Shown: piece by piece, positions 1-64,000 of the stretch
Position numbering within the stretch: position 1 is the stretch's first letter
Layout of the letters: each line of letters starts with the position of its first letter
IMG/VR virus record: IMGVR_UViG_3300021399_000111
Coordinates: 1-64,000 of that record
Source: a virus
Lineage: Duplodnaviria; Caudoviricetes
Direction: 5' to 3' (one strand)
Length of the DNA stretch: 64,000 bases
Program-made: the position numbers and the translations under genes
The notes under the pieces: generated by a model
Told to the model about the DNA's origin: nothing
Seen by the model: the letters and a program-made list of their open reading frames with translations, nothing else
The model's database searches: none

Positions 1-70
1 CACGCTGGATTTTCTGCAAGGCTTTGTAGGCTTTTTTAGTCATTCCCTTTTTATTTCCGATGCTTGCCAT
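1..70 (-). CDS. small basic protein, 5' part only (runs off the window)
   Basis: ATG at 70, RBS GAAAGTGAGGG, own promoter TTGATT-17-TATAAT at 124-96; reads MASIGNKKGMTKKAYKALQKIQR... Confidence 0.6.
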   Translation of the reverse strand, partial: MASIGNKKGMTKKAYKALQKIQR

Positions 71-133
71 TGTCTGTCCCTCACTTTCTAAAAAAATTAT
101 ATCAAAAAATTATAAAAAAATCAAGTAGTAATT

Positions 134-286
134 TTATACAAATTTCGGGATCCTAGGGCAGAAAAATTTGTGCAATTTGTCTATTGACAAAAAACTGAAA
201 TGATGATATAATGAAAAACTCGGTGCATTTCCGCAAAGAGCGCCCGGAAATGCGCCGCCAATAAAAAAGGCGCCCCGAAGGGCGCC
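134..286 (+). repeat. composite repeat unit 1 (palindrome + promoter + GC hairpin + terminator)
   Basis: TTATACAAATTT(134)/AAATTTGTGCAA(164); TTGACA(184)-17-TATAAT(207); stem CGGTGCATTTCCG/CGGAAATGCGCCG 221-257; A-run then GGCGCCC-CGAA-GGGCGCC 269-286. Confidence 0.85.
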
Positions 287-298
287 AAAGAGAGGTCA

Positions 299-460
299 TC
301 AGATGCGGATCCGCCTGGCTTCCTGAATCGGGAGCAGAGGCGCCGACTTTTCGGCGGTGACATCCTCAAAGTCAACCGTGTACTTCTGTCCAGAGGCATT
401 AGCCTCGTTCATCGTGCGAACAACAGTGCCATCAGCAAGAACATAGATAAGATTTCTCAT
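299..460 (-). CDS. 53-aa hypothetical protein (below ORF-track cutoff)
   Basis: AAAAGAGAGGTAAACAAA-ATG; MRNLIYVLADGTVVRTMNEANASGQKY...RRIRI, double TGA stop; perfect promoter TTGACA-17-TATAAT at 546-518. Confidence 0.8.
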   Translation of the reverse strand: MRNLIYVLADGTVVRTMNEANASGQKYTVDFEDVTAEKSAPLLPIQEARRIRI

Positions 461-542
461 TTTGTTTACCTCTCTTTTGTGAATTGTTGTGGGGGTGTTC
501 CCCTGTTTTCTAAAATCATTATAGCATTATTTTTTTTATTTG

Positions 543-779
543 TCAACCTCTTTTTACAAGAAAGTTGAAAATAATCAATCCAAGGGTGATTGCAAAGCAG
601 GCGCAATCCTTAACCTTGTCAGCGGTAGGGCGCTCAAGGATAAAGCAACGGATGGCGGAAATGGTGTTACATCCGAGATAGATAAACTGTCCGAGATAAA
701 AATTTTCGCCAACTACGCACTGGGCAACAATCAGACCGATAAGAACAACAAACTGGAGATTTTCAACAAACTTTTTCAT
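543..779 (-). CDS. small membrane protein (78 aa, about 3 hydrophobic segments)
   Basis: Start moved to MKKFVENLQF because of RBS AAAGAGAGGT; hydrophobic stretches. Confidence 0.75.
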   Translation of the reverse strand: MKKFVENLQFVVLIGLIVAQCVVGENFYLGQFIYLGCNTISAIRCFILERPTADKVKDCACFAITLGLIIFNFLVKRG

Positions 780-850
780 ACTCACTACCTCTCTTTCTCT
801 CTCTTGACAATAACAGTATAACACATTACAGGATAAATACAACATACAAA

Positions 851-970
851 TTGCACAAAATTTGGATTGTATTTTTGTGCAAGATTACTATTGACAGAAA
901 ATGCGCGCCATGCCGAGTTATGCACGGCGCGCCAATAAAAAGAGAGGTGCGGAAAGTTTCCGCACCTTTT
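851..970 (+). repeat. composite repeat unit 2 (no -10 box)
   Basis: TTGCACAAAA(851)/TTTTTGTGCAA(872); TTGACA 891 runs straight into GCGCGCC..GGCGCGC hairpin 903-932; terminator AGGTGCGGAAA-G-TTTCCGCACCT 945-967. Confidence 0.85.
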
Positions 971-985
971 AATTTTGGTTCTTTG

Positions 986-1408
986 TTATGCGAGGGAGTA
1001 AAGGCTATCTCTCACCTCGATTTCTACAGAGTAATCATAATTTCTGACAGTAATCTTATAAGGGTCTGAATATCTCTGCTTCAAGAAGCCGCTTGCGCAC
1101 AGTCTACGGCAAGTCGCGGTAGCTCTCTGCACCGTCCAACGGATACCATTTTCTCTAAGATATTCTACAATATCCTTAATCTTACATTCTCCCCCTAACT
1201 TCTCAAAAAATTCCATAACCACGGAGATATCCTTGCCAAGCTGAATCATTTCCATAAAATTACTAGAAGAAACTGAACTGCATGCTGAAGCTTCGGTAAC
1301 GCGAATGTTTCCGCGATGATTGCGCCAATAAAATGCATATCTATCACACATTACCGCAAGTCCAATCATTTCAAGATTCTCTTTTGTCATAAAATTGCTA
1401 ACTTCCAT
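986..1408 (-). CDS. putative winged-helix DNA-binding protein
   Basis: C-terminal KIKDIVEYLRENGIRWTVQRATATCRRLCASGFLKQ looks like a wHTH; RBS spacing favours ATG 1408; promoter TTGACA-17-TAAAGT at 1463-1435. Confidence 0.55.
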   Translation of the reverse strand: MEVSNFMTKENLEMIGLAVMCDRYAFYWRNHRGNIRVTEASACSSVSSSNFMEMIQLGKDISVVMEFFEKLGGECKIKDIVEYLRENGIRWTVQRATATCRRLCASGFLKQRYSDPYKITVRNYDYSVEIEVRDSLYSLA

Positions 1409-1459
1409 TTTCATTTACCTCTCTTTCTATAACTACTTTATCATATAAAGGCTTTTTTG

Positions 1460-1900
1460 TCAAGCCCCTTTTTTAAATTTTTTAATTTGTTTTGTAGTCA
1501 GAAGAGTTGCACCGTCAAATTTGATTTGTACTTCTCTTCCGTCGATATTAATATCACCTTGCATCCAAAAAGGAATTGTATCTTTTTCCCAAGTCTGTCC
1601 ATAATATTCAGTGACAAGTTTCTCGAAAATCTCACCTTTATTATACTTATCATTAACCAACTGGCACTCTGAACCTAAGCACACAGGATTTTTCTTCATA
1701 AGTTGTGCCTTATAGGCTTTCTTGACGCGGAGGCGGAGATTGTCGCCCTGATTGCGGCTTGCCTCCTCTGCGGAAAGATATCTAGGCATGATCTCCGCAA
1801 CATTTACCATATAAATATTTTTATCATAGGTAAAGCCTAAAATATAACTATCCGCCGCCGACTTATCTCTATACCATTTCATCATCGTTTTCTTTGTCAT
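1460..1900 (-). CDS. hypothetical protein (146 aa)
   Basis: ORF with AAAGAGAGGT RBS and promoter TTGCAT-17-TATAAT at 1966-1938; GEIFE...GDINIDGREVQIK is weakly PD-(D/E)xK-like. Confidence 0.7.
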   Translation of the reverse strand: MTKKTMMKWYRDKSAADSYILGFTYDKNIYMVNVAEIMPRYLSAEEASRNQGDNLRLRVKKAYKAQLMKKNPVCLGSECQLVNDKYNKGEIFEKLVTEYYGQTWEKDTIPFWMQGDINIDGREVQIKFDGATLLTTKQIKKFKKGA

Positions 1901-1975
1901 CTGTTAAGTACCTCTCTTTCCCTTACCTTGTAAATACATTATACTCCCCGGTAGGCAAAAATGCAATAGGGCAAA

Positions 1976-2132
1976 TTGCACAAAATTTTGGGATAAAATT
2001 TGTGCATTTTGCTGATTAAAAAGTGCTTGACAAAATGTTAAAGGTATGGTATAATATAAAATTCGGCGCGCCGCGGAGTGGTATGATCGCAGGCGCGCCG
2101 GCAAAAAGAGAGGGCGGTCAAATGACCGCCCT
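1976..2132 (+). repeat. composite repeat unit 3
   Basis: TTGCACAAAATTT(1976)/AAATTTGTGCAT(1996); TTGACA(2027)-17-TATAAT(2050); CGGCGCGCC..GGCGCGCCG 2064-2100; AGGGCGGTCA-AA-TGACCGCCCT 2111-2132. Confidence 0.85.
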
Positions 2133-2564
2133 TAAAGCATCAATAATGTTATCCGTAGCATCTACTGTTGCGCCTAAGTCCCAGGCGGTGCGGTTCTGCT
2201 CTTCATCATCTACGAGAATTCCTTTTCCGTATCTTCTGCAAGTATCTGCTTTCCGCACTCCATAAGGGGTAACGATGATTGCGTCAAGCAAGTCACTTAA
2301 ACAACGCTCCCAGAGCCATTTCCGCTTAACCTTTGCGACAGCCTTGTCATAGTCAGCGTTTCTTTCCTTGCTTCCCCAAGAGATAACACCGAGATTGTAG
2401 CCCCGCATTTTCAAATCAGCGAAAAGCGCAAGCAAATCAATTTCTGCATAAAGCGGGCGGGCTTCCGCATAAGGTCTGACATTGTGAGCCCTAAGATCAT
2501 CAAGCCAGCCATCTACTCCATACAGGTCTGCAATAGTACCATCCATGTCAAACCAAATCCACAT
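2118..2564 (-). CDS. HAD-superfamily phosphatase, 5'(3')-nucleotidase-like
   Basis: Motif I FDMDGT, motif II ISW, K, motif IV LVDD; start MWIWFD after the RBS; promoter TTGCTT-17-TAGTAT at 2618-2590. Confidence 0.8.
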   Translation of the reverse strand: MWIWFDMDGTIADLYGVDGWLDDLRAHNVRPYAEARPLYAEIDLLALFADLKMRGYNLGVISWGSKERNADYDKAVAKVKRKWLWERCLSDLLDAIIVTPYGVRKADTCRRYGKGILVDDEEQNRTAWDLGATVDATDNIIDALRAVI

Positions 2565-2627
2565 ACTGTTTACCTCTCTTTCTGTATACATACTAGCATA
2601 AATTGCAGGATAAAGCAATAGGTAATA

Positions 2628-2763
2628 TTGCACAAAATTTGCTATAAAAATTTGTGCAAATTTACCATTGACAGAAAAAACGCGTCGTGGGGATTCATCC
2701 ACGACGCGCCAAACAAATGTTATTTAATAAAATAAAAAGAGAGGTGGCGGTTTCCCGCCACCT
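2628..2763 (+). repeat. composite repeat unit 4 (no -10 box)
   Basis: TTGCACAAAATTT(2628)/AAATTTGTGCAA(2648); TTGACA 2668; perfect stem CGCGTCGTGG/CCACGACGCG 2681-2708; AGGTGGCGG-TTTC-CCGCCACCT 2742-2763. Confidence 0.85.
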
Positions 2764-2769
2764 GTTATT

Positions 2770-2967
2770 TTAATTCTCCTTTTCAGTGACAACAATACGA
2801 ATGTTATTAACAGCGTCCTCATCGTGATTACCCAGAATCGTATCAAGAAGGTAATCAAGATCTTTAATCTTATCGCCATCATCATACATAACTAAAAAGG
2901 CAAAACTCTTAAGGACTTGTCTTTCTTCTTCTGTTAAATAAAGCGTTGTTTGTGTGTTCATTTTCAT
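2770..2967 (-). CDS. hypothetical acidic protein (65 aa)
   Basis: RBS AAAGAGAGGTG; perfect promoter TTGACA-17-TATAAT at 3023-2995. Confidence 0.75.
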   Translation of the reverse strand: MKMNTQTTLYLTEEERQVLKSFAFLVMYDDGDKIKDLDYLLDTILGNHDEDAVNNIRIVVTEKEN

Positions 2968-3003
2968 AGTTATTCACCTCTCTTTCTATTGTTTATTATA
3001 GCA

Positions 3004-3219
3004 TTAAGATTTTGATTTGTCAAGCTTTTTTCTGCGGTCAATGTGAACAATAATTGCACGGATAATCGCGCAGGTAATTGCTACAGGCCAAAGGATACCC
3101 GCAAGTAAATCCTCAAAATCGGCTATTAAGCAACCGCTACCAATGCTAATAAAATTTATAATGTGAGCGATAATAAAGTAAGCAAGAGCAATGATAAGGA
3201 TAATTTCAAGGGTAGTCAT
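3004..3219 (-). CDS. small membrane protein (71 aa, 2 TM segments, basic tail)
   Basis: Start MTTLEIILII after AAAGAGAGGTAAACAAA; perfect promoter at 3273-3245. Confidence 0.75.
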   Translation of the reverse strand: MTTLEIILIIALAYFIIAHIINFISIGSGCLIADFEDLLAGILWPVAITCAIIRAIIVHIDRRKKLDKSKS

Positions 3220-3279
3220 TTTGTTTACCTCTCTTTCTGAAGTCATTATATCATTTTTATTTTGGAGTGTCAAGAACTT

Positions 3280-3417
3280 TTTTTGAGGTAGTTTCCATCG
3301 GGTGGACAGGCTTTCAAGTGGTAGTTTCGGCTTTGTCAAGTCAATTCCATCACCCTATTTACTTTGTCAGTGCCGATTATCTCTTCAAGAGGTATCCGCT
3401 ACCTTTTCCCTCTCTGT
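3280..3417 (-). ncRNA. candidate structured non-coding RNA (about 140 nt)
   Basis: Promoter TTGACA-17-TATACT at 3452-3424, no credible ORF/RBS downstream; internal complementarities GGTAG/CTACC (x2), TCGGC/GCCGA, GGGTG/CACCC, CTCTT/AAGAG. Confidence 0.45.
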
Positions 3418-3470
3418 GATTATAGTATACTGCTAGCCTTCCCTACTGTCAAGAGAAAGTGTAAAAAATA

Positions 3471-3619
3471 TTGCACAAATTTTGGGATCCTTTGAAGTGA
3501 AAATTTGTGCAAATTGTCTATTGACAAAATGTGGCGGAAATGATATAATTAAAATTTCGGCGCGCGTGGATCGTGCGCGCGGCGCCAAACAAAAAACAGG
3601 GAAGGCTTTAAGCCTTCCC
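3471..3619 (+). repeat. composite repeat unit 5
   Basis: TTGCACAAATTT(3471)/AAATTTGTGCAA(3501); TTGACA(3521)-17-TATAAT(3544); GCGCGCG..TGCGCGC hairpin 3560-3580; GGGAAGGCTT-T-AAGCCTTCCC 3599-3619. Confidence 0.85.
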
Positions 3620-3910
3620 ATAGAGACGCGCCAGAGCGCTTTCCAATTCATCATCGTCGAGGGTGATGAGTTCGATGTCTTCCCCTTCCCAGTCATCTTC
3701 CTCATACTCCTCGCCGAAGTAGACGCCCTGACAGTCAGGACACATGCCAGAGACAAGCGCTTCCCGCTCTGTTGCGGTCAGATAGGGAAAAGCGTTCTGG
3801 ACGAGCGCCCCTCTCTGATAGCGGATGTAGTCCTCTTCCCGCACCGCCACAGAGAAAAGCTTCCCGCAGAAAGGGCAGACAATAGTAAGTTCAAGATTTC
3901 TGTTCATCAT
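3608..3910 (-). CDS. zinc-ribbon protein with acidic tail
   Basis: CPFC...CPDC pair, tail EEYEEDDWEGEDIE; RBS; promoter TTGACA-17-TAAAAT at 3965-3937. Confidence 0.75.
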   Translation of the reverse strand: MMNRNLELTIVCPFCGKLFSVAVREEDYIRYQRGALVQNAFPYLTATEREALVSGMCPDCQGVYFGEEYEEDDWEGEDIELITLDDDELESALARLYGKA

Positions 3911-3972
3911 AGTTATTTACCTCTCTTTCTAGGTCTATTTTACTATTTATTATTGTTAATGTCAAGCACTTT

Positions 3973-4113
3973 TTACAGAACTTTTTCAATAATCTTGACG
4001 CGGTCTCCGCTGGCATCGATCATCACCTTGATAACCACCTGTCCCTTGCTAGCCTTGCAGGCTTCCTTAGCGGTGCTGAAGTTCTTTCCTCTAGTCTTGT
4101 AGTAGATAGCCAT
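3973..4113 (-). CDS. 46-aa basic hypothetical protein (below ORF-track cutoff)
   Basis: AAAGAGAGGAAA RBS; MAIYYKTRGKNFSTAKEACKASKGQVVIKVMIDASGDRVKIIEKVL*; promoter TTGACA-17-TATTAT at 4186-4158. Confidence 0.75.
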   Translation of the reverse strand: MAIYYKTRGKNFSTAKEACKASKGQVVIKVMIDASGDRVKIIEKVL

Positions 4114-4204
4114 TTTATTTTCCTCTCTTTTGCTGTTGTTCTCTTGTTTCTGTAATAATAATACTGCTGTATACTCATTTTGTCAAATAATTTTGATAAA
4201 AAAG

Positions 4205-4379
4205 TTGCATAAATTTCAGGATCAAATACCAGAAATTTTTGTGCAATTTGTCTATTGACAAAATATTGAAACATGTGGTATAATGAAAAATCGCGCGCGA
4301 GAGGACCATTCGCGCGCCATCGCAAGTTGTCATTTTTACATTTGCGCAAAAGAAAAAACTGCGTTTCCGCAGTTTTTCT
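4205..4379 (+). repeat. composite repeat unit 6
   Basis: TTGCATAAATTT(4205)/TTTTTGTGCAA(4236); TTGACA(4255)-18-TATAAT(4279); GCGCGCGA..TCGCGCGC 4293-4317; AGAAAAAACTGCG-TTTC-CGCAGTTTTTCT 4351-4379. Confidence 0.85.
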
Positions 4380-4382
4380 CTC

Positions 4383-4577
4383 TTACTCCTCGAAGTCGTC
4401 CATCTCTTCTGCGTAGTACTGGTCAAGGCTACGGTAGCCAGTCCGCACATACACAACTGCGTTGAGTACCTGTTCCCAAGAGCCTGCCATCAGGTTGCGT
4501 GCCAGATTCAACTCGTCAGCGGTTGCGATTCCAAGTTCTACAATCTGGTCATAATCCATCATTTCCTTCTGTGTCAT
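4383..4577 (-). CDS. hypothetical acidic protein (64 aa)
   Basis: RBS AAGAGAGGTAAAC; promoter TTGACA-17-TAGAAT at 4651-4623. Confidence 0.75.
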   Translation of the reverse strand: MTQKEMMDYDQIVELGIATADELNLARNLMAGSWEQVLNAVVYVRTGYRSLDQYYAEEMDDFEE

Positions 4578-4659
4578 AGTGTTTACCTCTCTTGCTTTTG
4601 TTGTTATCTCTTTGATGATTTTATTCTATCACCTTTTGTTGATTGTGTCAACCCCTTTT

Positions 4660-4872
4660 TTAGTATCCATACTCACCATGCGCCCAAGCGTTCCACCAGA
4701 AGAACTCTGCCATTTCATCATCGTTGTGCTTTACGATAGACCAACCCCAACCCATCTTATCACTCTTTGCAAGTGCCTTTTCTGCCTCTTCCTTGCTGAT
4801 GTGCCCGTAGCCCATGGGAGTGTGTCCCTTTCTGTTGATGATCGAGTATCTGTAATCTTCTACGGTTTTCAT
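4660..4872 (-). CDS. hypothetical protein (70 aa, Trp-rich C-terminus)
   Basis: RBS AGAGAGGTAAACAAA; promoter TTGACA-17-TATTAT at 4942-4914. Confidence 0.75.
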   Translation of the reverse strand: MKTVEDYRYSIINRKGHTPMGYGHISKEEAEKALAKSDKMGWGWSIVKHNDDEMAEFFWWNAWAHGEYGY

Positions 4873-4960
4873 TTTGTTTACCTCTCTGTTGTTGTTTCCT
4901 TGTTTCTGTAATAATAATACATTAAAAAGAAAAAAGTGTCAACACTTTTTAAAGAAAAAG

Positions 4961-5160
4961 TTGCACAAAATACACAGATCTTGTTTGTGCATTTTGTACA
5001 TTTCTTTGATAATTTTTTAACAAGATCCTTTGTGCATGTTGTACACATTTTAGGATCATTTAGCCTGTATCTTTGTGCAATTTGCCTATTGACAAAAGTT
5101 GAAAGATGTAGTATAATGGAAGAACGGCGCTTGACGTGATAATGCGCTCGCCTGCGCGCC
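4961..5160 (+). repeat. composite repeat unit 7 (terminal, extra half-sites)
   Basis: Half-sites TTGCACAAA 4961, TTTGTGCAT 4984 and 5029, TTGTACAC 5039, TTTGTGCAA 5072; TTGACA(5089)-17-TATAAT(5112); GGCGC..GCGCC 5126-5160. Confidence 0.8.
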
Positions 5161-5541
5161 TAGCAAATTATTCCAGTTTAATTATAACTATTTGATTTTC
5201 AACTATTCTGTTCTATTGTTTATTCTATCTTGTTTGTTTGCTTTTGATACGCCTGTATTTATTTGTTATCTTTTTCTATCATTTTGTAGAGGGGTCTGTT
5301 TTTAGAGAGGGTCTCTGACAAAGCTCGAATCTACGTAGATTCCTGGTACTTTTTTCCGGGGGGAGTATTTTCGGGAAAATTTAAATGGAGATTGTAAAAA
5401 TCTTTTTGCCTCCACAACTCCCCCACCAAAAATTTTTTCTATTTTAAAAAACGAACACTATTTTAGGCTTTTAAAAAACGATATATATTTTCTCATTTCC
5501 CGCAAAAATATACCGCATGCATATTTAATTTCCGTTTTCGC

Positions 5542-5570
5542 TTGACATTGTCAAAAATTTTTGGTATAAT
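5542..5570 (+). promoter_or_regulatory. sigma-A-type promoter of the packaging operon
   Basis: TTGACA-17-TATAAT with extended -10 TG. Confidence 0.8.
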
Positions 5571-5601
5571 AACAATAGGTGTAGAAAGGAGAGCATACAC
5601 A

Positions 5602-6699
5602 ATGAATGAAGAAGGATATATAAAAATGGACTTTTCTCTCACTTCCGCACAAGAGCGAAATGAAAAAGTCAAAGAAATCCTCGCAAATACACCTCCTGAA
5701 AAACTTACTCCTTTATACCTTAATAAATTAGCAGAATATATTGTAGAACCAATTACAGACCAAGAGAAAAAAGAAAAACGCATATTAACAAGCAACATGA
5801 TGGTAACAGTAGGGAAAAGAGAAGTTTCCTTAGAAGGTTTAATTAGTAAACTTGAAAATGGGGAAGATGGCATTTATGGCATGATAGCTAATGATAAAAA
5901 TATTATCTTCCAACCAAAATCTGGTATTACACAAAAGGATTTAGACACAATTCAGCCCTTGCGGGAATTATATGAAGAGATTTTAAAACTAGAAGAAAAA
6001 ATTAAACATAGCCGCGGCAAGCATGCTTTCGCACTTCATAAACAATTAATAGAAATGCGGAAAGACCAATATGTTATTAGAAGTGCTTACCGCCCGCAAA
6101 TTTATAGTACAAATATTACAAAAAGTGCTGCCCGCTTAGACCTTTCAGAAAAAGTTACAATAGATGAGGCAGGACATGTCCATAGTAATGGAATAATCAA
6201 TTTTTACGATGAAAAGCATATTTCCATGCTTTTGTGTAATTATTCAAAAATAAAAGAAGAATGCTGGGATAAGTTTAATAGTGATATGAAATGGTTAATG
6301 GAAGATTTAGATAATCTCATTGACAATACATTGCGGGAAGACTATCCTATGTATTATGATCTTCTAATTTATAAAATTGATGGCCGCCAGAATATTGAAA
6401 TTCAAGAACTACTTTATGATAAATATGGCATAAAGCATTCTGTTGAATACATTTCTTCTTTATGGCGGAATAAAATTCCAAAATTAATAGTACAAGAAGC
6501 GGAAAATGAATACCTTATTTGGTATTACACAAATGTAGAACGCGGAAAGTGGAAACGCTGTTCAAAATGTGGGCAAATTAAGTTAGCTCATAATAACTTT
6601 TTTTCAAAAAATAATACCTCAAAAGATGGCTTTTATAGTATTTGTAAAAAATGTAGAAATGTAAAAAATAAAAAAATTATGCCGATAAGCAGAACTTAA
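5602..6699 (+). CDS. DNA-binding protein with helix-turn-helix-like region and C-terminal Zn finger (possible transcription regulator)
   Basis: Start set at ATG 5602 (RBS AAGGAG); NIEIQELLYDKYGIKHSVEYISSLW is HTH-like; CSKC...CKKC. Confidence 0.55.
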   Translation: MNEEGYIKMDFSLTSAQERNEKVKEILANTPPEKLTPLYLNKLAEYIVEPITDQEKKEKRILTSNMMVTVGKREVSLEGLISKLENGEDGIYGMIANDKNIIFQPKSGITQKDLDTIQPLRELYEEILKLEEKIKHSRGKHAFALHKQLIEMRKDQYVIRSAYRPQIYSTNITKSAARLDLSEKVTIDEAGHVHSNGIINFYDEKHISMLLCNYSKIKEECWDKFNSDMKWLMEDLDNLIDNTLREDYPMYYDLLIYKIDGRQNIEIQELLYDKYGIKHSVEYISSLWRNKIPKLIVQEAENEYLIWYYTNVERGKWKRCSKCGQIKLAHNNFFSKNNTSKDGFYSICKKCRNVKNKKIMPISRT

Positions 6700-6711
6700 G
6701 GAGGTATTATA

Positions 6712-7956
6712 ATGGCGGAAATGCGTTATTGCAGTAAATGCAGGAAAACAATGGCGGATAGCAATTTTTACCAATATAAAGATGGTACAAAATGCGAATT
6801 ATGTAAAACATGTTTAACCTTGCATATTAATAATTTTGAACCTGATACTTTTCTTTGGTTATTAGAAAAATTTGATGTTCCATACATTGAAGCAGAATGG
6901 AATGTGCTGCGGGATCGCGCTTATCAAAAAGATCCATATAAAATGAATGGAATGTCTGTCTTTGGAAAATATCTTTCTAAAATGAAATTAAAACAATGGA
7001 AAAATTTTACTTGGGCAGATACTGAAAGATTGCAAGCGGAAGCCGCAGAAAAAGCAAAATTATATGGACAACCAAATGAAGTAACAGAACAACAAATTAA
7101 AGACATGGAAGAGGCTTATCATAATGGTGAAATATCTGAAGCCCAATGGCTAACTTATCAAGCAATTAATGCGCCAGAACCAGAATTTAAAGAAGTTGAT
7201 GGTGCTATTGTTGCGGCAGCCCATGGAAACTCAGAATCTAGTGGAGGCGGTCCCGCCGCATTTCCAGTTAATGATAACCCTTTTGAAAAAGTTGATTTAC
7301 CAGATGTAGGCGCTGAATTAACAGTAGAAGATAAGATATATTTAGCAACTAAATGGGGACAGTTATATTCTGCTGCGGATTGGGTTTATCTAGAAAACAA
7401 GTATAATGATTTTATGAGTTCTTTTGATATACAAGGCGCGGCAAGAATAGATACTTTAATTCAAATCTGTAAGTTATCTTTAAAAATGAATCAAGCTCTT
7501 GATACAGGAGATATGGATTCTTATTCTAAATTAGTTAGAGCATATGATTCTTTAATGAAAAGTGCTAAATTCACAGAAGCACAAAATAAAGATACAGATT
7601 CTGGTGAATTTGATTCTGTTGGCCTCATTGTTGCTTTTTGTGAGCGGGAAGGTGGTTTTATTGAAGATTATGAAATCACAGCGGATAGAGATATAGTAGA
7701 TACTATTATTAGAGATAACCATGAATATTTACAAACATTAATTTATAATGATACTAATTTAGCACAACAAATTGAGCAATTTTTAAAGAAACAAGAAATA
7801 ATGCAGGAACAAAAATTAGATAGATTAAAAGCAAAAGAAAAAGGTCAAGATACTGTTGAGATTTCTGATGCGGATTATGCAGATTTTTATGCGGCATTGC
7901 AATCAGATAAAGATAATGATAAACAATTATTAGAAGAGGAGGGATCTGATGAATGA
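6712..7956 (+). CDS. putative terminase small subunit / Zn-finger packaging protein
   Basis: N-terminal CSKC..CKTC; overlaps the start of TerL; positional inference. Confidence 0.5.
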   Translation: MAEMRYCSKCRKTMADSNFYQYKDGTKCELCKTCLTLHINNFEPDTFLWLLEKFDVPYIEAEWNVLRDRAYQKDPYKMNGMSVFGKYLSKMKLKQWKNFTWADTERLQAEAAEKAKLYGQPNEVTEQQIKDMEEAYHNGEISEAQWLTYQAINAPEPEFKEVDGAIVAAAHGNSESSGGGPAAFPVNDNPFEKVDLPDVGAELTVEDKIYLATKWGQLYSAADWVYLENKYNDFMSSFDIQGAARIDTLIQICKLSLKMNQALDTGDMDSYSKLVRAYDSLMKSAKFTEAQNKDTDSGEFDSVGLIVAFCEREGGFIEDYEITADRDIVDTIIRDNHEYLQTLIYNDTNLAQQIEQFLKKQEIMQEQKLDRLKAKEKGQDTVEISDADYADFYAALQSDKDNDKQLLEEEGSDE

Positions 7957-9695
7957 GTTTACAAAATTTATTAGATCTTTCTTCTTCAAAAAATACTTTA
8001 AAACAAGGTATTTCTGAAGAAAGATTGCGGAAATGCTTACCTGAATTGCGGAAATGCATTTCTTTTTATAGAAAATATCCAGATATTTTTATTGACAGAA
8101 TAAAAGGTCCTAATTGCGTCTTTAAATTTTATACCTATCAAAGAGTATTTCTTAGAATAGTTATGAGATATAAATGGACTTATGCAGTATTTCCTCGTGC
8201 CTATTCAAAATCTTTTTTAACTATGATGAGTTTGATGCTAAAAGCTATACTTTATCCAGGAACTCAAGCCGCAGTAACTGCAGGTGGTAAAGAGCAAGCC
8301 GCATCAATTACAATAGCTAAAATAGAGGAAATATGTAGACTTATTCCATCTTTGAGTAATGAAATTAACTGGGATCGTGGTCAATCTAAGAAAAGTAAAG
8401 ATAATGTAAAATATATTTTTAAGAATGGTTCTTCTGTTGATATTCTTGCGGCAAGGGAAAGTTCTCGTGGTCAAAGAAGAAATTGTATCGTAATTGAGGA
8501 ATCTATCCTTATGGATGGAGATGCTTTAAATGAAATTATCATTCCTACAACAAATATTGACAGATTATTAGGCGATGGTAGCAAGAGACCAGAAGAAATA
8601 GTTAATAAAGGTCAAGTATTTATTACTACTGCGGGATGGAAAAATTCTTTTCCTTACGCAAAATTAATAGATATGTTAATTAATGAATTAATTGACCCTA
8701 AACATTACATGATTATGGGTGGAACATTTGAAACTCCTGTAAAAGAAGGATTGCTTGAAGAAAACTTTGTAGAAAAACTTAGAGCGGAAGGTACTTTCAA
8801 TGATTCTTCTTTTGATAGAGAATATCGTTCAATCTGGTCTGGCGATGCGGAAAATTCTTATTTTAGTTCAGAAATAATTGATAAGCATAGACAATTATTA
8901 CAACCAGAATATGAGCATAGCGGAAGGTCAAGTAAAAGTGCTTATTATCTTCTTGGTATAGACGTAGGTAGAATTGGATGTAATACCGAAGTTTGTGTAT
9001 TTAAAGTGACTCCACAGCCGCAAGGGGCGGCAATTAAATCTCTAGTAAATCTTTTCTCTTTTGAGGCTCAAGATTTTGAAGAACAGGCAATAAATATTAA
9101 AAGATTATTTTATAAGTATAAAGCACGAATTTGTGTAATTGATGCAAATGGATTAGGTGTAGGACTTATAGATTTTATGACAAAATCACAAATAGATCCT
9201 GAGACAGGAGATGAATTACCTCCTTTTGGCGTTGAGGGTGGTACTTTTGATGAAGTACATGATCAGTATAAAAAGATTAAAGGTGATAATATTGTAAAAG
9301 ATGCTATGTATTTGATTAAAGCTAATGCTCCTATCAATACTGAAGGATATGCTTATGTTCAAACTCAATTAAGTAGCGGGAAGATAAAATTATTAATAGA
9401 TGAAAGAGAAGCTAGTACAAAGCTGATGAGTACAAAAGTAGGACAAAATATGACACCAGAACAGCGGGCAGAATATTTGATGCCTTTTGTTCAAACAAGT
9501 ATTCTTAAAGACCAAATGATGAATCTTGTTGAAGATAACGAAGGTGTTAATATTATCCTTAAACAAAACAATAGAGGAATAAAACGAGATAAATTTTCTG
9601 CATTTCAATATGGTTTATATTATGTTAAACTTGATGAAGAAAGAAAGCGGAAAAGAAAAACTTCTTCTATTGCAGATTTAATGTTCTTTAGCTAG
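7953..9695 (+). CDS. terL: terminase large subunit
   Basis: YQR Q-motif, Walker A variant PRAYSKS, SSRGQRR, Walker B IVIEE, ITTA coupling motif, RNase-H-like nuclease GIDVG...DANG...KRDKFSA. Confidence 0.9.
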   Translation: MSLQNLLDLSSSKNTLKQGISEERLRKCLPELRKCISFYRKYPDIFIDRIKGPNCVFKFYTYQRVFLRIVMRYKWTYAVFPRAYSKSFLTMMSLMLKAILYPGTQAAVTAGGKEQAASITIAKIEEICRLIPSLSNEINWDRGQSKKSKDNVKYIFKNGSSVDILAARESSRGQRRNCIVIEESILMDGDALNEIIIPTTNIDRLLGDGSKRPEEIVNKGQVFITTAGWKNSFPYAKLIDMLINELIDPKHYMIMGGTFETPVKEGLLEENFVEKLRAEGTFNDSSFDREYRSIWSGDAENSYFSSEIIDKHRQLLQPEYEHSGRSSKSAYYLLGIDVGRIGCNTEVCVFKVTPQPQGAAIKSLVNLFSFEAQDFEEQAINIKRLFYKYKARICVIDANGLGVGLIDFMTKSQIDPETGDELPPFGVEGGTFDEVHDQYKKIKGDNIVKDAMYLIKANAPINTEGYAYVQTQLSSGKIKLLIDEREASTKLMSTKVGQNMTPEQRAEYLMPFVQTSILKDQMMNLVEDNEGVNIILKQNNRGIKRDKFSAFQYGLYYVKLDEERKRKRKTSSIADLMFFS

Positions 9696-9829
9696 CGGCG
9701 GCCGCTGGTCTATAGCATCTAGTGTGTCAGAATAGTTGCTTACAGACCAGCTCCCGCAATTTTTTAGGACATTTTCTGTTAAATTTTTTGATATATTTTT
9801 AGATTATATTAGTAAAGGAAAAAAGAAAT

Positions 9830-10186
9830 ATGAGATCATCTAGAGGAGAAATAAAAATAGTAGATATTTTAACTGTTGCTGGGGTTAATTTTAAAGAGGA
9901 ATATTCTTTCCCAGATTTAGTGAGTTCAAGTGGAAGGCCTCTGCGTTTTGATTTTGCAGTATTTGATGATAATGGGGATTTAGATTTTTTAATTGAATTT
10001 CAAGGTATTCAACATTATGAAGCAAAAAGTAAATTCGGAGGTTCTAAGGGATTATATCAGCAAAAGTATAACGATACTCAAAAAAGAAAATATTGTCAAG
10101 AGCATGGCTATACTTTAGTAACAGTTCCCTATTGGGATTTAAATATTCTAGATTATGATTATCTATTTCGAGCAGCAGGATATTGA
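9830..10186 (+). CDS. Vsr/DUF559-like PD-(D/E)xK endonuclease
   Basis: SRGE...LRFDFAV...LIEFQGIQHY...D..K..YC motif. Confidence 0.75.
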   Translation: MRSSRGEIKIVDILTVAGVNFKEEYSFPDLVSSSGRPLRFDFAVFDDNGDLDFLIEFQGIQHYEAKSKFGGSKGLYQQKYNDTQKRKYCQEHGYTLVTVPYWDLNILDYDYLFRAAGY

Positions 10187-10200
10187 ATTTTTAGTAAAAT

Positions 10201-10229
10201 TTGACATCTTACTAAATTTTTGATATAAT
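10201..10229 (+). promoter_or_regulatory. sigma-A-type promoter upstream of portal
   Basis: TTGACA-17-TATAAT with extended -10 TG. Confidence 0.75.
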
Positions 10230-10260
10230 TAAAGAGAATGATAAGGAGGTATCTCTTCTA

Positions 10261-11880
10261 ATGCGCAATAGACAAGAAGAAATTAAAGCAAAAGGCTTTG
10301 ATATTGTCCACGGAAGAATAACAGATGCTGATTATCAGGAAGGCCATACAGGTTATCAATCTAATATAGCAGGAATCCCAGTTGTAGATTTTGGTAAATT
10401 AAAAATTGGAGCAAAGACATTAGATGATGCGGTTTTAGATTTAGGTTTTTTAAGAAAAGTTAATCCTCGATTATCTGATAAACAAACTATATTAAGAGCG
10501 ATTGAAAATTATGATTTAAAAACCATGCGAGAAGTGTCTGACTTCTTTTATAAAGCTAGTGGTATTTATAGTCGTATTTTGAGATATTTAGCTTTTATGT
10601 ATAGATACGATTGGTATGTAACACCTTATGTAGGTGATGAAAAACTTAAAAATAAACCTGAACAAATTTTAAAACCTTTTAGTGAAGCACTAAGAATTTT
10701 AGATAATTTTCATGTTAAGAAAAAATTAGGTGATATTGCTTTAAAGGTTTTAAGATTTGGTGTTTATTATGGATATAGAGTAAAAACCGCTCGTGGTTAT
10801 TCTATACAAGAATTGCCTTATAATTATTGTCGAAGCAGATTTTTTGATGCGGAAAGAGACAAGCCCGCAGTAGAATTTAATATGAAGTATTTTGATGATA
10901 CTTTTAAAGATTCTGCTCAAAAGATGAGAATATTAAAAATGTTCCCTAAAGAATTTGAAAAAGGTTATTCTCTATACAAGGCAGGCAAGCTTCCGCCAGA
11001 TTTCCCTGGAGATGAAAATGGTTGGTATTTGTTAGATCCTAAAATGGCAGTTAAATTTAATGCGAATGGAGAAGATTACCCCGCATTTATTTCTGTTATT
11101 CCTCTTATCATAGACTTAGATGAAGCTCAAGATTTAGACAGACAAAAGACAATGCAAAGATTATTGAAAATTATTATTCAAAAAATGCCTTTAGATAAGA
11201 ATGGTGATTTAATCTTTGATGTTGATGAAGCTCAACAATTGCATAATAACGCAGTTAAGATGTTAGGGCGTGCCATTGGAGTTGATGTTTTAACAACTTT
11301 TGCAGATGTAGAAGTTGCTGATTTGGCTGATACAAGTGTTGCTTCTGCCCAGTCTGATGATCTTGAAAGAGTAGAAAGACAATTATATAATGAAGCAGGT
11401 GTTTCTCAAATGCAATTTAATACAGATGGTAATATCGCATTGGAAAAATCTATTTTAAATGATGCGGCTAGTTTGTATGATTTATTATTGCAATTTGAAA
11501 TTTTCTTGAATGATATAATTAGTGAATTTAATACTCATCCTAAAAAATTAGAATTTAGGGTGCAAATATTAACTACTACAATATATAATTATCAAGAGCT
11601 TGCTAAGATGTATAAAGAACAAACTCAATTAGGTTATTCAAAGATGTTACCTCAGATTGCTCTTGGGCAAAGTCAGAGTAGTATTCTTGCTAATGCATTC
11701 TTTGAAAATGATATCCTTGATTTAATTAATGTATTTATCCCTCCTCTTATGAGTTCTACTATGAATGGTGATATACTTAGTAGATCAAAGGGTAATAGTG
11801 ATACAGGAGCAGGAAGAAAAGAAAAGCCTGATGATGAAAAGAGTGAAAAAACAATAAAAAATCTTGAAGCTCAAGGATAA
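10261..11880 (+). CDS. portal protein
   Basis: 539 aa downstream of TerL; C-terminal GAGRKEKPDDEKSEKT tail typical of SPbeta-like portals. Confidence 0.75.
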   Translation: MRNRQEEIKAKGFDIVHGRITDADYQEGHTGYQSNIAGIPVVDFGKLKIGAKTLDDAVLDLGFLRKVNPRLSDKQTILRAIENYDLKTMREVSDFFYKASGIYSRILRYLAFMYRYDWYVTPYVGDEKLKNKPEQILKPFSEALRILDNFHVKKKLGDIALKVLRFGVYYGYRVKTARGYSIQELPYNYCRSRFFDAERDKPAVEFNMKYFDDTFKDSAQKMRILKMFPKEFEKGYSLYKAGKLPPDFPGDENGWYLLDPKMAVKFNANGEDYPAFISVIPLIIDLDEAQDLDRQKTMQRLLKIIIQKMPLDKNGDLIFDVDEAQQLHNNAVKMLGRAIGVDVLTTFADVEVADLADTSVASAQSDDLERVERQLYNEAGVSQMQFNTDGNIALEKSILNDAASLYDLLLQFEIFLNDIISEFNTHPKKLEFRVQILTTTIYNYQELAKMYKEQTQLGYSKMLPQIALGQSQSSILANAFFENDILDLINVFIPPLMSSTMNGDILSRSKGNSDTGAGRKEKPDDEKSEKTIKNLEAQG

Positions 11881-11909
11881 AAGTCTATAGATAAGGAGGC
11901 AAGCTAATT

Positions 11910-13265
11910 ATGAATCAAAGAGTTAGTGTAGCCACAATAGATAGCCCTCAATTTATAAATTTACAGCCAATGGATAGAAATCCATTGATAAGTGAATGTA
12001 TTGTTAAAGTATTCTATATTGGACAAAATAGAAATGGTAGTTGTATTACTAGAGAAGTAGCAACTAATATGGCAAAAACTTTACGCGGCTGTCCTATTGT
12101 AGGTTATTATAAAGAAGATAAACAAGATTTTGGAGATCATGGTGATCAATTAATTGTTGATGGAGATGGTGCAAGATTTAATTGTTTAACTAAACCTTAT
12201 GGTTTTGTTTCATTAGATGCACAACCATGGTTTCAATTTTTTGAAGATAAAGATGAATTTGGAAATACTTGCGTTAGAGAGTATTTAGTAACAAATGCTT
12301 ATCTGTGGACTGGTCAATTCCCAGAAAGTCAGAGAGCAATAGATAATCACAACCCGCAATCAATGGAACTCGATGAAAAAAGTTTACAAGGACATTGGGC
12401 AACTGATTATAATAGTGGACTTGATTTTTTCATTATTAATGACGCAACAATTTCTAAATTATGTATTTTAGGTGAAGATGTTGAACCTTGCTTTGAAGGG
12501 TCTAGTTTTCTTCCACCAAATACAAGTTCTACTTTTGCAAATAATAGTTTTGTAAAAAACATTTTATCAATGTTAGAAGAACTTAAATTTGCTTTACAAA
12601 AACAAGAAGGAGGCCTTTCAATGGACGAGCAAAACAGCAATGTAATTGAAGAGCAAGTACAGGAAACCTCTGTTGAAGAAACTTCTATTGAAAATTCTTC
12701 TTTTGAACAGGACAAAAATAATGAAACTGTTATTACTGAAAATCAAGATACAGTAGAAGAGTTTGCAAATAAGAAAGAGGATGAAGAAGAAGATCCTCAA
12801 AAGAAGCCTGATTCAGAAGATGAAGAAGAAGAGAAGAAAGAAGATCCTAAAACAAAAAATTCAGTTTCTGAAGAGGATTTTGCTAAACTTCAAGCAGATT
12901 TTTCTGCGCTTCAAGCACAATTTGCTTCATTAGAAGAGGAAAATAAACAACTTTTAGCTTTTAAGCAAGAAGTTGAAAATAAGCAGAAAGATGAATTAAT
13001 TGCTTCTTTCTATATGCTTTCTGATGAAGATAAGAAGGATGTTATTGCAAATAAAATAAATTATTCTTTAGAGCAAATTGAAGAAAAACTTTCAGTCATT
13101 TGTTTTAGAAAGAAAGTTAATTTTAGTACAAATGAAGTAGGCAATACATCAGATCAAGATTCAGAACCTACTGCTACAATGTTATTTAATTTAAATAACC
13201 ATCAAGCAGATGAATTACCTGCTTGGCTTAAACCAGTAGAAGATGTTCATAATCGCAATAATTAA
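11910..13265 (+). CDS. prohead protease-scaffold fusion
   Basis: N-terminal NRNG...H...QSMEL...LCILG.DVEPCFEG; acidic coiled-coil C-terminal half. Confidence 0.75.
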   Translation: MNQRVSVATIDSPQFINLQPMDRNPLISECIVKVFYIGQNRNGSCITREVATNMAKTLRGCPIVGYYKEDKQDFGDHGDQLIVDGDGARFNCLTKPYGFVSLDAQPWFQFFEDKDEFGNTCVREYLVTNAYLWTGQFPESQRAIDNHNPQSMELDEKSLQGHWATDYNSGLDFFIINDATISKLCILGEDVEPCFEGSSFLPPNTSSTFANNSFVKNILSMLEELKFALQKQEGGLSMDEQNSNVIEEQVQETSVEETSIENSSFEQDKNNETVITENQDTVEEFANKKEDEEEDPQKKPDSEDEEEEKKEDPKTKNSVSEEDFAKLQADFSALQAQFASLEEENKQLLAFKQEVENKQKDELIASFYMLSDEDKKDVIANKINYSLEQIEEKLSVICFRKKVNFSTNEVGNTSDQDSEPTATMLFNLNNHQADELPAWLKPVEDVHNRNN

Positions 13266-13282
13266 AATAGGAGGAAATACAA

Positions 13283-13969
13283 ATGGCATTTACAAGAAAT
13301 GGCTTTGGACAGGTAGAGCCTAATCAGCTTTCTGCTCAAAAGACAGGTCAGATTTATGCAAGCCTTCCACTTGATACTGCAGTAGAAGTGCTTCAAAATG
13401 GCGAGTTTATGTATTATGACTACGCTAACAAGAGTGTAAATGCAGGCAAGGCTGCTGCAACTGGTGTTGTTGCAACCCAGGGCGAGCCAATGCTTGTTTT
13501 TAATGAAATTAAATTATATGAGCCTTTCTGGAGAACTTCTTACAAAGATTTCGCTATGATTAGAGTTGGTGACAATTATGTTACTTCTAGATTAGCTACT
13601 GAAAAATATGGTGAGAATGCGGATCTCGTTCAGGCTTCTTATCAGAATCATAATTTAGAGTATCAGTATCGTATGGCTGGCATTGCTCCTCGTCTTTTTA
13701 AGACCAATATTGGTGATATTTATACTACAAACATGGTAGCTCTTACAAAGAAAGAGGGCGAAACTGAAGTTGAAATTACTTATGCTGTTGGTGATATTCT
13801 TGCTCCAGAAAAGGTCACTCATACAGCTTCAGATGGTACTAGCACTTATGAAACTTTAGTTCTTACTCCTCAGGATTCTCTTCCTGATGCGGGTATGGCT
13901 TGGATGGTAGTTCAGGTTTATACAATGCCTGATGGTCAACCTGGACTTAAGCTCCAGAGAGTACAGTAA
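13283..13969 (+). CDS. capsid decoration / head protein
   Basis: Lies between scaffold and major capsid; highly-expressed codon bias. Confidence 0.6.
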   Translation: MAFTRNGFGQVEPNQLSAQKTGQIYASLPLDTAVEVLQNGEFMYYDYANKSVNAGKAAATGVVATQGEPMLVFNEIKLYEPFWRTSYKDFAMIRVGDNYVTSRLATEKYGENADLVQASYQNHNLEYQYRMAGIAPRLFKTNIGDIYTTNMVALTKKEGETEVEITYAVGDILAPEKVTHTASDGTSTYETLVLTPQDSLPDAGMAWMVVQVYTMPDGQPGLKLQRVQ

Positions 13970-13983
13970 AGGAGGATAAGATA

Positions 13984-15021
13984 ATGGCATTAGCGTTTAA
14001 TGAATTATTAAAACTTGCGAAGACCGTTGCTCATGCTAAACCTTCTGCTCCTACAGCTTATTCTTTTGGAGAGAAGAGTTATAGTTACAGCGAAATGAAT
14101 GAAGCTCTTCGTGTTGAGTTTGCGGCATTAGCTCCTGATTATAGAACTTATAAGATTAATCAGAATACAATTTTTGCTTTAATTGAGCAAACTATTGATG
14201 ATGTCCTTCCTGCAAAGGTTATGGAACAGTATTCTCAGTTTGCTGATATTAAGACTTTTGCACAAGGCGATAAGCCAATTTTCACTCAGAAAATTACTAC
14301 TGCTTCTCGTAGACGTGCTCAACAGTTCATCGGTAAGGTCGGGCTTGCTGGTCTCTATGAGGTCTTTAAGCTTGATGGTCGTAGCTATGAAGTTGCTACC
14401 AATGCTATTGGTGGTGCTGCTCAGATTGGCTTCGAAGAGTTCCTTGATGGCCGTGTAGATTTTGCAGATGTTCTTGATATTGTTATGGAAGGTCTTGATA
14501 GATGTATCTACAAGGAAATTGAGGCTCAGCTTATCGGTGCAATTGGAAATATTCAGCCTACTAATTTTGATACTGATAATAGCTTCGTAGAGTCAAAGAT
14601 GGATAATTTACTTTCTATCGCTGATTCTTATGGTAAGGCTGCTATCTATTGTACTTTTGAGTTTGCGGCAACCATGTGGCCATCAGATAATCGTATGTCT
14701 GATGCTATGAAAGACCAGGCTTGGACTGGCAATGGTTATGTTGCTAGTTATAAGGGTCACCAAGTTATTGTTCTTCCTCAGTCTTATGATGACGAGACAA
14801 ATACTCTTAAGACAATTGATCCTTCTTATGCTTATATTATTCCTGTAGGCGCTGAGAAGCCGGTCAAGATTGCTTTCGAGGGTGGAACAATCGTTGATGA
14901 ATATACAAATTATGATAGATCCAAAGAGGTTCAGGTATATAAGAAAGTCGGTGTAAGAGCTATCTTCTCCAATGCTATTTGCGTATATCAGAACACTAAA
15001 TTAAAGAGAACTAAGAGTTAA
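13984..15021 (+). CDS. major capsid protein
   Basis: 345 aa, position, strong codon bias, followed by a terminator. Confidence 0.8.
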   Translation: MALAFNELLKLAKTVAHAKPSAPTAYSFGEKSYSYSEMNEALRVEFAALAPDYRTYKINQNTIFALIEQTIDDVLPAKVMEQYSQFADIKTFAQGDKPIFTQKITTASRRRAQQFIGKVGLAGLYEVFKLDGRSYEVATNAIGGAAQIGFEEFLDGRVDFADVLDIVMEGLDRCIYKEIEAQLIGAIGNIQPTNFDTDNSFVESKMDNLLSIADSYGKAAIYCTFEFAATMWPSDNRMSDAMKDQAWTGNGYVASYKGHQVIVLPQSYDDETNTLKTIDPSYAYIIPVGAEKPVKIAFEGGTIVDEYTNYDRSKEVQVYKKVGVRAIFSNAICVYQNTKLKRTKS

Positions 15022-15042
15022 TTTGTACTTTGATAATAAAAG

Positions 15043-15080
15043 AGGGGAAGGTAAATTTATTTTATCTTCCCCCGTTTTTT
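15043..15080 (+). terminator. intrinsic terminator after capsid gene
   Basis: GGGGAAGGTAAA..TTTATCTTCCCC followed by T-run. Confidence 0.75.
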
Positions 15081-15111
15081 GTTAGGTTTAGGAGATAAAA
15101 GGAGATTTATT

Positions 15112-15684
15112 ATGGAAAATGAAAAAAGAATGGTTATGGTGAGAAACCGTAATGTTGGTAGTACTGGTTATACATTAGATAATGGTTTTCACAGACAGTT
15201 TGAGCATAATGAAGTTAAAAAAATTCCTTTGGAAGAATTGCAGCAACTTAGTTATGCTCCAGGCGGAGAATATATTTTAAAGAATCTTTTAGTTATTGAT
15301 GATAAATCTGCGCTTGAATATTTAAATATGACAGTTGAACCAGAATATTTTTATTCTGATGAAGATATTAAAAAGATTCTTATTGAGGGGAGCCTTGATC
15401 AGCTTGAAGATACTTTAAATTTTGCTCCAGAAGGAGTTATTGAAAGTTTAAAGCGGTTTGCTGTAGAGCTTGAAATTCCAGATGTCAGAAAGCGTGATAT
15501 GATTAGCGCAAAGACTGGTTTTAATATTACTAGTGCAATTAATGTTAATCATGTTCTTGCGGAAGGTGTTGATGAAGAGCCTAAACCAGAAGCTCCAAAG
15601 CGAAAGGCTAGCCCAATTACAGCTTCAACTACCCCTGAGAGAAAAGCAGCTGCTCCCGCAAGCAAGTATAAAGTTGTTGGGTAA
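15112..15684 (+). CDS. virion morphogenesis protein (head completion region)
   Basis: Start ATG 15112 after AGGAG; position. Confidence 0.55.
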   Translation: MENEKRMVMVRNRNVGSTGYTLDNGFHRQFEHNEVKKIPLEELQQLSYAPGGEYILKNLLVIDDKSALEYLNMTVEPEYFYSDEDIKKILIEGSLDQLEDTLNFAPEGVIESLKRFAVELEIPDVRKRDMISAKTGFNITSAINVNHVLAEGVDEEPKPEAPKRKASPITASTTPERKAAAPASKYKVVG

Positions 15685-15699
15685 AAGAGAGGTTTAATA

Positions 15700-16257
15700 A
15701 TGGATGGAGTCAAAAGAACATATTTTTCAACCATCTATGATAGTTTTTTAACTCGTGTAACTTCAGATATGTATATGGAGTTTACTGAACTTGATACATT
15801 AAGAGCATTACAAGATTTATTAATTGCTGCAATTTCGAGATTTGAATTCCCGCGTTTTGATATATATGATTATGTCGAAGGCGAATGGGAATATGGAACT
15901 TATTGCGGAGTTGAAAGTGATAATAAAGAAGTGCCATCTACAGCTTTGGTAGGTGGCTCTTTTAATGTAGATTTAACGCCAGAAGAAGTTAATATTCTAT
16001 CATTATGTATGGTTATAGAATGGTTAGGTCAACAGTTAGCAACAACAGAATTGACTAAAATGAAATATACTGGATCTGATTTTAAAATGACTTCACAAGC
16101 AAACCATATGGCTAAATTAAGAAATCTTATAGATAATGCTCATAAAGATTGTTTTCATTTACAAAGACTTTACAAGAGAAGAAAGATTGTAGATGGTGAA
16201 GTTAGATCAACGGCTGGTATAATTATGACTCTTCCTACTTATGGATATAAAATATAA
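15700..16257 (+). CDS. putative head-tail adaptor
   Basis: Position after capsid; DFKMTSQANH motif. Confidence 0.55.
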   Translation: MDGVKRTYFSTIYDSFLTRVTSDMYMEFTELDTLRALQDLLIAAISRFEFPRFDIYDYVEGEWEYGTYCGVESDNKEVPSTALVGGSFNVDLTPEEVNILSLCMVIEWLGQQLATTELTKMKYTGSDFKMTSQANHMAKLRNLIDNAHKDCFHLQRLYKRRKIVDGEVRSTAGIIMTLPTYGYKI

Positions 16258-16275
16258 AGTTAGGAGGAGAGATAA

Positions 16276-16590
16276 GTGGTTTTGGAAAAATATAATGTTG
16301 AAATTCAAAATGAAGCTATATTAAAAAATATAGATAAAATTACTAACCAGATATTTAAATTATTACCTTATAGAGAAGAAGGCGGTGAATGGATCCCGCC
16401 ATTGCAAAATTTAATTATTGAAATCTCTGGTATGAATGTTCTATTAAAAGATCATACTGATTTATTTCCTTTGTTATGTAAATTAGAAGCGCTGCTCTCT
16501 CTTACAGAAGAAAGTGATTTTTATTTGTTTAGAAAAACCATTTTTGAATGTTTAGGATTATGCAATTCCTTAAAGAAAGTGGTGACATAA
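16276..16590 (+). CDS. hypothetical neck-region protein
   Basis: GTG start with AGGAGG RBS. Confidence 0.55.
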   Translation: MVLEKYNVEIQNEAILKNIDKITNQIFKLLPYREEGGEWIPPLQNLIIEISGMNVLLKDHTDLFPLLCKLEALLSLTEESDFYLFRKTIFECLGLCNSLKKVVT

Positions 16591-17492
16591 TGAGTGGATT
16601 AGATAGAATGAAAAAAAGAATGGAATATGATGGCGGTTACACTCAAGATGACAGAAATGTTAAAGGAAAATGGCTTTCTTTTAGGTCTGCTTGCGAAAAT
16701 TCTTATCAAGCGGAATGGATTACATTTAATGATAAAAAGTGTAGATGTTTGATTAATCCCGATAAATTAAAAGAAGACTATGATCAAAAAATGATTAGTA
16801 TTGATTTTAAGTATGGCATGAAGAATGGTTCTGTTTTTTATTGGGATAGAACAAATACATATTGGTTAGCATATCTTCAAGATTATAATGAAGAGGCATA
16901 CTTCAGAGCATCCATTCGCAGATGTGATTATGAAATTGATGTTGATGGTCATAAATATAGAATTTATTTGCGGGGGCCAGTAGAAACTGCAATAATCTGG
17001 AGACAAAAACATCAAATTGAGACAAATGATTTAAACTATTCTATTCTTTTTTATATTGAAAAAAATGAAGAAACAACAAATTTCTTTGAACGCTTTAAGG
17101 TTTTAAAATTTGACGGTCATAATTGGCGGGTTGCCGCAGTAGATAGGTATTCTCAAAATGGAATTATTGAAGTTTATATGGAAGAGTACCATGACAATCC
17201 TATGGAAGACGCAATGGTAATTCCTGAAATTATTAATCCAGACCCCATGCGGCCACATATCGACGGCCCGCAGGTTGTTCGTCCATATGACACAAATTTA
17301 TCTTTCTCTATTGTTGGATTAACCAATGGAGCGTTTGTAGTTAATTCTTCTAAAGTTAAAATTATAAAACAGGATTCTTCTTCATGCATTTTAGAAATTT
17401 TAACAGGAAAAGCTGGAAATTTCACTTTATATTATAAAACAGATAATGAAGAAGAAACTGTTAAATTAGATATTATGATTAAATCATTTTGA
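16590..17492 (+). CDS. putative head-closure/neck protein with C-terminal beta domain
   Basis: Start MSGLDR coupled to the previous stop (TAATG); position. Confidence 0.5.
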   Translation: MSGLDRMKKRMEYDGGYTQDDRNVKGKWLSFRSACENSYQAEWITFNDKKCRCLINPDKLKEDYDQKMISIDFKYGMKNGSVFYWDRTNTYWLAYLQDYNEEAYFRASIRRCDYEIDVDGHKYRIYLRGPVETAIIWRQKHQIETNDLNYSILFYIEKNEETTNFFERFKVLKFDGHNWRVAAVDRYSQNGIIEVYMEEYHDNPMEDAMVIPEIINPDPMRPHIDGPQVVRPYDTNLSFSIVGLTNGAFVVNSSKVKIIKQDSSSCILEILTGKAGNFTLYYKTDNEEETVKLDIMIKSF

Positions 17493-17510
17493 TTTAAAGG
17501 AGATAAAAGG

Positions 17511-18092
17511 ATGCGTAGTGGTAAAAATTTTATAGGAGAATTTGATTCTTCTTTTCTCTCTTGTGAAAAAGATGCCGAAGTCATTATAAGAAAACTATTT
17601 GTTGATAGTAGACCTTATAGTGATGAATTAAAAAGATTGCTTTTAATTAATACAAAAGATTGTCTAGACGATAGAACTAATCCTGTTTATAAAGATAAAA
17701 TTGCACAAACTTCTCTTGCAGATTTGATTGATCAAGGATATATTCGTTGTAAACCACAGTTAAAAATGGGTGAAAATCAAGAGGTTAAAAGTTATATTAT
17801 TCTTTCTTTTGATAATTTTACTCAAACTTCAAATTTACATTATAGAGATTGTATTGTTGAAATTGATATTTTGTGCCATATTGATGCTTGGGATTTAGGT
17901 AATTTTAGACAACGTCCTATAAAGATTATGGGATATATTGATGGCATTCTCGCAAATAATAAATTAACAGGTATTGGTAATCTTGAGTTTGTTAGTGCAA
18001 ATGAACTTGTTTTAAGTGAAGAGTTAGCTGGCTATTGTTTAATGTATAGAGCCGTACATGGTGATGATGATATGATTGAACCTGGGGAATAA
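17511..18092 (+). CDS. putative tail terminator/completion protein
   Basis: Position before the tail tube; VEIDILCH...RP..I...ID..L pattern. Confidence 0.5.
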   Translation: MRSGKNFIGEFDSSFLSCEKDAEVIIRKLFVDSRPYSDELKRLLLINTKDCLDDRTNPVYKDKIAQTSLADLIDQGYIRCKPQLKMGENQEVKSYIILSFDNFTQTSNLHYRDCIVEIDILCHIDAWDLGNFRQRPIKIMGYIDGILANNKLTGIGNLEFVSANELVLSEELAGYCLMYRAVHGDDDMIEPGE

Positions 18093-18095
18093 TTT

Positions 18096-18827
18096 ATGAA
18101 TAATGAATTATTATTATTAACAGGAAAAGATATACCTTTTATAGAAGCACAGGTCAATATTCATCAACCAACAATAGATGAAATTTCACTTATAAATGAG
18201 GAAAATTTTTTTGCGGGTTGTCAATTTTTAAATTTTTCTAAATCTTCTTTATCTGAAAAGGACAAAATAGGTTTAGAAGATAAGTCAGATTTTGAAATAT
18301 TTATGTCAATGATGTGTAGTAAAGAGAAGATTCAATATAGAAATAGTGCTATGATGGTTTTAGCATTATTATTTCCAGATTATCAAATTAAAGTAACTAA
18401 TACGGAAATACTTTTATTTAATGAAAATTCTTCTACTCGCATTAATGCCTTAAATTATGATGCTTTTAAAGATATTGTGAATACAATGTTTGAATTAAAA
18501 TCTGATTTAACGGCAAATCAATATAATCCAGGTGATGCTCGCGCAAAGAAAATTGCTGAAAAACTTGCTAAAGCTAAAGAAAAAGTAGCAAAAGAAAAGG
18601 GTATTAATACTCATAAAGTAGCAATTTTTAGTAGATATATTTCTATTTTAACTGTTGCTTTACGAAAGGATATGAATACTTTTAATCATTATACAGTTTT
18701 TCAGTTAAAAGATGAATTTACAAGATGGCAAAAGCAAAATGCTTTTGAAATGTATGTAAAGATGAAACTTGCGGGTGCTGAAAATTTGGATGAAGTAGAT
18801 GACTGGATGAATGATATTCATTCTTAA
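18096..18827 (+). CDS. tail-region protein (possible chaperone)
   Basis: ORF 243 aa in tail operon. Confidence 0.5.
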   Translation: MNNELLLLTGKDIPFIEAQVNIHQPTIDEISLINEENFFAGCQFLNFSKSSLSEKDKIGLEDKSDFEIFMSMMCSKEKIQYRNSAMMVLALLFPDYQIKVTNTEILLFNENSSTRINALNYDAFKDIVNTMFELKSDLTANQYNPGDARAKKIAEKLAKAKEKVAKEKGINTHKVAIFSRYISILTVALRKDMNTFNHYTVFQLKDEFTRWQKQNAFEMYVKMKLAGAENLDEVDDWMNDIHS

Positions 18828-18866
18828 TCTAAAAAAATTGCAATTATTTTAGAGGAGGATTAAAAC

Positions 18867-19838
18867 ATGGTTACTCGTTTCGGAAGCCGTGAAATTTGTG
18901 ATGTCACCTTTAAAGCAACTGTAGACGGACAGAAGATTGGTAACAAGACTTTCAAGAAAGGTCAGCCAGTTTTTATTATTGATACTGCTACTGCTTCTTC
19001 AATGGAGCAAGCTACTACAACTGTTTATGCACAGGGTGGTAGAGGTTATAACCGTCTCATTGCATGGGAAGGTGAAAAGACTGTAACATTTAATGTTACT
19101 GATGCTCTTATGAGTCCTATGGGTCTTGCTATGTTAACTGGCGCTGGACTTGCTGATGCAGGCGCAGGGAAAGACTTAAAGCATATTCATATGACTTATG
19201 ATGTTTCTCTTGATGCAACTAATGGTACTGCAACAATTACAGCAAGCGAACTTGAAAATGAACTTGGTGTTAGCCTTGACACTGACCTTACAGCATTTAA
19301 TATTTGCTATGAGACAAATTTCAAGCCTTATGCAACTGTTCTTGACACTAATGGTGCTGTTATTGATTGGGTAGATTCTTCTAAGATTACTCTTTCAAGT
19401 GCTGGGACTGCAACAATTGAGGGTACTCTTCCTGTTGATAAGACAAATGCTCTTACTATTACTGCAGCTGAATATAAGGGAAAGACTATTAAGTTAGATT
19501 TCTATGTTGTTATGAATGCTAAGGCTACTCAGATTACTATTAAGCCTGATAGCTTTGGTGGAACTTTCTATGTTGAGGCTGATACTCTTTATAGAAACCA
19601 GGATGGAATTGATATGGCTGCTACTCTTACCTTCCCTAAGGTTAAGATTCAGTCTGGATTTACTCTTTCTATGGCTCCTACTGGAGATCCTTCAACATTT
19701 GATTTCGTCATGGATGCTATGCCTGGATATACCTACTTTGATCGTACAACTAAGGTTGTTTGTGACATTATGGTTGTTGGTGATGATGCTAAGGCAAGCG
19801 ATGAAAATGCACATGAGGATCACTCCCCAAACCCATAA
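18867..19838 (+). CDS. major tail (tube) protein, short form
   Basis: Strong RBS and codon bias; YAQGGRG..LIAWEGEK and FPKVKIQSGFTLSMAPTGDPSTFDF typical of tail tubes. Confidence 0.8.
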   Translation: MVTRFGSREICDVTFKATVDGQKIGNKTFKKGQPVFIIDTATASSMEQATTTVYAQGGRGYNRLIAWEGEKTVTFNVTDALMSPMGLAMLTGAGLADAGAGKDLKHIHMTYDVSLDATNGTATITASELENELGVSLDTDLTAFNICYETNFKPYATVLDTNGAVIDWVDSSKITLSSAGTATIEGTLPVDKTNALTITAAEYKGKTIKLDFYVVMNAKATQITIKPDSFGGTFYVEADTLYRNQDGIDMAATLTFPKVKIQSGFTLSMAPTGDPSTFDFVMDAMPGYTYFDRTTKVVCDIMVVGDDAKASDENAHEDHSPNP

Positions 19839-20302
19839 CGCCTGACCTTGACATTGACAGTGTCGGTAAAGTTGCCGCAATTGCGGCAACTGGAACCGAT
19901 GGGTTAAAGGCTCAGGCAAACCAAAATGCGATTACAATTAGTGCGGGAGCCTCTGATAATGAATTTGTAATTACTGTTGATCCAGCTGGTGCTGCTGATG
20001 TAGAAGGCAATCCTCCAGATGGTGATGATAAGTTATTTATGTTCTTATCAAGTGATCCTGCCCAAGCAGCATTAGGTCCTGCTGAGTGGGTTGCGGTTGC
20101 AATTGCTACAAATAAGACTCTTACAGATCTTACTTGGCAAGGGGCTGCTTTATCTCAAGCAGATATTGATGAAGCAACTGCTAACGGATTCCCAGGTGGA
20201 AAGACAGTTATCTGGTGGGTTCGTTATAATGAAATTTCTACTGGTATTAGTAGAACAATTAGTGATGGCGATACAAGTATTACTGTTACTATTAAAAAAT
20301 AA
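19826..20302 (+). CDS. -1 frameshift C-terminal extension of the tail tube (fusion about 478 aa)
   Basis: Slippery C CCA AAC 19826-19832; the -1 frame is open to 20302 with no RBS of its own; downstream stem-loops. Confidence 0.75.
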   Translation, partial: PKPITPDLDIDSVGKVAAIAATGTDGLKAQANQNAITISAGASDNEFVITVDPAGAADVEGNPPDGDDKLFMFLSSDPAQAALGPAEWVAVAIATNKTLTDLTWQGAALSQADIDEATANGFPGGKTVIWWVRYNEISTGISRTISDGDTSITVTIKK

Positions 20303-20329
20303 TGCGGCGGCCCTCGCTGAGAGGCGCCT

Positions 20330-20365
20330 AAAAGCGGGAGTCGGGAAACCGATTCCCGCTTTTTT
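20330..20365 (+). terminator. intrinsic terminator
   Basis: AAAAGCGGGAGTCGG-GAAA-CCGATTCCCGCTTTTTT. Confidence 0.85.
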
Positions 20366-20389
20366 GTTTTATATAAAGGTGGTGATATT

Positions 20390-21472
20390 TTGGCTTTTCA
20401 TTATAGTGATGAAGAAAGTTTTGAAGAAGTTTTAAATAATGCTCATAAAGCTTTTATAAGCCGTTTTAAAAGAATTAATAATAAAAAAGAGGCTCAAGAA
20501 TTAGAAAGAATATTATCAGAAATAAAATTAACTGCAAGAAGTTTGAGTTCAAAAAGAGATCCTGTTAGTCAAGAATTGTATGATCAATATTTAGAACTTA
20601 TTAATACAGCTACTAATATACAAAATTTAAATAGAAAAAATAAATTTTCTGCATCCGGTTTATTCTCTAGAACACATGATACAAAAACTTCTACCAAAGC
20701 TGCAGATGATATTTTTGAAGAAGATTTAGCAGCTATTTTGGCCGCAGGAGAAATATTAAATGGGTCTTCTTTTGTTAATCTTGAAACATATTTAACAGGA
20801 GGAAAAAGTGCTAGTTCTCGCGCTTTAAATAATTTTCAAAAAGAAATCGCTGAAGATACTCCTATTAATTTAATTAATGAAATGGCAAAAAAAGCTAAAT
20901 ATAGGTATCAAGCTTCAAATTTAAGAGTTAATACTGGAAAAATAGATGTGAAGGGTTATTCAATCAATATGGAAATTTCTAAAGATTTACCTTTTAATAT
21001 TCAACGATTAATGGAATTGATGAAAGATGCTACTTTTACTGCAAAAAACTATAAAAGTTTTAAACAAGGCGAATTTGTAGATATTGATGAAATAGGACTT
21101 CATTTAGGAAATACTAATTTATATAAAGCTATTACTGGTGCTTTAAGTGAAATTGGAGTTGGGCATAAACAGCAACAAAGTATTTTTTATAGAGGTGCTT
21201 ATACTTATATTAATAATAGACATAATTTAGCACAAGAAGTTGCTACACATTTTGGACATATGAGAATGATTTATGAATTAAGAGGTTCTGGTTTATTAGA
21301 TGAAAGTGGCCAGCACGTTACTTATGCAAAATATTTAATTTATAATGATCCAAGTAGTGATGCAATTTATGTAAGAGATACTGCAAGTTTATTATATGAA
21401 ATGATTGATTCTAATACGAGTAAATTATTTGGAAGTATTTCTATTTCGGCAGGTAAAGTAAAAAGTAATTAA
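20390..21472 (+). CDS. hypothetical protein (360 aa)
   Basis: TTG start with AAAGGTGGTG RBS; no motif confidently recognised. Confidence 0.65.
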   Translation: MAFHYSDEESFEEVLNNAHKAFISRFKRINNKKEAQELERILSEIKLTARSLSSKRDPVSQELYDQYLELINTATNIQNLNRKNKFSASGLFSRTHDTKTSTKAADDIFEEDLAAILAAGEILNGSSFVNLETYLTGGKSASSRALNNFQKEIAEDTPINLINEMAKKAKYRYQASNLRVNTGKIDVKGYSINMEISKDLPFNIQRLMELMKDATFTAKNYKSFKQGEFVDIDEIGLHLGNTNLYKAITGALSEIGVGHKQQQSIFYRGAYTYINNRHNLAQEVATHFGHMRMIYELRGSGLLDESGQHVTYAKYLIYNDPSSDAIYVRDTASLLYEMIDSNTSKLFGSISISAGKVKSN

Positions 21473-21533
21473 AATTTGACAAAATTAAAAAATTTTGTTA
21501 TAATATAAAAAAGGATATTAAAGGAGGCTAACT

Positions 21534-22064
21534 ATGGCAGCAAATAAAATTACTTTTACAAAACTTGCTTTGAAGAAGCAAGATAAATCAGCAATAATTG
21601 ATATTGGCGATGCGAAAATTGAAGTTAAACAATATCTTCCAATTGAAGATAAAATTAAAATTGTTGAAAGTGTTTTAAGGAATTCCGCAGATGATAATAA
21701 TTTTGCAAATCCTATTAAAGTAGAGGTTTATTTTAATCTTGAAATAATTTATAATTATACAAATATAACTTTTACAGAAAAACAAAAGGAAAATCCTACA
21801 AAGTTATATGATTTACTTGAGGAGAATGGCATCTTTGAGGCAGTGGTTGCCGCAATTCCTGAAAGAGAATATTCAAATCTTCTCTCTTGGACAGAGGAAG
21901 TAATTGATGCTTTTTATAAATATCGTAATTCTGCAATGGGAATAATGGAGCAGATTTCAACTGATTATTCTGATATGAATTTAGATGCAACCCAGATTCA
22001 AGAAAAAATTGCAGACCCTAATAATCTTGCTTTATTAAAAAATATTGTAGATAAGTTAGGGTAA
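21534..22064 (+). CDS. putative tail assembly chaperone
   Basis: Directly upstream of the tape measure; own TTGACA..TATAAT promoter at about 21476-21504. Confidence 0.55.
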   Translation: MAANKITFTKLALKKQDKSAIIDIGDAKIEVKQYLPIEDKIKIVESVLRNSADDNNFANPIKVEVYFNLEIIYNYTNITFTEKQKENPTKLYDLLEENGIFEAVVAAIPEREYSNLLSWTEEVIDAFYKYRNSAMGIMEQISTDYSDMNLDATQIQEKIADPNNLALLKNIVDKLG

Positions 22065-22118
22065 AATACATTCATCATTCTATTGTCGTTTTTAATTATA
22101 ATAAGAGTGATGAAAAGG

Positions 22119-22155
22119 AAAATGGCTAGAGTATCTCACTCTAGCCATTTTTTTT
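22119..22155 (+). terminator. intrinsic terminator
   Basis: AAAATGGCTAGAGT-ATCTC-ACTCTAGCCATTTT plus T-run. Confidence 0.8.
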
Positions 22156-22186
22156 GTTATATAAAGATAGAAAAGGAGAAATGTAA

Positions 22187-25100
22187 ATGGCTAAACAGTT
22201 AAATGTAAATCTTCAATTTACTGCTGATACTCAGCAAGCTCAAAAGCAATTACAAGATTTACAACAATCTTTAACGAAAATTGTGCAATCTGCAGGTATG
22301 AATTCTCCTTTTGGTCTAACTAAAGAAATTGGGTCTGCAGTTGAACAAGCAAATAAATTACAAATAGCTTTACAAAGAGCAACTACAGATACAGGAAAAT
22401 TAGATTTAGGGCAGTTTCATCAAGAATTACAAAAAACTAATTTAGATGCATCGAAAATTGCTCAAAGTCTTATATCATTAGGACCTGAAGGACAAGCTGC
22501 TTTTTCAAAATTAGCACAATCTGTTACGATAGCAGAGATTCCATTAAAAAGAAGTAATACTCTTTTAACTCAATTTGCCACTACGCTAAAGAATACTGCT
22601 AGATGGCAAATTTCTTCTAGTATTCTTCATGGATTTATGGGTTCATTACAATCAGCATATTATTATGCTCAAGATTTAAATGAATCATTAACAAATATTC
22701 AAATTGTAACAGGTCAAAGCTCTGAACAAATGGCAGAATTTGCGAAACAAGCAAATGAAGCTGCAAAAAATTTATCTACTACAACAACAGCATATACAGA
22801 TGCAGCACTTATTTTCTATCAACAAGGTTTAACAGGAGAAGACGTAACTAAAAGAACCGATACAGTTATTAAAATGGCAAATGTAACAGGAGAGTCTGCT
22901 GCAGATGTTTCTTCTTATATGACTGCAATTTGGAATAACTTTGATGATGGAAGTGAAAGCCTTGAACACTATGCTGATGTAATTACGGCTCTTGGTGCGG
23001 CAACTGCATCTAGTTCTGAAGAAATTGCACAAGGTTTAGAAAAATTTGCAGCTATTGGAGAAACAGTTGGTTTAAGTTATGATTATGCAACTTCTGCATT
23101 GGCTACTGTTGTTGCAAATACTCGTCAAAGCGCAGATACTGTTGGTACGGCATTTAAGACTATTTTTGCTCGTATTCAAGGGTTACAATTAGGTGAAACA
23201 CTTGAAGACGGAGTTGATTTAAATAAGTATTCTAAAGCCCTTGATGCAGTAGGAGTTTCTGTTTTAGACGCTACTGGGAATATGAGAGATTTGGATAATA
23301 TTCTTGATGATTTAGCTATAAAATGGGAAACTTTATCTTCTGCTCAGCAAACTGCTTTAGCACAAACTGTTGCGGGAACTCGTCAATATAATCAATTAGT
23401 TGCTTTAATGAACAATTGGGGAGACATGCAGACAAACCTTGCTACTGCAAGAGATTCTGAAGGCACTCTTCAACAGCAACAAGATGTCTATGCTGAAGGA
23501 TGGGAAGCTGCAAATAAAAGAGTTAAAGCTTCTTTTCAATCAATATATACTGATTTAGTTGATTCTGGCTTTTTTATTAAATTAGCAGATACTATAACAA
23601 TTGCTGTTGATGGAATACATAATCTTATTCAAAGTTTAGGCGGCTTAAAAGGTTTATTGCCTATAATAAGTTCATTAATGTTATCTGCTTTTGGTAAAGA
23701 TATTAGTAAAGCTATTTCAAATGCTGCTTATAATTTTCAATTATTTACTAAAAAGGGGAAAGAGCAAATAATTGAAATGAGAACTGTCTTTAATCAAGAA
23801 TTACAAAATATGACTAAAGATAATTCTCTTGATTTATCATGGATTTATCAACAACAAGGTACTTTACAACAGCAATTAATTGATAAAACAACTCAATTAC
23901 AACATGCAAATATTGAGCTTTCAGAAATTGAACAACAGCAAATTAAAATGTTAATGGATGAGAATGCTCTGTACGCTGAGCAATATCAATTTGCAATGAA
24001 GCAATTGGAAGTAATACAAGAAGAAATTGCGGTATTGCAACAAAAAGCTGTTATTCAATCAAAAGGTATGGATTTAAATTTACCTGAGGGAGCTTCTTTA
24101 TCTCAATATTTAAATAATTTAAATAATATATCTGAAAAGTGGGAAGAAGTTTATAGAATTAAAGAAGCTTTTAATGACACATCGGGTAGTTTTGGAGATA
24201 GCGCAGCATTAAAAGCTTTAAAAGAATTTAAAAAAGCTTTGGAAGATATAAGTCCTGTTATGCAAGATGATACAGGATATATCGCTGAAATGTATAATGC
24301 TTTAGATAAATTACAAAATGCTAAAGGACCTAAAGAAATAGATAAAGCATTTATTGAATTAGAAGGCACTTTAGAAGCAATTGGTACTAGTCAGTTTGAT
24401 AATTTAATTAATAATATTGATAGTACTACTAAAGAAGGTAAAGCTTTAATTAAAACTTTAGAAGCTTTACAAAGTAAATGGAGTCAGCATGGAGACGCTG
24501 TTTTTCAAACATCTAAAGCTTATCAAAATATTAATAATAATTTTAAAACTACTGAAAAAACAATTCAAAATTTTTCAGGTAAAATTCCTAGTTTAAGTGA
24601 TAAATTTATACAAAGTGCCACTTCTGCAAGTCGTTTTGTTATGGGAATTAATTCTTTAAAAAGTGCTTTTGAGGCTTTTAAAGACGGAGATTTATTTTCT
24701 GGATTTACATCTTTATTATTTGCAATTCCTGCTATTAAGCCTGTATTAGAAGGTTTTAAAGATATTCCTGTAGTTGTAAATGGAATTAAAGCAGCCTCTC
24801 AACAAACAAGATTATTATCAGAATCTATAATGGCGGAAACTGCAGCAACGCAGGCTTCTGAGGTTGCTAATAAAAAAGAAGCAATTTCTAAAGAAGCAAG
24901 AATTGCTGCTGATGCATTATTAGCAAAAGAAAAAAATGTTGTAGTAGAAACTGAAATTAGAGGTCTTGCTAAAGTTATTACAGCAGAAGAACTTGAAAAA
25001 CTTAAAAATGGTGAACTTACAATTTCAGAAATTGCAAAAAATCACGAAAAAGAGCTTGGCTTAAAAATTGATGCAAGACACTTTACAAATAGCCCTAAAC

Positions 25101-28100
25101 GAATTGCAGCATTAGAAGCAGAAGCTAATGCAAATTGGGCAGATACCGCTGCGATTGAAGCTAAAAATGCGGCAGAAAGTGCTAGTGCTACTTCTAGCAC
25201 AGCTGCAGCAGCCGCAGAAAGGGCAGGGGCAGAGGCAACTGCAGGATTAGCTGCTGCGGCAGGAGTCGCTACTATTGCTATTACAGCATTGGTTCTTATT
25301 ATTGGAGCTGTTGTAAAAGTACAAAAAGAGAAATTAAAACAACAAATTGAAATTGCTAAAGCGCAAATTGAAGAAGCTAATGCAACTCAAAAACAAGTAG
25401 ATGCTAATGAAGATTTATATAATTCTTATGAAAAATTATACGAACAATATAAAAATGGTGAAGATGTTAAAAGTCAATTAGATGAAACTACTAAACAATT
25501 ATATGAGTCTTATGGTATTGAAATATCTTATTTAGATGAATTAAATAATAGATATGATAAATATATTGAAAAATTAAGAGAAGCAAGAAAATCAGAATTA
25601 GAAGATGCTGTTGGATCTGCGCAACAAGAACAAACTGCAGCAGGCCATCAAATGGTTGCAGCAGCAAGAGGCGGCCGTGGGTATTTATTAGGTGATTATT
25701 ATAATATTGGATTTAACTATGGTGGATTTGCTGGATTTGGATTAAATGAAGAAAGTGATCGATTAGTAGAAGAACGAGCTAATCAAATGGGAGTAGATCT
25801 TGATGCTAAATTTAAAGAAGATGATTATGCTAGTTATGTAGAATATTATGATCAAATAAATAAACTTTTAACTTCAATAGAGACTGATGAAACTTTAAAA
25901 CCAAGTGATTATCAAAGTTCTGAATATTATAAACAGATGAAAGAATGGCGGGATAGAATGAAAGAATCTGTTGAAGCATATAAAGCAGCAACAGAAGATA
26001 TTCAAAAATATTCTGCTCAATTAGCAGTTATTCAAACAGACTTTTATAATATTAATTCACTTGAAGAATATGAAAATAAAATTGCAGAAGTTTCGGCTGA
26101 ACTTGAAAAACAAGGTGTTGAAAATCCAGAACAGGTTGCGAGATCTTATGCTGTTGTAAATAGTGAAGTTGCCAAATCTTTTGATAATCAATTAAAGTTA
26201 ATTTCAGAATTTGGTGATAAATGGCAAAATTTAACAGATGAAGAAATAAGAAATCTTGTTGAAACATATAGTGATACTGATTTAAATTTAGTTTATAATT
26301 TAGGAGTTAATCCTGGATCTATTGAAGAATTTGAACATTATTTAAATTATATACAATCTCTTGCGGAGAGAGAAAATATTACTGTAAAAGTTAATTTAGT
26401 AACTACCGCAATGGAAGAGATTAATAAAGATGGTCAAATTTCAGATGAAACATTAGAGCAATTAAAAGAAGAATACTCTGATAAAGATGAAGAATTTTGG
26501 AATAATTTAGTTGGAAGCACTAGAGCAGAACAAATAAATATTATAAATGATTTATTAGAAGAACAAACTAAGTTAATTTTAGACAATGCAGAAGCAAGAA
26601 AACAGGCATCTAAAGAGGCTCAAGAGAATGCAGAAACTAGACAAGCTGAAATTGAAGGAGAAAATGGTTTATTAGCTCAAGCAAAACGAAAATTAGAAGC
26701 TTTAGAAAATGAATCGCACTATGCTTCATGGGATGGGCAAAAAGAAGCAATAGAAGAGGCTAAGAATACTGTTCAAGAATTAGAAAATGAACTTGAAACT
26801 TTAAAAAATACAGATTATACGATTGAAATTAATATTGTTGATACTGCTTTAGAAATTTTTGAAAATAGAGTCAATGGTATTATTGATTCTGCAAAAGAAA
26901 TTAAAAACGCAGTTGAGTTAATCGGAGAAGGATTTATAGTTGCTGCGGGAGATGCTGAACAATTATTTGCAGTATATCCAGCATTACAAAATGCTGCTGA
27001 AGTATTAGCTAATGGTGACATTCAATTAAATCAAGAAGTTGTTCAAGCAATTTTAAATGGTAATAAAGAAGTTATTGAATCTAACTCTAAAGTAGAAGAA
27101 GCTAAACTTGAAACTCAAATAGAAGTTTTACAAGCTGAAATTAATTATAATCAGCAGAGAATGGAAATTCTTGACAAATATTTAAAAAGTCAAATTAATC
27201 AAAAAGAAGCTGAGAATGAATTAAATAAAGCTAGTGCTGAATATAAAGCTAAATTAATTGATGCCGTTGGTGAAACCGAGGTTGAAGCAGCGAGACAATC
27301 TGCGCAGGCTAATAAAGAAACTTCAGATGTTGTTTTAGCTAATTTTGATAAAATAGGCGCTCAAGCAAAAGTTTTAGGAAAAGCAATTATTCAGGCTTTA
27401 GCTGGACAAGACGTAACTTATAATCCACATTCAGTAGGAGCAACAGCTGGTAATTTATCTTCTTATGAAAATTATGCAGATAAAGCTATCGGTTCTGTTC
27501 AAGGAAATAGTGATTTTACTGCTGAAGCAGAAGCTGAAATGGCTCGCTTAAAAGAAGAAACTCCAGAATTAGAAAAACAATTAGCTCATTTCCAATTATT
27601 ATTATCTAAATTAAGGGCTGGAACTGCGAGTACCATTGAAGCAATCAATGGAGCTGGTAGTGCAAAAGTTGAAAGTGGAGGGCCAGCAAGAGATCCAAAA
27701 CAAGAAGAACATGAAGAATATGTAGAAGATTTAGCTGATAGATACCATGATTTAAACGAAGCAATTCAAGAAGTGGAGCATTCGATGAGTATGTTGAGTA
27801 AACATCAAGATCACTTATCTGGTGCGTCATTAATTGAAGCCCTTCGTAAACAAAATGAATTACTTGTTCAGCAAAGAAAGAACTATGAAGCATTAAATGA
27901 AGAACTCATTAAAGAGGCGGGAGAGCTTCAAGGAAAACTTCTTAATTATGGAGCTTCCTTTGGTGCGGATGGCTCTCTTCTTAACTATACCGATACATTT
28001 AATGCAATTAAAGCTGAATATAATAATGCGGTTACCGCGTACAACGCAGTCGTTGACTGGTTCAACACTCTTAGTGCTGAAGAACAGGATTCCGTAGGCG

Positions 28101-31069
28101 AGGCCGCAGTCAAAACAGCTAAAGATGCTTTAGACAATGCGAAAGATACTTATGATAAAGCAAAAGATTATTTAGATCGTTATGATGAAACAATTGATGA
28201 AATTCAAAGTAATCAAGAAACAATGCTTGACCAGCTTTATCAAATAATTGAAAATAATCTTAAAGAATTTGAAATTAGTATTCAATTAAATCTTGATGTA
28301 AATGAAGCTACTAGAACAATTAATGAATTCTTTAAAACTATTAATAATGACTTTAAAAAGACATATAAATCAATTAAAGATTGGAATGAATTATTTGATA
28401 TTGCAAGATCAGATACTAATTCATATACAGCGGGTGCGGATGCCACTATACCTACTGACTTAAGAGCATTGCAACAAGTCAAAGATATAATTGATAATCC
28501 AGATTATAATTATCTTTCTGAAGATTCTATGTTTGGTAGCCGTGAAGAGGCTATTCAAAAATATAAAGAATTAAATGACCAATTAAGATCTGATGCGGAA
28601 GCTCTTTATCATTTGTATGAAGAAACATGGAACACTTATTTAAGTGCCATGGATGAAAGCATTAGCCAATGGCAAGAAGTTGAACAAGAATTTGAAGATA
28701 TAAATGATGAATTAGATCATTATGCTAAACTTAATGAATTATTATATGGCGGTGAGGATACTCAGCAAGGTAGAGAAAATTTAAACGATATTTATGAAGC
28801 ACAAATTGAAAATTCTTTACAAAAACAAAAATTTTTACAAGCCCAAGTTGAAGCATGGCAAAAAGAGCGTGAAGAATTGATTGCCGCTGGTGCTCAAGAG
28901 GGTGATGAAGATATTGCAAAGATTGATGATAGACTTAAAGAATTAAATAAAGATATTAATAGTGAAATTGAAAATTATGCAGATAGTATTATAAAGAGAA
29001 TGCAAAATACTAATGCTATTGCGAAAGATAACATGGATAGAGATATCTGGGGTAGATCTTTTAGCGATGTTCAAGAGCGTTGGCAGGATGCGAAAAAACA
29101 AGCAGATGGATATTATGATTCAGTAGAAAAGATTTATGAATTACAAAGTTTACAATCTAAGTGGCAAGATGCTATTAACTCTACTTCTTCTGTTAAAACA
29201 CAACAACAATTAGCTGCTTTAATGAATAAACAGTTAGAGGGGTTAGAAGAAAAGACCGCCTTAAGCGAAACAGATGTTGAATTAGCAGAAAAAGAGTTGG
29301 AAGTTTATAAAGCGCAAGTTGAACTTGAAAATGCACAAAATAATAAAAATGCTATGAAATTAGTTAGAAATCAACAAGGTAATTGGGCTTATCAATATGT
29401 TGTTGATGAAGATGATGTTGCGGCAAAGCAACAAGATGTTCTTGATAAAACTAATCAATGGCGGACAGCATCTATTAATGCAGCTGAAGAAGTTCAAAAT
29501 AAAATATATGAAGCATATGAAGAATTCACTTCGAGATTATTAGCAATTGAAAATGATGTTACATTATCAGAACAAGAAAGAGCTGAAAAAGTTGAATATC
29601 TTAATAACCTCTATTGGGGTAGTGATGGTATTATTACAAAAGCGGTAGAAGATTCTAACTTTTATCAACAAAAGGCAAATGAAGCAACAGTTATTGAATT
29701 AGGTGGATTATATCAAACAGATAAAGAAAATTATGAGAAAATGACTGGCGCGGAAAAATCATTAGTCGATGAATTAAATAGGCATGGAATAACATCTTAT
29801 GAAGGCTTAAGAGATGCTGTTATAAAGGATACTTATAAACCATTGATTGATGGAGCTAAAGCGGTTAATACAGATTCTACTATATCTTGGAAAACTCTTG
29901 CTGATACAGTTAATAGATTAATGACAGAAGATGGAACAGGTGTTTTACCTAAAGTAACTACGGCGGAAGGCGCAATGCAGCAAGCTTTTGATCAATATAA
30001 AATAGATGTTACAAATAGTGAAGAAGCAATTAAAAAACCATGGAGTAATGTTGCTGGGGAAGTAGGAGGAGTTCGAGATCGCATAGGTGAAGCAGCCCAG
30101 AACATTGGAAATTTAATAGGTCAAACAAATGCTTTAAGTGAATTTAGAACAGTTGTTGAAAAAGTTGGTACTGCTTGGGGTGATGTTGAAACGGCCATCA
30201 AAAATGCGGTTGGCGAATTAGCTAATTATCTTGAGTTATTAAAACAACCTACTCAAATTCCTCAACCTAGTACACCAAATATTACACCTCAAGCAAGTGC
30301 GGGAGGCACGCCTAGCACTGGAAACTCATCTAATACAGGAAGTACACCTGCTGTTGAAAGCTCACCAACGCCCGCTCCTAGTGGACCATCTAATGAACCT
30401 TGGTATACTCAAAAACTTACAAATGGTGGTACGAATGTTTCTGAACGAAAGCAATGGGATACTGAACAAGCAGCAAGAGGTTACATTAATGCGCAAGGTG
30501 GAACAGTATTAGGAGTAAATGGACATGTTATAGCTTGGGAAAAAGCTGAAAAAATTGAAAGATGGAAAGCTGTGGGAATTGATGCTTATGGTCATAATGC
30601 AGAAAGTAGTGGATTTGATTCAAAAGAGGCTGCTGAAGATGGAGGAAAAAAATTAGTGGAGAGTAGACAATGGAGAACATTCACTGGTGCTCAACAATAT
30701 GCAACAGGTGGCTACACTGGTGAATGGACTGGCTCTGAAGGTAAGTTAGCACTTCTCCATTCAAAAGAATTAGTATTAAATGCAGATGATACTGAAAATA
30801 TGTTAAATGCAGTTTCTATAATCAGAGACATAGCTAATATTGGAAACTCATTTGCTAGTTCGATAGCTAGTGGATTAAGGGGTATGGTAGCTAATATATT
30901 GGGTGTAAAGAGCGGAGAGATTGCGGCCGCCGCATCTAATGAAAATACAAATAATACATTTAATATTACCGCACAATTCCCTAATGCGAATAGTGTTGCA
31001 GAAATTCAAGAAGCAATTCTTAGTCTTCCAACATTAGCATCACAATATCTTGCACAAAGAAATGTATAA
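22187..31069 (+). CDS. tape measure protein (2960 aa)
   Basis: TP901-type core (LTNIQIVTG...AAATASS...GTAFKTIFARI...VAGTRQYNQLVALM), long coiled coils, C-terminal YATGGYTG..GKLALLH.KELVLN motif. Confidence 0.92.
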   Translation: MAKQLNVNLQFTADTQQAQKQLQDLQQSLTKIVQSAGMNSPFGLTKEIGSAVEQANKLQIALQRATTDTGKLDLGQFHQELQKTNLDASKIAQSLISLGPEGQAAFSKLAQSVTIAEIPLKRSNTLLTQFATTLKNTARWQISSSILHGFMGSLQSAYYYAQDLNESLTNIQIVTGQSSEQMAEFAKQANEAAKNLSTTTTAYTDAALIFYQQGLTGEDVTKRTDTVIKMANVTGESAADVSSYMTAIWNNFDDGSESLEHYADVITALGAATASSSEEIAQGLEKFAAIGETVGLSYDYATSALATVVANTRQSADTVGTAFKTIFARIQGLQLGETLEDGVDLNKYSKALDAVGVSVLDATGNMRDLDNILDDLAIKWETLSSAQQTALAQTVAGTRQYNQLVALMNNWGDMQTNLATARDSEGTLQQQQDVYAEGWEAANKRVKASFQSIYTDLVDSGFFIKLADTITIAVDGIHNLIQSLGGLKGLLPIISSLMLSAFGKDISKAISNAAYNFQLFTKKGKEQIIEMRTVFNQELQNMTKDNSLDLSWIYQQQGTLQQQLIDKTTQLQHANIELSEIEQQQIKMLMDENALYAEQYQFAMKQLEVIQEEIAVLQQKAVIQSKGMDLNLPEGASLSQYLNNLNNISEKWEEVYRIKEAFNDTSGSFGDSAALKALKEFKKALEDISPVMQDDTGYIAEMYNALDKLQNAKGPKEIDKAFIELEGTLEAIGTSQFDNLINNIDSTTKEGKALIKTLEALQSKWSQHGDAVFQTSKAYQNINNNFKTTEKTIQNFSGKIPSLSDKFIQSATSASRFVMGINSLKSAFEAFKDGDLFSGFTSLLFAIPAIKPVLEGFKDIPVVVNGIKAASQQTRLLSESIMAETAATQASEVANKKEAISKEARIAADALLAKEKNVVVETEIRGLAKVITAEELEKLKNGELTISEIAKNHEKELGLKIDARHFTNSPKRIAALEAEANANWADTAAIEAKNAAESASATSSTAAAAAERAGAEATAGLAAAAGVATIAITALVLIIGAVVKVQKEKLKQQIEIAKAQIEEANATQKQVDANEDLYNSYEKLYEQYKNGEDVKSQLDETTKQLYESYGIEISYLDELNNRYDKYIEKLREARKSELEDAVGSAQQEQTAAGHQMVAAARGGRGYLLGDYYNIGFNYGGFAGFGLNEESDRLVEERANQMGVDLDAKFKEDDYASYVEYYDQINKLLTSIETDETLKPSDYQSSEYYKQMKEWRDRMKESVEAYKAATEDIQKYSAQLAVIQTDFYNINSLEEYENKIAEVSAELEKQGVENPEQVARSYAVVNSEVAKSFDNQLKLISEFGDKWQNLTDEEIRNLVETYSDTDLNLVYNLGVNPGSIEEFEHYLNYIQSLAERENITVKVNLVTTAMEEINKDGQISDETLEQLKEEYSDKDEEFWNNLVGSTRAEQINIINDLLEEQTKLILDNAEARKQASKEAQENAETRQAEIEGENGLLAQAKRKLEALENESHYASWDGQKEAIEEAKNTVQELENELETLKNTDYTIEINIVDTALEIFENRVNGIIDSAKEIKNAVELIGEGFIVAAGDAEQLFAVYPALQNAAEVLANGDIQLNQEVVQAILNGNKEVIESNSKVEEAKLETQIEVLQAEINYNQQRMEILDKYLKSQINQKEAENELNKASAEYKAKLIDAVGETEVEAARQSAQANKETSDVVLANFDKIGAQAKVLGKAIIQALAGQDVTYNPHSVGATAGNLSSYENYADKAIGSVQGNSDFTAEAEAEMARLKEETPELEKQLAHFQLLLSKLRAGTASTIEAINGAGSAKVESGGPARDPKQEEHEEYVEDLADRYHDLNEAIQEVEHSMSMLSKHQDHLSGASLIEALRKQNELLVQQRKNYEALNEELIKEAGELQGKLLNYGASFGADGSLLNYTDTFNAIKAEYNNAVTAYNAVVDWFNTLSAEEQDSVGEAAVKTAKDALDNAKDTYDKAKDYLDRYDETIDEIQSNQETMLDQLYQIIENNLKEFEISIQLNLDVNEATRTINEFFKTINNDFKKTYKSIKDWNELFDIARSDTNSYTAGADATIPTDLRALQQVKDIIDNPDYNYLSEDSMFGSREEAIQKYKELNDQLRSDAEALYHLYEETWNTYLSAMDESISQWQEVEQEFEDINDELDHYAKLNELLYGGEDTQQGRENLNDIYEAQIENSLQKQKFLQAQVEAWQKEREELIAAGAQEGDEDIAKIDDRLKELNKDINSEIENYADSIIKRMQNTNAIAKDNMDRDIWGRSFSDVQERWQDAKKQADGYYDSVEKIYELQSLQSKWQDAINSTSSVKTQQQLAALMNKQLEGLEEKTALSETDVELAEKELEVYKAQVELENAQNNKNAMKLVRNQQGNWAYQYVVDEDDVAAKQQDVLDKTNQWRTASINAAEEVQNKIYEAYEEFTSRLLAIENDVTLSEQERAEKVEYLNNLYWGSDGIITKAVEDSNFYQQKANEATVIELGGLYQTDKENYEKMTGAEKSLVDELNRHGITSYEGLRDAVIKDTYKPLIDGAKAVNTDSTISWKTLADTVNRLMTEDGTGVLPKVTTAEGAMQQAFDQYKIDVTNSEEAIKKPWSNVAGEVGGVRDRIGEAAQNIGNLIGQTNALSEFRTVVEKVGTAWGDVETAIKNAVGELANYLELLKQPTQIPQPSTPNITPQASAGGTPSTGNSSNTGSTPAVESSPTPAPSGPSNEPWYTQKLTNGGTNVSERKQWDTEQAARGYINAQGGTVLGVNGHVIAWEKAEKIERWKAVGIDAYGHNAESSGFDSKEAAEDGGKKLVESRQWRTFTGAQQYATGGYTGEWTGSEGKLALLHSKELVLNADDTENMLNAVSIIRDIANIGNSFASSIASGLRGMVANILGVKSGEIAAAASNENTNNTFNITAQFPNANSVAEIQEAILSLPTLASQYLAQRNV

Positions 31070-31073
31070 AATG

Positions 31074-31100
31074 AGAGGGGGCAATAGCCCCCTCTTTTTT
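31074..31100 (+). terminator. intrinsic terminator after tape measure
   Basis: AGAGGGGGC-AATA-GCCCCCTCT-TTTTT. Confidence 0.85.
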
Positions 31101-31214
31101 ATTGGACTTATTACATTAATTTATTTAAATAACTTTTCTATTTATATAGCAATAAAATTTGACAAATTACAATATTTTTGATATAATATAAGAGATAAAA
31201 GGAGGTTTATCATA

Positions 31215-34200
31215 ATGAATGAACTTCAAACTAGCTTATTTGAGGCTATGAAGGCATTTGCGGATAATGCAAAACAAAATAGTAATGCCACATTAACAAT
31301 TGAAGCTAGCATAATTGATATTATTGATGAAGGTAAAGGGGAATATAAAGTTAATTATTTAGGACAAAAATTTTCCGCCTTTACTAATAATCCTAATTTA
31401 GTGTATTCTGTTGGCGATGATGTTTTTGTATTAGTGCCTGATGGTAATTTTGATAAAAAGAAAACTATATTAGGTTTGTCTTCTCCCCAAGCTACATATT
31501 CTACTGTATCTGATGATGAAGATAATAATATTACTTATTATGATTTAAGTGATAACTTATTAGATTTTACTAGATTAGATGATGACCATTGGTATAATGG
31601 TATGTTAAGTCTTTCTTCTTATGAAGAAATACCTGTAGATTATGGTGACGGAGAAATACTCTATATTAATGCTAAACATGACGAAGATGAATTTAGTGCA
31701 TTCAACAATCCTACTGTCTTTATAGATAGTTTAAATAATTATTTAAAATATTCTCGTGTATTAAAATTAAGTTTTTTAGTAAAAACAGATTTATTGTTAG
31801 AAAGACAAAATTCTGGCAGATATGGTATTTCTATTTATGGGTCAAAAGGAGATGACACATTTACATCTATTTATTCATTAAATACAGATAATATGTTAGG
31901 TAATCCATATAGATATACAGAATGGACTCCGCAAACATTATATATTACAGTAGATGATGATTTTGGAATTGATAAAGATACAGATTCATTTTGTTTATCT
32001 TTCTTTTGTTATGGATTCCCATTAGATAACAGTCATCTTCCTAGTAAAGACATTTACATTAAAAATATTTCTTTAAAATCTGTTGCGGCAATCGCTCAAG
32101 ATGAAAATGGTTACATCTTAACCTTAAATGCAACTGAAGGCTTATTTTTTAATGAAGGGTATAATCCAGTTAAAAAGATAACTCCTACTTTAAAAATCAA
32201 TGGAAAAACTGTTGATTTTATGCATGGAAAAGATACAAAAGTATTCTGGTTTAAACAGAATAGTATGATTAACGCACAGAATGAAAGATATTTAAGTTAT
32301 GCGGGGCCGGGTTGGGAGTGTTTAAATGAGTCTACGGGAGTAACAAACAACCCTGATGGTAGCGTTACATTAGATTGGGTTACAAATAATAGTACATTAA
32401 TTGTTAATAAACAAGATATTTATGATACAATGATATATAAATGTATTATTATTTATGATGGAAAACAGGTTTCCGCAAATATAGAATTAACTAATACAAT
32501 TAGTAATGCTTTTCTCGTATTAAATACAACTACTGGTTCTAAAAAATATGTACGAAATGCTGGTAAAGTAGAATTCGTTACAGATGTCTATTTTACTAAT
32601 GACAGTTATACAAAAACTAGTGCTTATAAAAATAGATTTATTTATTATTGGGGAAGAAGAGATAAGAAAGGTAAATATATTGATGATAATAGTATTGTCA
32701 ATGTTGATGATTATAATATAACTTCAAATGGCATTACAGCAGAATCATTAAATGAATGCGTATCTAAAAATGTTAGAGGTATCGTTCAGCCTTTATATGA
32801 AAGTATTTTTTCAATTCCAGTTTCTTTAATAGATGAATCTAATACTTTCTATTGTACTGCACTTTATGTTGATGACAATAATAATCTTATTACTATTGGT
32901 ACAAAAGAAATTATAATTACAACAACTGATTATGAAGGTTATCAATTAATTGTTGATAATGAAAATACTTTATATAAATATGATGTTGATGGTGATAGTC
33001 CTATGGGTGAAGCTTATGATGGCCCATCTACATCTAAGATCACTGCAACAAAACCATTAACATTTAGAGTTAATAAACCAGATGGAACTGAATTAACTGA
33101 TAGTGAATATTTGGCTTTACATTATGTTTGGAAAATTCCTAAAAATTCTTTATTTGTAGTTAGAGAGTATACAGATGAAGATGATGATTATAAATATGTA
33201 AGAGGAACTGATGGGCATGATGTAGGATTAAGTTATGGGATAGCTAGCCGCTTTTCACCGGCTGCCGCAGATAAAAAATTAACTTTGACTATTGATTTTA
33301 ATGGAACAACAATAGAAAAGCAAGTTAATATTATTTTTATGAAAGAAGGTGAAGGTGGAACTAATGGGACTGCGTATGCGGCGGTCCTTGTTTCGGGAGC
33401 TTCTATCGAGAGCGAGTGTAGTCCTTATTCTGATGATAAAAAATTAATTTATAAAATGTCAGAGGAAAAGGGAGGATATTTAATATATTTTTTTAATTAT
33501 TCTACAAACAGTTGGGATTTTGATAGTAGTAGCTATTATCCTATTTATCCTAGAGTATATCGAGATAGTGAATTATTAGATCCTAGTGCTTATAATATTG
33601 AGTATTCTATGTTTGATAGTTCAGAGAAATCTGGCACAGCAAATCCTTATTTTGAGATTCCTGAAGGGGAAAAAGGTGGAAATACTTCAGGTAAAGGAAT
33701 TGTAATACATAGTGAAAACCCTAATTATAATCCAGAAGAAGTTCCTTGTACTGTTTTACAGGCTAAAATAACGGTATATCCTGGTAATGCGGGTACACCG
33801 CGTGGCAATGATAGGCCTTTAGGATCTCCATTTATTATATACGCATATTATCCTATTGATATATTTTTTGTTTATGATTATATGAATAGGGATTTATTAC
33901 CAAAAATTAATAATGGGTTTAATCAAGTAATGTATGAATCAGATGGTACAAATCCTTCTTATTCTAGTTCTCAATTTACTTTTGATTTATGTTCGTTGAC
34001 CTCTTCAGAAGATGCTGGGACTATCGACTCTATATTGGACAATGAGAATACTTACTATACATTAACTGCAAATGGAGATACTATTGGAGGACATTTAAAA
34101 TTAAATGGTACTCCTACTGTTTTAGAGTCCGGTTCGACTATTGCTATGCAAGTTAAGCCAGATATGAAATATGATGATGGTAATGCTCATACTTATGTAA

Positions 34201-37200
34201 GTGCAGTAATTACTCAAAATAATACTAATTGGAATTCTAAAAAATTACAACAAAAACAAAATGAATTAGAAGATAAGCTTGATAAAATAGGTAATCAACT
34301 TAGCCAATTAGAAAATAGTAAAGAGGCATTACAAAGTTTTGCTAATGAATTTAATTTTAATAATTATATTAATGCATTAAAAGAATTACAAACATTTTTA
34401 AATGAAAAAGAAACAGGTATTATTAAATTAAAAAATATTCTTCAATATTGTGATGAAATTTTATCTTATATAAATATTCAAAAAGCTTTTAATAATCCTA
34501 ATATTGAATATGTATGTTATAGCACTATTGATGTTATAAATACATTAATGATTGATGTATATCAAGCGCAAAAACAGATTAATCATTTAGATAATAGTCC
34601 AGGATATACTCCTAGTGATTTAATTTCATTAAGTTCAGATGAAATACCTTGGGATTCTACTATTGAGGAAAATTATAAAAATAGCTTAGGCTTAAATTGT
34701 ATGATTACAATAAGGTCTGCAAAAGATGATATTAATAATAATATTTCCGCATATCAAAATATTTATGATTTATTATTAAATACTTCTAGTGAAACTATTG
34801 ATAGTTTTAATGGAATTATAAATGATATTACTTCTGCTTGCAGTTATATTACTGATGATAAATTACCTGAATATGTTGATTTAAAAAATAAAATTCTTAA
34901 ATATTTAGATGAATTTAAAAAGCATTCTTCTATTACAGAATTAATTAATATTTTAAATCAAATGTATTTTAATGTTTTAAGAGGTACTTTTGATTTAAGC
35001 GGGAGCTCTTTAAAATTATCTGCTGCAACGGAAAATTATTTTGAAAAAACAGAAAATAATTTGAAGATTCAAGGAAATTCGATTTCTGCTTTATATAATT
35101 ATGTTTATAATTGTAGACGTCGTTGGCAAAACGGACTTCCTATAGAATTGGCTAGATATGTTCGTTCAATTCCTATTTATTATAGTAGAATAGGCCTTGC
35201 TGAATTAGATGCATGGGATGGAAATAAAGTTGATATTGGTGATGACTATATATTAACGCCATGGATGGGTGCTGGTAAAACTGATACTGAAAATAAATTT
35301 ACTGGTATACTCATGGGAGCCGTTATGAAGAGGAGCGGCCGCCACATAGGTTTATTTGGTTATAGTAAAGAAATTCAAACTTTATTTTTAGATGCGGAAA
35401 AAGGTTCTGCAATCTTTGGAAAAGCGGGTAATGGACAACTTTATTTAGATCCAGATAAAGATCAATTAATGATATATAGTTCTAACTTTTGGAAAAATTA
35501 TACAACAGATGGCTATCCAAATGGCTATGATCCAACGAATGAAAATGGAGAAGGATTATGTATTAATTTTTCAGAACCTTATATTAGATATGGTAATGGG
35601 AAGTTTACTGTCGATAAAAATGGTAATGCACATATTGGCGGAAATGGTGATAGTGATGTAGGTGGATGGGATATCCATGATACATATTTAGCTTCCGCAA
35701 ATTATGAATCAAGTGGGCATACTGTTGGTATTAAATTAGATGCTTTAAATAATGCTATTATTTTTGGAGCTTCTGATGGTGTAATTTATTCTGGACAACA
35801 TGATTCTCTTGATAAAACGGAGCCTGGTTTTTATTTAAGTAATCAAGGAATTTCTATTGGGAAAGGCTTTCAAGTTGATGAAGGTGGAATTCTTCGTTTA
35901 GGAAATCCTACACAAGGAGGCTATTTTGAAGTTAATTCAAGAGAAAATGAACTTAGTTCTTTTGATCCATGGCAAAGTGATTTTATACATGTTGGATTTT
36001 TAGCTTATAATTCAAGTTCAGATCCTAGTTATACAAATTATCAAAAATTTGGTGCATATCTTCCTTCTGTTAGAAGATATTTAACACCCCAAATTGAAGA
36101 AGAAAGTTCTGGTACTTATGTTGATCCGGGAGGTCATACTCAATTACTCAAATGGAACTATTTAAGATGTATGCGAGATATTGTTGATACATGGCAAATT
36201 GGAACAGATACTTTGTTAGGAAGAATTTCTAAATTCTTATATAATAAAACATTAGGGGAATATACTATTTTTAGAGATTACCCAAAACCGCCTGTTCAAT
36301 TTGTACCAGGAGGATTTAATGACCATGAAGTATATGTTGGTATAGATGGAATTCGACTTGGTAAATATTTTGCAGTAAATAATGAAGGTAGTTTACAAGC
36401 AGTTGGTTCTTCTTTTAGTCATTGTGTAATAGATAATACTTATATTAAATATGCTTATATTGAAAATGCTTGTTTAAGCGGGACCGAAAATCCTATTGAA
36501 ATACATGATACTAAAATAAAAAATGCTGTTATAGAACAGGGTGATTTATATGGAACTCCTGAAGAGCCTATTGAAATCGCTTATGCTCATTTATATGGAG
36601 ATAATACTCCAGATGTAAGGAATCCTGAAGGACATCCTATTACGATTGACTATGTGCAACTTACAGACGCTAAGGTTGTCAATGATATGGATGTTGAGGG
36701 AGATTTAATTGTAGCTGAAGAAAAAGGTATTAGATATAAATATTCATTAGGAGGACACCCAGAACAATTTAAAACTCAAAGATTATTACTCCCACCAGAA
36801 ATGGGGCACGGAGTAATTGATTATAAAAGAAGGTATATTGATATAGGATTTTTCCCTGAGATTGGGGATACTTATTATGCTGATGTAAGAGGTAACCCAA
36901 GTGTTTGGGCAAGCCATGCTTTTTATTCAGGTATTAAAGAATATGATTATCCACAGGATTATGAAGGTGAAAAATTAGGAGAATGTCGTTATGCTACTTG
37001 GGGACTTTCTTTAACAGAAAATCATGTTTTTGAATATGCTGTTAATGGATATGATGAGGTGTGGACTGCAGGAGGTTCTGTTGATAGAGTTTTTGGGTAT
37101 CCTCATGTATATTTTAAAACAAATAATAAAGATGGTATTAATGCAGAAGTTTATGGTAATTTCCATGGAACTTTTACTCCAGATACAGATGTATCAGATA

Positions 37201-37511
37201 TAAGATATAAACAATTACATTCTGAGTGGATTAATCCTGAATTATCTAAAAAATTAATTTGCAGTATAAATCCAATAGCATTTATTTATACAAATGGAAC
37301 AAAAGGAAATCATAGAGGATTTTCAGCTCAACAAGTTAAAGCAGTATTAGATGAATTAGGTTTACCTGAACAGATTTATTATTATGATGAAAAAGAAGAT
37401 AAATATTATTTATCAAAAGATGAATTGATACCAGATCTTGTAAATTGTATACAAGATCTGTATAAACAAATAGAAGAGTTAAAGGAGAAAATTAATGAAC
37501 ACACAAATTGA
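31215..37511 (+). CDS. large tail tip/spike protein with C-terminal intramolecular chaperone (peptidase S74-like)
   Basis: 2098 aa; C-terminal SDIRYK...INPIAF...GFSAQQV...LIPDLVNCIQDL plus coiled coil; beta-helix-like repeats; promoter at about 31159-31187. Confidence 0.8.
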   Translation: MNELQTSLFEAMKAFADNAKQNSNATLTIEASIIDIIDEGKGEYKVNYLGQKFSAFTNNPNLVYSVGDDVFVLVPDGNFDKKKTILGLSSPQATYSTVSDDEDNNITYYDLSDNLLDFTRLDDDHWYNGMLSLSSYEEIPVDYGDGEILYINAKHDEDEFSAFNNPTVFIDSLNNYLKYSRVLKLSFLVKTDLLLERQNSGRYGISIYGSKGDDTFTSIYSLNTDNMLGNPYRYTEWTPQTLYITVDDDFGIDKDTDSFCLSFFCYGFPLDNSHLPSKDIYIKNISLKSVAAIAQDENGYILTLNATEGLFFNEGYNPVKKITPTLKINGKTVDFMHGKDTKVFWFKQNSMINAQNERYLSYAGPGWECLNESTGVTNNPDGSVTLDWVTNNSTLIVNKQDIYDTMIYKCIIIYDGKQVSANIELTNTISNAFLVLNTTTGSKKYVRNAGKVEFVTDVYFTNDSYTKTSAYKNRFIYYWGRRDKKGKYIDDNSIVNVDDYNITSNGITAESLNECVSKNVRGIVQPLYESIFSIPVSLIDESNTFYCTALYVDDNNNLITIGTKEIIITTTDYEGYQLIVDNENTLYKYDVDGDSPMGEAYDGPSTSKITATKPLTFRVNKPDGTELTDSEYLALHYVWKIPKNSLFVVREYTDEDDDYKYVRGTDGHDVGLSYGIASRFSPAAADKKLTLTIDFNGTTIEKQVNIIFMKEGEGGTNGTAYAAVLVSGASIESECSPYSDDKKLIYKMSEEKGGYLIYFFNYSTNSWDFDSSSYYPIYPRVYRDSELLDPSAYNIEYSMFDSSEKSGTANPYFEIPEGEKGGNTSGKGIVIHSENPNYNPEEVPCTVLQAKITVYPGNAGTPRGNDRPLGSPFIIYAYYPIDIFFVYDYMNRDLLPKINNGFNQVMYESDGTNPSYSSSQFTFDLCSLTSSEDAGTIDSILDNENTYYTLTANGDTIGGHLKLNGTPTVLESGSTIAMQVKPDMKYDDGNAHTYVSAVITQNNTNWNSKKLQQKQNELEDKLDKIGNQLSQLENSKEALQSFANEFNFNNYINALKELQTFLNEKETGIIKLKNILQYCDEILSYINIQKAFNNPNIEYVCYSTIDVINTLMIDVYQAQKQINHLDNSPGYTPSDLISLSSDEIPWDSTIEENYKNSLGLNCMITIRSAKDDINNNISAYQNIYDLLLNTSSETIDSFNGIINDITSACSYITDDKLPEYVDLKNKILKYLDEFKKHSSITELINILNQMYFNVLRGTFDLSGSSLKLSAATENYFEKTENNLKIQGNSISALYNYVYNCRRRWQNGLPIELARYVRSIPIYYSRIGLAELDAWDGNKVDIGDDYILTPWMGAGKTDTENKFTGILMGAVMKRSGRHIGLFGYSKEIQTLFLDAEKGSAIFGKAGNGQLYLDPDKDQLMIYSSNFWKNYTTDGYPNGYDPTNENGEGLCINFSEPYIRYGNGKFTVDKNGNAHIGGNGDSDVGGWDIHDTYLASANYESSGHTVGIKLDALNNAIIFGASDGVIYSGQHDSLDKTEPGFYLSNQGISIGKGFQVDEGGILRLGNPTQGGYFEVNSRENELSSFDPWQSDFIHVGFLAYNSSSDPSYTNYQKFGAYLPSVRRYLTPQIEEESSGTYVDPGGHTQLLKWNYLRCMRDIVDTWQIGTDTLLGRISKFLYNKTLGEYTIFRDYPKPPVQFVPGGFNDHEVYVGIDGIRLGKYFAVNNEGSLQAVGSSFSHCVIDNTYIKYAYIENACLSGTENPIEIHDTKIKNAVIEQGDLYGTPEEPIEIAYAHLYGDNTPDVRNPEGHPITIDYVQLTDAKVVNDMDVEGDLIVAEEKGIRYKYSLGGHPEQFKTQRLLLPPEMGHGVIDYKRRYIDIGFFPEIGDTYYADVRGNPSVWASHAFYSGIKEYDYPQDYEGEKLGECRYATWGLSLTENHVFEYAVNGYDEVWTAGGSVDRVFGYPHVYFKTNNKDGINAEVYGNFHGTFTPDTDVSDIRYKQLHSEWINPELSKKLICSINPIAFIYTNGTKGNHRGFSAQQVKAVLDELGLPEQIYYYDEKEDKYYLSKDELIPDLVNCIQDLYKQIEELKEKINEHTN

Positions 37512-37683
37512 ACAATTTAGAAAAAAGTTATTAAATTGTATTGCACAAGAGAAACTTCCTGTTGGAGTAACATTTTTAATTTTAAAAGATATTTTAAATG
37601 ATGTTGCTCTTGCTTATGACCAGGTTCTTGCTCAAGAGCAACAAAAAGCTAAAGAAACTGAGGTAAAGGAGGAAGAAGAATAA
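37495..37683 (+). CDS. small tail-associated protein (62 aa)
   Basis: AAGGAG RBS, overlaps the previous stop. Confidence 0.6.
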   Translation: MNTQIEQFRKKLLNCIAQEKLPVGVTFLILKDILNDVALAYDQVLAQEQQKAKETEVKEEEE

Positions 37684-37684
37684 T

Positions 37685-38026
37685 ATGGATATTCAAACAA
37701 TTGTTGCTATTATTACAGTAATTATTGTTCTTGCGGCAGCCACTATTTCAGGATTTTTATTTTTTGTTAAGTTACCTAAAGAACAGAAAATTAAAAATCT
37801 TAAAGAATGGCTCAAGTGGGCAGTTGTTGAGGCTGAAAAAGCATTAGGCTCAGGTACTGGTCAGCTTAAGCTTAGAATGGTGTATGACATGGCCGCCGCC
37901 AAGTTTCCTTGGGTAGTCAAACTTGTTTCTTTTGATTTATTTAGTGCATGGGTTGATGAAGCATTAGAATGGATGCGGAAACAATTAAGTGAAAATAAAG
38001 CATTAAAATGTTATGTAAATGAATAA
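37685..38026 (+). CDS. holin (LL-H-like)
   Basis: N-terminal TM helix, then WAVVEAEKALGSGTGQLKL. Confidence 0.75.
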   Translation: MDIQTIVAIITVIIVLAAATISGFLFFVKLPKEQKIKNLKEWLKWAVVEAEKALGSGTGQLKLRMVYDMAAAKFPWVVKLVSFDLFSAWVDEALEWMRKQLSENKALKCYVNE

Positions 38027-38034
38027 TTATTATG

Positions 38035-38067
38035 TAGGGGATGTAGAAATACATCCCCTATTTTTTT
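38035..38067 (+). terminator. intrinsic terminator
   Basis: TAGGGGATGTA-GAAA-TACATCCCCTA-TTTTTTT. Confidence 0.85.
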
Positions 38068-38140
38068 GGTTATAAGTCATTAATTCATTTATGCAAAAAT
38101 CTAATTATTTAGAAGGGAATCTTTAAATTGGAAGAAAGAG

Positions 38141-38656
38141 GTGACTCTAATGATAGAATTAATTAATACATATGGAGTAGATCAAATTATTGTTATAATT
38201 GTGATGCTCTCTTTAGCAACTAAAGGTACACTTGATTTTATTGAGTGGGTGTTAAATAAATGCCGAAATAAATTTAATATTGAGTACAATAAGAAAAAAA
38301 GAGAAGAGAAAATAGATAATCAATATGAAATTTATGAAAAACAATATCAAGCATTAATTGATAGATATGAATCTCTTGATAAAAAGTTAGATTCTGCTTA
38401 TGATGTTTTCAAAGATAGATTAGATGGCATTGAAGGGAAAGTTAATCAGCTTACTCGATCTGATATGCATGACATAAAGGGATGGATTGTAGAGAAACAT
38501 CATAAACTTATTACCCAAGGATGGGTTGATGATTTTACAATGGATACTCTTGAAAAAAGATATTCAGATTATATTGCGGAAAAAGGTAATTCTTATGTAG
38601 AAGGATTAATGAATGAAATTCGCGCACTCCAGCATGTTTCACATAAAAATAATTGA
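38141..38656 (+). CDS. membrane-anchored coiled-coil protein (holin-like/lysis accessory)
   Basis: N-terminal TM, coiled coil, C-terminal Y..Y...GNSY...L...I..L. Confidence 0.55.
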   Translation: MTLMIELINTYGVDQIIVIIVMLSLATKGTLDFIEWVLNKCRNKFNIEYNKKKREEKIDNQYEIYEKQYQALIDRYESLDKKLDSAYDVFKDRLDGIEGKVNQLTRSDMHDIKGWIVEKHHKLITQGWVDDFTMDTLEKRYSDYIAEKGNSYVEGLMNEIRALQHVSHKNN

Positions 38657-38688
38657 TAAATTTTGGAGATAAAAGGAGGGATAATAAA

Positions 38689-40542
38689 ATGGCTTCTACA
38701 ACTTTATATCCACCTAATGTACCTAGTTATATACCTGCTTTTTCTATAAGACCAGATCCATTTATGGATAGGTGTAATTTAATTTTTACTTTGTCAGATA
38801 TTAATATGGATACAAATCAAGTTCAAGGTATCCATGTTTCTATTATTAAACAGTCAACTGGCAAAAGTGTTATAAATAAAAATTATAATAGGAATGGTTA
38901 TTATGGAGGATCTGGTATTCTTATTATAAATACAACATTAGATAATCTTTCTCACTACGAAAAAAATAATGAAACATTTTATAGATTAACGCTTACAGGA
39001 GATTATGTTACAATAGGAGATACTATAGGGTGGGGAATTGGATGGATTTATAAAATACAAATAAGATTTTCATCTGTTGCATATGATGAATCTATAGGAC
39101 AAACTGCTTGGTTAAATCTTAATGCCAATAACTTTTCAGAGTGGTCTACTTTTTGTGTCACGAAGGGTATTGGAAGACCAGTATGGACTTGTCCTTTAGC
39201 AGATAAAGATCTTATTACTATTAATAGCTCTACTTTAAATTTTATTGCAGATTATCAAAATCAAGATACTAGTGAAATTTTATATAGTTATAATTTAACA
39301 TTAATGAAGTATATATCTTCTCATAAATATAATGAAAGTACTGAAGAAGAATATGATTATGATAGTACAGAAGAAGTTCTTGAAGAGACAAATGAAATTT
39401 ATACTAATCAATATTATAATCCCAATCAAGTTCAATATAATTTTAAAAGTAAATTACAACCAACAGAAGAAACAGATGAAATTATAGAACCTGGTATACA
39501 TTTAATTACAGAAATTGAATATGAATTGCATATGGATTATACTACTTTAAATAAATATAATAATTCTTTTTATTATTATATTGATGTAGAATATTCAGAA
39601 GATGCACAAACTCCTGTTCAAGTGATTACCGCAGATAATATTGATGCGGTAAGTGACCAATCTTTTAAAGATGATTTTAATTCTCATACTTTTATAGCTC
39701 AAGAAGAAGAAGAAGGTAGAATTGGATTAAAATTGTATCTTAATGATGATACTCCTCGTGATGATACTTTTATTATTACAAGAGCAGATAGTAAAGATAA
39801 TTTTCAAACTTGGACAGATATTAAATGGGTATTTTGTTATGAAACTGTAATTAATGAATTACCTATGATTTATGACTACACAATAGAAAGTGGTATTTGG
39901 TATAAATATAGTATTCAAACTTATAGATATGATGATGAACATGGTGTTTATGTACGAGGTATGATGAATACTATGACTATCCCAATAATTCGTGAATTTG
40001 AATTTGCTTATTTAATAGGGGAAGGCGGGCGCCAGCTTAAATTAAAATTTAATAATACTATGAATAATTATACATATAATCTTTCAGATGGAAAACAAGA
40101 TCCAATTGGTGGCCAATATCCTTTTATTTCTAGAAATGGCAATTTAAAATATAGAACAATACCTATTAATGGATTAATTTCATTTAATATGGATGAACAA
40201 GAATTGTTTACAACAGATCTTGAATTATATAAATATCCAGAAATTGTTGAATTATATCAAAATAGACATAAAAAATATTATGATTATGATTATATTAAAG
40301 AGAGAGATTTTAGAGAAGCAGTTTTAGCATTTTTACAAGATGGTAAACCAAAACTTTTTAAATCTACAACTGAAGGCAATATAATTATAAGATTAATAGG
40401 GGTTTCCGCACAGCCTAATCAAACTTTAAATAGAATGATATATAGCTTTACCGCCACTGGACATGAAATTGCGGATGCCACTATGGAAAATTATCTAAAA
40501 TATAAGTTCTACTCTACTGGTGAAGAGGAGGACGAAATATGA
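38689..40542 (+). CDS. baseplate/distal tail structural protein
   Basis: Start MASTTLYPP after AGGAGG; FN3-like DYTIESGIWYKY; C-terminal FL.DGKPKLFKS.TEGN. Confidence 0.55.
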   Translation: MASTTLYPPNVPSYIPAFSIRPDPFMDRCNLIFTLSDINMDTNQVQGIHVSIIKQSTGKSVINKNYNRNGYYGGSGILIINTTLDNLSHYEKNNETFYRLTLTGDYVTIGDTIGWGIGWIYKIQIRFSSVAYDESIGQTAWLNLNANNFSEWSTFCVTKGIGRPVWTCPLADKDLITINSSTLNFIADYQNQDTSEILYSYNLTLMKYISSHKYNESTEEEYDYDSTEEVLEETNEIYTNQYYNPNQVQYNFKSKLQPTEETDEIIEPGIHLITEIEYELHMDYTTLNKYNNSFYYYIDVEYSEDAQTPVQVITADNIDAVSDQSFKDDFNSHTFIAQEEEEGRIGLKLYLNDDTPRDDTFIITRADSKDNFQTWTDIKWVFCYETVINELPMIYDYTIESGIWYKYSIQTYRYDDEHGVYVRGMMNTMTIPIIREFEFAYLIGEGGRQLKLKFNNTMNNYTYNLSDGKQDPIGGQYPFISRNGNLKYRTIPINGLISFNMDEQELFTTDLELYKYPEIVELYQNRHKKYYDYDYIKERDFREAVLAFLQDGKPKLFKSTTEGNIIIRLIGVSAQPNQTLNRMIYSFTATGHEIADATMENYLKYKFYSTGEEEDEI

Positions 40543-42764
40543 GAGATATAGATAAAGTTCTCGACGCTGAATTTTTAAAAGCACTAGATAAAGAAAATAT
40601 TAAAGTTTATTATGCTAAATTAATAATTTTAGATAAAGATGATGTGCCGATCCGCCCCATTGAGGGGCGGGTCTCCGCAGGCTCATTATCAATTAATGGT
40701 AATTCTTCTGTTAGAAGAGCTGGTAATATCTCTTTTTTGGCGGAAGAGGGGAATAATGATTTAACAGATATAGATAATTTATTATCTATTAATAAAAAAG
40801 TTAAAATTTTAATTGGTTTTGAGAACCATATTAATGATGACTATCCTCCTATTATTTGGTTTAATCAAGGAATTTTTGTTATTTCAAAACCTAGTTTACA
40901 GCATACTGTTAGCGGCGTTGTTATATCTTTACAACTTAAAGATAAAATGGCATTATTGAATGGAGATGCGGGAGGCAAATTACCTACTTCTATTATTTTC
41001 CATGAATATGACCAAGTTATAGGTTTTGATGATAATGAAGGACACAATGCAGAATATTATTTTTCTGATGATTATTCTAAAGGTTATCCGCCTTATGATA
41101 CTTTAAATATGCCAGGCACTAATGAAGAAATTAATGGAAATGATTTGTATGTAAACAATTCAAATATTTTTACTGTAGATGAAAAAGAAACGCTTACAAT
41201 TTTGCCTAGCGGGTTGTATGGATATCCAGACTTTCCAGAGAATCCTAACACTTATACTGTCTATTTAGTTTTAGGAAAAATGTATATGTGGAATCAAGCT
41301 AATGGATGGTTTGAAGTTGATCAATCTAAAATTGGTGAAATAATGACAGTTAAGCAAAGAATTTTTGATATTATACAAACATTAGTTTGTAATTATGGTG
41401 GAGAAAGTATTTCTAAAATTATTATTAATGATATTCCTCTTGAATTAAAAGCTTCTGTAAGGAACACTGGAGCTAATACAATTTGGTATAATGCTAGTTC
41501 TGGTGTATATACATTAAATACTGAAGAAACATATGCAGATCCTGATGAATGGCGTCCTTTTAATTACAATGAAGATTGTGGATATATTTATACTGATTTT
41601 ATATATCCAGGAGATTTAGTTTCTTCTATTGGAGATAGTGTATGTAGTATTCTTGATAAAATCATAGGAGTTTTAGGTAATTATGAATACTTTTATGATG
41701 TCGAAGGTAATTTTGTATTTCAAGAAAAAAAGAATTATTTAAATACAAGCTATGAACCTACTGTCTTAGAGATGGATTCAAGTATTTTAAATAGTAATAA
41801 TTATTTAGTTGATTTTAGTCATTATCAAAAATCTATTTATACTTTTGAAGAGGGCAGCTCTTTAATAACCTCTTATTCAAATAGCCCTAATTATGAAAAT
41901 ATTAAAAATGATTATCATATTTGGGGAAAAAATCAAGATGGTTTAGTTATTCATTATCATTTAGTTATTAAAGAAAAACCACCCTATTATAATACAACTA
42001 ATTCATATAGTGAAGAACCTTATATGATAGTTCCTATTGAAGACGAGGATGGAGATCTTACAGGCCGAATTAGACTCGCAGTTGGAGATGAAAAAGGTAT
42101 TCCTTATTATGCAAAAGATTGGCGGGCAGAATTATATCTTCAAGGTTTAACTAAGCAAGCTGATCAAATTAGACCTGATATATATGAGCAAGAAATTCTT
42201 GATTTATTTGATGGTATCTATAGTATGCTTGGTCAAGAATTTAAATATGATATAATTAATAGGCCTAATGATTTATTATACTGGATAGATTATATAGATC
42301 CAGATAGGCTTCATGATTTATCTGTTGAAAGTATAGGTACTAAAATATATAGTTATCAGAAAGAAAAAATTAATAGATTATATAATAGTGATATCCCTGA
42401 TTTAGTATTAATAGATAAAACATTTGCGGATGTTTCACAAGCATATTTAATTGCTAAATGCGAAGAAATTGGACAACCTTATTCAAGAGTTTCACATAAT
42501 GTTTATTCAAATCTCTCTGTTGGAACTGTAGGATATACAGCACAAGAAACAGCGAGAGATTTTTTATATCAATATACAGATTACATGTCATCAATCTCTT
42601 TAACGAGTATTCCAATTTATTATTTAGATGTAAATACAAGAATTACTGTAAATGATAAATCTTCTGGAATATATGGTGATTATATAATTAATTCAATTAA
42701 TTTGCCTTTAGATGCAAAGAATACAATGACCATTTCCGCATCTAGGGCATTAGAAAGAGTTTAA
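40539..42764 (+). CDS. baseplate hub / tail structural protein
   Basis: SLSINGNSSVRR...DKMALLNG...YEYFYDVEGNFVFQEK...IPIYYLDVNTRI pattern of hub-like proteins. Confidence 0.55.
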   Translation: MRDIDKVLDAEFLKALDKENIKVYYAKLIILDKDDVPIRPIEGRVSAGSLSINGNSSVRRAGNISFLAEEGNNDLTDIDNLLSINKKVKILIGFENHINDDYPPIIWFNQGIFVISKPSLQHTVSGVVISLQLKDKMALLNGDAGGKLPTSIIFHEYDQVIGFDDNEGHNAEYYFSDDYSKGYPPYDTLNMPGTNEEINGNDLYVNNSNIFTVDEKETLTILPSGLYGYPDFPENPNTYTVYLVLGKMYMWNQANGWFEVDQSKIGEIMTVKQRIFDIIQTLVCNYGGESISKIIINDIPLELKASVRNTGANTIWYNASSGVYTLNTEETYADPDEWRPFNYNEDCGYIYTDFIYPGDLVSSIGDSVCSILDKIIGVLGNYEYFYDVEGNFVFQEKKNYLNTSYEPTVLEMDSSILNSNNYLVDFSHYQKSIYTFEEGSSLITSYSNSPNYENIKNDYHIWGKNQDGLVIHYHLVIKEKPPYYNTTNSYSEEPYMIVPIEDEDGDLTGRIRLAVGDEKGIPYYAKDWRAELYLQGLTKQADQIRPDIYEQEILDLFDGIYSMLGQEFKYDIINRPNDLLYWIDYIDPDRLHDLSVESIGTKIYSYQKEKINRLYNSDIPDLVLIDKTFADVSQAYLIAKCEEIGQPYSRVSHNVYSNLSVGTVGYTAQETARDFLYQYTDYMSSISLTSIPIYYLDVNTRITVNDKSSGIYGDYIINSINLPLDAKNTMTISASRALERV

Positions 42765-42778
42765 AGGAGGTAAAAGAT

Positions 42779-43504
42779 ATGGGAGATCCTGTACAAAAAG
42801 ATCCAACACCAGCAACACCAATTTCCGCAGATCCAGAACCTTCTCTTCAAGACTCTCTGAATTTTATTAAACGAATTCGGATACAAAATAATACTCTTAA
42901 AGAGTATGATACTAGATCTCTTGGCGGAAGCGCTCAAAATGTTTATGTTTTATATGATAAAGATGGTGGAATTATTACAGACAATGAGACTGAACCAGAT
43001 GATTATAAAACATTAGCTGAATTTTTAAAAGAAACTAATCTTACTGTTAATAATTTAGCTCCTAAAGACCATTCTTCAATAGAAGGAATTTATGGTTTAG
43101 CAACTGATCAAAAATATGGTCATGTAAAATTAGGGTATGGATTAAAAATTGCGGAAGACGGATCTACAACCTTAGATCGTGAAGCTATTGTATCACCTAA
43201 TGATCCTAGATTATCAGATGCTCGTGAACCAATTAGTCATGCGGCAAGTGATGATTCTTATGGATTAGGCACTTCTACATATTTTGGTCATATAATGATT
43301 TCTGATGATTATGATGTAGAGAATCCTGATGTAGAAGAAAGTGGCGCAGATGCTAGTGTCGCCGCATCCGCATTTGCTCTTCAACAAGCATATCAAACAA
43401 CTCAAGAAGAACTTTCTCATTATTCAACTGCGGAAGAATTATTAGGTATTATGACACAAGAAATAGATTTAGCAGTACAAAATATATTAGGAACGGCATA
43501 CTAA
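42779..43504 (+). CDS. tail fibre shaft-type protein
   Basis: Repeats HSS....YGLA....YGHVKL and DPRLSDAR.P..HA....YG......FGH. Confidence 0.6.
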   Translation: MGDPVQKDPTPATPISADPEPSLQDSLNFIKRIRIQNNTLKEYDTRSLGGSAQNVYVLYDKDGGIITDNETEPDDYKTLAEFLKETNLTVNNLAPKDHSSIEGIYGLATDQKYGHVKLGYGLKIAEDGSTTLDREAIVSPNDPRLSDAREPISHAASDDSYGLGTSTYFGHIMISDDYDVENPDVEESGADASVAASAFALQQAYQTTQEELSHYSTAEELLGIMTQEIDLAVQNILGTAY

Positions 43505-43519
43505 GAAAGGGGGATTTAT

Positions 43520-46045
43520 ATGGGAACATTAAATAGAGTATATATAAATTCCCCTGAGAACAATGGTGAATTTGAATTTCAAGCACAAAATATTGATTAT
43601 ACAATACCAGGTTCTACTATTAAAACATCTGTTGCTTCTGTTTTAAAAAATTTAACTGAGCAAACTGGTGATGAAGGACTTGCGCCTACAGACCATTCAT
43701 CTAAAACCTCAGAATATGGTATGGCTTCTACTACTAAATATGGACATATTAAGATAGGTGAAGGATTAATAGGTCCGCAAGGCGGCGGTGGGTTTGATAC
43801 ATTGCCTTTTAATTTAAAAAGTGGTAGAAATCAATGTGCCACTGATGGTAAAGATACTTATATTTTTATTGCAGATAATGATTCTACTATTGAATTTTGG
43901 ATACTTGATCAAAATGGATTCTCTAAAATACGTGTTGTGCCTCAAATTTTAGATAATTTTGATGGATATGTAATATATATTAGTAATACTTTTACATTTG
44001 TATACGGCAATTTTAGTATAAGTTATGATCTTTCTACAAGAAATTGGAGAAGCAGTGTTACACTTCCTTTTAATATTAATCAAAATAATAGTTTTATAAC
44101 ATCTGTTTCACAAAATAGCGGTATTATTACATTTTATTCAAATGATAATAATGGATATATTTTCTTAGATCCTTTAAGTGGATCTGTATTACCATTTTCA
44201 ACCTTAGAAATATCAACACCAGCTTTTCAGCTAACTGGAAATTTTGATAATAAGTCTACAGTATTTATTTTTGATTCTTATACTACAACAATGTGGCTTT
44301 TAAATATAAATACTGGAGTTTGGGATAGTGCTCCGCTTACGACTTTAGGTGGAATGGTATCTACTACTTCATATTATTATGATCATTTTTTTTATATTAT
44401 TGGACGGACAACGAGTAAGCCCTCATCTTTAGCTTTTATAAAACAATATGGGTCACGACAATTAGATAGCTCTATTAGATCATTAGGCTCAGTACTATTT
44501 ATTAATGATAAATTTTACATTTTCCAGGGAGAAAAAGTTGTTGGCGGAGCTGCAACATCTATTTATTCGCATTCTAATGAATATTCATCATCATGGGAAA
44601 GGGATAGTTTGTCTATTGAATCAAATAGTTCTGGAATCACTCCTACTGGACCTGATCCTCGCCCAGCCCCTGACCCAGATCCAAATGCATTAACAATAGA
44701 TCCAGAGTATGCATTGGATTCTGATGATGAGAGATTGGAAGATGAAAGAACTCCATTCCCGCATGCATCTCTTGATACTCGATATGGAGCTAGTACTATT
44801 GAATTATATGGTCATAGTAAATTAGTTGATGATTACGCTAATGTAGGTCTTGATATAAATGGTGAAAGTAGTGTTACAATTTCAGAATTATCCACGACTA
44901 TATGGCAAAGACATAATGTCGCAGTAAATAAGAATGGCGAAATTTTAGCAATAAGTTCATTAGATTTTAATGATGATCAATGGACTCCCGCATATTCTTT
45001 TTATTCATCTACAAAGCCAATTGTAGAAAATCAAAGACACCCAGTAATTTATGATTTTGATAGTTGTCAAGTAGAATGTTTAAATGATGATACTTTTATT
45101 ATTGTAGGTTCTTGTGAACCTTCTTATGCAGGACTTTATATGTATAAAATAACAAATGATCAATGGACTCGTTTATCAGATTTACCTTTTGATTTTTGCA
45201 ATGATCTTTATTCTGGACAAATTGCAAAAGATACTTTTAAATCATCTTCTAGAGATTATGAAGATTCTGTTTTAATTATGTTATATAATAGCAATTTACC
45301 TGGATATGTATTTTATTGGTATAATGAAGAAGATGGATTAGTGTCAGCTTTTGAAGAAGGAGATTATCTACCTAGTTCATATGTAGATGATTCTTCTGGC
45401 AATACTGCATATTTATATAGTAATAATTTAACACTAGTAATAACACCTGGTTATTATGTTGTTTTAGATATATATAATAGACGCATGTGGAAACATACAA
45501 TGGATTATTCCGGAGAATGGCATTATTCAGGTCATCTTTTACCAATACCTGATTCTTATTCAAATACTTATCCAAGTGCTCTTGTTTATGGCGGGGATGA
45601 TATAAATATGGCTTATTTGCATATAATTGGCAGAAATAATGATAATGGTGGAATTTTTCATGGTACATTTGATTTATTTAATATGAATTGGGATGAAGCA
45701 AACACTGAAAATATTTCTTTAAGAGGATATGATTCTTATAATGGTGAATATTCTTTTATTTTAAAAGATAATAAATTATATTTATTTACAGACACAGATC
45801 AAAATACTACTAAGATTTATTCATGCAGAGCAGACACAATGCAGCCTGTATGGGTGGAAGATAGTATTACTTTTGATATAAAACCTAGTTCGAAAACTTG
45901 TGGCGGAAATGGCATATCTGCATCTTCTTATTCTGTTAATATGTTTAAGAATGATACTTTAAAACAGATAGCTACTATTATGCCAGCAAGTAATTTTACA
46001 GATGAATTACATAGAAGAATGGAAAAGTATATAAAATCTTCTTGA
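43520..46045 (+). CDS. receptor-binding / tail fibre protein with two inserted beta-propeller-like modules
   Basis: Same shaft motifs as 42779-43504, interrupted by Kelch-like beta-rich segments. Confidence 0.6.
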   Translation: MGTLNRVYINSPENNGEFEFQAQNIDYTIPGSTIKTSVASVLKNLTEQTGDEGLAPTDHSSKTSEYGMASTTKYGHIKIGEGLIGPQGGGGFDTLPFNLKSGRNQCATDGKDTYIFIADNDSTIEFWILDQNGFSKIRVVPQILDNFDGYVIYISNTFTFVYGNFSISYDLSTRNWRSSVTLPFNINQNNSFITSVSQNSGIITFYSNDNNGYIFLDPLSGSVLPFSTLEISTPAFQLTGNFDNKSTVFIFDSYTTTMWLLNINTGVWDSAPLTTLGGMVSTTSYYYDHFFYIIGRTTSKPSSLAFIKQYGSRQLDSSIRSLGSVLFINDKFYIFQGEKVVGGAATSIYSHSNEYSSSWERDSLSIESNSSGITPTGPDPRPAPDPDPNALTIDPEYALDSDDERLEDERTPFPHASLDTRYGASTIELYGHSKLVDDYANVGLDINGESSVTISELSTTIWQRHNVAVNKNGEILAISSLDFNDDQWTPAYSFYSSTKPIVENQRHPVIYDFDSCQVECLNDDTFIIVGSCEPSYAGLYMYKITNDQWTRLSDLPFDFCNDLYSGQIAKDTFKSSSRDYEDSVLIMLYNSNLPGYVFYWYNEEDGLVSAFEEGDYLPSSYVDDSSGNTAYLYSNNLTLVITPGYYVVLDIYNRRMWKHTMDYSGEWHYSGHLLPIPDSYSNTYPSALVYGGDDINMAYLHIIGRNNDNGGIFHGTFDLFNMNWDEANTENISLRGYDSYNGEYSFILKDNKLYLFTDTDQNTTKIYSCRADTMQPVWVEDSITFDIKPSSKTCGGNGISASSYSVNMFKNDTLKQIATIMPASNFTDELHRRMEKYIKSS

Positions 46046-46094
46046 CTAGTTTGAAAATTTTTGGTATAATTAAGACATAAGGAGAAATAAACTT

Positions 46095-46640
46095 ATGGAA
46101 AATATATTAGCTGTAGATGCTAGCACTAAAAGAACAGGTCTAGCTACAATTATTAATGGACAAATTAAATATAGTGTAATAGCTAGCTCATCAGCGAATG
46201 TAGAAAAACGAATTGGAATAATGCGGGATGGCATTATTCAATTTATTAAAGATAATAATATTGATAAAGTTATATTAGAAGAAGTGCATACAGAAGTAGC
46301 AAATAATCATATCCAAAAAATGCTTACTTGGTTACAAGGCTGCATTGTAGTAGCTATTTTTGAATATAATAAAAATATTAAAGTTGAATTTATTGGAGCA
46401 AGTTCTTGGAGAAGTGTTCTTGGATTGCAGGGATATAGAGTCAAAAGAGAACAGCAGAAACAAAAAGATATAGATTATGTAAATTCAACTTATGGATTAT
46501 CTTTAACTACTAGTCAAGATGATGAAGCAGATGCTATTTGTATTTTAACCGCCTATTTAAAAAACTCAGATAAGATGATTTTAAAAGAGGTTGTAAATAC
46601 AAAGCCTCAATCTATTTTAGAATATGAGAGCGCGTTTTGA
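46095..46640 (+). CDS. ruvC: RuvC-like Holliday junction resolvase
   Basis: ILAVDAST..TG, VILEE, DDEADAI; own promoter TTGACT-17-TATAAT at 46042-46070. Confidence 0.8.
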   Translation: MENILAVDASTKRTGLATIINGQIKYSVIASSSANVEKRIGIMRDGIIQFIKDNNIDKVILEEVHTEVANNHIQKMLTWLQGCIVVAIFEYNKNIKVEFIGASSWRSVLGLQGYRVKREQQKQKDIDYVNSTYGLSLTTSQDDEADAICILTAYLKNSDKMILKEVVNTKPQSILEYESAF

Positions 46641-46697
46641 TGCGGCGGGGCAGTCTAGTTCTATACATGCCTAGGTGAGCCGGTCCCCGCAGATTAA

Positions 46698-46745
46698 CAA
46701 AAAAAATGAGCCTTGTTGCAATAAAGCAGCAAGGCTCATTTTTAT
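46698..46745. terminator. bidirectional terminator at the convergence of the two arms
   Basis: AAAAAAATGAGCCTTGTTGC-AATAAA-GCAGCAAGGCTCATTTTT. Confidence 0.85.
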
Positions 46746-46746
46746 T

Positions 46747-47184
46747 TTATACACCTGTGGAACCAAAACCGCCAGCTCCACGTTCAGTTTCTTCTAATTC
46801 AGTTGTAAGTTCAAAATTTACATCAATATAAGGAAGAAATACTAATTGAGCAATTCTCATTCCATTTGAAACCCAGAGACAATCATCAGAATGGTTATGA
46901 AGTGCAACGATATATTCACCAGTATAATCTTCATCGCATACACCTACCTTATTAGCTGGAGCCAAACCATTTTTAATGGCTAACCCAGAGCGAGCAAAAA
47001 TAGCTCCAAAGTATCCTTCAGGTGGCGTTACCGCAATACCAGTTCCAATCTTTACAGTTTCGTGAGGCCCAATAAGTACATCATTATTAACGCAAGCATA
47101 AAGATCATATCCTGCAGCCTTTTCTGATCCTTTTGTAGGAATCTTTGCTTTAGAATTTAGCTTTTTAATTTTAGCAGTAAGCAT
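46747..47184 (-). CDS. dut: trimeric dUTPase
   Basis: AAGYDL, RSGLA, GVCDEDYTGE, RIAQL, RGAGGFGSTG. Confidence 0.95.
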   Translation of the reverse strand: MLTAKIKKLNSKAKIPTKGSEKAAGYDLYACVNNDVLIGPHETVKIGTGIAVTPPEGYFGAIFARSGLAIKNGLAPANKVGVCDEDYTGEYIVALHNHSDDCLWVSNGMRIAQLVFLPYIDVNFELTTELEETERGAGGFGSTGV

Positions 47185-47471
47185 TATTCATCCTCCTCAA
47201 TTGCATCAACTGGCTCAGGAAATGCTCCAAGCTGCACATCATAAGAAACAGCAACTGTAACATCAGGTTCTTTCTCTGTTGTAAAATCTTTGATAAGAGT
47301 AACTCTATGCCACTCATCGACAATTTCACCTTTTGCTTTTGAGCATTTATATTCATTAGAATATTTACTAACTGTATAATTATGGTCTTTCTTTGCCTCT
47401 TCAATAAGAGCTTTTGCTTCAGATTCAGATTCAACTCTATAAACTTCTGTAGTTCTAATCAAATATTTCAT
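47184..47471 (-). CDS. hypothetical protein (95 aa)
   Basis: Coupled ORF in operon. Confidence 0.65.
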   Translation of the reverse strand: MKYLIRTTEVYRVESESEAKALIEEAKKDHNYTVSKYSNEYKCSKAKGEIVDEWHRVTLIKDFTTEKEPDVTVAVSYDVQLGAFPEPVDAIEEDE

Positions 47472-47476
47472 TATTT

Positions 47477-47758
47477 TTATCCTCTCGATTGAAATTCAAT
47501 AGCAATATTATTTTCTGCAAAATGAGTTTTTAATTTATCAGCAAAACCATAATTATATTTCTCATTCCCGCAAAAAATAATTTTATTAATTTGATAAATC
47601 TCACTTAACTCTTTAATTTTATCAACAACAGAATCTGTAGGTACTTGAATTACTGTTTGGCATGAATCATTTTCATCATATACATAAATTGACTGCTGTA
47701 AATCAAAGAGCTGTAAATTAACAACTAGTTTATTCATATTTTTACTCCGTACAATCAA
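47477..47758 (-). CDS. hypothetical protein
   Basis: Coupled ORF; the start may be MNKLVV. Confidence 0.6.
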   Translation of the reverse strand: MIVRSKNMNKLVVNLQLFDLQQSIYVYDENDSCQTVIQVPTDSVVDKIKELSEIYQINKIIFCGNEKYNYGFADKLKTHFAENNIAIEFQSRG

Positions 47759-48113
47759 TTATTCCCATTGTATAATCAAAAAGGAAATAAGCAAAATTTT
47801 CATTAGTTCCCGAGTCTCTAATCCAAATTTCCCAGCCGCCGCCTTCTGGAATTGCATCGATGAAAAGAACTGAGCCTCTATTTTTAAGAGTTGGCATTAA
47901 TTCTTTTGTAATTTTCTTCCTTGATTCTACATTTTCAGTACGAAATACAGTATAATCAAAGCGTTCTCTACACAAAAGCATCCAATATGGTTTCTTCATC
48001 ATCTCATCAGCAATTTCATTTACCTTTTTATTAAAAGTAATTCCATCCATTTGGTCAGCTGTAGTTGCATATTGCTTACTCATTTCATACAATGTAATAG
48101 TAGCTTCCGCCAT
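47742..48113 (-). CDS. hypothetical protein (123 aa)
   Basis: AAGGAG RBS; promoter TTGACA-17-TATAAT at 48174-48146. Confidence 0.7.
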   Translation of the reverse strand: MAEATITLYEMSKQYATTADQMDGITFNKKVNEIADEMMKKPYWMLLCRERFDYTVFRTENVESRKKITKELMPTLKNRGSVLFIDAIPEGGGWEIWIRDSGTNENFAYFLFDYTMGIIDCTE

Positions 48114-48170
48114 TAGAACTTTCTCCTTTTTTATTTTCTAAATATATTATAACATTTTTTTTATAAAATG

Positions 48171-50492
48171 TCAAGAATATCCTCTTAATTTTTTACTATG
48201 TTGATATCGGTCTTCAACTTCTGCTTGTTTTCCTAAATTAAATGCAGTTTTATAATCACCAGTAAGATATCCTGTAACTCGTCTTAATCTTTGAATATCA
48301 GTGCCACCGCATTCGGGGCATGCATCATCTATTACACCAGAATATCCACAATGCATACATAAATCATTAGGAACATTTAAAGCAAAATAAGGAATATCTT
48401 TATCCATAGCGTAATTTACAATACTCTCTAATGCTTCGAGATTATGTGTTGCCGCAGCGTCTAATTCCACATATGTGATACATCCCGCAGAACTGTATCC
48501 AGTTAATTGGCTTTCAATATCAATTTTTTCAAAAGGAGATATTTCTTTCCAAACTGGCACATGCATACTATTGGTAAAATATTCTCTGTCACTTACATTG
48601 GGAATTTCTCCATACTTAGCTTTAAACTTCTGCATGCTGGTATAGCAGAGATTTTCAGCTGGTGTGTAGTAAACTCCAAAGTTAAGAGAATATTCTTGTT
48701 TAAATTCCGCACAACGGTCTTTAAATAACTGCTCTATTCTTTTTGCTAATTCCATACCGCGGGCTTCAGTATGATCGCAACTAATTAAGATCTGTAAGCA
48801 TTCAGCCAGACCTATTTGTCCAATAGCCAAAGTGCCATGTTTTAAAGCACTTCGTATACCTTCTTCAGGAATATATCCTGCCATTACATTATTTTCATAC
48901 ATAAACTTTGCGGAAGATGGATCTTGACTACATATATATTCAAAACGCTCAATAAGCATATCTTTAGCATCATTAATTGCTTCATCAAGGAAATGCATAA
49001 ATAAATCAATTAAATTAGGAACTAAAAAACCATCATCATTTGAAATGATTATATCTCCTTCATTAGTAGGAACTGTATATTCACAATGGAATTTTCCTTG
49101 TTTTGCTTCATCTATAACTTCTTTGGCCTCCATCGCTATTGTTGGAAGAATTATAGTCACAGGACAGATATTCCCACGCCCGTCTTTGAGCTGACCAAAG
49201 CCATTTATGTCCCATCCATTTGCAGTCCTGCAACCCATTGTGCTAAAGTATGTGCGTGGATCATTTGGATCATATCCTGCATTGCCGCTCCAATCGCAAT
49301 TCGCATAATTAGGATAAAGTCTCTTTGCAGTAGACTCAAGTGCTAATTGATAAAGGTCATAATTTGGATCTCCAGGCTTACGATTTACTCCTTTCATCAT
49401 TTGGAATATCCCGCAAGGGAATATAGGAGTTTTATGAAATTTACCTACTCCTTTAATACTGCCTTTAAGAAGCGCTTCTATAACCATGCGTCCTTCAGGA
49501 AGCGTACATGTTCCATAATTGATCGAGGTAAAAGGAAGTTGATTCCCGCTTCGGGATTGTAAGGTATTAAGATTATGATACATACCCTCAACCGCCTGCT
49601 GAGTTTCTTTAATCGTCATATCCATAGCATATTTATAAACAGAAGCACAATCGTCATAATCAGGATAGTCTTCAATAGATAAATCTTCAGTAACATTTAT
49701 CCAATTATGAGGAAAATGCTTTAAATAGCAGCCAATATATTCTGCCCCATTGTTCCAATGTTTTCTAAAAGATTTTCTTACATATGGAACCATTGTCCAA
49801 TCTAAGTGAGTTGCAGAAACACCACCAAACTGTTGTAGAGACTGGAGCTGAAAGATTACAGCTACTAACTGAAAAGCAGTATTAATACTATTTGCTGGGC
49901 GTACATCTGTTTGTCGTGTATTAAAACCTTTTGCAAGTAAATCATCAAAAGGAATAGATAAGCAATTATGATCTCCAAGAGCATAATCAGATAAATCATG
50001 AATATAGATTTCATTATTTAAATGACGCATCTTAGATTTTTTAAACATACAATTATCAAGAGCGAATTCTTTCATTAATACTGCATCCGCTTCACCTTTT
50101 CGACCACCAAAGCTGTGTTCATCAACATTCGCATTCTGATTTTGCACATTACTAGCTTGAAGTTTTTCTTTTATAACTGACATCATATGGCTATTCCATT
50201 TACGCTCTTTATCACGGTCATGCCTATATTCAATATAAGCAGTTGCAACATCTTTCCTTTTAGTTGCCATAAGACCATGCTCAACAAGAGATTGAATATC
50301 ATCAATAGTAAGTTCATTCGGAGCGCCTTCCATATATCCTTCAATATAGTCAGCAATATTTTGTGCTTTTTCTAATGCGTAGTCAGAGATATCGCCATCT
50401 ACTGCAGTAAATGCTTTAATTACCGCATTTTTAATTTTTTCTGGATTAAATGGTTGACGAACACCATCTCTTTTAATTACAAAATAAGACAT
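48171..50492 (-). CDS. nrdD: class III anaerobic ribonucleoside-triphosphate reductase
   Basis: N-terminal ATP cone VIKRDG, IYIHDL, MGCRT, TPAE, CxxC..CxxC, glycyl-radical motif RRVTGYL. Confidence 0.95.
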   Translation of the reverse strand: MSYFVIKRDGVRQPFNPEKIKNAVIKAFTAVDGDISDYALEKAQNIADYIEGYMEGAPNELTIDDIQSLVEHGLMATKRKDVATAYIEYRHDRDKERKWNSHMMSVIKEKLQASNVQNQNANVDEHSFGGRKGEADAVLMKEFALDNCMFKKSKMRHLNNEIYIHDLSDYALGDHNCLSIPFDDLLAKGFNTRQTDVRPANSINTAFQLVAVIFQLQSLQQFGGVSATHLDWTMVPYVRKSFRKHWNNGAEYIGCYLKHFPHNWINVTEDLSIEDYPDYDDCASVYKYAMDMTIKETQQAVEGMYHNLNTLQSRSGNQLPFTSINYGTCTLPEGRMVIEALLKGSIKGVGKFHKTPIFPCGIFQMMKGVNRKPGDPNYDLYQLALESTAKRLYPNYANCDWSGNAGYDPNDPRTYFSTMGCRTANGWDINGFGQLKDGRGNICPVTIILPTIAMEAKEVIDEAKQGKFHCEYTVPTNEGDIIISNDDGFLVPNLIDLFMHFLDEAINDAKDMLIERFEYICSQDPSSAKFMYENNVMAGYIPEEGIRSALKHGTLAIGQIGLAECLQILISCDHTEARGMELAKRIEQLFKDRCAEFKQEYSLNFGVYYTPAENLCYTSMQKFKAKYGEIPNVSDREYFTNSMHVPVWKEISPFEKIDIESQLTGYSSAGCITYVELDAAATHNLEALESIVNYAMDKDIPYFALNVPNDLCMHCGYSGVIDDACPECGGTDIQRLRRVTGYLTGDYKTAFNLGKQAEVEDRYQHSKKLRGYS

Positions 50493-50576
50493 TTTTATTA
50501 TTTCCTCCTAGATATTGTTATTTTAAGGGGCTATAATATATTATATTTCTATATGTAGTAAATTAATCATTTTTGG

Positions 50577-50828
50577 TTAATCGCAGAGACCTTCTTCAAG
50601 TTCTTTAATACGACGGTTAATATACCAAATAGCTTTTCTTAAATCTTCAATTTCTTTTTCTATTTGATCTTGGCCTTCAAAATCTTGTTTACGCCCAGCC
50701 CTGGAAATGTATTTGATTGCATTCCCAAGACAAAAGCCGAGATTTTTATCTTCAATATAATCAATGACTTCAATTTTTGTTCCAGCATAATGCGAAGGTT
50801 TATTTACCGGATCATAATTATCTTTCAT
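50577..50828 (-). CDS. DUF3310-family protein
   Basis: DPVNKPSHY...EVIDYIE...FCLGNAIKYISRAGRK...EDLRKAIWY; start MKDNY after GAAGGAG. Confidence 0.8.
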   Translation of the reverse strand: MKDNYDPVNKPSHYAGTKIEVIDYIEDKNLGFCLGNAIKYISRAGRKQDFEGQDQIEKEIEDLRKAIWYINRRIKELEEGLCD

Positions 50829-50883
50829 TTTTTCTCCTTCTGGGCGGCGACCCAGGTTAGGGATCTCAGAAGCTGGACCGCCG

Positions 50884-53800
50884 CTATTCTTCATAATCTT
50901 CTTCAATTATATCTTGCCCAGTATAACGATCATGTCTTATTTTAATTTCATCACCAACAACCTCTTCTATAAGATATAATTGATGTCCTTCAGTATTCTT
51001 ATATGTTTTACCTACAAAAGTATCCTCTCTGCGGAAGCCTGTTACCATTAACATTTTGCCTCTTGTAAACCAACCTTTTTCAACAACTTTCTTGGTTCCA
51101 TCCGGCTGAATTTGACTAATTTGACGCTTAAACATTGCATAATAATCTCTAGTAAACTTTACATTTACGACACCTGTTGTTGTTAATAATGTAATTGAAC
51201 AACGAGTATCATCTTTCGCTAAAACAGTTCCCATTATTCTATGTAATTTATAAATGGGAATTTTATTGTTTCCTCTCTTATAGAAATAATCAATTTCAGG
51301 TTCAGAAGACAAATCATTAAAATTTACAACACCATACTTAAATTCATTAACTTCTGCAAGTTCATGTTTTCCATAATAAAAACATAAAGAATCCATTTCC
51401 CATTTTGAAGTATTACCACTTGCATATTTATCCCAAAGATCTTTAAATAATACAAAGTTATATTTTTGCAACATTTCTTCTTGGTTATTTTTTAACCAAT
51501 CTCTTGCCACATCCATATATTTTTGATAGATTTTATCCCATTTAGTTTGAAGAATACAAGTTTTTCCGTTTATCACTTCAAGATTTTCTATGTAATCGGA
51601 TAGAAATCTATTAAAAAACATATCACAAGATTCATCAAAAATAAAATAATTTTGCCATTTTTTATTTGCTTTTAAATATTTTGTAAAATTATATATTCTT
51701 ATTTGCATTTCTAATTCTTCTGGAATTAATCCATATTGAATTAAACCATTAAAATTTATTAAATTTAATTTTTTCTTTGGCTCACAAATTTTAAGAATAT
51801 AATAAACCATAATTTCTTGTCTGTTCTTGAATGAAGTTTCAATTTCATCAAAGGCGCCTGCTTTAATCAGATTTATCATAACTGTTTTTGTAAGCGGGCA
51901 ACGAGCAAGAAAATCTTTAATGCCATTATACGGTCTATTTTGAATGATTTTTTCAATTGAATCATTACTCATTCTATTAATTGCTTTAAGACCATATAGA
52001 ATACGATTATGTTCAACATCAGGTTTAAAACCATAATCTGATGTATTAATATTAACTAAAGATACTTTAATACCTTTAGATTTAATTGTAGAAATTGCTT
52101 TTGCAATTTTTGCATAATCAGTTGTTTTTTTCTTTTTCCCAAATCTATCTTTTAAATCCTCATATTCATAATCTGGATCTTCTTTATCATAGATATTAAC
52201 AATTTCTTCATTATCTTCTAGGCTACCGCTATTCACAACTAAGCAGGCAGTATCCCAATATATAGGATTCCATTTAGTTGCAATATATGCAGTTTGAAAT
52301 CCAATAAAAGAATATGCTAACGCATGAATTACACTAAAGGAATAACCCATCTGAGGTCCAATGCCGCATTCCCAAATGTATTTACCTAACTCTGGACGTT
52401 TTGCTTGAGATAATACCTGCTCATGAAGTGCAGGAATTTTATCCATTTGTTTTTTACCAACAATTTTTCTTGCAGCATTTGCATCTTTAAGACTAAAACC
52501 GCAAATTGCTGGATCCATTAACATTGTCATTAATTGCTCTTGGCTAGGCGGTACTCCATGAGATTTAAGAAAATGTGGTTTTAAAGACTTAATTTCTTCA
52601 TCAGTAAGTCCATACTTATACATTTCATCATACCAAAGATTAATATTATTCTTAAATCGAACATATTTATCCATTGGCTGTTCTCCGCCATCTTCACCTG
52701 TCATAAGTCTCATTAAACCATTTGCATCTGCCATTTCAAGCATACTACTAGGTTTAATTTTCTTTGCCGCCTGGCTACCAACAGCAGAATCAAACTGAAA
52801 TAAATCAAGAACTTTTACATCTTGAATATTTTTCCATACATCTTTATCTTCAATAGGAAGAACACTTGGATGAAAATATTTATTATAAATTTCTCTTAAA
52901 GTTAAATCTTTTTCAATTTCTCCATATTCTTGAAGAAATTTAATTGCTTGAACTAGTTTATCTTGTACTTCTGTTACGAGGAAATCATATTTTGTCATTC
53001 CTGCAGCTTCGCACATATGAAGGTCATATTGAGTTATTACATCTCCACTAGGCGTTCTCATAAAACATCCATGCTCATATGGATCTTCATCAAACATAAT
53101 AACACCAGATGCATGGCTACTACGCTTATTGATAATTCCCTCAATACCCATCATAATGTTTAAAAGCCCAGGATATTGATTTACTTCGCTAAGAAAACTA
53201 ATGACTGGTTTTCTACCTTTGGATTCATCACCATATACGACGGTATGCAAGTCCCATAAAAATCCTCTTTCTTGGGGAATAAGACTTGATAAATATTGGG
53301 CGGTATCAACGTCGATTCCATCGGGGTACTCGTCACTACGATAGCCTCTACAAGCTGTTTGTATAGCTGATTTACTAGTTTCTGTCCCGAAGGTTGCAAT
53401 GAGAGTACATCCACAATTTCGTCTAGTGACATTGTCGATGTCGGCATTAAAATTTCTTCCTCTTTCATCTTTTATCCTTTGTAAAATTAATGGTCTTTTA
53501 CTAGGGCATAAATCAAGGTCAATATCACCTAGTTCAAATCTTTCTTTATTTAAATATCTCCAGAATGGAAGATTCCATTCTATTGGATCAAGCTGTGTGA
53601 TACCTAAGAGATAATGATTAAGTCCTGAACAAGAAGAACCACGTCCCGCGCCTACCATACTTCCGCATTCCCAAAATAAATCTACATAATGTTGAAGTGT
53701 GATAGGATATGAAAACATATTTGTATTTAATGCTTTTCCTATCGTTCGTTTAATATCAGCTTCTTCTTCAAGTCTTTCATAGTAAGGATCTGATTTTTTA

Positions 53801-54888
53801 TGATTATATGGAACAGTATCAATTAATGTTTCTATTTTATTAACACATTCATTTACCCAATATCTTTCATATATATCATCAGATGTAAACATTGATGCTA
53901 ATACTGGATAATGTTCATACCAATAATCTGAGATTTTTTTCTTTTCATAGTTCCTTACTTTAACCTTAGGAATTTGCTGGCTATGTAAAAGACTATAATC
54001 TTCTATTTTATTATAAATCTCCATACTATTTTTACACATTGTATCATATAAATCAATAATAGATGGAGCTAAATTTTCTTTTATTTCTTCTTCTGTCTGA
54101 AGATAAGCATATTCATAAAATTGTGCAACTTCACGCTCTCCACCTTTAGAATTAAGGTATGCTTCATGCACATATCTATCTTCTTTAGTGAGGTAATGAG
54201 CATCACAACCTATTACCATTTTAACGCCAAACACAACAGAAAGTTCAGCAATCTTTTTATTAACAATAATTTGTTCTTTATTTGCGGCGGGTGCTACTTC
54301 AAAATAAAAGTCATCACCAAACAGTTCTTTGCACCAAAGAACGAAATCAATAATTTGCTGTTTCTTTTTTTCTGCGGTTATGGCGTCACCAATCTTTCGT
54401 ACAGCTTCTAACTCAAGGATGCATGAACCAAGTTCCCCACCTATACAAGCAGTTGTAGCAATAAGATGACCAGGATTTTCTTTTATAACCATTTCCAAAT
54501 CTTCTTTAAGTGTTGGTACCCGCTCAAGACCGCGATCAAAATAAGAATTAAGCCAAGCGATTGAGGACAATCTTCTTAATTGTTTATGACCTTCTGCATC
54601 TTTAGAAATCAAAATAAAGTGATAATATTTTTGTCCAGAATCTCTAGTATTTGTGAGATAAATCTCATTTCCTATTGCTATTTTAAAATCTGGATACTTT
54701 TCTTTTATCTCTTGTGCATATTTATTGATTTCGATTGAATCACTAAGACATTCATGCTCAGTTATTGCGATTCCTGCAAGTCCAATCTCAATCGCATAAT
54801 CAATAAGATTTTTAGGTTTATTAATTGCATCTAAAAGTCTAAGATTTGAATAGTGTGTATGACTATGCAATTCCATTCTTAAAGACAT
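50884..54888 (-). CDS. dnaE: DNA polymerase III alpha subunit (family C)
   Basis: PHP domain HSHTHYS..AITEH..DAHY; GAGRGS; GDIDLD; HASGV; KYDFL; YSFSVIHA; promoter TTGACT-17-TATAAT at 54951-54923. Confidence 0.95.
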   Translation of the reverse strand: MSLRMELHSHTHYSNLRLLDAINKPKNLIDYAIEIGLAGIAITEHECLSDSIEINKYAQEIKEKYPDFKIAIGNEIYLTNTRDSGQKYYHFILISKDAEGHKQLRRLSSIAWLNSYFDRGLERVPTLKEDLEMVIKENPGHLIATTACIGGELGSCILELEAVRKIGDAITAEKKKQQIIDFVLWCKELFGDDFYFEVAPAANKEQIIVNKKIAELSVVFGVKMVIGCDAHYLTKEDRYVHEAYLNSKGGEREVAQFYEYAYLQTEEEIKENLAPSIIDLYDTMCKNSMEIYNKIEDYSLLHSQQIPKVKVRNYEKKKISDYWYEHYPVLASMFTSDDIYERYWVNECVNKIETLIDTVPYNHKKSDPYYERLEEEADIKRTIGKALNTNMFSYPITLQHYVDLFWECGSMVGAGRGSSCSGLNHYLLGITQLDPIEWNLPFWRYLNKERFELGDIDLDLCPSKRPLILQRIKDERGRNFNADIDNVTRRNCGCTLIATFGTETSKSAIQTACRGYRSDEYPDGIDVDTAQYLSSLIPQERGFLWDLHTVVYGDESKGRKPVISFLSEVNQYPGLLNIMMGIEGIINKRSSHASGVIMFDEDPYEHGCFMRTPSGDVITQYDLHMCEAAGMTKYDFLVTEVQDKLVQAIKFLQEYGEIEKDLTLREIYNKYFHPSVLPIEDKDVWKNIQDVKVLDLFQFDSAVGSQAAKKIKPSSMLEMADANGLMRLMTGEDGGEQPMDKYVRFKNNINLWYDEMYKYGLTDEEIKSLKPHFLKSHGVPPSQEQLMTMLMDPAICGFSLKDANAARKIVGKKQMDKIPALHEQVLSQAKRPELGKYIWECGIGPQMGYSFSVIHALAYSFIGFQTAYIATKWNPIYWDTACLVVNSGSLEDNEEIVNIYDKEDPDYEYEDLKDRFGKKKKTTDYAKIAKAISTIKSKGIKVSLVNINTSDYGFKPDVEHNRILYGLKAINRMSNDSIEKIIQNRPYNGIKDFLARCPLTKTVMINLIKAGAFDEIETSFKNRQEIMVYYILKICEPKKKLNLINFNGLIQYGLIPEELEMQIRIYNFTKYLKANKKWQNYFIFDESCDMFFNRFLSDYIENLEVINGKTCILQTKWDKIYQKYMDVARDWLKNNQEEMLQKYNFVLFKDLWDKYASGNTSKWEMDSLCFYYGKHELAEVNEFKYGVVNFNDLSSEPEIDYFYKRGNNKIPIYKLHRIMGTVLAKDDTRCSITLLTTTGVVNVKFTRDYYAMFKRQISQIQPDGTKKVVEKGWFTRGKMLMVTGFRREDTFVGKTYKNTEGHQLYLIEEVVGDEIKIRHDRYTGQDIIEEDYEE

Positions 54889-54949
54889 GACATTTATCCC
54901 CTTTTATCATTTTTCTATATATATTATATCATATTTTTTAAAAAAAGTC

Positions 54950-54981
54950 AAAAAAAGAGGGGGAAGACTGAAGTCTTCCCC
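54950..54981 (-). terminator. terminator of the flagellin gene
   Basis: GGGGAAGAC-TTCA-GTCTTCCCC-CTCTTTTTTT on the minus strand. Confidence 0.8.
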
Positions 54982-54998
54982 AAATTTTATAAAATTGA

Positions 54999-55811
54999 TT
55001 AGCCAAGTAATGCAAGAACACCTGCATTAGCTTGATTAGACTGAGCCAACATAGCTTGTCCCGCCTGCGCAAGAATATTCGCATTTGAATACTTAACCAT
55101 TTCTGTTGCCATATCAGCATCACGAATCTGGCTTTCCGCAGAAGTAGTATTTTCAACAACATTATTAAGATTGTTGATAGTATGCTCAAGACGATTCTGG
55201 ACAGCACCAAGATCAGATCTTTGGCTACTAACAGTCTCTAAAGCAGTTTTAATAGAACTAATAGCTGCAGTAGCACCATCATAATCAGATACATCTAAAG
55301 AATCAACACTAAGAGTTCCAGCATCCATTGCCCCAATAGAAATCTCGATGTTTTGTCCGCCTTCAGCTCCGACCTGAAGTTTCTTACCAGTGAAGTTACC
55401 ATCTAACAAATTCTGCTCATTGAAAGTTGTTGTTGAAGCAACACGGCTAATTTCAGATGCAAGAGCATCGATTTCAGACTGAATGTACCCGCGATCAGTA
55501 CTCATATTAGTGTCATTTGCAGCTTGAGTGGCGAGTTCATTCATTCTCTGAAGCATATCATGTACTTCATTTAATGCACCTTCCGCAGTTTGAACAGCGG
55601 AAATTCCATCTTGGGCATTTCTTACCGCTTGAGTTAATCCTCTTACCTGTCTACGCATCTTTTCAGAAATAGCTAAACCAGCCGCATCATCAGCAGCACG
55701 GTTAATTCTATAACCAGAAGAGAGCTTTTCTGTTGACTTAGATAAAGTAGATTGAGTTAAGCCAAGCATTCTGTTAGAATTCATTGCGGTTAAATTGTGT
55801 TGAATAGTCAT
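54999..55811 (-). CDS. fliC: flagellin (270 aa, short Lachnospiraceae-type, FliC/Hag)
   Basis: IQHNLTAMNSNR, EKLSSGYRINRAADDAAGLAISEKMR, QTAEGAL, LQRMNELATQAAN, RSDLGAVQNRLEH, SQIRDADMA, AMLAQSNQ. Confidence 0.97.
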   Translation of the reverse strand: MTIQHNLTAMNSNRMLGLTQSTLSKSTEKLSSGYRINRAADDAAGLAISEKMRRQVRGLTQAVRNAQDGISAVQTAEGALNEVHDMLQRMNELATQAANDTNMSTDRGYIQSEIDALASEISRVASTTTFNEQNLLDGNFTGKKLQVGAEGGQNIEISIGAMDAGTLSVDSLDVSDYDGATAAISSIKTALETVSSQRSDLGAVQNRLEHTINNLNNVVENTTSAESQIRDADMATEMVKYSNANILAQAGQAMLAQSNQANAGVLALLG

Positions 55812-55820
55812 AATTTTTTT

Positions 55821-55928
55821 CCTCCTTGAAAATAAAATACCACATCCTTGTGGCAGTTAATATATTATAAAACTCTTATGAGTTTTATTTTCTATAATTA
55901 TTATAACAAAAATTTTATCTTTTGTCAA
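55821..55928 (-). promoter_or_regulatory. flagellin sigma-A promoter and leader with CsrA-type sites
   Basis: TTGACA(55928)-17-TATAAT(55905); 9-bp inverted repeat 55867-55888; hairpin GCCACAAGGATGTGGT 55854-55839; SD CAAGGAGG. Confidence 0.8.
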
Positions 55929-55959
55929 TATTAAATAAATTTTATCTTTATTATATTAT

Positions 55960-56394
55960 TTAAATCTGTCCATATGGATCCCACTCTCTACAATTAAAAA
56001 ATTTTTGAAGCGCCCAACGCTCACTACATAGATTTAGTGGAGATTCATATACTATTAAAGCAATAGTATTAGCATTAAATTTATTACAGCAATGCTCAAA
56101 TGCCCATAAAGTTTTTTCTTTATCAACCAATGTTTTTAATAATTCTTCATATTCAATCATTGTTGGACAAAAAGGGGCTTTGCTTTTATCTTCACAAGGA
56201 CAAGTATGTTTTCCATAGCGTTGAACTATAAGCGGCTCATACCGAAGCCCGCATACTATTCCTCTCTTGTCTATATAATATTCTTTTCCTTCTGGCGGGC
56301 GGTACCAAACTGGATCACTAAGTGCAGTTGACACTGGAATAATATTAGGTGTAAAATTTCTAATTTGATAAAAATAACTTGTTACAATTTTCAT
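55960..56394 (-). CDS. DUF488-like protein
   Basis: IVTSYF...P.WY...ALIVYE.P..CSER pattern. Confidence 0.5.
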   Translation of the reverse strand: MKIVTSYFYQIRNFTPNIIPVSTALSDPVWYRPPEGKEYYIDKRGIVCGLRYEPLIVQRYGKHTCPCEDKSKAPFCPTMIEYEELLKTLVDKEKTLWAFEHCCNKFNANTIALIVYESPLNLCSERWALQKFFNCREWDPYGQI

Positions 56395-56521
56395 ATTCTT
56401 TAATCGCTTTTTTCAAAACTTCTTCTGATATTATTTGATAATTTCTTTTATTAAACCAATAATATCCAGATTTATCTTCAACTGGCTCAAAAAGATTTTT
56501 TATTATTAATACATTATTCAT
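56360..56521 (-). CDS. 53-aa hypothetical protein (below ORF-track cutoff)
   Basis: MNNVLIIKNLFEPVEDKSGYYWF...; fills the gap between coupled genes. Confidence 0.45.
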   Translation of the reverse strand: MNNVLIIKNLFEPVEDKSGYYWFNKRNYQIISEEVLKKAIKEYENCNKLFLSN

Positions 56522-56723
56522 CTATAGCTGCCTCAATCTCATAGCCATCTGCACAACCTATATCATCTATCTCATCAAATTCTGTAAAATGATATAACTT
56601 ATATCCAACTTTGACTACATCAAAAACTTTACCAAAATCTTCAGCCCATTTAGAACCCGAATAAAATATTTTTAATCTAGTTCCATCAGGTAGATTTCTA
56701 ACTTGATCTGCTGTTAATCTCAT
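56514..56723 (-). CDS. hypothetical protein (69 aa)
   Basis: AGGAGG RBS, coupled. Confidence 0.65.
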   Translation of the reverse strand: MRLTADQVRNLPDGTRLKIFYSGSKWAEDFGKVFDVVKVGYKLYHFTEFDEIDDIGCADGYEIEAAIDE

Positions 56724-56724
56724 T

Positions 56725-56953
56725 TTAAAAGCCTCCTGGATATTCTATTTCCATATATTCAAATTCATTTTTTAAATCCTCTAAAGCTATATCTTCATAA
56801 CTAGCATCTTGTCCATCAGTATATAACATTCGAGCTTCGCCATAATAACTCCAATTATCTACTCCTGCACATTCAAGAGCATCTAATTGATTTTCTTTTT
56901 TTAATAATTCTAATAATCTTTCTTCATTTATAATATAGTGTTTCATTTCACAT
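56725..56953 (-). CDS. hypothetical protein
   Basis: LDALECAGVDNWSYY motif common in small phage proteins; start uncertain, likely MKHYII near 56946. Confidence 0.6.
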
Positions 56954-56962
56954 GTCTCCAAG

Positions 56963-57154
56963 CTATGAATTATTATTTCTAATCTTTTCATTAGCTTCAT
57001 ATTCTTTACATTCCAATTCTAATTTAAATATATCTGGAGCGGCAAGATTATCCCAATGACCTCCAATTTTATCACAAATTTCTTTTAATATAGACTTATA
57101 TTGACATACAGAAGCATGAATACAATGTGTGCAGTCGCTATAATTCTTAAACAT
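56963..57154 (-). CDS. small Cys-rich protein
   Basis: CTHCIH..VC...C pattern; AAGGAG RBS. Confidence 0.6.
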   Translation of the reverse strand: MFKNYSDCTHCIHASVCQYKSILKEICDKIGGHWDNLAAPDIFKLELECKEYEANEKIRNNNS

Positions 57155-57573
57155 TAATTTTCTCCTTTAATCTTTTCTATCAATTCTTCAACAACTTTTT
57201 CGTGCATCTCATTCGCTGCAAGGTCAGGATGCTGATTATATTTATCCATAACTTCTTCCCAGGTTTTGCCCCAGATACCCCATTCGCTATTAAATTCAAT
57301 TTCTTTACTTACATCGGCATCATAATAAATATCATACTCTTCTGCTTCAAAAGCCTTAGTTTCATACCATCTTTCTGCTCCAACAGTTGTTATTTTATAA
57401 TGATATGGTTCTGTTGGAGTTTCAAATATTAAACAACCTACGGTAGAAATAATCCATTTTTTATTTTTATATTCAAGAAGAGTATTTCTACGGAAAAGAC
57501 AATCTTTTGAACAAATAAAATGTCCACCCCATCCGCGTTCAGTTCTTTTTACTTCATTCATTATTAATCCCAC
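57154..57573 (-). CDS. hypothetical protein (139 aa)
   Basis: ERGWGGHFICS..CLFRRNTL; promoter TTGATT-17-TATAAT at about 57620-57592. Confidence 0.65.
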   Translation of the reverse strand: MGLIMNEVKRTERGWGGHFICSKDCLFRRNTLLEYKNKKWIISTVGCLIFETPTEPYHYKITTVGAERWYETKAFEAEEYDIYYDADVSKEIEFNSEWGIWGKTWEEVMDKYNQHPDLAANEMHEKVVEELIEKIKGEN

Positions 57574-57647
57574 CTTTTATTTTATATAAATATTATATCA
57601 TATTTTTTAATAAAAATCAAATAATATAGAAATGCGGCCGCCCGATG

Positions 57648-57863
57648 TTACTTTGAACTAGACCCGGCGTCCGCACTTATTTCAATTCCTTTAAGTGTAG
57701 TTACTATATTATTATTTGGAAACATTTTACTTACCACTTTACACATTTCAGAAGCTGCATCAATATCCCATATATCTGCATCTACTGTTATAATTAAAGT
57801 ATCGCCATCTTTTATATCTAGCTTAGAGATAATAATACCTGGTTCTATTTCAAAATTATTCAT
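57648..57863 (-). CDS. hypothetical protein (71 aa)
   Basis: Coupled ORF with AGGAG RBS. Confidence 0.6.
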   Translation of the reverse strand: MNNFEIEPGIIISKLDIKDGDTLIITVDADIWDIDAASEMCKVVSKMFPNNNIVTTLKGIEISADAGSSSK

Positions 57864-58044
57864 CGTATTCTCTCCTAAATATATTATATACCAAATTATC
57901 TTGAGTAAAACATCCTACTAAGAAAAAACCATAAGAATGAATAATATTTAATTTTTCTTGCGTTACTGCTTCTTCTTGTATAATAAACTCAGATATATCT
58001 GTTAATGGGATTATTTTTATAATATTACCTTCTTGCATATTCAC
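57856..58044 (-). CDS. hypothetical protein (62 aa)
   Basis: Coupled ORF. Confidence 0.5.
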   Translation of the reverse strand: MNMQEGNIIKIIPLTDISEFIIQEEAVTQEKLNIIHSYGFFLVGCFTQDNLVYNIFRREYDE

Positions 58045-58265
58045 CTCACTAACTCTATTTGTCCAACTGTTAAATTATTACCAGTAACAATAGGGATTCC
58101 ATAAAAACGAGGTAGACTATTGTTTGTAAATAATGGTTTTACATAACCGCCTTCTCGAAGCATTCTTAATGTTTCTTCATGCATTATAATATATTTGCAT
58201 TCTGGATCATTAACTACAGCATCTCTAAATGCTATAAAATTTATTGAAAGAATATTTATTTTCAT
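58041..58265 (-). CDS. hypothetical protein (74 aa)
   Basis: Coupled ORF. Confidence 0.55.
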   Translation of the reverse strand: MKINILSINFIAFRDAVVNDPECKYIIMHEETLRMLREGGYVKPLFTNNSLPRFYGIPIVTGNNLTVGQIELVR

Positions 58266-58277
58266 TTTTACTTTCCT

Positions 58278-59435
58278 TTATTTTCTTGAGTCATAATATT
58301 CTTTTTCATTTTCTGGTGTTAATAAAAATCTTGTTGTTTCAAGTTTAAGATCATTTAAATCATATTCTGCATCGTAAGGAATGCGAATAATTGGAATATT
58401 ATTTTCAAAGCAATAATGATTTTTAATTAAATCACTTTGTCTTGTTCGTTCAAAATGTTCTTGAGTATCCCATCCACTATTTTTATAAAAGAAATGTTGA
58501 CTTCCATCAAATTCAATAATATATTGATTATTTATATAAAAATCAAAAGATCTTTTTCTTCCATTAGTTGGATATAATTTGTTCAATTTTTCATCTATGT
58601 ATTCTCTTATAAAAGGTAAATGTAATTGAGATAACATATTATTAATATATTCTTCATTATAAGAAATATTTCTTCCACATCCACAACTTTTAATGCTTCC
58701 ATTTGCTAATCTAGTACTAGCTACAATATGATGAGGAGTACCACAATCACATTTACAATCGTATAAAATACTTCCTCCAGAAGAATATTGATTATTAAAT
58801 TTTGACAATACAGTTAATTTACCAAATCTATCTCCTGGATTAATTTGTAAATATTTTCTACAACCACAACTTTTTACTGCTCCTGTGGTTAAATCTCTAG
58901 TAGAAATATTTTTTTCTTTACCGCATTTACATTTACAATGCCAATATCTTTGTCCATTTTTATTAAAAGCAAAATTAATAACTGTTAAATCATTATAAAT
59001 TTGATTAGTTAAATCTTCTAAAGGTTTACCATGATATACATGAGATAAACAACCACATGATTTGACTTCTCCAGATGTTAAATTTCCATTGCTAACCCAT
59101 GTTTCATTTCCACAATCACAAATACATTTAATATAAGTTTTTCCATTTTGTACTTTTCTTTCTGAGGTGCAAGTTAGAATTCCAAAACGTAAATTAGTAT
59201 AATCTTTTTGTTGAGCTTTATGTTGACATTCTTCACATTGTTGAGAAAATTCTCCCCCTCTAAGACGACTATAATTACCACATTTGCATTGAGCAACCCA
59301 CATAGGACGTCTTGGGTCTTTTGTTCTATATAATATTATCCAATTATTAATTTTTTGATTAGTATAATCTGTAGCTCGTCCAACTGGAATAGGCTCCCAT
59401 ATTAATTGAGCTTCTTTTAATGTTTTAATTACCAC
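58278..59435 (-). CDS. putative free-standing homing endonuclease (CxC Zn repeats plus Vsr-like nuclease)
   Basis: Four repeats of DxT..RFG.LTV...CxCxCG...L..G.VKSCGC; C-terminal FDFYI...IEFDGSQHF...D..KN.YC....I.IIRIPY. Confidence 0.75.
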   Translation of the reverse strand: MVIKTLKEAQLIWEPIPVGRATDYTNQKINNWIILYRTKDPRRPMWVAQCKCGNYSRLRGGEFSQQCEECQHKAQQKDYTNLRFGILTCTSERKVQNGKTYIKCICDCGNETWVSNGNLTSGEVKSCGCLSHVYHGKPLEDLTNQIYNDLTVINFAFNKNGQRYWHCKCKCGKEKNISTRDLTTGAVKSCGCRKYLQINPGDRFGKLTVLSKFNNQYSSGGSILYDCKCDCGTPHHIVASTRLANGSIKSCGCGRNISYNEEYINNMLSQLHLPFIREYIDEKLNKLYPTNGRKRSFDFYINNQYIIEFDGSQHFFYKNSGWDTQEHFERTRQSDLIKNHYCFENNIPIIRIPYDAEYDLNDLKLETTRFLLTPENEKEYYDSRK

Positions 59436-59440
59436 ATTTA

Positions 59441-60625
59441 CTACCTCAACAGAACTAGTTTTTTTTCGGATCTAGTACAAGCTGTGTATAGCCAGCGCTT
59501 ATGCTCTTCACGGTCAAATGGGAAGTTTTCTTCTAGAACCACTACTTTTTCAAATTGGCTACCTTGACTCTTGTGGCACGTGATCACGTACCCGTATGTA
59601 AAAGCTCTAGGTGTGATATCTCCAATTCGAGGCTTTAATCTCCCTAAAGCATATGATTCCCGCCAATCGAGGAAAGGCTCTCCTGTCTCAATCATATATT
59701 TATCCATATCTACATGAGAAAAGACTTCTCCATCATCTGTAGTAAATTCACCTTGAATTAATGGAATTCTATGGTCTCTCATTTTGACATATCTTGGTGC
59801 ATCTCTAAATGTTTCAAATGGATTATGAATTATGCCAGTCATTCCATTAACTAAAGCTAGTTCACCAGAATCACTGATGTCGTCCCAATAGTTCCTGAGA
59901 CAGATCATTTTTTCCCCATCCTGAGGAAGTGGACCGCAAAAACCTAATAAATTTCGCATTAGATTATTTATACTTATTCTTGTTGCATTAGTAGCACAAA
60001 TAACTTGATCTGCCCAAGTGAGGTGTCCAGTTACAAGTTCCTGTTTAGGAATAACCATAACTTCTTTACCTTGCATATAAGGTATTTTTTCTCCATTACG
60101 GATTTTCATTGTAAGTTGAATAATCTCAGATTCTGCCGCTTGACGCATGATCTCGTCAAGAAATACATGTGGTCTGGCTAAAAGATCATGAGATTCAGAC
60201 TTGTCTATCATTGGGAGTTGACCGGGGTCGCCTAGGAACACGACAAATACTTTATGCTTCAAGAGCATCTCTACCATAGATTTAGGAACCATAGAACATT
60301 CATCTACTACAATAATATCATATTCTAGCATGAGTTTCGGTTTTCTAAAAAAACCTCCGCCTGGTTTAGGTATTGAATCATATAGCAACTTATGAAGAGT
60401 CATAGCATTTTTGTTGCCTTTACGACGAAGTACTTCCGCAGCCTTACCAGTAAATGAAACATATGCAACTCTATCTTCATCTACATCAAGCGCATCTATG
60501 ATAAATTTAACCAGGGTAGTTTTTCCTGTACCTGCATATCCGCCGACTACTACATACTTAAAGCCAGCTTTATATCTATCTAATGCAATTTTAAGTCCTT
60601 CTTCTTGTTTTGTTGTTAAAGTCAT
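59441..60625 (-). CDS. SF1B helicase, RecD/Dda-like
   Basis: GYAGTGKT, FTGKAA, VVDECSM, GDPGQL, MRQ, TCHKSQGSQF, LYTACTR; promoter at 60685-60657. Confidence 0.9.
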   Translation of the reverse strand: MTLTTKQEEGLKIALDRYKAGFKYVVVGGYAGTGKTTLVKFIIDALDVDEDRVAYVSFTGKAAEVLRRKGNKNAMTLHKLLYDSIPKPGGGFFRKPKLMLEYDIIVVDECSMVPKSMVEMLLKHKVFVVFLGDPGQLPMIDKSESHDLLARPHVFLDEIMRQAAESEIIQLTMKIRNGEKIPYMQGKEVMVIPKQELVTGHLTWADQVICATNATRISINNLMRNLLGFCGPLPQDGEKMICLRNYWDDISDSGELALVNGMTGIIHNPFETFRDAPRYVKMRDHRIPLIQGEFTTDDGEVFSHVDMDKYMIETGEPFLDWRESYALGRLKPRIGDITPRAFTYGYVITCHKSQGSQFEKVVVLEENFPFDREEHKRWLYTACTRSEKKLVLLR

Positions 60626-60697
60626 TTTTATCCTCTTTCATTTTTCTTACATAATAATTATATCATAATTTTTATAAAAAGTCAAAAAAGGGAGACC

Positions 60698-61498
60698 TTA
60701 GTCTCCCTTTAAAACTATATCTAACAACTCTTCTGATAAATATCTCTCAAGAATTTTTAAATTATCCTGTCCAGTTCCTTTAAAAAATTCTTCTGCCACA
60801 CCTCCGCCGATAGCACCAAGTGTATCCATATCACAGGGAAGTGACATTACATTTCTCATAAAACCTTCCCAATTATTTGACTCAAGGAAACATCTCATTG
60901 CGGGAGCCACTGAACCTTGACAGGTAACATCCCATTTATAAATATCTCTCATTTCGCTTAAATCTAATGAAATAGGATATTTATATTTATCTATATTACT
61001 GTAAAATCTTTTTATATAATCAAAGATTTCTACTTTTGTTTTTCCATGCTTTGCCGCCCATACACAAACTGCGGTAACGCATGCTCCTTTGATTCCTTCA
61101 GAATGGTTATGTGTCACCATTGCAGAGCGTTTAGCTTGTTCAACAACATCATTTATATCATCATAATATTCGCCAATGAAAGAGCATCGCATGGCGGAAC
61201 CATTGCCAAAGGATCCGTAAGGTTGAGGTTTAGGAGAATGAAGCCACTCTTTAAATTTAGGACCGTAGCCTGAAGTGTACTTATTTCCAAATTCGTAATA
61301 AGCATTAAAAAAATCTGGATTCTTTGGGTTCTTGAGTATTGCATCTTTTGTTGCAACACTTAAGATAGTATCATCAGTAAATCTACATTTATCAGTAAAA
61401 AGAGGCACATTCTGCCAATCTAAATCTGTTGGACGCATACGAGAAAACTCATACTGAGAACCGCTTATATCACCGAGTATCGCTCCTATTAATGCCAT
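60698..61498 (-). CDS. ADP-ribosylglycohydrolase (DraG/ARH family)
   Basis: GAILGDISG, FTDDT, GNGSAMR, VTH, DMDTLGAIGG. Confidence 0.9.
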   Translation of the reverse strand: MALIGAILGDISGSQYEFSRMRPTDLDWQNVPLFTDKCRFTDDTILSVATKDAILKNPKNPDFFNAYYEFGNKYTSGYGPKFKEWLHSPKPQPYGSFGNGSAMRCSFIGEYYDDINDVVEQAKRSAMVTHNHSEGIKGACVTAVCVWAAKHGKTKVEIFDYIKRFYSNIDKYKYPISLDLSEMRDIYKWDVTCQGSVAPAMRCFLESNNWEGFMRNVMSLPCDMDTLGAIGGGVAEEFFKGTGQDNLKILERYLSEELLDIVLKGD

Positions 61499-61514
61499 TT
61501 TATTCTCCCTCTTT

Positions 61515-61712
61515 TTAACTTATTACTGTATGATTTCCCAATATACAATTACAATTTCCACTTCCGCCATTAGAAGGATAATTAGGACAAGTTATACACG
61601 GTGATGGAGGATTGCTGTTAGCCATAGGATTAAAGGTTGGTACTAAATCTCCATTAAAAAACATATTACCATTATCATCTACTTCTATAATAATTTTTGT
61701 TATAGTTTTCAT
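61515..61712 (-). CDS. small Cys-rich protein
   Basis: CITCPNYPSNGGSGNCNCIL. Confidence 0.6.
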   Translation of the reverse strand: MKTITKIIIEVDDNGNMFFNGDLVPTFNPMANSNPPSPCITCPNYPSNGGSGNCNCILGNHTVIS

Positions 61713-61713
61713 A

Positions 61714-63528
61714 TCAAAACCCCCATTGACTTAATATATCATTTTCAGTAACTATTTCATAATCTACCATAATTAATTGTGGATCAATTTGGTAATTCCA
61801 TTCATTCTTAACACATTTACATACTGCATTAATTTTACAAGGTTTAGATTGGAACATTTCAATTTCTTCCTCTGTTCCACCAAACTGAATAATATCTGCC
61901 TTAGGCCCACAATATTTTAAAGTATTAGATTTCATAACTTTAAAAGTATTGCTATTTACAGGAATATTTTTTATATAAACATATGAACGACTTATGTTTT
62001 GTCCCCAATAATCATTCATATCCGCAATCTCAAGAATTTTTTCTCCGTCTATTGAATTATAATCCCAAACATAATCTACATAATAACTAGGTTCGGAAGA
62101 AAGGTCTTTAAGTATTTCATCGGTGTAGTCAATAAATTGATATATATAATCTCCTGCTACTTCTTCTTCTCCAGGATAATCATATCCTAAGCCAAGTCCG
62201 AATGCACCTTGATGTCCTTCTGCGAAGATACATCCTGGGGCTGCTGCACAGATATCTTTAAACATCATATCCGCGCCATAACCACGAGCAGAACCTTGAT
62301 AAGAAGTTTTTCCTTCATTGTTGACTACTTTTGTTAAAATAGCAACAGGACGCTGATATTTTGCCATAAATTTATTAGCAACTAATCCAGCAATATTACG
62401 ATCCACTTCTCCTGGTTCAAGCAAAAATAAAAGAACTTTATGTTCCATCATATGATTTTTTTCAATTAAGCCTTCAAGATGTTCAATACCAGCTTCTTCT
62501 GCTCTTGTTTGACGATTTTTTACATTAGTACAAGTTCGCATAGCTTGATCTACTAATCTTTCTTGCTCTCCTAATTTATGGCCTCTTTTGTTAGATAATA
62601 TCATTTTAAATGCTTTATTTTTTAACATTGATTGAAATATTAAATTCTTTTCATCAAATGTCCCACTTCTAACAATAGCATTAACGAATGGAGCAATAAA
62701 GAAAGCAGCCCCCATTGGTGTTAATTGTAAATCATTATAACTAGAAGGTTTATAATCTGGCTTACTAAGTGGAAAAGCATTTTTTTCTGCGATAGCAAAT
62801 ATAAATGGATTTTTAATATTCTTAGATTTAAAACCTTCAAATATTAAAGTTTTTGTTTCTATTGATTTAAGGCTCATCATATCTGCCATATTACCAAGAG
62901 CAACAAGATCTAAATAATTTTCAGCATAATTATTTCCACTAATTTTATCTAAATATCTACAAAATTGCCATACTACTCCGACTCCAGATAAATCTTTATT
63001 TGGATATGAGGATAACTGATTATTAATAATACAAGCATAGTCAGAATTAAGATATTCTGCTTCATGGTGGTCTAAAATTAATATATCTATACCAGCTTCT
63101 TTTAATTTAGCATGCTGTTCAAAATCATTGCTTCCTGCATCTGGAACTATAATAAATTTAAATTCTCCTTCATAAATAATATCCATTGCATCTGATAGAC
63201 CATGCTGTTTTCCTTCATGCAAATAATATTCAAGATGTTCTTCTACAAAAGTAGGAAAACAATCATATAAATAATTTATTAACAATGCGGAGGATGTAAA
63301 TCCATCACAGTCTGCATCAACTATAATTAATGTTTTATCATTTGCGGCAACGTGGCTTACTAGCATCCGAGAAGCTTGTGAAAGGAGTTCTTGACCAAAA
63401 GCCTCAGGAGGATTAACATCTTCCATTGTTGATTCAAGATACTTCTTTATATTTGGAATACCTCTATTATGAAGCACTTGTGTAAGTGCTGAATTATATG
63501 TTGGTTGTTCAATTAATTTTACTTTCAT
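61714..63528 (-). CDS. recJ: RecJ-like ssDNA exonuclease (DHH family)
   Basis: DADCDG, PDAG, LDHH, SGVGV, DLVALG..ADMM, GSARG, GH..AFG. Confidence 0.9.
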   Translation of the reverse strand: MKVKLIEQPTYNSALTQVLHNRGIPNIKKYLESTMEDVNPPEAFGQELLSQASRMLVSHVAANDKTLIIVDADCDGFTSSALLINYLYDCFPTFVEEHLEYYLHEGKQHGLSDAMDIIYEGEFKFIIVPDAGSNDFEQHAKLKEAGIDILILDHHEAEYLNSDYACIINNQLSSYPNKDLSGVGVVWQFCRYLDKISGNNYAENYLDLVALGNMADMMSLKSIETKTLIFEGFKSKNIKNPFIFAIAEKNAFPLSKPDYKPSSYNDLQLTPMGAAFFIAPFVNAIVRSGTFDEKNLIFQSMLKNKAFKMILSNKRGHKLGEQERLVDQAMRTCTNVKNRQTRAEEAGIEHLEGLIEKNHMMEHKVLLFLLEPGEVDRNIAGLVANKFMAKYQRPVAILTKVVNNEGKTSYQGSARGYGADMMFKDICAAAPGCIFAEGHQGAFGLGLGYDYPGEEEVAGDYIYQFIDYTDEILKDLSSEPSYYVDYVWDYNSIDGEKILEIADMNDYWGQNISRSYVYIKNIPVNSNTFKVMKSNTLKYCGPKADIIQFGGTEEEIEMFQSKPCKINAVCKCVKNEWNYQIDPQLIMVDYEIVTENDILSQWGF

Positions 63529-64000
63529 TAATAAATATTTATTCTATCCTTAAATAATTTAAGGAATATCTCCTTTCCGCAGTCTGTGGGACTACATTTC
63601 ATTCCTGTTAAATGTTTTTTATCCCAAATAAAAGAGATATTTACAAAACTTCCATATTTTTTATGTATATTTTTTAAATTTTTAATTTTTAATTTTGCTT
63701 TATCACTATTGACATCATAAAAATCATGGTCAAGCCCTATAATAATTTCTTTCACTCCAAGATTAATTAGCAACCATGCTTGATAATTAATAAAAGAGCT
63801 GCCGCACATAGCAACTGCAATATTATTTTCTTGACCAAACATTGTTGCATATTGAAGAACAGATTTTTCTGACTCTAATACAATAGCTTTTTTAATCTTC
63901 TTTATATTATTCTGATTTTGATATAATCCATAAAGATTAAATGAAAGTGGATGATTATACATTTTTCCACCTAATTTCATTGGTAAATATTTTCCATATC
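63528..64000 (-). CDS. DNA primase, C-terminal Toprim part (5' end probably outside window)
   Basis: NLYGL...AIVLESEKS...AMCGS...IIIGLDHD; frame open to the window edge. Confidence 0.7.
   Translation of the reverse strand, partial: YGKYLPMKLGGKMYNHPLSFNLYGLYQNQNNIKKIKKAIVLESEKSVLQYATMFGQENNIAVAMCGSSFINYQAWLLINLGVKEIIIGLDHDFYDVNSDKAKLKIKNLKNIHKKYGSFVNISFIWDKKHLTGMKCSPTDCGKEIFLKLFKDRINIY

Follow-up and report, generated by a model that had tools for sequence, protein, structure and literature searches.

The window analysed here (64,000 nucleotides) belongs to a circular 141.8-kb phage assembly (142 kb) whose record ends overlap by 127 nt. The phage is long-tailed, has its own sigma factor and probably infects gut or rumen Clostridia. 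Small early genes, many with a consensus promoter of their own, occupy positions 1-4872 on the minus strand (299-460, 543-779, 986-1414, 1460-1900, 2118-2564, 2770-2967, 3004-3219, 3608-3910, 3973-4113, 4383-4577, and 4660-4872); the gene at 2118-2564 is deoxyribonucleotidase-like. They form part of an early block of about 12 kb, made up of small leftward genes, with the phage sigma-factor gene (5602-6699, plus strand, with its own promoter at 5542-5570) at its end. This is the early/late border, where the sign of GC skew flips, the skew here simply tracking gene orientation.

Scattered over this block are repeated units, all on the plus strand. The preliminary description had reported seven, starting at 134, 851, 1976, 2628, 3471, 4205 and 4961, and all seven were recovered at these positions; as a copy number, seven holds for the window, and the full circular genome has 13 units plus one decayed copy (13-14 copies). 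Position 1 lies inside the array, which continues across the record start with six further units at 135683, 136915, 138309, 139000, 140072, and 141008 and the decayed copy near 134470. A pattern scan returned 11 units in forward orientation, none in reverse and none in the control. Compared pairwise, copies share identical runs of 23-28 nt and have overall identities of 61-78%.

Organization of the units

In each unit a pair of divergent sigma-A promoters flanks an inverted repeat, TTGCACAAA-N14/24-TTTGTGCAA, which is upstream of both -35 boxes, the layout described previously. The leftward promoter drives the next leftward gene and is referred to here as gene-side, and the rightward promoter, which points against the genes, as anti-gene. 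Promoters, terminators and hairpins are in silico predictions throughout. Perfect TTGACA-17/18-TATAAT promoters were found on the plus strand in units 1, 3, 5, 6, and 7, as had been noted, while units 2 and 4 have the TTGACA and lack a -10.

Unit 1 comprises a gene-side promoter (TTGATT-17-TATAAT, 96-124, minus strand), the inverted repeat TTATACAAA-N24-TTTGTGCAA (134-175), an anti-gene consensus promoter (184-212, plus strand) and a GC hairpin (222-256, -17.8 kcal/mol, z -3.7), followed by the minus-strand terminator of gene 299-460 (269-286). In unit 2, a TG-extended gene-side promoter assigned partly by eye (TTGTAT-16-TATACT, 815-842, minus strand) precedes an exact N14 repeat (851-882); the TTGACA and GC hairpin span 891-932, with a minus-strand terminator score at 932-903, and a bidirectional terminator lies after gene 986-1414 (945-967). 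Unit 3 has a gene-side promoter (TTGCAT-17-TATAAT, 1938-1966, minus strand), an N14 repeat whose right half is TTTGTGCAT (1976-2007), an anti-gene consensus promoter 20 nt from the repeat (2027-2055, plus strand), a GC hairpin of -24.2 kcal/mol (2064-2100) and the minus-strand terminator of gene 2118-2564 (2111-2132).

Unit 4 contains an exact N14 repeat (2628-2659), the TTGACA followed by a GC hairpin (2668-2708, with a minus-strand terminator score at 2710-2679) and a bidirectional terminator after gene 2770-2967 (2742-2763). In unit 5 the gene-side promoter (3424-3452, minus strand), an exact N24 repeat (3471-3512) and the anti-gene consensus promoter (3521-3549, plus strand) are followed by a GC hairpin with a CG-repeat stem (3559-3586), for which z is only -0.9. 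Unit 6 carries the repeat TTGCATAAA-N24-TTTGTGCAA (4205-4246), an anti-gene consensus promoter (4255-4284, plus strand), a GC hairpin (4293-4317) and then a two-way terminator at about 4357-4380. Unit 7 is built on a cluster of half-sites (4961, 4984, 5029, and 5072, within 4961-5080); its gene-side promoter (4914-4942, minus strand) is the rightmost early promoter, and its consensus promoter (5089-5117, plus strand) is aimed at the sigma gene. The terminators said to end the next minus-strand gene after units 1-6 were recovered by scan for units 1-5 and by eye for unit 6.

Spacing, promoters, and hairpins

Exact matches to TTGCACAAA-N-TTTGTGCAA occur at 851, 2628, and 3471 (three found vs. 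none expected in shuffles); the palindrome ascribed to every unit is thus exact in three, and the repeats at 134, 1976, 4205, and 4961 have 1-2 mismatches. The combination TTTGTGCAA-N8-TTGACA is exact at 167, 874, 2651, 3504, 4238, and 5072. On each side the repeat stands 8-10 or 18-20 nt from a -35, and the unit is symmetric, in that the -35 of the leftward promoter is likewise 8-10 or 19 nt from TTTGTGCAA. Across the phage family, half-site spacing is quantised at 14 (n = 63), 24-25 (n = 59), and 31-33 nt (n = 18). The distances step by about 10 nt, with half-sites at about -48, -59, -70, and -81, and would therefore keep the half-sites on one helix face. The quantised spacing, together with the fixed distance to the -35, supports the earlier proposal that the repeat behaves as a protein-binding site, as predicted from sequence. 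A conserved GGGA(T) adjoins one half-site, a feature whose role the model favoured below does not explain.

The two promoters of a unit differ in quality. The anti-gene promoter is near-perfect, with a consensus -35, a TG-extended -10 and a GGA discriminator, whereas the gene-side promoter is usually sub-consensus, typically with a weak -35. Counted across 123 palindromes, a perfect -35 was found in 46 of 51 promoters on the hairpin side vs. 37 of 110 on the gene side, and a perfect -10 in 42 of 51 vs. 52 of 110. Of 160 hairpin promoters in the phage family, 116 are aimed at a gene's 3' end, bearing out the reported aim of these promoters, and of 159 promoters without a hairpin, 122 drive a gene. 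Hairpin promoters in the 10-kb early regions of 31 relatives lie on the anti-gene strand in 63 cases vs. 21 on the gene strand, and the 10-kb late regions of these genomes contain two.

The GC hairpin begins 8-9 nt past the anti-gene -10, directly behind the convergent gene's own terminator. A GC-rich stem-loop had been described for every unit; 12 of the 13 hairpins in the genome are strong (-14 to -24 kcal/mol, 11 with z between -2.6 and -5.8), and the exception is unit 7, which faces no gene end and where the stretch 5125-5160 folds no better than shuffles (z 0.18). On the minus strand a T-rich tract follows the GC hairpin, and 4 of the 13 units pass a terminator scan; under strict scanning most hairpins score as no more than moderate terminators in the leftward direction. 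In some relatives a single hairpin has promoters converging on it from both sides, an arrangement that is easier to reconcile with polymerase parking than with antisense RNA and that the model favoured below explains only in part.

Related phages and candidate binding proteins

The cassette design recurs in hundreds of related uncultured phages, with about 400 such promoters in phages linked via the sigma gene. Arrays are retained in relatives whose sigma identity is 49-67% (67% being the best relative found), unit copy number and position vary among genomes, and of some 35 early-gene families only about 4-6 recur in relatives; the region is plastic, with variable orphan genes on either side of the copies. 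Because the cassette recurs while the intervening genes are mostly unshared, the units appear to be one coordinated system under selection, as had been proposed, and the suggested check, whether units persist in relatives while the genes between them vary, came out positive. The occurrence of one design in hundreds of phages further points to a real regulatory architecture rather than a set of small RNA genes. Our literature search found no description of this cassette architecture.

As regards the protein that may bind the repeat, its core, TGCACAAA-N14-TTTGTGCA, is strongly enriched in chromosomes of Ruminococcaceae and other Clostridia, although the phage's own host may lack the motif. At least 120 perfect core sites were present in the genome contigs searched, nearly all in Clostridia, and core sites outnumbered a control in Ruminococcus bromii (21 vs. 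1), FB2012 (30 vs. 1) and a Ruminococcus MAG (33 vs. 1), the control being the reversed pattern, which contains CG dinucleotides and may under-count. The same motif and spacing are thus enriched in host chromosomes outside phage DNA, a feature of host-regulator sites; 22 of 28 perfect host sites are N14, the one spacing that the host motif uses, whereas N24 and N32 also occur in the phage. The host sites lie between genes at mixed positions, several of them 19-20 nt upstream of a -35 and some in 5' leaders, and the genes beside them are heterogeneous. A TetR-family gene adjoins the host site in 9 loci and is absent from the motif-rich genomes. Homologues of the phage winged-helix protein are also absent from these genomes.

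All family genomes (10 of 10) carry 2-5 copies of the gene for this winged-helix protein, and these often follow a palindrome at a distance of 200-480 nt; each copy in the present genome lies under three tandem promoters. In the structural model of the protein (pLDDT 88.6) the secondary structure at the C terminus has a winged-helix pattern, and the weak PDB fold matches are to Fur, PerR, and MarR-type regulators. Within windows of 10 kb, whether the gene is present does not follow repeat number. Enrichment of the motif in Clostridia chromosomes makes a host factor the leading candidate binder, which we judge from these sequence patterns to be somewhat favoured; the phage winged-helix paralogues are a possible but less probable choice, and any other protein is improbable. 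The product of gene 986-1414, named as a candidate binder in the preliminary description, gave no Pfam match and no match in any related locus, and was set aside.

Interpretation and known systems

We propose, with a probability of about one half, that the unit is a combined boundary and control cassette between independently transcribed early-gene modules. A dimeric DNA-binding factor would sit on the repeat and contact RNA polymerase, aiding the weak gene-side promoter and perhaps clamping or modulating the consensus promoter in the manner of phi29 p4. The hairpin and the polymerase loaded at the anti-gene promoter would block leftward read-through and would thereby insulate each module. Polymerases that escape would travel head-on, in antisense, into the preceding gene, which may damp early expression or limit it in time. 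Secondarily, the conserved cassettes could serve as recombination points for swaps of early genes.

The preliminary description had instead taken each anti-gene promoter to make a discrete hairpin RNA of 50-100 nt, antisense to the 3' end of the neighbouring gene. An RNA from these consensus promoters, which are aimed at gene ends, would open with a protective stem (8-9 nt separate the -10 from the hairpin), and unit 6 and the unit at 136915 have same-strand terminators that predict RNAs of about 80-90 nt; within the window, only unit 6, owing to its two-way terminator, predicts a short RNA (~88 nt). This reading does not extend to the set, since 139 of 165 hairpin promoters (84%) have no same-strand terminator within 200 nt. 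Nor is the structure strand-specific, as had been supposed: fold energies are equal on the two strands (-18.3 vs. -18.1 kcal/mol; one strand is the more stable in 80 cases and the opposite strand in 75). The hairpins have no conserved loop or stem sequence and are not tied to particular genes, an Rfam search gave no family matches, and three units genome-wide retain the hairpin though the -10 is lost. Gene-specific antisense control is likewise at odds with the relatives, in which orthologues of the opposed genes mostly have no convergent promoter (for the deoxyribonucleotidase-like gene, 6 of 40 have one). We regard such a family of small RNAs as quite unlikely.

That the cassettes are chiefly recombination modules for early-gene swapping, with the anti-gene promoter a passenger that originated as a copy of the divergent border between early and late blocks at unit 7, is in our view unlikely. 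Such modules would account for the persistence of arrays among largely unshared early-gene families, for the differing number and position of units, and for the 23-28-nt identical runs, and in leftward order the terminator stem-loop, promoter, ribosome-binding site and start codon follow one another as in the promoter-early stem-loop (PeSL) cassettes of T4-like phages. A passenger would be expected to decay, yet the anti-gene promoter is the best-conserved part (90% perfect -35), and the copies are only 61-78% identical overall. Far less probable is that the rightward promoters serve a polar DNA process, either transcription-driven genome entry or activation of a replication origin in 5160-5540. 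Every unit aims at the early/late border, where GC skew changes sign, and the unit 7 promoter is directed into a T-rich stretch of 380 nt that holds no genes; the skew, as stated above, follows gene orientation, the leader is not conserved in relatives, and the end repeat is an assembly overlap that gives no genome ends or packaging direction. Moreover, long rightward transcripts would stop at the two-way terminators of units 2, 4, and 6, and the hairpins and their link to gene ends would be left unexplained.

Among known systems, the PeSL cassettes of T4-like phages, already raised as an alternative, are the closest known kind. They are scattered among the small and weakly conserved early genes of a plastic region in T4-like myoviruses and give each gene its own promoter and terminator, with promoter and stem-loop co-oriented with the genes and an AT-rich upstream region (PMC2839356; PMC4122927). 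The units share with them a strong sigma-70-type early promoter in a repeated intergenic motif, an adjacent stable stem-loop that is terminator-capable in silico (12 of 13 fold, 4 pass the scan), and a scattering among variable early genes with a promoter and terminator per gene. The likeness is one of architecture; recombination between copies, with indels whose breakpoints fall in the cassettes and with mini-circles, is a further PeSL feature that the units may share. In contrast to PeSLs, the best-conserved promoter here abuts the stem-loop and points against the genes, only the second, divergent promoter being co-oriented with them. PeSLs lack a spaced, helically phased inverted repeat and a divergent promoter pair, and the phage group differs, the present phage being a long-tailed Clostridia phage with its own sigma factor.

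In phi29, the inverted repeat that forms the p4 site lies upstream of the promoters concerned, and -35 strength sets whether the outcome is activation or clamping. The repeat described here similarly lies upstream of the -35 and in phase with the promoter, and the asymmetry between weak and consensus -35 boxes appears to match p4 logic. As the regulator of an early/late switch, p4 offers a precedent (PMC3100819). The phi29 system has one switch region and a transcript without a start hairpin, whereas here there are 13 dispersed copies and the binder may be a host protein.

The units also resemble lambda OOP, whose promoter likewise converges on a protein gene from its 3' side. OOP is a single, discrete, terminated antisense RNA with one conserved target, whereas most transcripts here would lack an own-strand terminator and the promoter has no fixed gene family as its partner. 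Dispersed operator regulons, such as the P1 C1 operators, mycobacteriophage L5 stoperators, SPbeta repeated elements and RK2 KorB sites, offer a further parallel, with one DNA-binding protein and at least a dozen sites over a mobile genome, many at promoters. Those sites overlap promoters or sit inside transcription units and repress, whereas the present site stands upstream of two -35 boxes in fixed phasing and is accompanied by an anti-gene promoter, a hairpin and a motif match in host chromosomes.

The cassette array and its conservation

Motif, promoter and terminator scans recovered, each in its proposed place, the seven elements that the preliminary description had reported, together with its five perfect plus-strand TTGACA-17/18-TATAAT promoters and its minus-strand gene terminators. 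Each unit is a spaced inverted repeat between divergent sigma-A promoters, one (gene-side) driving the next leftward early gene and the other (anti-gene) firing against the preceding gene into a GC hairpin. The exact TTGCACAAA-N-TTTGTGCAA inverted repeat was present in 3 copies in the window versus none in shuffles, and TTTGTGCAA-N8-TTGACA occurred exactly 6 times. The initial 30 nt of the 141,935-bp virus record were found again at 141,808, indicating that the assembly is circular, its ends overlapping by 127 nt; the array is already under way at the window start, with additional units at 135.7-141.1 kb. Across the genome the motif was detected 11 times on the plus strand and 0 times on the minus strand, with 0 in the control, and the full listing comprises 13 units and one decayed copy near 134,470.

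Three classes of unit were distinguished: class A, with an N24 spacer and the promoter 8-9 nt off; class B, with an N14 spacer and the promoter 20 nt off; and class C (139000, 852 and 2629), with an N14 spacer and, at 9 nt, a TTGACA without a -10, so that the hairpin comes directly after the TTGACA. In complete units the hairpin starts 8-9 nt past the -10, and strong hairpins were found in 12 of the 13 units, the exception being unit 7, the sole unit facing no gene end. Since TTTGTGCAA also lies 8-10 or 19 nt from the -35 of the next gene's leftward promoter, the "palindrome" is an upstream site common to two divergent promoters. A (C/T)GGGA(T) sequence is conserved 3-5 nt into the spacer, always by the gene-side half-site (window 143-152, 1985-1992, 3480-3489 and 4214-4223), and recurs across the phage family; its presence on one side only makes the repeat asymmetric, and it might be the sign of a second protein or a heterodimer.

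At least 114 viral contigs carry the repeat, and in 39 of these a TTGACA keeps the same spacing; the repeat with N8-TTGACA occurred in 31 genome-collection contigs, nearly all of them MAG contigs and many binned to Clostridia. A search anchored on the phage sigma-factor gene returned at least 165 relatives (49-67% identity), with arrays again upstream of that gene; no annotated relative was found in the annotated phage collection, and the family is large and consists of uncultured phages, 130-200 kb in size, of Clostridia from gut and rumen. Approximately 400 cassette promoters were counted over the 80 sigma-gene loci kept and the motif-scan loci; the distinct element-bearing promoters of all loci numbered 399, with a strong downstream hairpin in 192 and none in 163. 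In the early 10 kb of 31 relatives, 63 hairpin promoters lay on the anti-gene strand versus 21 on the gene strand, and the late 10 kb held 2. A convergent gene end was faced by 116 of 160 hairpin promoters, and 122 of 159 hairpin-less promoters drove a gene. Half-site spacing was quantised at 14, 24-25 and 31-33 nt, with paired half-sites making up 80%, and over 123 palindromes the -35 was perfect on 90% of hairpin sides versus 34% of gene sides. The regulatory grammar is precise and testable, with site, phasing, promoter asymmetry and hairpin each well enough defined for testing. Only a handful of this phage's ~35 early genes recur in relatives; that the cassettes persist while the genes between them are mostly unshared shows how an early region can be plastic under fixed control.

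Hairpins and convergent promoters

Read on the minus strand, the hairpin runs into AATTTT or TTTTT, and 4 hairpins pass the terminator scan; each leftward module therefore ends in its own terminator and then in this second hairpin. The plus-strand promoters had been taken to produce discrete hairpin small RNAs acting antisense to particular genes, a reading that fared poorly on both counts: 84% of hairpin promoters lack a same-strand terminator within 200 nt, and the convergent promoter does not track orthologous genes in relatives. Fold energies of the hairpins are equal on either strand, G-U pairs examined for the strand of selection showed no bias, and an Rfam search of the units gave no match at gathering or E-value thresholds. 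A sigma-54 promoter within the units was also considered and rejected by eye, its spacing not fitting.

Read leftward, a unit has the terminator stem-loop(s), promoter and ribosome-binding site of the promoter-early stem-loop (PeSL) cassettes of T4-like phages (PMC2839356, PMC4122927). Unlike PeSL, it has an added operator and anti-gene promoter, and is therefore not a PeSL member, though of the same general kind. In some relatives a hairpin is approached by promoters from both sides, which also counts against discrete small RNAs. The relative L232 shows this at two places (280-400 and 3500-3620): a pair of consensus promoters, each having a repeat of its own, faces one GC hairpin from opposite sides, the -10 boxes lying only ~45-60 bp apart, and two polymerases could not occupy the site together.

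Candidate binders of the repeat

The binder candidates favoured first were a pair of phage paralogues, 120 and 130 aa long with 52% identity, encoded at genome 135016-135378 and 140245-140637. For their winged-helix family neither a Pfam domain nor a source name was found; a structure model of the candidate (pLDDT 88.6) has a C-terminal winged-helix secondary-structure pattern, and its weak fold matches are Fur, PerR and MarR-type regulators. All 10 family genomes examined carry 2-5 copies, frequently located 200-480 nt downstream of a palindrome. Three tandem strong promoters precede each paralogue gene (minus strand; 9380-9680 and 14640-15000 of L154, a locus of this genome), the inner two with long A-tract upstream elements, which implies very high early expression; the start sequence GTTCTTGTA(A/G)CAA follows 3 of the 4 inner promoters. 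Presence of a winged-helix gene did not correlate with repeat counts in 10-kb windows, and at whole-genome scale all 10 genomes have both genes and repeats, leaving a comparison with no negative set. The protein at 986-1414, proposed as binder in the preliminary description, was dropped, having no Pfam domain and no match in any related locus.

Scans of bacterial genomes make a host factor the leading candidate instead. At least 120 perfect copies of the N14 repeat were found there, almost all in Clostridia, isolates among them, and 97 of 119 perfect-copy loci had neither a phage-protein match nor phage-type promoter spacing. The repeat exceeded its reversed control by 21:1 in Ruminococcus bromii, 30:1 in strain FB2012 and 33:1 in a Ruminococcus MAG, and most of the 121 Clostridia sampled had a few copies; the 30-bp inverted repeat, at 20-33 copies in some Ruminococcaceae genomes, marks a possible host regulon. 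Host sites (N14 spacing in 22 of 28) are intergenic and lie beside unrelated housekeeping genes, several 19-20 nt upstream of a -35; their neighbours, including EF-G, CarA, a MiaB-like protein, G5/M23, a helicase, TetR and GntR, share no common theme. In the motif-rich host genomes the phage winged-helix protein had no homologue, and literature searches on the half-site strings returned nothing relevant and no regulator for the repeat.

Nine MAG loci of Clostridia (L249, L283, L329, L332, L333, L338, L341, L342 and L348) have a perfect TTGCACAAA-N14-TTTGTGCAA placed 10-21 nt ahead of the first ATG of a conserved gene of the TetR family. This gene is absent from the five motif-rich genomes, so its product was rejected as the general host factor. 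By eye, the repeat is in frame in at least two of these loci, its own TTG being a possible start codon, and in at least 8 of the 9 a divergent 494-aa, aminotransferase-like gene lies across the repeat. In one Ruminococcus MAG (L356, L359 and L368) three copies of the repeat each have, 33 nt further on, a TGGCAAC-N5-CTGCA resembling a sigma-54 -24/-12 promoter; the L359 copy adjoins a DUF6291 gene, and this may be a repeated mobile-element promoter. Four repeat copies fall within 720 bp of Ruminococcus bromii contig 73 (L355:930-1650), a gene-poor stretch of repeated promoter-like units without an Rfam family match.

The early block and a possible mechanism

Genes from ~134.6 kb to 4.9 kb are all small and leftward, many with their own consensus promoter, and immediately right of the array lie the phage sigma-factor gene (5602-6699, plus strand) and then the terminase and portal genes, a context that suggests an early block dependent on host polymerase. 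A virion RNA polymerase using hairpin promoters, in the style of N4 or crAss phages, was rejected: the 2960-aa and 2098-aa proteins are the tape measure and tail fibre and so give no indication of one. The fixed, in-phase upstream position argues for a factor touching RNA polymerase over a repressor that acts by simple steric block. Tentatively, at a probability of roughly 30%, we propose that the family wires its early programme to a global DNA-binding factor of gut and rumen Clostridia through about ten phased 30-bp sites (TGCACAAA-N14-TTTGTGCA) between divergent promoters, factor and consensus anti-gene promoter together forming a programmable polymerase clamp and insulator at every early-gene boundary. 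We infer all functional steps of this model from sequence. If it is true, host state would gate infection and the cassettes would bring to light a host regulon of which we found no description.

Phage phi29 ties its early transcription to host physiology through Spo0A, and phi29 p4 activates or clamps a promoter depending on the strength of its -35. Should a host factor bind the repeat, the present phage would be a virulent-type phage comparably linked to host physiology, and would serve as a natural, concentrated bait with which to identify that factor. The asymmetry of weak and consensus -35 elements in the cassettes matches the p4 logic (PMC3100819).

Between unit 7 and the consensus promoter of the sigma gene (5542-5570) lies a T-rich, gene-free stretch of 380 nt (5160-5541), at the point where gene orientation and GC skew change over. 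This stretch was not conserved in relatives and could be a leader or a replication origin. Comparison of the sigma-gene upstream leader among relatives showed conservation of the promoter cores alone. The ORF-less leader behind the gene-side promoter of unit 5 (3275-3420, minus strand) folded no better than shuffles (z -0.08) and had no match in the phage collection. Early-block G+C (window 1-6000 and genome 134-141.8 kb) is 0.37-0.44 versus mostly 0.28-0.36 in most of the remaining genome, which may derive partly from the GC hairpins and terminators. The left border of the block has 700 nt without genes but with long inverted repeats; here, at genome 133,930-134,009 (L154:7931-8010), a perfect sigma-A promoter is followed within ~15 nt by a same-strand hairpin and U-tract, predicting an RNA of ~45 nt.

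Follow-up and report, generated by a model that had tools for sequence, protein, structure and literature searches.

The window analysed here, a stretch of 64,000 nucleotides, comprises positions 1-64000 of a 141,935-bp virus record, which carries direct terminal repeats and is rated complete. It contains terminase, portal, virion, and tail-fibre genes, together with a complete flagellin gene, fliC, located between the phage gene orf144 and a polymerase gene (Table 1). Phage genes stand on both flanks of fliC, encoding the DnaE-type polymerase, DUF3310, NrdD, a helicase, and RecJ. The Flagellin_N domain (PF00669) of the fliC product covers residues 3-141 and positions 1-139 of the 139-position profile (156.5 bits, cut-off 26.6, E = 5e-46); the Flagellin_C domain (PF00700) covers residues 185-269 and profile positions 2-86 of 86 (90.4 bits, cut-off 23, E = 9e-26). 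The product can be aligned with 9hpz_A over residues 1-269 without a gap (E = 8e-101). In the 9hpz entry, 22 chains of a 270-aa flagellin make up a filament, which shows that compact D0/D1-only flagellins do form filaments. The termini of the phage FliC are intact, and 11 of its residues are absent from ten bacterial sister sequences. The D1 segment LQRMNELATQ, which we take from published work to be the TLR5-binding region, is identical in the bacterial sisters. From these sequence features, the phage FliC looks competent for export and polymerisation.

The same fliC junctions are repeated in independent assemblies, and an assembly chimera was therefore ruled out. One ENA assembly (L006) shares 19 kb of identical sequence with the window, including the junctions. 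A 145-kb contig from another sample (L005) has flanking DNA of 71-81% identity and contains fliC in exactly the matching position, and the layout around fliC recurs in a third relative (L002). No near match was found among GenBank phages in a DNA-level search with 18 kb of the window. A domain search of the complete genome detected no Phage_integrase (tyrosine) or large serine Recombinase domain; the phage is probably lytic and apparently non-integrating, and other modes of lysogeny are possible. Its hosts are most likely gut or rumen Lachnospiraceae, judging from the relatives of its flagellin. When 20 kb of phage DNA was searched against 401 Lachnospiraceae genomes, only short, chance-level matches were obtained; the best match, 33 nt in L174, was inside a coding sequence without a repeat array.

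Table 1. Features of the fliC cassette and its borders, and the distant fliD gene.
Feature	Position	Strand	Description
DnaE-type DNA polymerase III alpha	50884..54888	-	Pfam PHP, DNA_pol3_alpha, finger, HHH_6; 3' neighbour of fliC
Promoter of downstream DnaE unit	54923..54951	-	Score 11/12 with TG; 3' border of the fliC cassette
Intrinsic terminator	54960..54981	-	Flush with fliC stop; 9-bp stem, 6 G-C pairs, T-run
fliC	54999..55811	-	Complete 270-aa ORF, D0/D1-only flagellin; Pfam full length; GC3 0.25
Shine-Dalgarno AAGGAGG	55821..55827	-	Candidate CsrA site 2, over ribosome binding site; columns invariant in 81-leader alignment
Leader hairpin with AGGA loop	55838..55855	-	Candidate CsrA site 1; covariation across 81 leaders
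Sigma-A-type promoter, extended -10	55900..55928	-	TTGACA-17-TATAAT, TG; score 12/12; identical type in L005
orf144	55960..56394	-	Conserved phage gene; 5' border of the fliC insertion slot; no Pfam/PHROG match
fliD (filament cap)	89459..90832 (genome)	+	Intact 457-aa ORF, outside the window, 34 kb from fliC

The fliC genes of the window phage and the L005 phage differ at about 85 nucleotides (about 10%), with only 4 of the 270 residues changed (dS 0.64, dN 0.008, dN/dS 0.013). Between the same two phages, nine neighbouring genes have amino acid identities of 68-86%, with dN/dS of 0.07-0.21 and dS of 0.9-1.7. The low dS of fliC could in part be due to the gene having passed between the two phages at a later time, in addition to constraint; the surplus of silent changes holds even given such an exchange. 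The GC3 of fliC falls within the range of the phage genes (0.13-0.28), compared with 0.50-0.66 for the nearest bacterial fliC genes. The attributes expected of an auxiliary gene were found for fliC, namely a complete phage genome, phage flanks, and purifying selection in more than one phage. On the sequence evidence, fliC is truly phage-encoded, intact, kept by selection, and not recently acquired. Chimeric assembly and neutral decay in related phages, two of the outcomes that the earlier note had regarded as fatal to its reading, are contradicted by the shared junctions and by the low dN/dS, respectively.

The transcription signals of fliC are of the phage type. Perfect promoters of the fliC type occur 16 times in the window, compared with 0.15 expected, and promoters of this type also precede the units of the portal, the tail fibre, DnaE, and the helicase; fliC has thus been placed under the phage's own set of promoters. 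The terminator of fliC is homologous in L005 and L002, with compensatory changes in the stem. The promoter of the DnaE unit is also conserved in these two relatives, and resembles the promoter at 60657-60685. The TAAA-N-CCGATA promoter that defines late flagellar genes (sigma-28/SigD) does not precede fliC. Among 113 bacterial fliC leaders, the sigma-28-type CCGATA box was found in 94, the GGA-loop hairpin in 96, and the AAGGAGG sequence in 95, with no perfect sigma-A promoter; among the five leaders of the phage clade, the CCGATA box was found in 0/5, the hairpin in 5/5, the Shine-Dalgarno sequence in 5/5, and a perfect sigma-A promoter in 2/5. The earlier note had described a full-length D0/D1 flagellin with its own promoter and terminator, with phage genes on both sides and with AT-rich codon usage similar to its neighbours, and this description agrees with the domain, structural, promoter, terminator, and GC3 data.

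Covariation in the fliC leader was analysed using an alignment of 81 phage and bacterial leaders, with 500 shuffles and slid controls. The leader hairpin contained 127 double-sided changes, compared with 42.5 expected, and none of the 500 shuffles reached as high a number. Its covariation score was 0.63, compared with 0.19 expected and at most 0.15 in the slid controls. The leader matches no family in Rfam. It has the layout of the hag type in B. subtilis, with one GGA in the hairpin loop and another over the Shine-Dalgarno sequence. By analogy with the hag model, these GGA elements are candidate CsrA sites. The csrA and fliW genes are present and adjacent in all five of the closest Lachnospiraceae genomes, from which the actual phage host may differ.

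In the window, no flagellar gene other than fliC was found, in agreement with the earlier note. At the level of the whole genome this statement fails, since an intact fliD gene is present outside the window; the description of fliC as a stand-alone unit must also be given up, since a phage fliD goes with fliC across the clade. The phage FliD contains the FliD_N domain (PF02465, residues 10-103, 63.6 bits) and the FliD_C domain (PF07195, residues 201-445, 101 bits). The fliD gene is located between a 257-aa gene on one side and a DUF2828/DUF7788 gene on the other, with an RNA ligase gene, PhoH, and an endolysin gene nearby. Its GC3 is 0.15, compared with 0.50-0.72 for the bacterial homologues of the two genes, and its dN/dS is 0.16. 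The phage FliD shares 34% identity with the FliD of the most host-like operon, and is shorter (457 aa vs 518-520 aa). All six phage fliD leaders (6/6) contain an extended -10 promoter, a GGA-loop hairpin, and ACAAGGAGG, whereas the bacterial fliD is located within its operon and has no GGA-hairpin leader. FliS, FliW, CsrA, FlgM, and a sigma-70-family factor were searched for in the phage genome and none was found, and FlaG, FliS, and FlgN of the most host-like operon have no phage homologue. With these other flagellar partners absent, the phage carries exactly two secreted proteins of the distal filament.

Relatives of the phage were collected using DnaE as an anchor, which gave 57 viral loci. 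The slot between orf144 and DnaE holds fliC in the window phage, in L005 (99% identical), in L002 (72%), and in L093 (42%, a longer flagellin). In four other relatives (L090, L094, L096, and L100) there is no fliC and orf144 directly abuts DnaE; further relatives have inserts of 0.5-1.4 kb in this slot. Two IMG/VR genomes, G002 and G006, contain both genes. In these, fliC occupies a different slot, flanked by a 95-aa ORF and the RNA ligase gene and 3-7 kb away from fliD; L157 is arranged in the same way. The L005 phage also has fliD, which is 86% identical to that of the window phage. Both genes are therefore present in five phages (the window phage, the L005 phage, G002, G006, and L157), and neither is present in eight relatives that are at least 99% complete; no sufficiently complete genome has only one of the two. 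In the DnaE tree, all carriers belong to one supported subclade of 15 members, inside which the L090/L100 lineage lacks both genes. The co-occurrence of fliC and fliD is suggestive, and is not statistical proof, because there have been few independent events of gain or loss. The fliD locus is fixed across the carrier phages; in relatives without the pair, the locus was compared by its 1.5-kb flanks, and G001 lacks even the DUF2828 neighbour. A single-sequence FliD scan of IMG/VR gave no match, and an alignment-based scan identified only G002, G006, L165, and one weak match. Two other IMG/VR contigs, G017 and G018, were rejected as examples of phage-borne flagellins, the flagellin being host flank beside an integrase; its surroundings are ordinary bacterial genes (GH53, bile-salt hydrolase, a two-component system, and HflX).

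The two genes appear to have different histories. The nearest cellular flagellins are all from Lachnospiraceae, many of them from ruminant-gut metagenome-assembled genomes, and the closest (82-83% identity) are located in flaG-fliD-fliS-flgN-fliC operons. Short flagellins had been called typical of this family in the earlier note, and 110 of the 121 flagellins in Lachnospiraceae loci are indeed 250-299 aa in length. In a FliC tree of 134 rows, the phage flagellins nest in four separate bacterial groups. Forcing them to be monophyletic costs 127.8 log-likelihood units (AU p = 8.6e-6). The phylogeny against host flagellins and the dN/dS analysis proposed earlier thus gave an affinity to Lachnospiraceae and purifying selection relative to L005. 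In L002, the flank containing the terminator and the DnaE promoter is homologous to that of the window phage, yet the FliC dN is 0.23, about 10 times the value predicted from the rate between the window phage and L005. This pattern points to replacement of the allele within a conserved cassette; synonymous sites between the window phage and L002 are saturated (dS 1.1-1.7) and give no date for the replacement. The phage-context FliDs form a clade of 26 sequences, all of 452-463 aa, which is set apart from the named bacterial FliDs by a branch with 100% support. By its tree and locus, FliD is one old capture, a vertically inherited resident of these phages. Phylogenetically, FliC is polyphyletic, host-like, and found in two alternative slots, whereas FliD is monophyletic and occupies a fixed locus. 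It is proposed that FliC, and not FliD, tracks the host alleles because it needs to co-polymerise with the resident filament.

The fliC and fliD genes are intact, paired, conserved, resident in the phage, and rewired. We consider it moderately probable that together they are a phage-borne filament kit for infected cells. The main RNA polymerase of the host would transcribe both genes from phage-type consensus promoters, which would free them from the late flagellar sigma factor of the host. The GGA leaders, kept in fliC and added in fliD, might tie translation to active export through CsrA and FliW. Host chaperones and the host flagellar export apparatus would deliver the phage FliC and FliD, and assembly would take place at the tips of host flagella, where the cap would allow growth or regrowth and the flagellin would extend the filament. 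The infected cell would then stay motile, or gain a phage-specified filament, once host late-flagellar expression fails; the phage might profit from continued motility, from an altered surface of the filament, or from both. That the two proteins are exported and assembled, that CsrA binds the leaders, and that the phage gains in fitness is all inferred. A full-length FliC has been retained along with FliD, and each is preceded by a CsrA-type leader, which favours the assembly of real filaments. Several points count against this reading. The possible later exchange of fliC and the small number of independent events of gain or loss, both described above, weaken it. Filament growth is slow compared with a typical lytic cycle. 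The phage FliD is assumed to be compatible with host filaments, and it shares only 34% identity with the host-like FliD. As a more tentative proposal, which we hold possible rather than probable, the phage clade may keep a kit for repair and rebuilding, in which an ancient, fixed cap is combined with a flagellin swapped to the host allele, phage promoters are used, CsrA/FliW control is retained, and swimming or a phage-specified filament is selected in a lytic programme.

The phage flagellin might instead mask a receptor, such that flagellotropic phages, the window phage itself or its competitors among them, adsorb poorly to infected cells or debris with an altered filament surface (superinfection exclusion); assembly would proceed as in the main reading, with another benefit. 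Flagella are established phage receptors, as is generally known and also discussed in PMC13418256; FliC alleles turn over between phages, and the differences between the phage FliC and its bacterial sisters concentrate in a short central, surface-exposed segment. However, the phage-specific positions of FliC are few, only 11, and evenly spread, and FliC has hardly changed between the window phage and L005, contrary to what an arms race would leave behind. Moreover, the pre-existing filaments of the host would stay on the cell, the window phage shows no sign of being flagellotropic, and exclusion was ruled out in the sole system tested (PMC13418256). We regard this role as unlikely. A regulatory decoy, in which cytoplasmic FliC and FliD titrate FliW, FliS, or FliT, or the leader RNA titrates CsrA, would reprogram host flagellar synthesis, or switch it off, without any assembly. 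It would fit the two CsrA-type candidate sites in the fliC leader, the very strong fliC promoter, the presence of FliW-CsrA in the closest Lachnospiraceae genomes, and a phage without chaperones of its own. For such a decoy, however, the C-terminal binding region would suffice, whereas the whole FliC, including the N-terminal helices for export and polymerisation, is under extreme purifying selection and a full-length FliD is kept alongside. FliW/CsrA titration as the main purpose is less likely because the phage mRNA keeps candidate CsrA sites, which under the partner-switch model of B. subtilis would make it self-limiting. We consider the decoy rather improbable.

The remaining explanations are weaker still. 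Filaments of the phage type, or released flagellin, might shift the sensing of the bacterium by TLR5 or NAIP in the animal; the D1 segment with its TLR5 role known from the literature is present, and the FliCP of Enterobacter phages lowers TLR5 signalling (PMC13418256). The Enterobacter effect, however, maps to a large outer domain that is absent from the 270-aa protein, and the D1 segment is unchanged relative to the bacterial sisters; long-term lysogenic conversion is doubtful without an integrase or recombinase, and a gain for a lytic phage is hard to see. Modulation of innate immunity is very unlikely as the selected function; in a phage that is probably lytic and infects ruminant-gut bacteria, it seems a secondary matter. 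FliC and FliD might also be parts of the virion, such as fibres, considering that a capsid auxiliary protein of a crassvirus contains outer-domain folds of the flagellar kind (PMC10172136). They are, however, full flagellar proteins whose D0 termini polymerise only once type III export has taken place. Both genes are located outside the structural module on separate transcription units, and the exchange of FliC alleles with those of hosts is not what one expects of a particle part. Such a role is highly improbable. Finally, fliC might be no functional phage trait at all, but an assembly chimera, host DNA transduced not long ago, or a passenger in decay. It occupies a variable insertion slot, and its layout with a promoter and a terminator is typical of morons. 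Against this stand the identical junctions in independent assemblies from other samples, the phage-like codon composition, the phage-type promoter, the strong constraint accumulated over a dS of 0.64, and the conservation of the partner fliD across the clade; together, these points refute it. The earlier note had made no choice among its four suggested roles; the present evidence ranks them, and speaks for real filament assembly.

The FliCP proteins of temperate Enterobacter phages are the only phage flagellins that have been studied (PMC13418256). They replace the host filament, raise motility through a large outer domain, and lower TLR5 signalling, and they do not act in superinfection exclusion (PMC13418256). 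The FliCP-TldR system of the Enterobacter phage FRphi (PMC13418256; PMC10705468) likewise has a full-length phage flagellin with a conserved D0/D1 core. The FRphi flagellin is exported and replaces the host filament. The window flagellin lacks the outer domain, which in FRphi carries the effects on motility and TLR5, and the window phage adds its own FliD. The window phage also differs in its Firmicute host, and it has no TldR/TnpB and no integrase or recombinase; in the search for TldR/TnpB, only a 13-bit match to the TnpB zinc ribbon was obtained, in a 134-aa ORF 73 kb away, and the fliC neighbours orf144 and DnaE are unrelated. Host control would be escaped by promoter replacement in the window phage, but by repression of the host gene in FRphi.

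The cellular Lachnospiraceae flagellins (L161, P0005, and P0006; structure 9hpz), with 82-83% identity, have the length, architecture, leader hairpin, and Shine-Dalgarno sequence in common with the phage FliC. Compared with their operons, the phage gene has a GC3 of 0.25 rather than 0.50-0.66, a sigma-A instead of a sigma-28 promoter, and phage flanks, and the accompanying FliD is the divergent, shorter form described above. The Hag-FliW-CsrA partner switch of Bacillus subtilis is an established model, and the Hag-FliW structures 5maw and 6gow are among the structure matches of the phage FliC. The GGA in a hairpin loop, the second GGA over the Shine-Dalgarno sequence, and the adjacent fliW-csrA genes in the host family are shared with that system; the phage, by contrast, puts a similar leader before fliD too, and we know of no fliD leader of this kind in the Bacillus model.

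Cyanophages carry auxiliary genes of the psbA type. The similarity to psbA lies in the logic only, with a host-derived component in high demand, purifying selection, and repeated exchange with host alleles; the machine, the pathway, and the cellular location (here an extracellular assembly) differ, and there is no homology. Bacillus phage EZ-2018a (CP027117.1, genus Jenstvirus) contains an intact, unannotated 301-aa flagellin among RNR, ThyX, methylase, and Rap genes. This flagellin has a parallel phage context of nucleotide metabolism, but it is only 50% identical to the window FliC, and no FliD was found in that phage. A list of auxiliary genes of the rumen virome names "lytic-specific fliC and fliD" (PMC11740651); that survey contains no analysis of their pairing, evolution, or regulation (PMC11740651).

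In summary, the first descriptions of phage-encoded flagellins date only from 2024-2026 and concern temperate Enterobacter phages, where the host gene is silenced by an RNA-guided repressor. The Firmicute case represents a second, independent solution, in which the repressor is absent, the cap travels with the flagellin, and the flagellin alleles turn over with the hosts. The promoter has been replaced in this case, while the leader for post-transcriptional control has been kept. The combination of a vertically inherited FliD with a swapped FliC is a natural experiment on the compatibility of cap and filament. Some flagellin genes are viral, which matters for the interpretation of flagellin signals in metagenomes and in serology. 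Lachnospiraceae are major fibre degraders and butyrate producers. If the pair builds filaments in infected cells, motility would join the host functions that are sustained by lytic phages, as a counterpart of the photosynthesis genes of cyanophages, and there would be consequences for the movement of infected Lachnospiraceae and for the dispersal of viruses in the gut and rumen.

The intergenic slot bordered by orf144 and the DnaE polymerase gene, where the flagellin gene fliC is found in the window phage, is an insertion hot spot. Relatives lacking fliC hold other inserts there. These inserts are about 0.5-1.4 kb in length and were identified in L095, L097, L098, L102, and L122. The replication block also contains an ADP-ribosylglycohydrolase-family gene, which was found in some relatives (L090, L091, and L100) and is missing from the sister phage with fliC and fliD (L005). 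A 385-aa ORF in which Cys motifs recur matched HNH/homing-endonuclease PHROGs. Only some relatives have a copy, at differing places; this ORF is probably a mobile endonuclease because of its patchy and variable placement. The DnaE match extends over 5-6 kb rather than 4 kb, or is split, in L115, L116, L121, L131, L142, and L143, which points to inteins, introns, or endonuclease genes that have inserted into the polymerase gene of these relatives. The coordinates of the features are collected in the table.

Coordinates of features in the window phage, its relatives, and other records
Feature	Location	Strand	Remark
841-aa ORF	window 43520-46045	+	closes the structural block
orf144/DnaE intergenic slot	window 55812-55959		
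385-aa ORF	window 58278-59435	-	
ADP-ribosylglycohydrolase-family gene	window 60698-61498	-	
BspA-type LRR/DUF285 and glycosyltransferase region	genome 94287-100075; L167:16287-18647; L168:1954-3075		
T-arm sequence ahead of fliC	L153:1380-1440 and L151:1390-1440 (G002 and G006)		
Rfam tRNA match	L151:917-1040		124 nt
EZ-2018a flagellin	L169:10001-10906		301 aa

The 841-aa ORF had no match in the PHROG search, nor does it have a recorded Pfam family. The region within a few kb of fliD, outside the window, encodes two large LRR/DUF285 proteins of the BspA type along with a family-2 glycosyltransferase. These are kept in the sister phage L005 and could conceivably be linked to flagellin glycosylation or host binding.

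Flagellins were also found on other viral records. Bacillus phage EZ-2018a (CP027117.1, genus Jenstvirus) encodes an intact flagellin, unannotated in GenBank, with a Rap-family phosphatase, RNR, ThyX, and a C5 methylase as neighbours. No FliD was found in the CP027117.1 record. The IMG/VR 'viral' contigs L004 (IMGVR_UViG_3300029592_000091) and L003 include ordinary bacterial DNA adjoining an integrase, with genes for a GH53 with LysM, a bile-salt hydrolase, a two-component system, and HflX. Their flagellin was rejected as a phage gene; the integrase and the ordinary bacterial genes mark it as belonging to the host and lying at the border of a prophage.

In G002 and G006, two relatives with fliD that carry fliC in a second slot, the sequence ahead of fliC contains a tRNA-like T-arm (GGTTCGAATCCCTACC). 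Neither ARAGORN nor Rfam called a tRNA in this sequence; the element could be tRNA-like or Y-RNA-like. The separate Rfam match to tRNA in L151 is possibly an interrupted tRNA.

Perfect TTGAC[AT]-N17-TATAAT promoters occur at 16 sites between window positions 184 and 60685, where 0.15 would be expected by chance; nearly all have the extended -10 TG. Seven of the 16 fall within window 1-5200, on both strands, and the G+C content of this stretch is 0.38-0.42 versus about 0.30 elsewhere in the window. Since perfect promoters head structural and replication units alike, the phage seems to rely on the host sigma-A polymerase throughout.

Follow-up and report, generated by a model that had tools for sequence, protein, structure and literature searches.

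The flagellin gene described here is best read as a host-derived cassette that has been kept by a large phage and in which only the transcriptional input has been exchanged. A sigma-A type promoter of the phage would drive a gene that retains a bacterial flagellin leader, and the gating of this leader by CsrA and FliW is proposed by analogy with known flagellin genes. We give this reading a probability of about 0.7. The window, i.e., the whole stretch of DNA that was analysed, comprises the first 64 kb of the 141,935-bp record of a complete virus (~142 kb) with direct terminal repeats, which is metagenome-derived and comes from gut or rumen. The coordinates of the flagellin region are read on the minus strand. 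The phage is probably virulent and probably infects a Lachnospiraceae host; the search of the whole genome (141,935 bp) revealed neither a tyrosine integrase nor a TnpB/TldR-like domain (PF07282).

The flagellin gene is closed by a terminator that is followed at once by the next phage promoter:

54999..55811, minus strand: flagellin coding sequence, 270 aa, with its ATG at 55811 and the Pfam domains Flagellin_N and Flagellin_C
54952..54981, minus strand: G+C-rich intrinsic terminator GGGGAAGAC-UUCA-GUCUUCCCC plus U-run (hairpin 54981-54960; consensus scan), which closes the cassette
54923..54951, minus strand: promoter TTGACT-17-TGaTATAAT, which serves the DNA polymerase III alpha gene and forms the downstream edge of the insertion slot

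Both terminal helical domains are present at full length, according to Pfam (Flagellin_N, E 5e-46, 156.5 bits; Flagellin_C, E 9e-26, 90.4 bits) and to an alignment in which residues 1-269 match the solved 270-aa flagellin chain 9hpz_A without gaps. The nearest homologues are flagellins of rumen and gut Lachnospiraceae with 70-79% identity, values of 78-79% being reached, and belong to a family of ~270-aa proteins of the MVVQHNLTAM type. The GenBank phage collection yielded weak DNA matches (67-79%) to the coding part alone, none of them informative. The gene is flanked on one side by a 144-aa ORF (ORF144) and on the other by the phage gene for DNA polymerase III alpha. The U-run of the flagellin terminator extends into the -35 of the polymerase promoter.

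The promoter of the flagellin gene is composed of the following elements:

55923..55928, minus strand: -35 hexamer TTGACA (consensus scan)
55900..55922, minus strand: 17-nt spacer AAAGATAAAATTTTTGT, ending in TTTTTGT with TG at -15/-14, and -10 hexamer TATAAT (55905-55900)
55889..55899, minus strand: initial transcribed region AATTATAGAAA, with the predicted start at about 55893/55892 inside a TAGAAA motif

This promoter matches the sigma-A (sigma-70 type) extended -10 consensus at 12 of 12 positions and has the TG as well. The whole phage contains 28 perfect TTGACA-17/18-TATAAT sites, compared with a mean of 0.37 expected from Markov-1 simulations; half of them (14/28) are located in the window, and 25 of the 28, as counted from the promoter list, carry the TGn. 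The T-tract motif AAATTTTTG of the flagellin spacer is common to the promoters at 5542, 10201, and 46042, and a near-identical spacer is found at 31159 and, beyond the window, at 94122. In addition, TAGAAA occurs 5-7 nt after many phage promoters, including that of flagellin. The existence of a class of 28 promoters, the common T-tract spacer and the TAGAAA motif indicate, therefore, that the flagellin promoter is of the type proper to this phage.

The perfect sigma-A promoters look like two subclasses. Those at the genome ends (window 184-5542, genome 133930-141718) have A-rich spacers ending in AATGn and leaders of the type TAGAAAG(A/T)GAGG, and the internal ones, the flagellin promoter among them, have AAATTTTTGn spacers. 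The two subclasses may correspond to promoters of early and of middle timing. As an alternative -10 of the flagellin gene, the internal TATAAT at 55869-55864 was discarded, having neither a usable -35 nor a TG; the resulting transcript would still contain the GGA-loop hairpin of the leader.

The sigma-28 signals of bacterial flagellin genes are missing from this region. The core of the sigma-28 -10 element, CGATA, is absent within 220 nt upstream of the flagellin ATG both in the window and in L002, a contig of a second phage, whereas 100 of the 108 regions examined upstream of bacterial flagellin genes contain it, and 78 of the 108 contain TAAR-N14-18-CGATA, which both phages lack. The full sigma-28 pattern, TAAA-N15-17-(G/C/M)CGATA(A/T), is also missing upstream of the phage leader. 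Conversely, a 12/12 sigma-A match was found in none of the 108 bacterial regions, the best value being 11, reached once. These bacterial regions agree with the sigma-28 consensus TAAA-N16-17-MCGATAa of Butyrivibrio and Roseburia (Neville 2013, PMC3720852). At the consensus extended -10 promoter of the phage, the host sigma-A RNA polymerase would start near 55893, and the transcription of flagellin would thus be independent of sigma-28 and of the release of FlgM after hook completion.

The flagellin leader has 82 nt and contains three elements, i.e., a 5' stem-loop, a hairpin whose loop carries a GGA, and a Shine-Dalgarno sequence that includes another GGA:

55867..55888, minus strand: 5'-proximal stem-loop, a 9-bp inverted repeat ATAAAACTC-ATAA-GAGTTTTAT with loop AUAA (MFE and centroid folds)
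55838..55855, minus strand: predicted CsrA BS1-type hairpin UGCCACA-AGGA-UGUGGUA, with GGA at 55847-55845 (covariance model R1)
55817..55832, minus strand: weak UUUUC/GAAAA hairpin whose loop holds the Shine-Dalgarno AAGGAGG (55827-55821), a putative BS2-type second GGA

The 5' stem-loop begins ~5 nt from the predicted 5' end of the mRNA, and the hairpin at 55855-55838 displays the loop AGGA in both the MFE and the centroid fold. The fold of the whole leader, with its two predicted stem-loops formed, has a z of -2.9. The first GGA is separated by 22 nt from the second one, a distance that one CsrA dimer could span, and from the predicted start the candidate BS1 would occupy +45..+49 and the candidate BS2 +67..+73. 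The corresponding sites are BS1 A51-A55 and BS2 C75-G82 in B. subtilis hag, and BS1 TGACAAGGATGT and BS2 CTAAGGAGGG in C. difficile fliC (PMC8523840). The loop of the phage hairpin contains the exact octamer CAAGGAUG, on which the CsrA RIP-seq enrichment peaks in the fliC 5'UTR of Oscillibacter (Clostridia) (bioRxiv 10.1101/2025.07.22.666180), and the consensus TTCAAGGAGGAA of the Shine-Dalgarno block is invariant in bacterial leaders. The closest bacterial flagellin leaders (L005-L008, about -60 to -110 from the ATG) show extra GGA motifs (AGGAA, and CGGAU twice) in or around the 5' stem-loop; judged from their sequence, these are possibly additional CsrA sites that the phage leader is missing.

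An earlier sequence-only reading of this DNA had pointed out the perfect extended-TG promoter (55928-55900), the spacer motif that it has in common with the promoters at 5542, 10201, and 46042, the lack of a sigma-28 -10 element, the GGA hairpin with a second AAGGA in the Shine-Dalgarno, and the 9-bp inverted repeat (55888-55867), and all these observations have been borne out and stand above chance.

The leader belongs to a recognisable family. The bacterial upstream regions were taken from the genes of the closest Lachnospiraceae flagellins and provided 105 unique leaders, 76 of which show, 18-45 nt before the ATG, a stem of 5 bp or more topped by a loop that contains GGA, versus 1.0 in shuffles. 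These 76 hairpin-bearing leaders, with the window excluded, constitute the alignment A1 that is the basis of the covariance model R1. The A1 helix covaries, with a score of 0.593 versus 0.169 in shuffled alignments (0 of 500 shuffles reached 0.593) and with 102 cells changed on both sides versus 31 in shuffles, and the signal vanishes when the 3' partner is slid. The 76 training leaders were preselected for the hairpin, which inflates the percentage of paired positions but not the covariation; this preselection does not account for the many stem types found around an invariant GGA.

When applied to the phage, R1 gives 55.5 bits (E ~1e-9) on the flagellin leader (55809-55873), the sole strong match in the window, and the next-best match there (21.5 bits) covers the Shine-Dalgarno part alone. 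Bacterial flagellin leaders outside the training set score 49-56 bits, a range that includes the phage value. Over 527 kb of related phage DNA, the single strong match was the leader of L002, at 52.2 bits, with a background maximum of 22 bits, and five whole bacterial genomes yielded 1-2 matches each, those checked against loci being flagellin genes. Rfam contains no family for this leader, since every match was far under the gathering score. Judged by R1, the phage leader is a full-scoring member of a Lachnospiraceae flagellin-leader family, i.e., of the type of the host or donor lineage.

The hag leader of B. subtilis and the Hag-FliW-CsrA partner switch are reportedly the subject of work by Yakhnin in 2007 and by Mukherjee in 2011. 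In this bacterium, hag is repressed by CsrA bound at two sites, one in a hairpin and one at the Shine-Dalgarno, and FliW lifts the repression except when cytoplasmic flagellin occupies FliW (PMC7652899). The Hag-FliW-CsrA system runs at a stoichiometry of ~1:1:1, is hypersensitive to perturbation, and prevents a harmful accumulation of flagellin (Oshiro 2019, PMC6529632). The flaA mRNA of C. jejuni is not only repressed by CsrA, but also titrates it (Dugar 2016, PMC4894983). An adjacent fliW-csrA pair, with fliW immediately upstream, is present in all five genomes (5/5) of the likely donor lineage that contain the closest flagellins. Lachnospiraceae are likely the donor lineage, as judged from the similarity of the flagellins (quick tree, SH-aLRT 93). 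No CsrA, FliW, FliS, FlgM, or sigma-70-family sigma factor was found in the complete phage genome. A match to FliS (19.8 bits) lies inside fliD and under the cut-off, and it was rejected as spurious.

If the phage leader works like those of hag in B. subtilis, fliC in C. difficile, and flaA in C. jejuni, a dimer of host CsrA would bridge its two GGA sites and block the ribosome unless CsrA is held by FliW. As FliW would be free only during flagellin export, the phage flagellin would be made in proportion to the export capacity, with no pile-up in the cytoplasm.

The contig L002 is syntenic with the window, containing a helicase gene, small ORFs, an ORF144 homologue, flagellin, terminator, promoter, and polymerase. 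Its flagellin is 72-73% identical to that of the window, and the two copies show a dN/dS of 0.14 with a dS of 1.7, which is saturated. The GC3 of the phage flagellin copies is 25-29% (25% in the window, like its phage neighbours), versus 50-56% in the nearest bacterial genes. The low dN/dS and the phage-like GC3 indicate, therefore, that the flagellin gene is a long-standing resident under purifying selection. Despite the saturation of silent sites, the Shine-Dalgarno block and the loop AAGGAU are both retained in the leader of L002. Compensatory changes distinguish the hairpin stem of L002, CUUC/GAAG, from the CCAC/GUGG of the window, and the 5' stem-loop of L002 is analogous, with a wholly different sequence. 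The terminator also has a homologue in L002 (3840-3870), with compensatory stem changes (GAAGAC/GUCUUC versus GAGAAC/GUUCUC; window 54960-54981). The independent phage flagellin leaders available for comparison number only two (n=2).

Upstream of the L002 flagellin gene there is neither a sigma-28 motif nor a good sigma-A promoter (best match 9/12), and this gene may be transcribed by read-through from upstream genes. L002 thus has the leader without the sigma-28 site and without a good promoter, indicating that the loss of sigma-28 is common to both phages and that the perfect sigma-A promoter is specific to the window phage. Since the L002 gene lacks a promoter that could be recognised as its own, flagellin can be kept without strong sigma-A transcription signals. 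In a quick tree, both phage flagellins fall with the Lachnospiraceae bacterium P6A3 group (SH-aLRT 93) on long branches, but the tree does not place them as sisters; the support for a single acquisition comes from the synteny and not from the tree.

The interval between ORF144 and the polymerase gene (window 54889-55959; loci L098-L257) is variable, its length lying between 36 and 2305 nt in ~80 related loci that have both flanks. In these relatives it often contains GIY-YIG-like or other small ORFs (287-aa, 212-aa), or nothing, and the empty state consists of a terminator-like hairpin and the polymerase promoter. Apart from the window, the slot is occupied by flagellin only in L002/L105 and in L184, where the copy is truncated. 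This slot is a cargo hot spot of the phage family. Two viral-labelled IMG/VR contigs (L003 and L004, GC 44%) encode flagellins that are 75-77% identical over the N-terminal half and have the leader hairpin GCAGAUA-AACGGAUG-UAUCUGC, with no CGATA and no sigma-A promoter within 220 nt. Their composition is unlike that of the window phage, and they may be prophage or host fragments.

Two broader proposals of the sequence-only reading are supported by these data. The first, that the promoter had been swapped to a sigma-A type and the CsrA-type leader of the host kept, agrees with the R1 score of the leader, with the TAAR-N14-18-CGATA of the bacterial genes, with the phage promoter class and with the fliW-csrA pair of the likely donor lineage. 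The second, that this is a domesticated, functional gene, agrees with the synteny of L002, the dN/dS, the phage-like GC3 and the gap-free, full-length alignment to 9hpz_A.

The phage also encodes the filament cap protein FliD (457 aa; ~89459-90832, plus strand), outside the window. R1 has its second-best match in the phage genome, a modest one (25.3 bits, E 0.014), immediately in front of fliD, and the sequence there folds into three parts (z = -4.0): a 5' stem-loop analogous to that of flagellin but different in sequence, a hairpin GAGAAGA-AGGA-UUUUCUC, and a weak hairpin whose loop holds the Shine-Dalgarno. An extended -10 promoter precedes this leader (region 89330-90832, plus strand; L096:1430-1575 and L097 in the locus list). 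In contrast, the five closest bacterial fliD genes abut flaG and have a plain Shine-Dalgarno and no such leader; the R1 matches in these loci are ~1 kb downstream of fliD, where flagellin is expected in the order flaG-fliD-fliS-fliC. A pattern search detected no FliD relatives in IMG/VR. As far as its sequence and predicted fold can tell, the phage appears to have placed a flagellin-type leader on fliD, which argues that the leader is wanted and not merely tolerated. The presence of a phage cap protein together with a full-length flagellin that looks competent for assembly makes incorporation into filaments the most likely purpose. Phage flagellin and FliD would most probably build host filaments, or re-tip them, with phage subunits during infection.

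An alternative that we consider rather improbable is that the gene acts mainly as a regulatory decoy, its strongly transcribed leader titrating CsrA or its protein titrating FliW, so that the Hag-FliW-CsrA circuit and other CsrA targets would be reset and the role in the filament would be secondary. The titration of CsrA by C. jejuni flaA mRNA (PMC4894983) and the hypersensitive, ~1:1:1 switch of B. subtilis (PMC6529632) offer precedents, and the consensus promoter and the presence of the motif on two phage transcripts fit this idea as well. However, each leader has just two GGA sites, L002 has no strong promoter, and the purifying selection extends over the whole protein, termini included, as seen in the dN/dS and the full-length alignment; the phage-encoded cap protein also argues for assembly. 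By analogy with flaA for the RNA and with FliW binding for the protein, a decoy effect is possible and would be compatible with the filament role.

It is less probable still that the hairpin and the Shine-Dalgarno arrived with the gene as hitch-hikers and persist as an element for translation initiation or mRNA stability, CsrA being irrelevant to the phage. 5' stem-loops and strong Shine-Dalgarno sequences make Gram-positive mRNAs more stable, and the Shine-Dalgarno region is the strongest conserved block of the leader. Against this explanation, the two phages have the same loop, AAGGAU, at a dS of 1.7, yet the stems differ by compensatory changes; a similar hairpin precedes the phage fliD and none of the five closest bacterial fliD genes; and in the five host genomes the motif matched only flagellin genes where checked.

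That the leader hairpin followed by UUUUAUUUU is a transcription attenuator or terminator is very unlikely: the consensus scan flags 55855-55838 as terminator-like, but the stem has 7 bp with 3 G-C, the U-run is interrupted, and the bacterial homologues have the hairpin without a U-run, so termination is not the conserved function. Least probable of all is that bacterial flagellin DNA was misjoined into a phage contig of this metagenome-derived record, as a phage promoter and terminator flank the gene, its GC3 resembles that of the phage neighbours and not the bacterial values, and two other samples yielded contigs with flagellin in this slot (L002/L105 and L184).

The reading of an exchanged promoter on a retained leader can be compared with known systems. 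Like B. subtilis hag, the phage gene has a leader of ~80-90 nt with a GGA in a hairpin loop and another GGA over the Shine-Dalgarno ~22-24 nt downstream, and its donor lineage has adjacent fliW-csrA genes. Unlike hag, which is sigma-D dependent and controlled by FlgM, it has a consensus sigma-A type promoter, and the phage brings neither CsrA nor FliW; the binding of CsrA is here a prediction. With the fliC genes of Lachnospiraceae (Roseburia, Eubacterium, Butyrivibrio; PMC3720852) it shares the protein family, at 70-79% identity, and the leader (55.5 bits with R1), but not the TAAA-N16-17-MCGATAa promoter, and its codon composition has become phage-like. In C. jejuni flaA (PMC4894983), too, a short flagellin 5'UTR forms stem-loops with two ANGGA sites, supported by compensatory changes, and the mRNA is able to titrate CsrA; unlike the window gene, flaA is chromosomal and sigma-28 dependent, with no phage context. 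The Enterobacter phage FRphi, carrying tldR and fliC_P, likewise encodes a flagellin isoform that is thought to alter the host filament (bioRxiv 10.1101/2025.07.22.666180, PMC13418256). However, FRphi is temperate, proteobacterial, and silences the host fliC by the RNA-guided repressor TldR, whereas the window phage has no TnpB/TldR-like domain or tyrosine integrase and, unlike FRphi, has also fliD and a CsrA-type leader.

Phage-encoded flagellin was, thus, already known from temperate Enterobacter prophages with TldR, and what is new here is the exchange of the promoter with the CsrA-type leader kept. The literature searched contains no report of a phage flagellin that combines a sigma-A promoter with a retained leader of this type. 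The analysis also defines a Lachnospiraceae flagellin-leader RNA family that is absent from Rfam, and the 82-nt leader with its two GGA sites is a directly testable construct.

A more specific scenario, which we put forward tentatively, is that a non-temperate phage bypasses the sigma-28/FlgM gate, deliberately keeps the CsrA/FliW gate on flagellin, and has acquired a like gate on fliD. If this were true, phage subunits and cap would be made only in cells with a running export apparatus, and the phage would re-tip or rebuild the flagella of its host, e.g., so that the infected cell stays motile or a flagellar receptor is masked, with a simultaneous input into the CsrA regulon of the host.

The phage gene would represent a natural promoter swap on one of the best-studied homeostasis circuits of bacteria, in which selection in a virus has dropped the checkpoint on transcription but not that on translation. 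The implication would be that uncontrolled cytoplasmic flagellin is costly even in infection, or that the phage aims to engage CsrA/FliW. The remodelling of flagella by phages, known from temperate prophages of Proteobacteria, would thereby be extended to large phages that infect Firmicutes of gut and rumen.
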